IMG/VR virus record: IMGVR_UViG_2698536392_000006
Reading direction: 5' to 3' (one strand)
Length of the DNA stretch: 5,236 nucleotides
From: a virus
Lineage: Duplodnaviria > Heunggongvirae > Uroviricota > Caudoviricetes
The number at the start of each line of letters is the position of its first letter. The first letter of the stretch is position 1. A program made the translations under genes and the position numbers. The notes beneath the pieces are model-generated. The model had not been told where the DNA came from and made no database searches. It saw only the letters and a program-made list of their open reading frames with translations. Positions 1 through 5,236 of this stretch are shown here, piece by piece.

Positions 1-225
1 AATAGCAGAGAGCTTCGTGAAAACGATAAAGCGTGACTACATCAGTATCATGCCCAAACCAGACGGGTTAACGGCAGCAAAGAACCTTGCAGAGGCGTTC
101 GAGCATTATAACGAATGGCATCCGCATAGTGCGCTGGGTTATCGCTCGCCACGGGAATATCTGCGGCAGCGGGCTTGTAATGGGTTAAGTGATAACAGAT
201 GTCTGGAAATATAGGGGCAAATCCA
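1..225 (+). mobile_element. IS2 (IS3 family) 3' portion, partial at window edge; right terminus (IRR) ends ...GGGGCAAATCCA at 225
   Basis: The encoded C-terminus (...[31 protein letters not shown]) matches my recollection of IS2 InsD (OrfB). The terminal sequence TGTCTGGAAATATAGGGGCAAATCCA matches the IS2 right end as I recall it. Nucleotides 1-225 are about 96% identical to the reverse complement of 4907-5131. Confidence 0.85.
2..214 (+). CDS. insD: IS2 transposase InsD (OrfB), C-terminal fragment; 5' end lies outside the window
   Basis: The frame is open from the window edge ([13 protein letters not shown]...) to TAG at 212-214. The integrase-core C-terminal motif [18 protein letters not shown] is typical of IS3-family OrfB. 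The ORF track start at 17 is an internal GTG. Confidence 0.85.
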
Positions 226-348
226 CCCGACCAGCTCGTCAGGCGTCAGATTTTCGTTGACCATAATCTGCTGTAGACGGTGAACAATATCCATCAGCTT
301 GATATTTTTAGTGTTATGTTGCGGTATCTCGCCTGGTATTCCGTGCAT
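226..348 (-). pseudogene. 5' remnant (41 codons, MHGIPGEIPQHNTKNIKLMDIVHRLQQIMVNENLTPDELVG...) of an unknown gene truncated by the left IS2
   Basis: ATG at 348-346 overlaps the TAA stop of the upstream DUF3850-like gene (TAATG), the same coupling pattern seen elsewhere in this operon. The frame runs uninterrupted into the IS2 terminus at 225, giving the chimeric track ORF 139..360. Confidence 0.4.
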
Positions 349-752
349 TATCCAAGCCACCCGTTTTGCTTTGCACTCTCAATCTGTTCATCTGAATAGT
401 TCCATGCTCCATCCGTGGCAACCATTGCCCCGCCAGACATCCCCGTCTCTGGTTCATACATAACAGCAAGGCCGAGCTGATGCATAATTTCATGATTAAT
501 TCTGAATACCAGACCACGCTCACTAAGTTCTTTCCAGTTCACAATCTCATATGCGCTTGTATTAAGCAGCTCAATACTTAGCAAGACATAATCTTCCAGC
601 CAGTCTGACAGGTCAGTAACATCTGTTATCCGGGCTTCAACCTTTCGCCCCGTAAACACACCCTGCACCCATTCATGCAAAATCAGCGTGTCCCCGCGCT
701 CATAATTACGGTCATTTTTCCGAAACTCTGCACGTTTCTTTCCTTCCAGCAC
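348..752 (-). CDS. DUF3850/ASCH-like (PUA-fold) protein with an uncharacterised C-terminal extension; the 5' end appears frameshifted, so the annotated GTG start is probably not the native start
   Basis: The translation GKKRAEFRKNDRNYERGDTLILHEW...GRKVEARITDV fits the ASCH/DUF3850 pattern as I recall it. The same frame continues upstream of the GTG as HEVKLHAKYFDLV, the expected N-terminal motif, with no in-frame ATG. An SD (GGAG) plus ATG lies at 799 in the +1 frame. Confidence 0.55.
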   Translation of the reverse strand: MLEGKKRAEFRKNDRNYERGDTLILHEWVQGVFTGRKVEARITDVTDLSDWLEDYVLLSIELLNTSAYEIVNWKELSERGLVFRINHEIMHQLGLAVMYEPETGMSGGAMVATDGAWNYSDEQIESAKQNGWLG

Positions 753-3084
753 AAGGTCGAAATATTTTGCGTGCAGCTTTACCTCGTGAATTTTGCCATG
801 ATGTCCACTCCATTACTGTTGAGAATCCCGGCCACTCATCAGTGACCGGATACGTGAATTTTTTCCCGTCATAATTTACGGTCGCGCCACGCGCCAGCGC
901 CTCAAGTTCCCATCGCTGAGGCCAGATGCCGTTCTGAGCAAGGTCAACACGGATACGGGTAATTTGCATACGCTCCGACCGGGTCAGCCTGGCCGATGGC
1001 GCTATTTCATTCGGTTTTAACGGGCTTCCGTTTCTTTGCTGACGGTTTGGTGTTCTCAGGCCGTGTTTTAATGCGCCCCTGAGCGCCCTCACGACCTCCG
1101 GGTCATTCCATTCGATAACACCGTCATCAACCAGATTAAGCACGGCTGCGGCGTGCTCAGAAGGTGTGGGAGCCGGTAACGAAGTATCACCACCGGTGAG
1201 CTTTCCACAGTTATTGACAGGACTCCGAGGCGCGGCGATGCCGCTTTTTAAAGTCAAAGGCTCCACGACCGGAACTTTCGGCACAATGCGCCAGTCCGTC
1301 GTTCTGGTGATATGAATATGACGCGCGCCGAGATGCGGCGCGTAAATGCCGACCACTCTCTCGACTTCTTCCTCGTACTCGTTAACTTCATCCGACGGGC
1401 TACGGGCGACTCTGACAGTCTGGCAATCGCGCGGAACATTTGCCCCACCCTGCGCACTGATATACAACGCAAAATCGCCACTGTCTGCGGCAGTGCGTGC
1501 AGCCTCGACGCGTTCGTCAAACTCATCAGCAATGCTGACGCCGCGAGGCAATTTGCGTAGTTCACGGTAAGCCCCCATTGTCGGCAGACCAACCGTTTTA
1601 AATTGCGGGATGCGCCACGTTGACGCCCATGCAGTAACAGCCGCGGCAGTATCTTTCAGAGGTCTGCCGGTATCGTTATCGAGCTGACCATCCAGTGCAT
1701 AGCCGTCGATGTTTTTTGAGATGTATTTCGCGATATACCCCGCAGCACCGCCCCGATTAAGGTGTTTTGCCTGAAAACGGTTTCGCGCAGCTCCTCTTTC
1801 GTCGCCATCCTCTTTGAGCGCATAGCGACGCATGATTTCGATAATCTGGTTACGCTGGCGCGGATTACAAAAAAGCATCATATGCCAGTGCGGCGTTCCG
1901 TCGTGGTGTGGCTCGACGACACGCAAACCGTAGACCTGTAAATCATTATCCTTGAATGCCGTGCGCATCAGGCTCCAGATACGGCAGAGATAACGCTGCG
2001 CATCCTTTGGATTAAATGCCTCATCGTTCCAGCCGTGATTTAGCTGGACGGTTTTACTTTCGCCTTTTCCAACCTGACGTGTCTGGTGATACTTTGACGG
2101 CGCGGTCAGCGTGATAAACATCCCCACATCACCCTCTGCTGCGGCGTAACGCTCAATACCGGCAATGGTGTTCATCAGCTCCATCCGGCGAATTTCAGGA
2201 TTAGAAATACTGCCCATCACCTTACTGATAAGGTCGATGCGCTCGCCGGTTTCCCTGTTTTCGAGATCACACGATTTAAGAAATTCCAGATTTGCCTGGC
2301 GGCGTGCACGCACATCACGAATGGCATGTTTACTGGCATAAGGAGAACGGTCTTTATTGACCTCCCCGACAGCAATCAGTAACGCCTCATGCCAGCGCAT
2401 ACGCTGGCCTTTAAGCTGACTAATCCACCACTCATCGTTAAACAGACGGGCAATGGCAGAATATGCCTGCCTCGTGGTCATCTGCCCTTTACGGTATTTT
2501 TTCCAGTAGAGAGGGGAAATATTGAAAGCTCGTGCAGCGCCAGCAACATGACCATACAGATGCGCCTGTGCCTCATCCGTAAACAGCGATTCTTTCTCGC
2601 CATGCGCATCCATCCAGGCATCGCAGAGTTCCTCATACATCATGAAAAGCTGTGATGAGATACGGGCGGCAAACTTTTTCAGCTCCTTGTCATTCATTCC
2701 AGGCAAACGCGCATAATGGTCACGCTCTGCCAGAAACAGCAACGACGCGTCGGTGTTCATTTCATGGCGCTGATTCACACGCTCAATGCGCGGCCATAAA
2801 CGACGCTGAAAAGTGGATGTGAGGAAATAAAACCCGTGCACCGGGCTTTTATTGCGCCGGATGTAGTCATAGCGTGAAGTAAACAGCGAGCGCAAAAAAT
2901 AAGGCAGGCGGTTAATCGTGGATAAAACACCTTGCACCTGACGCATCTCGTCACGTGTAAGAGGTCTTTCGCGCCCGACAGCCTCGCGTGGCGCGTTCCA
3001 TGCATAAGCACCAGTAAACGCCTTACCGGTGCCTGCGGCAAATGCTGACGGAGGGACAAAACGCCCTGAGGCTTTAACGGCCAT
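712..3084 (-). CDS. A: Phage P2 gpA-like replication initiation protein (rolling-circle HUH endonuclease, Rep superfamily)
   Basis: HUH motif (H-W-H) is encoded at 1882-1890. The paired catalytic tyrosines in GYIAKYISK (Y-x3-Y) are encoded at 1735-1737 and 1723-1725, as in phiX174 gpA and P2 A. Size is about 790 aa from ATG 3084 (the track's 804 aa starts at an upstream TTG). Position at the end of a B...A operon matches P2. The 3' end at 712 may be artificially extended by the frameshift at 791-794. Confidence 0.85.
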   Translation of the reverse strand: MAVKASGRFVPPSAFAAGTGKAFTGAYAWNAPREAVGRERPLTRDEMRQVQGVLSTINRLPYFLRSLFTSRYDYIRRNKSPVHGFYFLTSTFQRRLWPRIERVNQRHEMNTDASLLFLAERDHYARLPGMNDKELKKFAARISSQLFMMYEELCDAWMDAHGEKESLFTDEAQAHLYGHVAGAARAFNISPLYWKKYRKGQMTTRQAYSAIARLFNDEWWISQLKGQRMRWHEALLIAVGEVNKDRSPYASKHAIRDVRARRQANLEFLKSCDLENRETGERIDLISKVMGSISNPEIRRMELMNTIAGIERYAAAEGDVGMFITLTAPSKYHQTRQVGKGESKTVQLNHGWNDEAFNPKDAQRYLCRIWSLMRTAFKDNDLQVYGLRVVEPHHDGTPHWHMMLFCNPRQRNQIIEIMRRYALKEDGDERGAARNRFQAKHLNRGGAAGYIAKYISKNIDGYALDGQLDNDTGRPLKDTAAAVTAWASTWRIPQFKTVGLPTMGAYRELRKLPRGVSIADEFDERVEAARTAADSGDFALYISAQGGANVPRDCQTVRVARSPSDEVNEYEEEVERVVGIYAPHLGARHIHITRTTDWRIVPKVPVVEPLTLKSGIAAPRSPVNNCGKLTGGDTSLPAPTPSEHAAAVLNLVDDGVIEWNDPEVVRALRGALKHGLRTPNRQQRNGSPLKPNEIAPSARLTRSERMQITRIRVDLAQNGIWPQRWELEALARGATVNYDGKKFTYPVTDEWPGFSTVMEWTSWQNSRGKAARKIFRPCAGRKETCRVSEK
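1211..1240 (-). other. Candidate P2-type ori / gpA nick region inside the A coding sequence
   Basis: The minus strand reads CATCGCCGCGCCTCGGAGTCCTGTCAATAA. P2 ori is known to lie within gene A, and this sequence resembles my recollection of the P2 nick region. This is unverified. Confidence 0.3.
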
Positions 3085-3349
3085 GTGAGCCAAAAGCCTT
3101 TGAACAACGCCTGCTGAGTTGCTCAACCTGCGCGTTTAAATCGGCAAAAGATTTTGCGCTTCCGGTCAGAATATCGTGATGCATCAGGCCGGAAACGAGC
3201 TGGCTTAATTTCGGGTAATAACCAACCACCGCCAGCCATTCCTGACCGGCGTTTTTACCGCTTTCCGCTCTCTTTTTCTCGTGGAGAATAAACTGAAAGC
3301 TGTCACTGGTAACGACATAACGTTCGCCAATTTCAATACGAATACTCAT
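3074..3349 (-). CDS. Hypothetical protein, 91 aa (P2 orf83-like by position)
   Basis: The ATG start at 3349 overlaps the upstream TGA (ATGA). The 3' end overlaps the A start by 11 nt. Assignment is by synteny only. Confidence 0.55.
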   Translation of the reverse strand: MSIRIEIGERYVVTSDSFQFILHEKKRAESGKNAGQEWLAVVGYYPKLSQLVSGLMHHDILTGSAKSFADLNAQVEQLSRRCSKAFGSHGR

Positions 3350-3570
3350 GCCGTTCTCCGGTAATGTTTGTTTTTTGCTTCAAAGACTGACTGACAGGAA
3401 ACACAACGCGTGGCTGACGGATAAGCCGCACGACGGGCAGCAGGTATTGGCGCGTCACACTCTTCGCAAACCAGCGCAGAAGCACCGCAATGTTTTACCC
3501 TTGCCGCGTTAATCTGGCGCTCCAGTAATTCAGCCTGTTGTTCCTGAATAAAATCTACGTTGTCCGGCAT
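3346..3570 (-). CDS. TraR/DksA-family C4 zinc-finger protein, 74 aa (P2 orf82-like)
   Basis: The translation contains C-x2-C-x17-C-x2-C (CEEC...17 aa...CVSC), the canonical DksA/TraR zinc-finger spacing. The start overlaps the upstream stop as TAATG. Confidence 0.8.
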   Translation of the reverse strand: MPDNVDFIQEQQAELLERQINAARVKHCGASALVCEECDAPIPAARRAAYPSATRCVSCQSVFEAKNKHYRRTA

Positions 3571-3872
3571 TACCAGTTCCTTTTGTCGTTAAGGTTTTTA
3601 AATTCATCAGCGCAATAGCTGGCGATTTCTGTCGTTAATTTCGTCAGTTCATCCACGGAGGAGATTTGCTTGTGAAACACAGCGCGTTTAACAAGTAAAT
3701 TGACCACATCAGACAGGAGGTTTAATTCGTTCTGATAAATCGCGATAACAGACTCAGTTATTTCGCGTTTTTCTTTATCAAGACCAAGTTGAATAAGAGA
3801 CAAATCGCCATTTTTCATAACGGCGATTTTTAAGGCGTTATTCAATAATACAACTGAACGAGAACAGGACAT
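3570..3872 (-). CDS. Hypothetical protein, 100 aa (P2 orf81-like by position); AT-rich
   Basis: ATG at 3872 overlaps the upstream TGA (TGATG); the track's TTG start at 3875 is one codon further upstream. GC is about 38% by hand count, against about 54% in A. Confidence 0.55.
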   Translation of the reverse strand: MSCSRSVVLLNNALKIAVMKNGDLSLIQLGLDKEKREITESVIAIYQNELNLLSDVVNLLVKRAVFHKQISSVDELTKLTTEIASYCADEFKNLNDKRNW

Positions 3873-4096
3873 CAAAGCATCTCCCCGCGAGACAATCCGA
3901 TATTGTGAAATTTTTCCGACTCCTGACTGAGCAGCTCGACTATCTCCACGCGGGATAACTCCGCCTTTGTGATGTGGCGAATCATGGCATCAAGATGAGA
4001 AGAAAAGCGCGTCGCAGCGTCGGCCTGTGCTTCGGTTCTGGCCTGTTGCAGCAGTAATGCGTATATACCGCACTGATTTTCAGAAACTGTATGCAT
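3872..4096 (-). CDS. Hypothetical protein, 74 aa (P2 orf80-like by position)
   Basis: ATG at 4096 is preceded by GGAG with 6-nt spacing. Assignment is by synteny only. Confidence 0.55.
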
Positions 4097-4159
4097 AACT
4101 TTCTCCAGGCAAAAAGAAGCCCCGCACGATTAAGTGCGTTAAAAACTCTGGTTAATTAC

Positions 4160-4660
4160 TTAATGCAGATATTGCTCTGGTTTTACCGACGTCAGAATTG
4201 TCGGTACATACTCAAACAGGCTGAATAATTCACGTAATGCACGAAATAAAGCATCACGCCAGTAACATGACTCTTCATTAATTCGCCAGTATGGCTGGTT
4301 GAATTCTTTTTCAGTCAGTCCGGCATGCATAAATAAAGTACGACGCTGACTGACTGTTAAAAAACTAATATATGCATACTCACTTGCGCCAACCTGACGG
4401 CGTTTTGAGAATGCCCCACGCAATTCATCAATTGCACAAACCAGCCGTTCACGTTCGACGTCGTTCATTTCTTCAAAACGCATCGTTGCGTGACGTTGTT
4501 TTAACTGCGCATGAAAGCAAACTGTTAGCCGTTCGAGCTCCATCATCTGATTATAATAATCACATGTATCCTGCCAGCGAGGAACGGCAAGATGCTTACC
4601 AATTATCCGGCGCATAGCTGCTGGCTGTTTTTCAACGAGATTGAGCGTCATCACTGTCAT
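4160..4660 (-). CDS. B: P2 gpB-like replication protein (helicase-loader function in P2), 166 aa
   Basis: Assignment is by size (166 aa, as I recall for P2 B) and position in the operon two to five genes upstream of A. The ATG start overlaps the stop of the preceding small ORF (ATGA). I recognise no diagnostic motif. Confidence 0.55.
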   Translation of the reverse strand: MTVMTLNLVEKQPAAMRRIIGKHLAVPRWQDTCDYYNQMMELERLTVCFHAQLKQRHATMRFEEMNDVERERLVCAIDELRGAFSKRRQVGASEYAYISFLTVSQRRTLFMHAGLTEKEFNQPYWRINEESCYWRDALFRALRELFSLFEYVPTILTSVKPEQYLH

Positions 4661-4827
4661 TTCCAGGCCCTCCGGCTTTTCAGAAAGGTCAGAGCCTTTT
4701 TTAACGGACTCTGTTTTTTGGTGCGGATAATGATTCCCTTACGCCCCTTACCGTGGGTGATGGTGAAGTCAATCGCCCTTGGGCTTTCGTTACGCAATAA
4801 CTGAGCAATACAACGAGGTTCCGGCAT
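4657..4827 (-). CDS. Small hypothetical protein, 56 aa (P2 orf78-like by position)
   Basis: ATG at 4827 is preceded by a strong SD, AGGAGGAG (4830-4837). The track's 82-aa version starts at a TTG abutting the IS2 end and is probably an artefactual extension. Confidence 0.5.
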   Translation of the reverse strand: MPEPRCIAQLLRNESPRAIDFTITHGKGRKGIIIRTKKQSPLKKALTFLKSRRAWK

Positions 4828-4829
4828 AA

Positions 4830-4837
4830 CTCCTCCT
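4830..4837 (-). promoter_or_regulatory. Shine-Dalgarno sequence (AGGAGGAG) for the orf78-like gene
   Basis: The purine-rich anti-SD complement lies immediately upstream of ATG 4827. Confidence 0.6.
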
Positions 4838-4906
4838 GAAACAGAGCCGGTTTTTAGCCATGTCCGGCACATGGTCTTGTGGTAAGATCGAATCGCCAAA
4901 AACAAC

Positions 4907-5236
4907 TGGATTTGCCCCTATATTTCCAGACACCTGTTATCACTTAACCCATTACTGGCTTGCTGCCGTAGATATTCCCGTGGCGAGCGATAACCCAGTG
5001 CACTATGCGGATACCATTCGTTATAATGCTCGAACGCCTCTGCAAGGTTCTTTGCTGCCGTTAACCCGTCTGGTTTGGGCATGATACTGATGTAGTCACG
5101 CTTTATCGTTTTCACGAAGCTCTCTGCTATTCCGTTACTCTCCGGACTCCGCACCGCCGTGTTCTTCGGTTCAAGTCCCAACATCCGGGCGAACTGGCGT
5201 GTTTCATTAGTCCGGTAGCATGAACCATTATCCGTC
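4907..5236 (-). mobile_element. IS2 variant, 3' portion, partial at window edge; right terminus (IRR) abuts the prophage DNA at 4907
   Basis: The plus strand from 4907 reads TGGATTTGCCCCTATATTTCCAGACA, the reverse complement of the IS2 right end. It shows about 8 mismatches in 225 bp against the left copy. Confidence 0.85.
4918..5235 (-). CDS. insD: IS2 transposase InsD (OrfB) variant, C-terminal fragment; 5' end lies outside the window
   Basis: The frame is open from the window edge ([40 protein letters not shown]...) to a stop at 4918. It shows amino-acid differences from the left copy (H to Y, R to Q, C to S). Confidence 0.85.

Follow-up and report, generated by a model that had tools for sequence, protein, structure and literature searches.

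The replication-gene region of a P2-like prophage from Shiga-toxin Escherichia coli, cut on each side by a separate IS2

Simple insertions of IS2 in the chromosomes and prophages of E. coli are characterised by a length of 1331 bp, the IS2 termini, an orfA/orfB programmed frameshift, an rve DDE transposase and a 5-bp target duplication, with inverted repeats of 42 bp on the left (IRL) and 41 bp on the right (IRR) (PMC3299598). The IRL was reported to be without donor function, an IS2 bearing two left ends giving no minicircles (PMC3299598), and the IRR has an outward −35 that is able to form fusion promoters (PMC9330008). In the composite transposons Tn10 and Tn5, two inverted copies of one IS lie around a few kb of other genes. 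In P2 and Wphi the early operon has the order cox-orf78-B-orf80-81-82-83-A-orf91, and the A-Q interval of P2-like prophages is a variable anti-phage hotspot (Rousset et al. 2022, PMC9122126).

The locus studied here shares with Tn10 and Tn5 the two inverted IS copies around a few kb of other genes, but differs from them in that there is no shared duplication round the unit, the bracketed DNA is native and the outward ends are both IRL, which are not usable as donor according to PMC3299598. Each IS2 copy has all the above features of simple insertions, with the difference from known IS2 copies that the right-hand one is a mosaic, including one base of the IRR. Compared with the early operon of P2 and Wphi, the gene order and content from orf78 to orf91 are the same, whereas IS2 and an extra ~0.9 kb (with ORFs of 198 aa and 68 aa) are present here between cox with the early promoter and orf78; moreover, orf91 here differs from that of Wphi in being a longer DUF3850+DUF7415 fusion, matching gp91 and the N-terminus of gp92. 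As to the A-Q hotspot, the left-hand IS2 and a third IS2 of the sister strains lie there, adjoining lineage-specific ORFs of 313 aa and 68 aa, and this cargo matched no PADLOC defence model and no Pfam family. IS2 insertions of this sort are well known, and the locus does not represent a novel mobile unit.

The replication genes and their prophage

The window, i.e., the whole stretch of 5236 bp that was analysed, is the entire draft contig LNFT01000176.1. Its own strain (GCA_001608265.1) provides this 5.2-kb contig only; for what flanks the segment and how it is oriented, we relied on near-identical closed genomes from this lineage, those of the Shiga-toxin E. coli (STEC) O165:H25 strain 2012C-4227 and of strain 2013C-4830 (L001, L002). 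The sister strains 90-3040 and 2013C-3492 (L003, L004), a relative with an intact A protein (L005) and a further assembly (L011) were also compared. The features of the window are as follows.

1-225, plus strand: last 225 bp of IS2 copy 1 (IS2 positions 1107-1331), canonical type (from the terminus and the 1331-bp IS2 in L001/L002)
2-214, plus strand: C-terminus of OrfB of IS2 copy 1 (rve_3, E=1e-13)
185-225, plus strand: IRR of IS2 copy 1, 41 bp (length from PMC3299598)
226-230: CCCGA, inner copy of the target duplication of IS2 copy 1 (same pentamer at the outer IRL end in L001/L002; single CCCGA at the empty site of L003)
226-348, minus strand: first 41 codons of a 68-aa ORF downstream of orf91, cut by IS2 copy 1 (phrog_11386, E=7e-40)
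348-799, minus strand: orf91-like, DUF3850/ASCH plus DUF7415 (Pfam DUF3850 1e-17, DUF7415 2e-14, ASCH 2e-10; alignment with L005 and Wphi)
712-3084, minus strand: gene A, rolling-circle replication initiator/endonuclease (Phage_GPA, E=1e-123)
791-794: run of four T (A4 on the coding strand; T5/A5 in intact relatives), a 1-nt deletion where the 3' end of A and the start of orf91 overlap (alignment with L005)
3074-3349, minus strand: orf83-like, DUF5405 (Pfam, 9e-13; collinear with Wphi gp83)
3346-3570, minus strand: orf82-like, TraR/DksA C4 zinc finger (zf-dskA_traR, 3e-11; Wphi gp82)
3570-3872, minus strand: orf81-like, DUF5405 (5e-34; Wphi gp81)
3872-4096, minus strand: orf80-like, DUF2732 (4e-10; Wphi gp80)
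4160-4660, minus strand: gene B, P2 replication protein B (phrog_235, 9e-103; PF26815 Phage_RepB on the identical product)
4657-4827, minus strand: orf78-like, 56 aa (phrog_273, 4e-39; Wphi gp78 at the same position)
4902-4906: ACAAC, inner copy of the target duplication of IS2 copy 2 (same pentamer beyond the outer IRL end in L001/L002/L011; single ACAAC at the empty site of L003)
4907-5236, minus strand: last 330 bp of IS2 copy 2 (IS2 positions 1002-1331), mosaic type (alignment of seven IS2 copies)
4907-4947, minus strand: IRR of IS2 copy 2, with one change inside, at 4933 (same alignment)
4918-5235, minus strand: C-terminus of OrfB of IS2 copy 2 (rve_3, 4e-18)

Over 98% of its length, the interior (226-4906) is 96-97.5% identical to genomes of P2, Wphi and other members of Peduovirus, with the genes on the minus strand and collinear in the order orf78-B-orf80-81-82-83-A-orf91. 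Gene B is collinear with Wphi gpB, which is annotated as 'required for lagging strand synthesis'. The published nick-site region of P2, with the origin inside A, presumably resembles GCGCCTCGGAGTCCTGTCAA, the reverse complement of which is located at about positions 1208-1232 of the window. The first-pass annotation of this DNA described a complete B...A operon, which goes a little too far: the early promoter and cox are outside the interval, and the 1-nt deletion affects A/orf91. In L001, cox, C and the promoter region are located beyond the right-hand IS2 and outside the window, with 1331 bp of IS2 between them and orf78. At the other end, the phrog_11386 ORF of 68 aa, uninterrupted in L003, L004 and L005, has a chimeric version that reads on into IS2 as far as position 139.

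In the closed genomes a full-length P2-like prophage of ~31 kb is present between pflA and pflB, with the order pflA, int, C, cox, two extra ORFs, IS2, orf78-B-...-A-orf91, IS2, a 313-aa hotspot gene, Q, P, O, N, ... tail genes, ogr and pflB. Two readings had been offered before, an otherwise intact prophage hit twice by IS2 and a remnant reduced to its replicon, with the suggestion to look for P2 genes beyond the IS2 copies. Such genes continue on both sides in the closed genomes (the hotspot gene, Q, P and O on one side and cox, C and int on the other), and of the two readings the first is correct. The words 'otherwise intact', however, do not hold, because besides the A/orf91 frameshift in the window the closed relatives have lost T-U-D by deletion and have frameshifts in cox and in the tail fibre.

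The deletion at 791-794 is the sole indel between the window interior and L005. It is common to the window and L001-L004, and it is therefore older than the IS2 insertions. The frameshift swaps the last 4 residues of A and adds 22, giving a reading frame of 790 aa in place of 761-768. In this A of the window Phage_GPA is present as a complete domain, with residues 1-764 agreeing with the intact protein of L005 and residues 1-760 with that of Wphi. PGAP, the annotation pipeline of NCBI, treats this A as a pseudogene ('replication endonuclease, missing C-terminus'). The native ATG of orf91 (797-799) is put out of frame by the deletion, the start chosen by PGAP being ATT at 791.

The IS2 copies, their target duplications and the empty sites

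A repeat search gave an inverted repeat with arms at 1-225 and 4907-5131, each of 225 nt, 96% complementary and 4681 nt apart. Direct counting gave exactly 8 mismatches in the 225 positions (at IS2 positions 1225, 1239, 1269, 1277, 1278, 1281, 1282 and 1305), and 1-225 and 4907-5236 are IS2 right ends, in agreement with the earlier description of inverted IS2 right ends facing inward with about 8 mismatches. The right terminus ...GGGGCAAATCCA closes both arms, at 225 and at 4907. The window holds the IRR-proximal 225 bp of copy 1 and 330 bp of copy 2, both of which have the full length of 1331 bp in the closed genomes, where they are annotated as 'IS3-like element IS2 family transposase' and where PGAP gives a 'programmed frameshift' (orfA/orfB) on both. 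In L001/L002 the termini were matched for both copies, with the IRL of 42 bp (TAGACTGG...) and the IRR of 41 bp (...GCAAATCCA). The full transposase products carry HTH_Tnp_1, HTH_21, rve and rve_3, with the window fragments corresponding to the rve_3 C-terminus.

Over the full 1331 positions, 10-11 differences separate the two copies, with 0-3 of them in the first ~1150 bp and almost all of the divergence in the last ~180 bp. Copy 2 is a mosaic, in which a canonical IS2 body is followed by a last ~180 bp that matches, at 8 diagnostic positions, a diverged IS2-like element labelled by PGAP merely as 'IS3 family transposase'. This right-hand copy is 99.2-99.3% identical to IS2 copies of many unrelated genomes, and full-length elements that are 99.9-100% identical to it were found in 2012C-4227 and 2013C-4830 alone. 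The mosaic type is present once more elsewhere in the genome, in rtcB, giving at least two mosaic copies in one genome.

In L001 and L002 each IS2 is flanked by its own direct 5-bp duplication, CCCGA/CCCGA and ACAAC/ACAAC, respectively, as had been proposed to be looked for at the outer ends. In the sister strains 90-3040 and 2013C-3492 the same prophage is present at the same chromosomal site with both IS2 sites empty, and their interior differs from that of the window by one base. When both IS2 copies and one copy of each duplication are removed in silico from L001, the sister sequence is obtained with 1 mismatch in 6328 nt. From the separate duplications and this restoration of the empty sites it follows that, very probably, two independent simple IS2 insertions took place in a resident P2-like prophage by copy-out/paste-in transposition, with the bracketed genes unmoved and uninverted.

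It is noted that independence had been claimed in the first-pass annotation, and the claim stands by the duplication of each copy and by the empty sites, found in related genomes of the kind that it had suggested for comparison. Its reasoning from the sequence difference between the copies is weak, since they differ nearly only in the mosaic tract. Moreover, the test that it proposed, with identity elsewhere along the copies taken to mean a single event, would give the wrong answer, because the differences are confined almost wholly to the last ~180 bp and the copies are near-identical elsewhere yet independent.

Of 5426 complete genomes, 2 have the junctions, and each of these has both; they are also present in several draft assemblies. 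In the search of the 5426 complete genomes, neither insertion was found without the other. A third independent IS2 is present in the same prophage of the sister lineage (L003), with the duplication TTAAC.

Proposed history and effect on expression

Based on the above data, we propose that, in a lineage of Shiga-toxin E. coli rich in IS2 (O165:H25 and relatives), a Peduovirus prophage resident between pflA and pflB was entered independently by two IS2 copies through IS3-family copy-out/paste-in, with a 5-bp duplication made each time. One IS2 would have inserted into the intergenic DNA just upstream of orf78 and the other into the small ORF downstream of orf91, within the variable A-Q region. 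Their opposite orientation with the right ends inward would be due to chance, and orf78-B-...-A-orf91 would thereby have become bracketed, with no move or inversion since then and with the bracketed genes still in their native place and orientation. With the upstream IS2 in place, the replication genes would be set apart from cox and the early promoter by 1.3 kb of foreign DNA. From what is generally known of IS insertions in operons, this IS2 probably lowers or abolishes the expression of the replication genes on derepression, and the separation by IS2 together with the other lesions would leave a defective and immobile prophage.

Most simply, the insertions represent neutral decay in a silent region of a genome with ~27 IS2 copies. 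The number of IS2 matches per genome is 27-29 in these strains versus a median of 3. Two IS2 in a ~31-kb prophage exceed what is expected by uniform chance (Poisson P ~0.013 with 28 copies in 5.1 Mb), and some target preference or selection may be behind this excess. With three independent IS2 insertions, several frameshifts and one deletion across two sister clades, the prophage is a small but well-ordered case of ordinary decay in Shiga-toxin E. coli of an IS2-rich lineage. Of small importance in itself, the contig is a piece, bounded by IS copies, of an ordinary P2-like prophage in decay.

By contrast, it could be supposed that the arrangement is a selected rewiring or domestication, in which, through the upstream IS2, B and A are no longer coupled to the C/Cox immunity switch, with a potentially harmful in-situ replication system silenced or the genes driven by IS2 read-through, and which is kept for host benefit. 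This would be consistent with the excess of IS2 in the prophage, with the outward −35 of the IRR that can build fusion promoters (PMC9330008) and with the transcription of the right-hand IS2 in the direction of B and A. However, no sigma-70-like promoter spanning either IS2/phage junction was found, and by eye there is at both junctions no −10 hexamer at 16-18 bp from the outward IRR −35. Furthermore, the additional inactivating lesions in the same prophage (A/orf91, cox, T-U-D and tail fibre) have the pattern of neutral decay, and the arrangement is limited to one small clade. Such a selected role is therefore improbable. With similarly low probability, the mosaic IS2, as a recombinant specific to the lineage, could have an altered activity of its right (donor) end and could have contributed to the ~nine-fold IS2 expansion of the clade, and its insertion upstream of orf78-B-A, in the same reading direction, might leave the replication genes expressed outside immunity control.

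Rearrangement and assembly alternatives

If only one IS2 had inserted and the second copy had arisen by duplication or inversion, or if RecA-mediated inversion had already flipped the segment, the near identity of the first ~1150 bp of the two copies would be as expected. This is evidently inconsistent with the two different duplications, which are intact and would have been swapped by an inversion, with the orientation of the segment, for which L001, L002 and L011 show the native state when cox/C/int and Q/P are taken as reference, and with the two sequence types of the copies, another copy of the mosaic type being located in rtcB. It is thus very unlikely that a single event gave the pair. 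RecA-mediated inversion between the copies, suggested earlier as possible, is so in principle but is not seen: in the three of three readable assemblies (L001, L002 and L011) the orientation is native, and neither an inverted orientation nor swapped duplication halves were found.

The remnant reading would imply that IS2-mediated deletions stripped the rest of the phage and left only B...A, and it would accord with the window, which beyond the module shows IS2 alone, and with the other lesions that the prophage does bear. In the closed genomes with identical interior and junctions, however, the ~31-kb gene set of P2 type, from int to ogr, continues on both sides, a 173-kb draft contig shows the same continuation of P2-type genes, and the intact duplications speak against IS-mediated adjacent deletion, so that this reading too has a very low probability.

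Still less probable, and close to negligible, is a composite transposon or mobilised mini-replicon, in which the IS2 pair moves the P2 A/ori/B module as a unit and the module arrived by transposition: while two IS copies do flank a self-contained replication module, the duplications are separate for each IS, with CCCGA at one outer flank and ACAAC at the other, the module continues the gene order of the prophage around it and is uninterrupted in the sister strains, it has a single occurrence per genome, and both outer ends are the IRL, reported to be without donor function (PMC3299598). The earlier judgement that composite transposition is unlikely is thus borne out, with duplications that flank each IS rather than the whole unit.

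Finally, it is hardly conceivable that the inverted IS2 ends were made by a short-read assembler fusing repeat fragments to a prophage contig: the window is indeed a whole 5236-bp draft contig that ends inside a multi-copy repeat, but both phage/IS2 junctions are base-for-base identical in the two closed genomes, one of which is reported to be a closed-chromosome assembly (PMC4683243), and in the 173-kb draft contig. The contig ends within the IS2 repeats because the assembler stopped there, and the IS2-bounded arrangement is real because the closed genomes show the same arrangement. Note also that a short draft contig may mimic a composite transposon or a mini-replicon when its ends lie in IS repeats. 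The window differs from the closed genomes at two bases, 5085 and 5211, both within the IS2 part, which would fit an artefact in the repeat, and these two bases may be consensus noise.

The contig and its gene content

The whole of the 5236-bp contig LNFT01000176.1 (draft assembly GCA_001608265.1), taken as its reverse complement, makes up the window. Multi-copy repeats stop short-read assemblers, which is why IS2 sequence lies at either end. Another draft contig, NJSL01000083.1 (5021 bp), represents the same fragment, likewise running from IS2 to IS2. A repeat search of the window gives an inverted repeat with arms 1-225 and 4907-5131, 96% complementary and spaced by 4681 nt, and direct comparison gives exactly 8 mismatches between the arms in 225 nt, in agreement with the coordinates, orientation and mismatch count reported in the first-pass annotation. 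Both arms are closed by the IS2 right terminus, ...GGGGCAAATCCA at 225 and its complement starting at 4907, and both code for the rve_3 C-terminal portion of an IS3-family transposase. Across 98% of its length, the interior (226-4906) matches P2, Wphi and numerous further Peduovirus genomes at 96-97.5% identity.

Features of the window
4907-5085: mosaic 3' tract of the right IS2, IS2 positions 1153-1331 (whole element at 24682-26012 of L001, the locus of closed genome 2013C-4830)
4657-4827, minus strand: orf78
4160-4660, minus strand: B
3872-4096, minus strand: orf80, DUF2732
3570-3872, minus strand: orf81, DUF5405
3346-3570, minus strand: orf82, TraR-DksA zinc finger
3074-3349, minus strand: orf83, DUF5405
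3084 down to 712, minus strand: A, Phage_GPA
348-799, minus strand: orf91, DUF3850-ASCH
226-348, minus strand: first 41 codons of a 68-aa ORF

Within gene A, GCGCCTCGGAGTCCTGTCAA (minus strand, window about 1208-1232) appears to match the P2 origin nick-site region. In the window, orf91 is a 150-aa DUF3850+DUF7415 protein (348-799), whereas in Wphi it is split as gp91 (93 aa) and gp92 (64 aa) (Wphi locus L009, 2570-3085), a fusion or split difference among close relatives. The window has no Rfam match to a structured RNA at the gathering threshold, and its base composition shows no discontinuity other than at the IS2/phage boundaries.

Two insertions in a native prophage gene order

The interior is identical, or different by one base, in four complete E. 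coli genomes. In two of them, 2013C-4830 and 2012C-4227, the latter an STEC O165:H25 strain with a closed chromosome (PMC4683243), both IS2 copies stand at exactly the sites of the window. Each junction is present in 2 of 5426 complete genomes, the same two and always together, and also in a few more drafts; with both junctions searched in the complete genomes, no genome with one insertion alone was found, the same two being returned each time. The window differs from these two genomes at only two bases, 5085 and 5211, both within the right IS2. Both positions lie near the contig end, in the repeat, and the window base at 5085 is the canonical IS2 base; the differences may be genuine SNPs or reflect a conversion tract of shorter length, or they may be consensus noise arising when short reads are assembled over a repeat of about 27 copies.

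In 2013C-4830 the segment lies within a full-length P2-type prophage in the pflA-pflB interval. Starting next to pflA, this prophage runs through int, C, cox, ORFs of 198 and 68 aa, IS2 and orf78-B-...-A-orf91; then come IS2, an ORF of 313 aa, Q, P, O, N, M, L, the lysis and tail genes and ogr, with pflB beyond. Since gene order and strands are those of P2 and Wphi, the IS2-bracketed genes are in their native place and orientation. The suggestion of a prophage remnant reduced to its replicon is thus wrong for the closed relatives, where P2-type genes are present on both sides of the IS2 pair.

Both IS2 copies measure 1331 bp, and a separate direct 5-bp duplication flanks each of them, CCCGA at the left one and ACAAC at the right one, as is also seen at L011, a locus of another assembly with both insertions. 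The sister strains 90-3040 and 2013C-3492 harbour this prophage at an identical location and have neither insertion, CCCGA and ACAAC each occurring once at the empty positions. When both IS2 copies and one copy of each duplication are removed in silico from 2013C-4830, the sister sequence is obtained with 1 mismatch in 6328 nt. Based on these duplications and empty sites, which are the real evidence of independence, we read the arrangement as two independent simple IS2 insertions. The first-pass annotation had reached the same conclusion from the divergence of the copies, and had held that identity elsewhere would indicate a single event. That reasoning is weak, because the copies are nearly identical elsewhere and yet the insertions are independent.

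Two other arrangements were considered. An inversion between the copies, which the annotation regarded as possible through RecA, would swap the inner halves of the duplications. The halves are unswapped and the inversion is seen in no sequenced genome, although RecA-dependent recombination between the two inverted copies could in principle flip the 4.7 kb that they enclose; the window unit lacks the tested features of an invertible segment. A composite transposon, already thought unlikely, would be expected to carry foreign cargo and to have a single duplication bracketing the entire unit, and neither is found: each IS2 has a separate duplication and the cargo is native. Both outer ends are IRL, and the tested features of such a transposon are absent from the unit.

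By contrast, the window elements show all the tested defining features of IS2, and the interior shows the collinear gene order of the P2 early gene block. The two simple insertions are a textbook case of IS2 in a P2-like prophage, are already annotated as such in RefSeq, and present nothing new in kind; the mosaic 3' end of one IS2 and the additional ORFs that separate cox from orf78 are no more than small oddities.

The mosaic IS2 copy and the accessory genes

Comparison of the full-length copies gives 10-11 differences in 1331 positions; 9 of them fall in 1153-1305, a clustering with a binomial P of ~1e-7. Alignment with other IS2 copies shows that the left IS2 is canonical, while the right IS2 consists of a canonical body and a 3' tract matching, at 8 diagnostic positions, a diverged IS2-like element of strain LC-1302-2020, with one diagnostic position lying within IRR (window 4933). 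In 2013C-4830 another mosaic copy lies within rtcB (locus L007, 301-1631), and 2012C-4227 and 2013C-4830 were the only genomes found to have elements 99.9-100% identical to the mosaic IS2 along its full length.

In Wphi cox and orf78 are adjacent, whereas in this phage lineage they are separated by an extra ~0.9 kb, possibly representing a moron or a further site of variation. Directly past the right IS2 (L001, 26038-26843) lie the 198-aa ORF and the opposite-strand 68-aa ORF, for which no Pfam, PHROG or PADLOC match was found. The 313-aa protein of the A-Q cargo (L001, 17566-18507) belongs to phrog_5937, a family of unknown function, and the A-Q region is a known variable hotspot in P2-like prophages (PMC9122126). 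A defence role was considered for the cargo (313, 68, 198 and 68 aa) and orf91 and was rejected: there is no PADLOC match, the cargo has no Pfam match, and its PHROG matches are to unknown-function families only.

Expression and other lesions

In the P2-type layout the early promoter and cox lie upstream of orf78-B-...-A, and here the right IS2 stands between them. Since IS insertions in operons are usually polar, the early promoter would probably no longer drive proper expression of the replication genes. An outward -35 is present in the right end of IS2 and can give rise to fusion promoters (PMC9330008). A consensus scan found no promoter-like site across 225/226 or 4906/4907, and inspection by eye likewise spoke against a fusion promoter at the junctions: at a spacing of 16-18 bp from TGGAAA, the presumed outward -35, the sequences are TTGTTT and CCGACC, which are not -10-like.

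A 1-nt deletion at window 791-794 (A5 to A4 on the coding strand) lies where the 3' end of A overlaps the beginning of orf91 (712-802). It replaces the last 4 residues of the A protein and adds 22, giving 790 aa and a PGAP pseudogene flag, and it shifts the ATG of orf91 out of the reading frame. The deletion is common to all four near-identical closed genomes and, because the empty-site sisters share it, predates the IS2 insertions. In the IS2-bearing genomes, moreover, cox is frameshifted (A8 to A7; L001, 26853-27208), the tape-measure gene T is fused to D by a deletion with loss of U (locus L006, 5339-7632), and a tail-fibre gene is frameshifted (L001, 2269-4586), while sister strain 90-3040 retains intact copies of T, U, D and cox. 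Given the cox, tail and A/orf91 lesions, the IS2-bearing clade very likely harbours a defective prophage.

The sister clade, 90-3040 and 2013C-3492, has the 313-aa gene disrupted by an independent third IS2 whose duplication is TTAAC (sister-clade locus L003, 641-1971). IS2 matches number 27-29 per genome in all four strains, compared with a median of 3. Two IS2 in ~31 kb are modestly above the uniform-chance expectation (P about 0.013), an excess of no particular note in prophage DNA that is silent and dispensable.

Follow-up and report, generated by a model that had tools for sequence, protein, structure and literature searches.

Organization of the locus

The DNA analyzed here (the window, 5236 nt of the IMG/VR record IMGVR_UViG_2698536392_000006) carries on its minus strand the genes orf78-B-orf80-orf81-orf82-orf83-A-DUF3850 and a truncated small gene, with a copy of IS2 at each end (Table 1). 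The Pfam families recognized in its ORFs (DUF2732, DUF5405 twice, zf-dskA_traR, and Phage_GPA) follow the order of P2. The window shares 96-97% nucleotide identity with P2, Wphi, and ~70 other Peduovirus genomes, being 96-97.5% across 91-98% of a 4.7-kb segment for P2, Wphi, L-413C, and others, and two STEC chromosomes match it at 100%. By sequence similarity, the window is the early operon of a P2-like prophage in an Escherichia coli STEC chromosome.

The left boundary between phage and IS2 (...GGGGCAAATCCA/CCCGACC) was placed by comparison with an intact relative (L005). This IS2 copy cuts off the small gene downstream of DUF3850, leaving a phage-derived part of ~41 of the 68 ancestral codons (348-226), with the remainder of the ORF provided by IS2; the intact 68-aa homologue is found at 2919-3125 of L005. 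The second copy (4907-5236 and beyond) interrupts the prophage 79 nt before the orf78 ATG, between orf78 and the cox/Pe side, and the annotation of the source genome marks cox as frameshifted. In Peduovirus early operons, cox comes first and transcription starts at Pe, whereas in the window IS2 intervenes. The operon belongs to the family by descent, yet it is cut off from its promoter. With two flanking IS2 copies and a 1-nt deletion at the A/DUF3850 junction, it represents a decaying relic and, since the prophage is interrupted by IS2 and degraded, a present-day function of the operon should not be assumed.

Table 1. Genes, junctions, and other features of the window
Feature	Positions	Strand	Basis or remark
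IS2 copy, 3' end (IRR end)	1-225	+	PGAP: IS3-like element IS2 transposase
Truncated small gene, ATG 348-346	139-348	-	ORF; runs into IS2
DUF3850 stop (350-348)/next ATG (348-346), TAATG, 1-nt overlap	346-350	-	Read from sequence
DUF3850/ASCH gene (P2 orf91 homologue), disrupted	348-799	-	Ancestral ATG 799-797 out of frame
Replication initiator gene A (Phage_GPA)	712-3084	-	ORF and Pfam; pseudogene in PGAP
A/DUF3850 junction, abnormal	779-801	-	Alignment with P2 and Wphi
orf83/A overlap, 11 nt, ATGGCCGTTAA	3074-3084	-	Read from sequence
orf83 (DUF5405)	3074-3349	-	ORF, P2 record, and Pfam
orf82 stop/orf83 start, ATGA, 4-nt overlap	3346-3349	-	Read from sequence; P2 record
orf82, TraR/DksA-type zinc-finger protein	3346-3570	-	Pfam
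orf81 stop/orf82 start, TAATG, 1-nt overlap	3568-3572	-	Read from sequence
orf81 (DUF5405; paralogue of orf83)	3570-3872	-	ORF and Pfam
orf80 stop/orf81 start, TGATG, 1-nt overlap	3870-3874	-	Read from sequence
orf80 (DUF2732)	3872-4096	-	ORF and Pfam
B/orf80 gap, 63 nt, sole intercistronic gap	4097-4159	-	Read from sequence
Two-hairpin element, CGCAC-TTAATC-GTGCG then GGGCTTCTTTTTGCC	4104-4140	-	Terminator scan, covariance model, P2/186 annotation
Replication gene B	4160-4660	-	ORF and P2 record
orf78 stop/B start, ATGA, 4-nt overlap	4657-4660	-	TGATG (-1) in Kosakonia L019
orf78, 56 aa	4657-4827	-	ATG preceded by AGGAGG
Second IS2 copy, IRR end	4907-5236	-	PGAP and boundary mapping; co-directional with the operon

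Stop-start junctions and start codons

The sequence-only reading had listed six overlapping stop-start motifs, and all of them are found exactly where it placed them on the minus strand, five with a distance of -1 or -4 and one of -11, all co-directional. The 63-bp gap with a short hairpin that it described between B and orf80 is also present at its full length, the hairpin having 5 bp. However, its statement that every gene junction overlaps holds for the six listed motifs only, because it left out A/DUF3850 (~779-801), which is frameshifted here and is the one abnormal junction of the operon. In P2 and Wphi this junction is ATGA and in the closest intact relatives a 22-nt overlap. The alignment places TCA (801-799) where P2 has the TGA stop, and the A5 run of the relatives is reduced to A4 at 791-794 by a 1-nt deletion. 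As a result of this deletion, the frame of A extends to 712, the DUF3850 ATG is lost, and the ancestral TAA (781-779) that ended A in its 768-aa form is now out of frame. The frameshift explains why the A ORF has 790 aa in the window, whereas the P2 protein has 761 aa and that of the closest relatives 768 aa. The possible starts left to DUF3850 are ATT 791, chosen by PGAP, or GTG 752, and in the latter form the Pfam match begins at position 16 of the 77 in the profile. The deletion variant, present in only 4 of 318 E. coli genomes, is lineage-specific. Programmed frameshifting at the A run was considered and rejected, given that A4/A5 is not a slippery heptamer and that the deletion occurs in one IS2-bearing lineage only.

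The ATG starts preferred in the sequence-only reading over the longer TTG- or GTG-initiated ORFs agree with the curated P2 record (AF063097) and with the PGAP annotation of the source genome. With the exception of A (-3.2 kcal/mol), each chosen ATG, that of orf78 included, has an SD-like motif of about -6 to -10 kcal/mol in front of it; at B, orf81, orf82, orf83, and the truncated gene, this motif (-5.9 to -10.0 kcal/mol) falls within the 3' end of the preceding gene. Also, P2 Orf82 made from its annotated start is an active TraR homologue, which binds RNA polymerase (PMC9239242). If instead the true starts were the upstream TTG or GTG codons of the longest ORFs, the overlaps would be longer and the ATG motifs coincidental. 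Such in-frame codons do exist upstream of orf78 (4905), orf81 (3875), A (3126 and 3093), and the truncated gene (360), but their SD scores reach just -2 to -5.6 kcal/mol, with the exception of TTG 3875, which adjoins the ATG of orf81 and has the same SD (-8.1 kcal/mol). Moreover, TTG 4905 lies within 1 nt of the IS2 end, no start-capable codon precedes the ATG following the DUF2732 gene in 186-type relatives, the ATG of A and its -11 overlap are retained in Kosakonia, and both annotations use the ATGs, making these alternative starts highly improbable.

A conserved element in the B/orf80 gap

In most relatives, the gap upstream of the DUF2732 gene measures 61-70 nt. The hairpin in the window is weak, with a 5-bp stem (CGCAC/GTGCG) in the terminator scan and a folding z-score of -0.52, and the U-rich run begins 4 nt past the stem, as the loop of a second small hairpin. 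The counterparts of the two-hairpin element are the 'putative rho-independent terminator' annotated in P2 and tR1 of 186. A covariance model (R1) matches the window at 4104-4132 (17.5 bits, E 3e-6), and each related locus has a single strong match to it at the expected place; the element is conserved and single-copy, with some compensatory changes. An Rfam scan of the whole window, including the gap, matched no known RNA family at E <= 1. This element would probably attenuate transcription into the orf80-to-A module; less likely, its two conserved hairpins may do more than a plain terminator does. An 11-bp inverted repeat inside orf81 is present in P2 and absent from the Kosakonia homologue, so it was not counted as part of the feature.

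Chance expectation and conservation of the tight junctions

The overlap motif by itself is weak evidence, being common by chance: when the stop triplets in all frames of this strand are counted, 62 of 190 share 1 or 4 nt with an ATG (p0 = 0.33), and five overlapping junctions out of eight then have a probability of 0.08. As this count is not significant, the argument was moved to comparative data, for which related loci were sought with an alignment of the TraR-like orf82 protein (an alignment of DUF2732 homologues was dropped as a seed, being too divergent). In 93 related loci, the start-to-stop distances peak at -4 (141), -1 (86), and +1 (60), while the distances next to these have counts of 5-18. 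Of the 34 distinct sequences of the junction following the DUF2732 gene, 27 show a distance of -1, some as TAATG and others as TGATG, and 41 of the 58 distinct junctions upstream of A fall within -11 to +1, the gene upstream of A being of the DUF5405, PAPS reductase, methylase, or TraR-like type. In the Kosakonia relative (L019), the junctions are still tight with different sequences, as for orf83/A, where the -11 overlap reads ATGGGCGTTGA. The -1 junction after DUF3850 recurs in vB_YpM_46 and E. coli Z1323PEC0014, and Kosakonia and Pectobacterium relatives have 3 nt between orf81 and orf82. Tight junctions persist over ~90 loci while their sequences change, but some Peduoviridae are loose before A, with 132 nt in vB_YenM_42.18, 218 nt in PSP3 (as annotated), and 15 nt in ST79. 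What departs from chance is that the ATGs open conserved ORFs and that tight junctions survive in diverged relatives.

These data bear on whether the overlaps simply follow from genome compaction and from mutation of start and stop codons, with each cistron relying on its own SD and no selection for coupling. ATGA, TAATG, and TGATG are easily formed because stop and start codons have letters in common, as reflected in the 33% of stop triplets mentioned above, and five of the six downstream ATGs have their own SD-like motif. Overlaps are also about as frequent in the late operons of P2 (9 of 21, compared with 6 of 8 in the early operon; Fisher p = 0.21), and overlapping genes make up ~15% of the pairs in most groups of prokaryotes (PMC6728339). 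However, compaction alone sits poorly with a tightness that is kept while the sequence shifts (TAATG to TGATG, ATGA to TGATG, and TAA to TGA within the -11 overlap) and with a start of A that in most lineages abuts the stop of non-homologous upstream genes. Furthermore, A has no SD in the P2 group, and the 186 record reports that its translation depends on that of orf84. On balance, a mere by-product seems unlikely.

Translational coupling in the operon

We consider it probable that the locus is a P2-type early operon with the compact layout of its family, expressed from one polycistronic mRNA with termination-reinitiation and an attenuator in the gap, and surviving here as a decaying relic. 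In this mechanism, orf78-B and orf80-orf81-orf82-orf83-A-DUF3850 would be carried on a single polycistronic mRNA in which every downstream AUG overlaps or abuts the preceding stop codon, so that a ribosome ending one cistron could restart on the next. Termination-reinitiation would be helped by the SD-like motifs located within the 3' end of the preceding gene, as at the listed overlaps except orf83/A, and Rho-dependent polarity would also be limited by leaving no untranslated stretch.

Coupling at these junctions is plausible because tight junctions persist across relatives and because of the note on orf84 and A in the 186 record, and it is already known in kind: strict coupling was measured at 13 of 14 overlapping pairs from E. 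coli and Haloferax (PMC6728339). For P2 and 186, no direct coupling experiments were found in the open-access literature beyond GenBank feature notes. We infer actual coupling of translation from the observed overlaps, SD motifs, layout identity with P2, and junction persistence; at the same time, most downstream cistrons have their own SD and could therefore be initiated independently. A stronger proposal would be that obligatory termination-reinitiation is a family-wide device of Peduoviridae, setting a very low dosage of A tied to translation of the early mRNA and aiding the classical cis-action of A. It would draw on the prevalence of tight junctions before A and on the A start without SD in the P2 group. 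However, about half of the A starts across relatives have an SD-like motif, confining this lack to the P2 group, and the proposal is doubtful.

The overlaps are already known, as the long-annotated and ordinary layout of the P2 early replication operon. They support the ATG starts of the P2 and PGAP annotations and fit the known compact, probably translationally coupled early operons of P2 and 186, with little significance beyond annotation quality. What is added here is corrective, namely that the motif is common by chance, that the omitted junction is frameshifted, and that the prophage is degraded.

Comparison with known systems

The P2 early operon (Pe: cox-orf78-B-orf80-orf81-orf82-orf83-A-orf91; AF063097/NC_001895) matches the window gene for gene and in order, at 96.8% nucleotide identity, its annotated junction distances (-4, +63, -1, -1, -4, and -11) are identical to those of the window, and its record also places a putative terminator between B and orf80. 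Unlike P2, the window has its cox and Pe severed by IS2, and A is followed by the longer DUF3850 form of Wphi and YpM_46-type phages, with TCA and the frameshifting 1-nt deletion in place of the ATGA of A/orf91.

In phage 186 (dhr-tR1-CP79-CP80-CP81-CP83-orf84-A; NC_001317), a 66-nt gap with the terminator tR1, homologous to the element in the window, precedes the DUF2732 gene, and unbroken -1/-4 overlaps run from this gene to A. According to a GenBank note, translation of the A protein appears to require that orf84 be translated to its end. Nonetheless, the A protein of 186 is only ~38% identical to that of the window, other genes lie between the TraR-like gene and A, and the overlap at A is -4 instead of -11. 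A further terminator, tM1, is placed by the 186 record within the 5' end of A, whereas the terminator scan gave no terminator-like site near 2950-3084 in the window.

The pairs with ATGA/TGATG overlaps for which Huber et al. 2019 (PMC6728339) described coupling by termination-reinitiation are cellular genes tested by experiment, and orf83/A differs from those pairs by its 11-nt overlap without an SD. The pairs are co-directional with 4-nt or 1-nt overlaps and an SD in the upstream gene, as in the window.

Gene order and start codons

The 5,236-nt window matches the E. coli 2012C-4227 and 2013C-4830 chromosomes at 100% identity. Its positions 226-4906 share 96-97.5% identity with the early regions of P2, Wphi, L-413C, and some 70 further Peduovirus genomes. 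All of its phage genes are carried by the minus strand.

Features of the window, with the junctions of the Kosakonia relative
Feature	Coordinates	Strand	Motif or remark	Kosakonia
IS2 end, right	4907-5236	-	IRR end toward phage segment	
orf78	4827-4657	-		
orf78/B junction	4657-4660	-	ATGA	TGATG
B	4660-4160	-		
B-orf80 gap	4097-4159		63 nt	
gap element	4104-4140	-	two hairpins, U-rich	
orf80 (DUF2732)	4096-3872	-		
orf80/orf81 junction	3870-3874	-	TGATG	TAATG
orf81 (DUF5405)	3872-3570	-		
inverted repeat in orf81	3802-3829	-	AAATCGCCGTT-ATGAAA-AATGGCGATTT	
orf81/orf82 junction	3568-3572	-	TAATG	3-nt gap
orf82 (TraR-like zinc finger)	3570-3346	-		
orf82/orf83 junction	3346-3349	-	ATGA	ATGA
orf83 (DUF5405)	3349-3074	-		
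orf83/A junction	3074-3084	-	11-nt overlap, ATGGCCGTTAA	ATGGGCGTTGA, still 11-nt overlap
A (Phage_GPA)	3084-712	-		
A/DUF3850 junction	779-801		frameshifted	
DUF3850/ASCH gene		-	between A and truncated gene	
DUF3850/truncated gene junction	346-350	-	TAATG	
small truncated gene	348-139	-	last in order	
IS2 end, left	1-225	+	IRR end toward phage segment	

The preference of the sequence-only reading for ATG starts over longer TTG-initiated ORFs is well supported by annotation and by Shine-Dalgarno (SD) scores. The chosen ATGs agree with the P2 and PGAP annotations, and an SD-like motif of -5.9 to -10.3 kcal/mol lies upstream of each except that of A; for the TTG/GTG codons farther upstream, scores run from -2.0 to -5.6 kcal/mol, the exception being the orf81 TTG at 3875, which adjoins the ATG and uses the same SD (-8.1 kcal/mol). 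Also, TTG 4905 is 1 nt from an IS2 end. Moreover, P2 Orf82, a TraR homologue that needs N-terminal residues for its function, is active when made from its annotated start (PMC9239242).

Both orf81 and orf83 match Pfam DUF5405, being paralogues on either side of the TraR-like orf82. The coding sequence of orf81 also holds a perfect 11-bp inverted repeat, flagged as terminator-like, of which P2 has a copy and the Kosakonia homologue has none.

Junction motifs and the A/DUF3850 frameshift

All six motifs quoted in the sequence-only reading are present on the minus strand exactly where it placed them, as is the 5-bp hairpin in the gap between B and orf80, but its statement that every junction overlaps left out A/DUF3850, which is frameshifted here. 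In P2 and Wphi, this junction is GGACATGATGGCAAAAATTC, an ATGA overlap, and A has 761 aa, whereas TCA takes the place of TGA in the closest intact relatives (vB_YpM_46 and E. coli Z1323PEC0014), giving an A of 768 aa and a 22-nt overlap with the DUF3850 ATG. The window combines TCA with the loss of one A from an A5 run (A4 at 791-794), and thus the A frame, now of 790 aa, extends to 712, and an ORF of only 6 codons starts at the DUF3850 ATG (799). In the PGAP annotation, A is a pseudogene and DUF3850 begins at ATT 791; for the GTG-752 form of the latter, the Pfam match starts at profile position 16. The deletion occurs in just 4 of the 318 E. coli genomes having this junction. Because these are the four STEC assemblies ranked top against the window, which also keep the right-hand IS2 copy, it looks like a real lineage-specific lesion and not a one-off assembly error.

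The overlap motifs alone are not beyond chance. An ATGA requires merely an A 5' of TGA, and of the 190 stop triplets on the sense strand, all frames counted, 62 share 1 or 4 nt with an ATG; at p0 = 0.33, five such junctions out of eight have P = 0.08. In P2, overlaps occur at 6/8 early-operon junctions versus 9/21 in the late operons, a difference that is not significant (Fisher p = 0.21). The non-random part of the pattern is its context and conservation.

Conservation in related phages

The comparison covered 93 related loci, comprising phage records and one prophage per bacterial species found with an alignment of the TraR-like orf82, and was agnostic to start choice, measuring how far each upstream stop lies from the closest in-frame start. 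Conservation of the overlaps, proposed earlier as a check, was borne out, tight junctions persisting across this set: distances peak at -4 (n=141), -1 (n=86), and +1 (n=60; negative values denote overlap), with 5-18 at each adjacent distance. Of 34 distinct junction sequences after the DUF2732 gene, 27 show a 1-nt overlap, as either TAATG or TGATG, and the Kosakonia relative, with proteins 60-86% identical to those of P2, keeps tight junctions with changed sequences. In 41/58 distinct junctions, A begins between -11 and +1 relative to the stop before it, whether the preceding gene encodes a DUF5405, PAPS-reductase-like, DNA methylase, or TraR-like protein; vB_YenM_42.18, PSP3 as annotated, and ST79 are exceptions. 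Tight junctions, that of A above all, are therefore conserved family-wide despite sequence and gene turnover.

Where A comes immediately after the TraR-like gene, a +1 spacing recurs (stop, 1 nt, TTG/GTG start; e.g. TGAGTTGGC; loci L023, L025, L027, L030, L031, L033, L037, L045, and L060), a tight, non-overlapping variant with non-ATG starts.

The intercistronic element

The conserved element in the sole intercistronic gap has in the window a 5-bp stem, CGCAC-TTAATC-GTGCG, then GGGCTTCTTTTT; the P2 group has the same stem followed by GGGCTTCTTTTTGCC, and most relatives have GGCG-TAAACC-CGCC followed by GGGCATTCTTTTGCCC. A gap of 61-70 nt precedes the DUF2732 gene in most relatives, and there each phage (L007-L092; P2-like and 186-like prophages of many Enterobacterales genera) has a single copy. 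Its two small helices pair in 92-96%, with a few compensatory changes in helix 1 (GGTG/CACC, GACG/CGTC) and only G-C to G-U changes in helix 2. With a covariance model derived from 186-type copies, each 186-type locus gives a single strong hit in the correct place (50-64 bits; 35.8 for vB_YenM_06.16-2), and the P2 group, with window 4104-4132 and the annotated P2 terminator among its copies, scores 17 bits (E ~3e-6). No Rfam family matches it. As a terminator it is atypical, with its 5-bp stem, a U run offset by 4 nt, and a folding z-score of -0.52. The best available reading is its annotated role, a partial terminator dividing the operon.

Prophage decay

An inverted pair of IS2 ends, about 94% identical over 199 nt, flanks the 4.68-kb early segment. 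The arrangement resembles a composite transposon, yet the two copies look to have inserted independently. The right-hand copy, 79 nt upstream of the orf78 ATG, cuts the operon off from the cox/Pe side of the prophage, and the left-hand one truncates the small gene after DUF3850. In the source genome, the prophage adjoins pflA, and cox (L001 13078-13433, outside the window) is annotated as frameshifted. The frameshifted cox, the two insertions, and the A/DUF3850 frameshift together indicate a defective prophage, and the operon is within an IS2-disrupted, degrading element.

In this P2 sublineage (intact relative L005, 7705-7911), cox and orf78 are separated by a 198-aa gene and by a 68-aa gene of opposite orientation, so the early transcript must run antisense through the small gene before reaching orf78. 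The counterpart site in the window is broken at 4906/4907.

Proposed translational coupling and comparison with P2 and 186

Tight translational coupling, as the sequence-only reading proposed, is plausible and known in kind, although in this operon it is inferred. Of 14 overlapping pairs tested in E. coli and Haloferax, 13 proved strictly coupled, usually aided by an SD within the upstream gene (PMC6728339). The A start of the P2 group lacks an SD (-3.2 kcal/mol), which fits a reliance on orf83 translation; this does not hold throughout, an SD-like motif being present at about half of the A starts in relatives. Alternatively, cistrons other than A may initiate independently, since most have their own SD. 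Any coupling that this architecture provides would come from the phage ancestor, and selection in this host probably no longer maintains it.

The P2 and 186 records already show this architecture, and the overlaps, though real, are ordinary. For P2, the curated record AF063097 gives the same junctions (orf78/B -4, B-orf80 +63, orf80/81 -1, orf81/82 -1, orf82/83 -4, orf83/A -11, and A/orf91 -4), with distances identical in Wphi, and labels the B-orf80 gap 'putative rho-independent terminator', the element named tR1 in the 186 record. The coupling mechanism proposed is the textbook one, with indirect experimental support in 186, whose GenBank record states at an ATGA overlap that 'translation to end of orf84 appears necessary for translation of A protein'.

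Follow-up and report, generated by a model that had tools for sequence, protein, structure and literature searches.

Locus and question

On the minus strand of the window (the whole 5,236-nt stretch of DNA analysed), a Shine-Dalgarno motif and an ATG lead into a frame of only six codons, the DUF3850-like gene body behind them has no ATG, and gene A reads on through the same place to a later stop. The questions were whether a single missing A explains these anomalies, as the sequence-only reading had proposed, and whether such a loss is a real mutation or a sequencing error.

The window covers the early region, with the replication genes, of a P2-like (Peduovirus) prophage; these genes lie on the minus strand, and IS2 ends inverted relative to each other stand on either side. 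The order on that strand is a gpB-like gene, DUF2732, DUF5405, TraR/DksA zinc-finger, DUF5405, gene A (3084-712), DUF3850/ASCH and a small ORF that runs into IS2; the genes adjoining gene A match Peduovirus genomes. One IS2 copy end (1-225, plus strand; inverted-repeat arm I1; IS2 transposase according to PGAP) lies downstream of the early operon. The second (4907-5236, minus strand; located by inverted-repeat comparison and PGAP) is inverted, lies upstream of the gpB-like gene and is missing from the corresponding position in clade H strains. Strains 2013C-4830 and 2012C-4227 of E. coli O165:H25 differ from the window only by two substitutions in one IS2 copy. The small downstream ORF (139-348, minus strand) starts with an ATG that overlaps the DUF3850 stop (TAATG), and its 3' end enters the IS2 copy; it is 69 aa in the window vs 68 aa in clade H and the intact relatives. 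Lying directly after the ASCH gene, it may have lost translational coupling through the defect of that gene.

Deletion site

The A4 run (791-794, minus strand), a one-base deletion site at which relatives have A5, was defined by direct reading and by comparison with relatives. Upstream of it GGAG (808-811, minus strand), the Shine-Dalgarno motif of the orf91/DUF3850 gene, is followed by 8 nt (807-800) and ATG 799-797; then come GCA AAA TTC ACG AGG TAA, with the stop at 781-779. The orphaned start (779-799, minus strand; direct reading and translation) thus consists of ATG, five codons and TAA (MAKFTR). The positions given earlier for the motif, the gap, the ATG, the A run and the dead end were all correct on the minus strand. 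The motif is kept as GGAGTGG in nearly all of 58 IMG/VR relatives; the ATG equivalent to 799-797 is the DUF3850 protein start in relatives, and the TAA equivalent to 781-779 ends gpA in the TCA/A5 parent form (vB_YpM_46, Yu5).

From 812 on (WSGHHGKIHEVKLHAKYFD...), no stop interrupts the DUF3850 frame, which reads ...GKIHEVKLHAKYFDLVLEGKKRAEF... across the site; from 812 down to GTG 752, no ATG, GTG or TTG was found in it. It is therefore a frame without ATG, as had been noticed, the first canonical start being GTG 752. In-silico addition of one A gave a 150-aa protein (MAKIHEVKL...) and a gpA ending ...TSWQKFTR at TAA 781-779, both of which had been predicted; the extension of gene A, put at 23 codons in the sequence-only reading, is in fact 22 (790 vs 768 aa). 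Both anomalies follow from a single indel at the A run, as the repaired translations and the reading of the relatives bore out. A protein exactly like the repaired 150-aa one occurs on 187 contigs elsewhere; with so many exact matches and the extra base in all examined relatives, the one-indel pattern is far beyond chance.

Gene A

Gene A (712-3084, minus strand; 790 aa), the P2 gpA replication endonuclease, was assigned by Pfam Phage_GPA (PF05840; E = 1.1e-123, model positions 1-321 of 321) and by alignment with P2. Residues 1-761 are identical to P2 gpA at 742/761 positions (98%) with no gaps; this comparison, together with the adjoining genes, confirmed a P2-like prophage. The motif GYIAKYISK is kept at residues 449-457, with the catalytic tyrosines Y450 and Y454 of P2 gpA present. 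The P2 origin of replication lies within gene A (1211-1241, minus strand), the 31-mer around the annotated nick site being identical to P2 and the nick base being 1226.

The frame ends ...MEWTSWQNSRGKAARKIFRPCAGRKETCRVSEK at TGA 714-712, the distant stop to which gene A had been said to read on. Residues 762-790 (codons 801-715) form a 29-aa tail after T761, composed of SWQ and NSRGKAARKIFRPCAGRKETCRVSEK, that is without counterpart in P2 gpA; the last 26 of these residues come from reading the DUF3850 gene out of frame. The normal C-terminus (...MEWT or ...MEWTSWQKFTR, each before a stop) is lacking, and PGAP labels gene A a pseudogene, 'missing C-terminus'. A gene A-ASCH fusion was considered as well and was ruled out, the gpA tail being in the third frame, not in the ASCH frame.

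The gpA of P2, Wphi and P37 finishes in ...MEWT, its TGA stop overlapping the start of orf91 (ACA TGA TGG), and TGA or TAA stands at this P2-type stop in most IMG/VR relatives. A minority, including vB_YpM_46, the Yu5 prophage and the window, has TCA instead of the stop, and gpA is seven codons longer, to the TAA inside the ASCH gene. Because the lineage of the window already had the TGA to TCA change, as in the plaque-forming vB_YpM_46, the intact parent gpA is deduced to be 768 aa and not 761; the 7-aa extension is tolerated in this viable phage. With the catalytic tyrosines, all 761 conserved residues and the origin intact, gpA may still be functional, its tail notwithstanding.

DUF3850/ASCH gene

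The body of the DUF3850/ASCH + DUF7415 gene (348-796, minus strand), the homologue of P2 orf91, is an intact ORF that has lost its ATG. Residues 4-76 of the repaired protein correspond to positions 1-77 of Pfam DUF3850 (1e-17), and matches to ASCH (2e-10) and DUF7415 were also obtained; PDB 3IUW aligns from residue 3 (5e-13), and in this solved homologue the N-terminal strand belongs to the domain. The product started at GTG 752 is missing DUF3850 model positions 1-15. As the DUF3850 model, the 3IUW alignment and the starts of the homologues cover the segment in question, the conserved domain includes the lost N-terminus. An in-frame usable start for the ASCH domain is missing; only ATT 791 or the truncating GTG 752 is left, and the ASCH protein is likely lost or nearly lost. 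The ASCH ORF in clonal complex 119 (CC119) has no additional stop codons, which would count against this loss, but the lineage is too young for the point to weigh.

PGAP begins the DUF3850 CDS at ATT 791 (147 aa; CDS 6310-6753 of L001 = window 791-348), and 147-aa products with the ATT start are listed as WP_032208018.1 (clade A) and WP_047087441.1 (clade H). These RefSeq entries are probably annotation rescues of a start-less gene. Neither the repaired ASCH protein nor gpA had a match among the NCBIfam profiles, and no function information was found in the literature on DUF3850 and P2 orf91.

A5 and A4 in relatives

The 761-nt region found a full-length match in 25 phage records; over this stretch each is one base longer than the query, apart from Wphi, which is five longer. 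By direct reading, vB_YpM_46, Yu5, P2 and Wphi have ATGGCAAAAATTCAC at the site, P37 has GCTAAAATT with the same length kept, and bR_120 likewise has one more base than the window. Of 5426 complete E. coli genomes, 4 contained the 41-nt A4 form and 340 the 42-nt A5 form, matched full length; in IMG/VR, the A4 form had 0 matches vs 58 for the A5 form. The A5 form gives ATG GCA AAA ATT... (MAKIHEVKL...) and the earlier gpA stop.

No intact relative with A4 and the long gpA was found among the phage, E. coli and IMG/VR relatives. The retrieved homologous proteins all begin MAKIHEVKL or MMAKIHEVKL, two products of the A4 allele itself excepted, and a start at GTG 752, which would have made the downstream gene normal, is thus not seen in any of the others. 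A4 as the ancestral state was ruled out: it is found in one clone only, and the longer form occurs in P2, Wphi, Yersinia phages and hundreds of unrelated E. coli. Because A4 is limited to that clone while relatives hold one base more, it is, judged from this distribution, the derived state.

Occurrence and origin of the deletion in CC119

A4 was seen only in STEC CC119 (O165:H25, O172:H25). The RefSeq E. coli set holds 4 of the 13 closed CC119 genomes, and further carriers, many short-read assemblies among them, were found by exact-protein look-up; the carriers are strains A1, A2, H1 and H2 of PMC10132054, together with 88-3510, 88-3001 and JNE072929, all of CC119. All CC119 loci checked (10/10) carry A4. 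The exact look-up of the 790-aa gpA in a large assembly collection (15 billion proteins; the index lists 111 blocks) placed the extended protein on 84 contigs.

The same prophage also bears IS2 insertions at lineage-specific sites and a cox frameshift. A4 is common to clades A and H, the IS2 insertion sites differ between them and cox is intact in clade H only; because both clades share A4 despite these differences, the deletion predates their split. In clade H the integrase and C genes, too, carry annotations as intact. On the evidence of these genomes A4 is a fixed, vertically inherited deletion in CC119, neither a sequencing error nor a phase switch.

The history to which we assign a probability of about 0.9 is that the P2-like prophage of the CC119 ancestor lost one base (A5 to A4) in a single event, which shifted both frames and was then inherited vertically. 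In the parent phage, gpA would have stopped at TAA 781-779, and the ASCH gene, served by its own GGAG, would have started at ATG 799, the stretch from this ATG to the last base of the gpA stop measuring 22 nt. The path would comprise two steps: a harmless change of the gpA stop to Ser (TGA to TCA), creating the 22-nt gene overlap, and the deletion of an A inside this overlap. As the deletion falls after ATG 799 and before TAA 781-779, both frames were shifted together. Ribosomes starting at the intact SD-ATG would stop after six codons; those translating gene A would pass the former stop and read 26 out-of-frame ASCH codons to TGA 714-712, the tail past the P2 end amounting to 29 aa. The predicted outcome is an ASCH protein lost or nearly lost and a gpA that ends in a foreign basic tail, at a time when IS2 insertions and other frameshifts were already dismantling the prophage.

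Alternative explanations

If A4 were a homopolymer error made in sequencing or in assembly, the site would really read A5 and both genes would be intact. The four A4 genomes of the RefSeq set are without exception CDC PacBio RSII assemblies (4/4), 2012C-4227 being PacBio-sequenced (PMC4683243), and PacBio errors favour homopolymer deletions; against this, a run of 4-5 bases is not error-prone, and A4 is also present in JNE072929 (AP026759), a Unicycler assembly of Illumina and MinION reads (PMC10132054), in draft JHMM01000093 and in the Logan contigs SRR14750085, ERR433393, SRR19862540 and SRR12377539 (string verified). Since A4 is found in PacBio, Illumina/Nanopore hybrid, draft and Logan assemblies, the mutation is real. 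Strain 95-3192 (CP027362), a CDC assembly of the same accession series, has one base more than the query across the region, as other A5 genomes do, and therefore counts against a systematic error; the repaired 768-aa gpA on the backbone of the window was absent from the 15-billion-protein collection, against the 84 contigs that encode the exact frameshifted form. A sequencing error is thus very improbable. Of the two possibilities raised earlier, an inactivating mutation in a decaying prophage or a homopolymer error, the former stands as to the reality of the mutation and the latter falls; inactivation of gpA itself is a deduction. The reversible counterpart of a real deletion, in which the A run would be a slipped-strand switch toggling ASCH and gpA, has in its favour a change of homopolymer length exactly at the overlap of a gene start and a gene stop. 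Homopolymer tracts of contingency loci are typically 7 or more bases long, and the present tract of 4 bases (5 in the parent) is far below them; moreover, the CC119 sequences examined are all A4, no A5 revertant protein was found on the same backbone, and other lineages are uniformly one base longer. Phase variation has, accordingly, hardly any likelihood.

The deletion could also be real and the ASCH protein still be expressed by recoding, either through initiation at ATT 791 or through tRNA-Lys slipping back by one base (-1) on GCA-AAA-U once translation has begun at the SD-ATG. In favour of this, neither the SD nor the ATG is damaged, and a tRNA on AAA at 793-791 would pair without mismatch after moving to AAA at 794-792; PGAP, for its part, places the start at ATT, and the downstream ORF is intact. 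Initiation at AUU, however, reaches 1-2% of that at AUG even where the ribosome-binding site is good, and E. coli has only two confirmed AUU starts (10.1101/063800); GGAG sits 16 nt upstream of ATT 791. As to the slip, there is no X XXY YYZ heptamer, the sequence G GCA AAA U permitting a single-tRNA slip on A-AAA only; no downstream RNA structure was found (815-730, minus strand; MFE -13 kcal/mol, z-score +0.85, 163/200 shuffles fold as well). The out-of-frame layout is not conserved but a recent accident in one clone, its relatives being in frame (A5). Recoding is therefore considered unlikely, though less so than an error or a switch. A -1 slip from SD-ATG 799 would remake the exact wild-type MAKIHEVKL... 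ASCH protein in a fraction of ribosomes, which is equally doubtful; if it did occur, the CC119 allele would be a low-expression variant and not a null, and the RefSeq 'intact' call would be correct, though not on the grounds on which it was made.

Significance

The single deletion in the CC119 ancestor is ordinary pseudogenisation in a cryptic prophage, a known kind of event and not novel biology. Of the two prophage genes affected, one serves replication and the other is accessory and not essential; to our knowledge, neither gpA nor the ASCH gene has a virulence or defence function in this context. The A4 site is a clean, platform-independent marker of STEC CC119. For annotation, caution is advised with WP_032208018.1 and WP_047087441.1, which are best taken as rescues; outside annotation hygiene, the significance is small.

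Comparison with known systems

The P2 gene A/orf91 junction (AF063097) resembles the window in gene order, in near-identical sequence, in gpA (98% over 761 aa) and in the identical origin 31-mer. P2 orf91 has the same GGAG and the same ATG as the orphaned start and continues GCA AAA ATT; P2 has TGA and A5, whereas the window has TCA and A4, hence a gpA longer by 29 aa and an orf91 without start. The C-terminal part of P2 orf91 is another and a shorter one (match ends at query position 521).

Closer to the window are Yersinia phage vB_YpM_46 (NC_055845) and the Yu5 prophage, with 99.7-99.9% identity over 761 nt and the same TCA variant. In both, gpA ends ...SWQKFTR with a 22-nt overlap with the DUF3850 start, and both differ from the window by A5; for Yu5 (99.9% over 761 bases) the one-base gap in the A run is the whole 0.1% difference. 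ASCH/PUA-like proteins (PF04266, PF12961, PDB 3IUW) match the repaired protein from residue 3-4 onward, but the latter has an extra C-terminal DUF7415, and the copy in the window is without a start codon. The present prophage shares the single-base indel, IS2 insertions at lineage-specific sites, the frameshifted cox and the pseudogene flag with the frameshift pseudogenes that occur in the cryptic prophages of IS-rich STEC; compared with them, the only oddity here is that one indel damages two genes by way of the 22-nt overlap.

Start-less DUF3850 gene
In the RefSeq/PGAP annotation, the DUF3850 reading frame of the A4 allele (one A fewer than in the relatives at window 791-794) is called as an intact CDS of 147 aa on the minus strand, opening with ATT (window 791-348; 6310-6753 in the clade A CC119 locus L001). 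The product is entered in RefSeq as WP_032208018.1 and WP_047087441.1, and is on record for 89 contigs; the ATT is probably an annotation rescue rather than a genuine start. A second, independent path to a start-less DUF3850 gene is a deletion at a repeat site in a different P2-like prophage (Logan SRR33631806): 68-69 nt were lost between two AAAATTCACG direct repeats (L076 2959-2968, corresponding to window 862-853 and 794-785), the SD and ATG of the DUF3850 gene are likewise gone, and gpA has 747 aa, with the C-terminus ...DGKKFTR before the stop.

Rearrangement and decay around the early region
The 4.7-kb early-region segment is flanked by two IS2 ends in inverted orientation (window 1-225 and 4907-5236; arms 96% complementary). 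CP027325 and CP013029 differ from the window only by two substitutions, at 5085 and 5211, both in the upstream IS2 copy; the window therefore comes from a strain very close to these, or from another assembly of them, and exactly matches neither record. Both window insertions are absent from clade H CC119 strains, where the downstream 313-aa gene is broken by another IS2; the prophage has therefore received at least three separate IS2 hits. Beyond the window, the prophage cox is frameshifted in clade A (2013C-4830, 2012C-4227), whereas it is intact in clade H (L001 1-23 vs clade H locus L004 1003-1359), which is further lineage-specific decay. One A4-carrying contig set (L078 1-977, Logan SRR12377539) was identical to the window (100%) only downstream of window 2775; upstream of this point a DNA cytosine methylase gene was found, and gene A was N-terminally truncated, with 700 aa left. 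This junction reflects either one more rearrangement, carried by some of the strains, or a join made in the assembly graph.

Comparison with P2
The origin nick-site sequence of P2, in the GCGCCTCGG/AGTCCTGTCAA context, is kept without change inside gene A (window 1211-1241, minus strand), with the nick at window 1226. At window 800-802 (minus strand), TCA stands in place of the gpA stop of P2, a TGA overlapping the ATG of orf91; this variant is common to the window, vB_YpM_46, Yu5 and 4 of 58 IMG/VR relatives, and in intact phages it makes gpA 7 aa longer and lets its end overlap the following gene by 22 nt.
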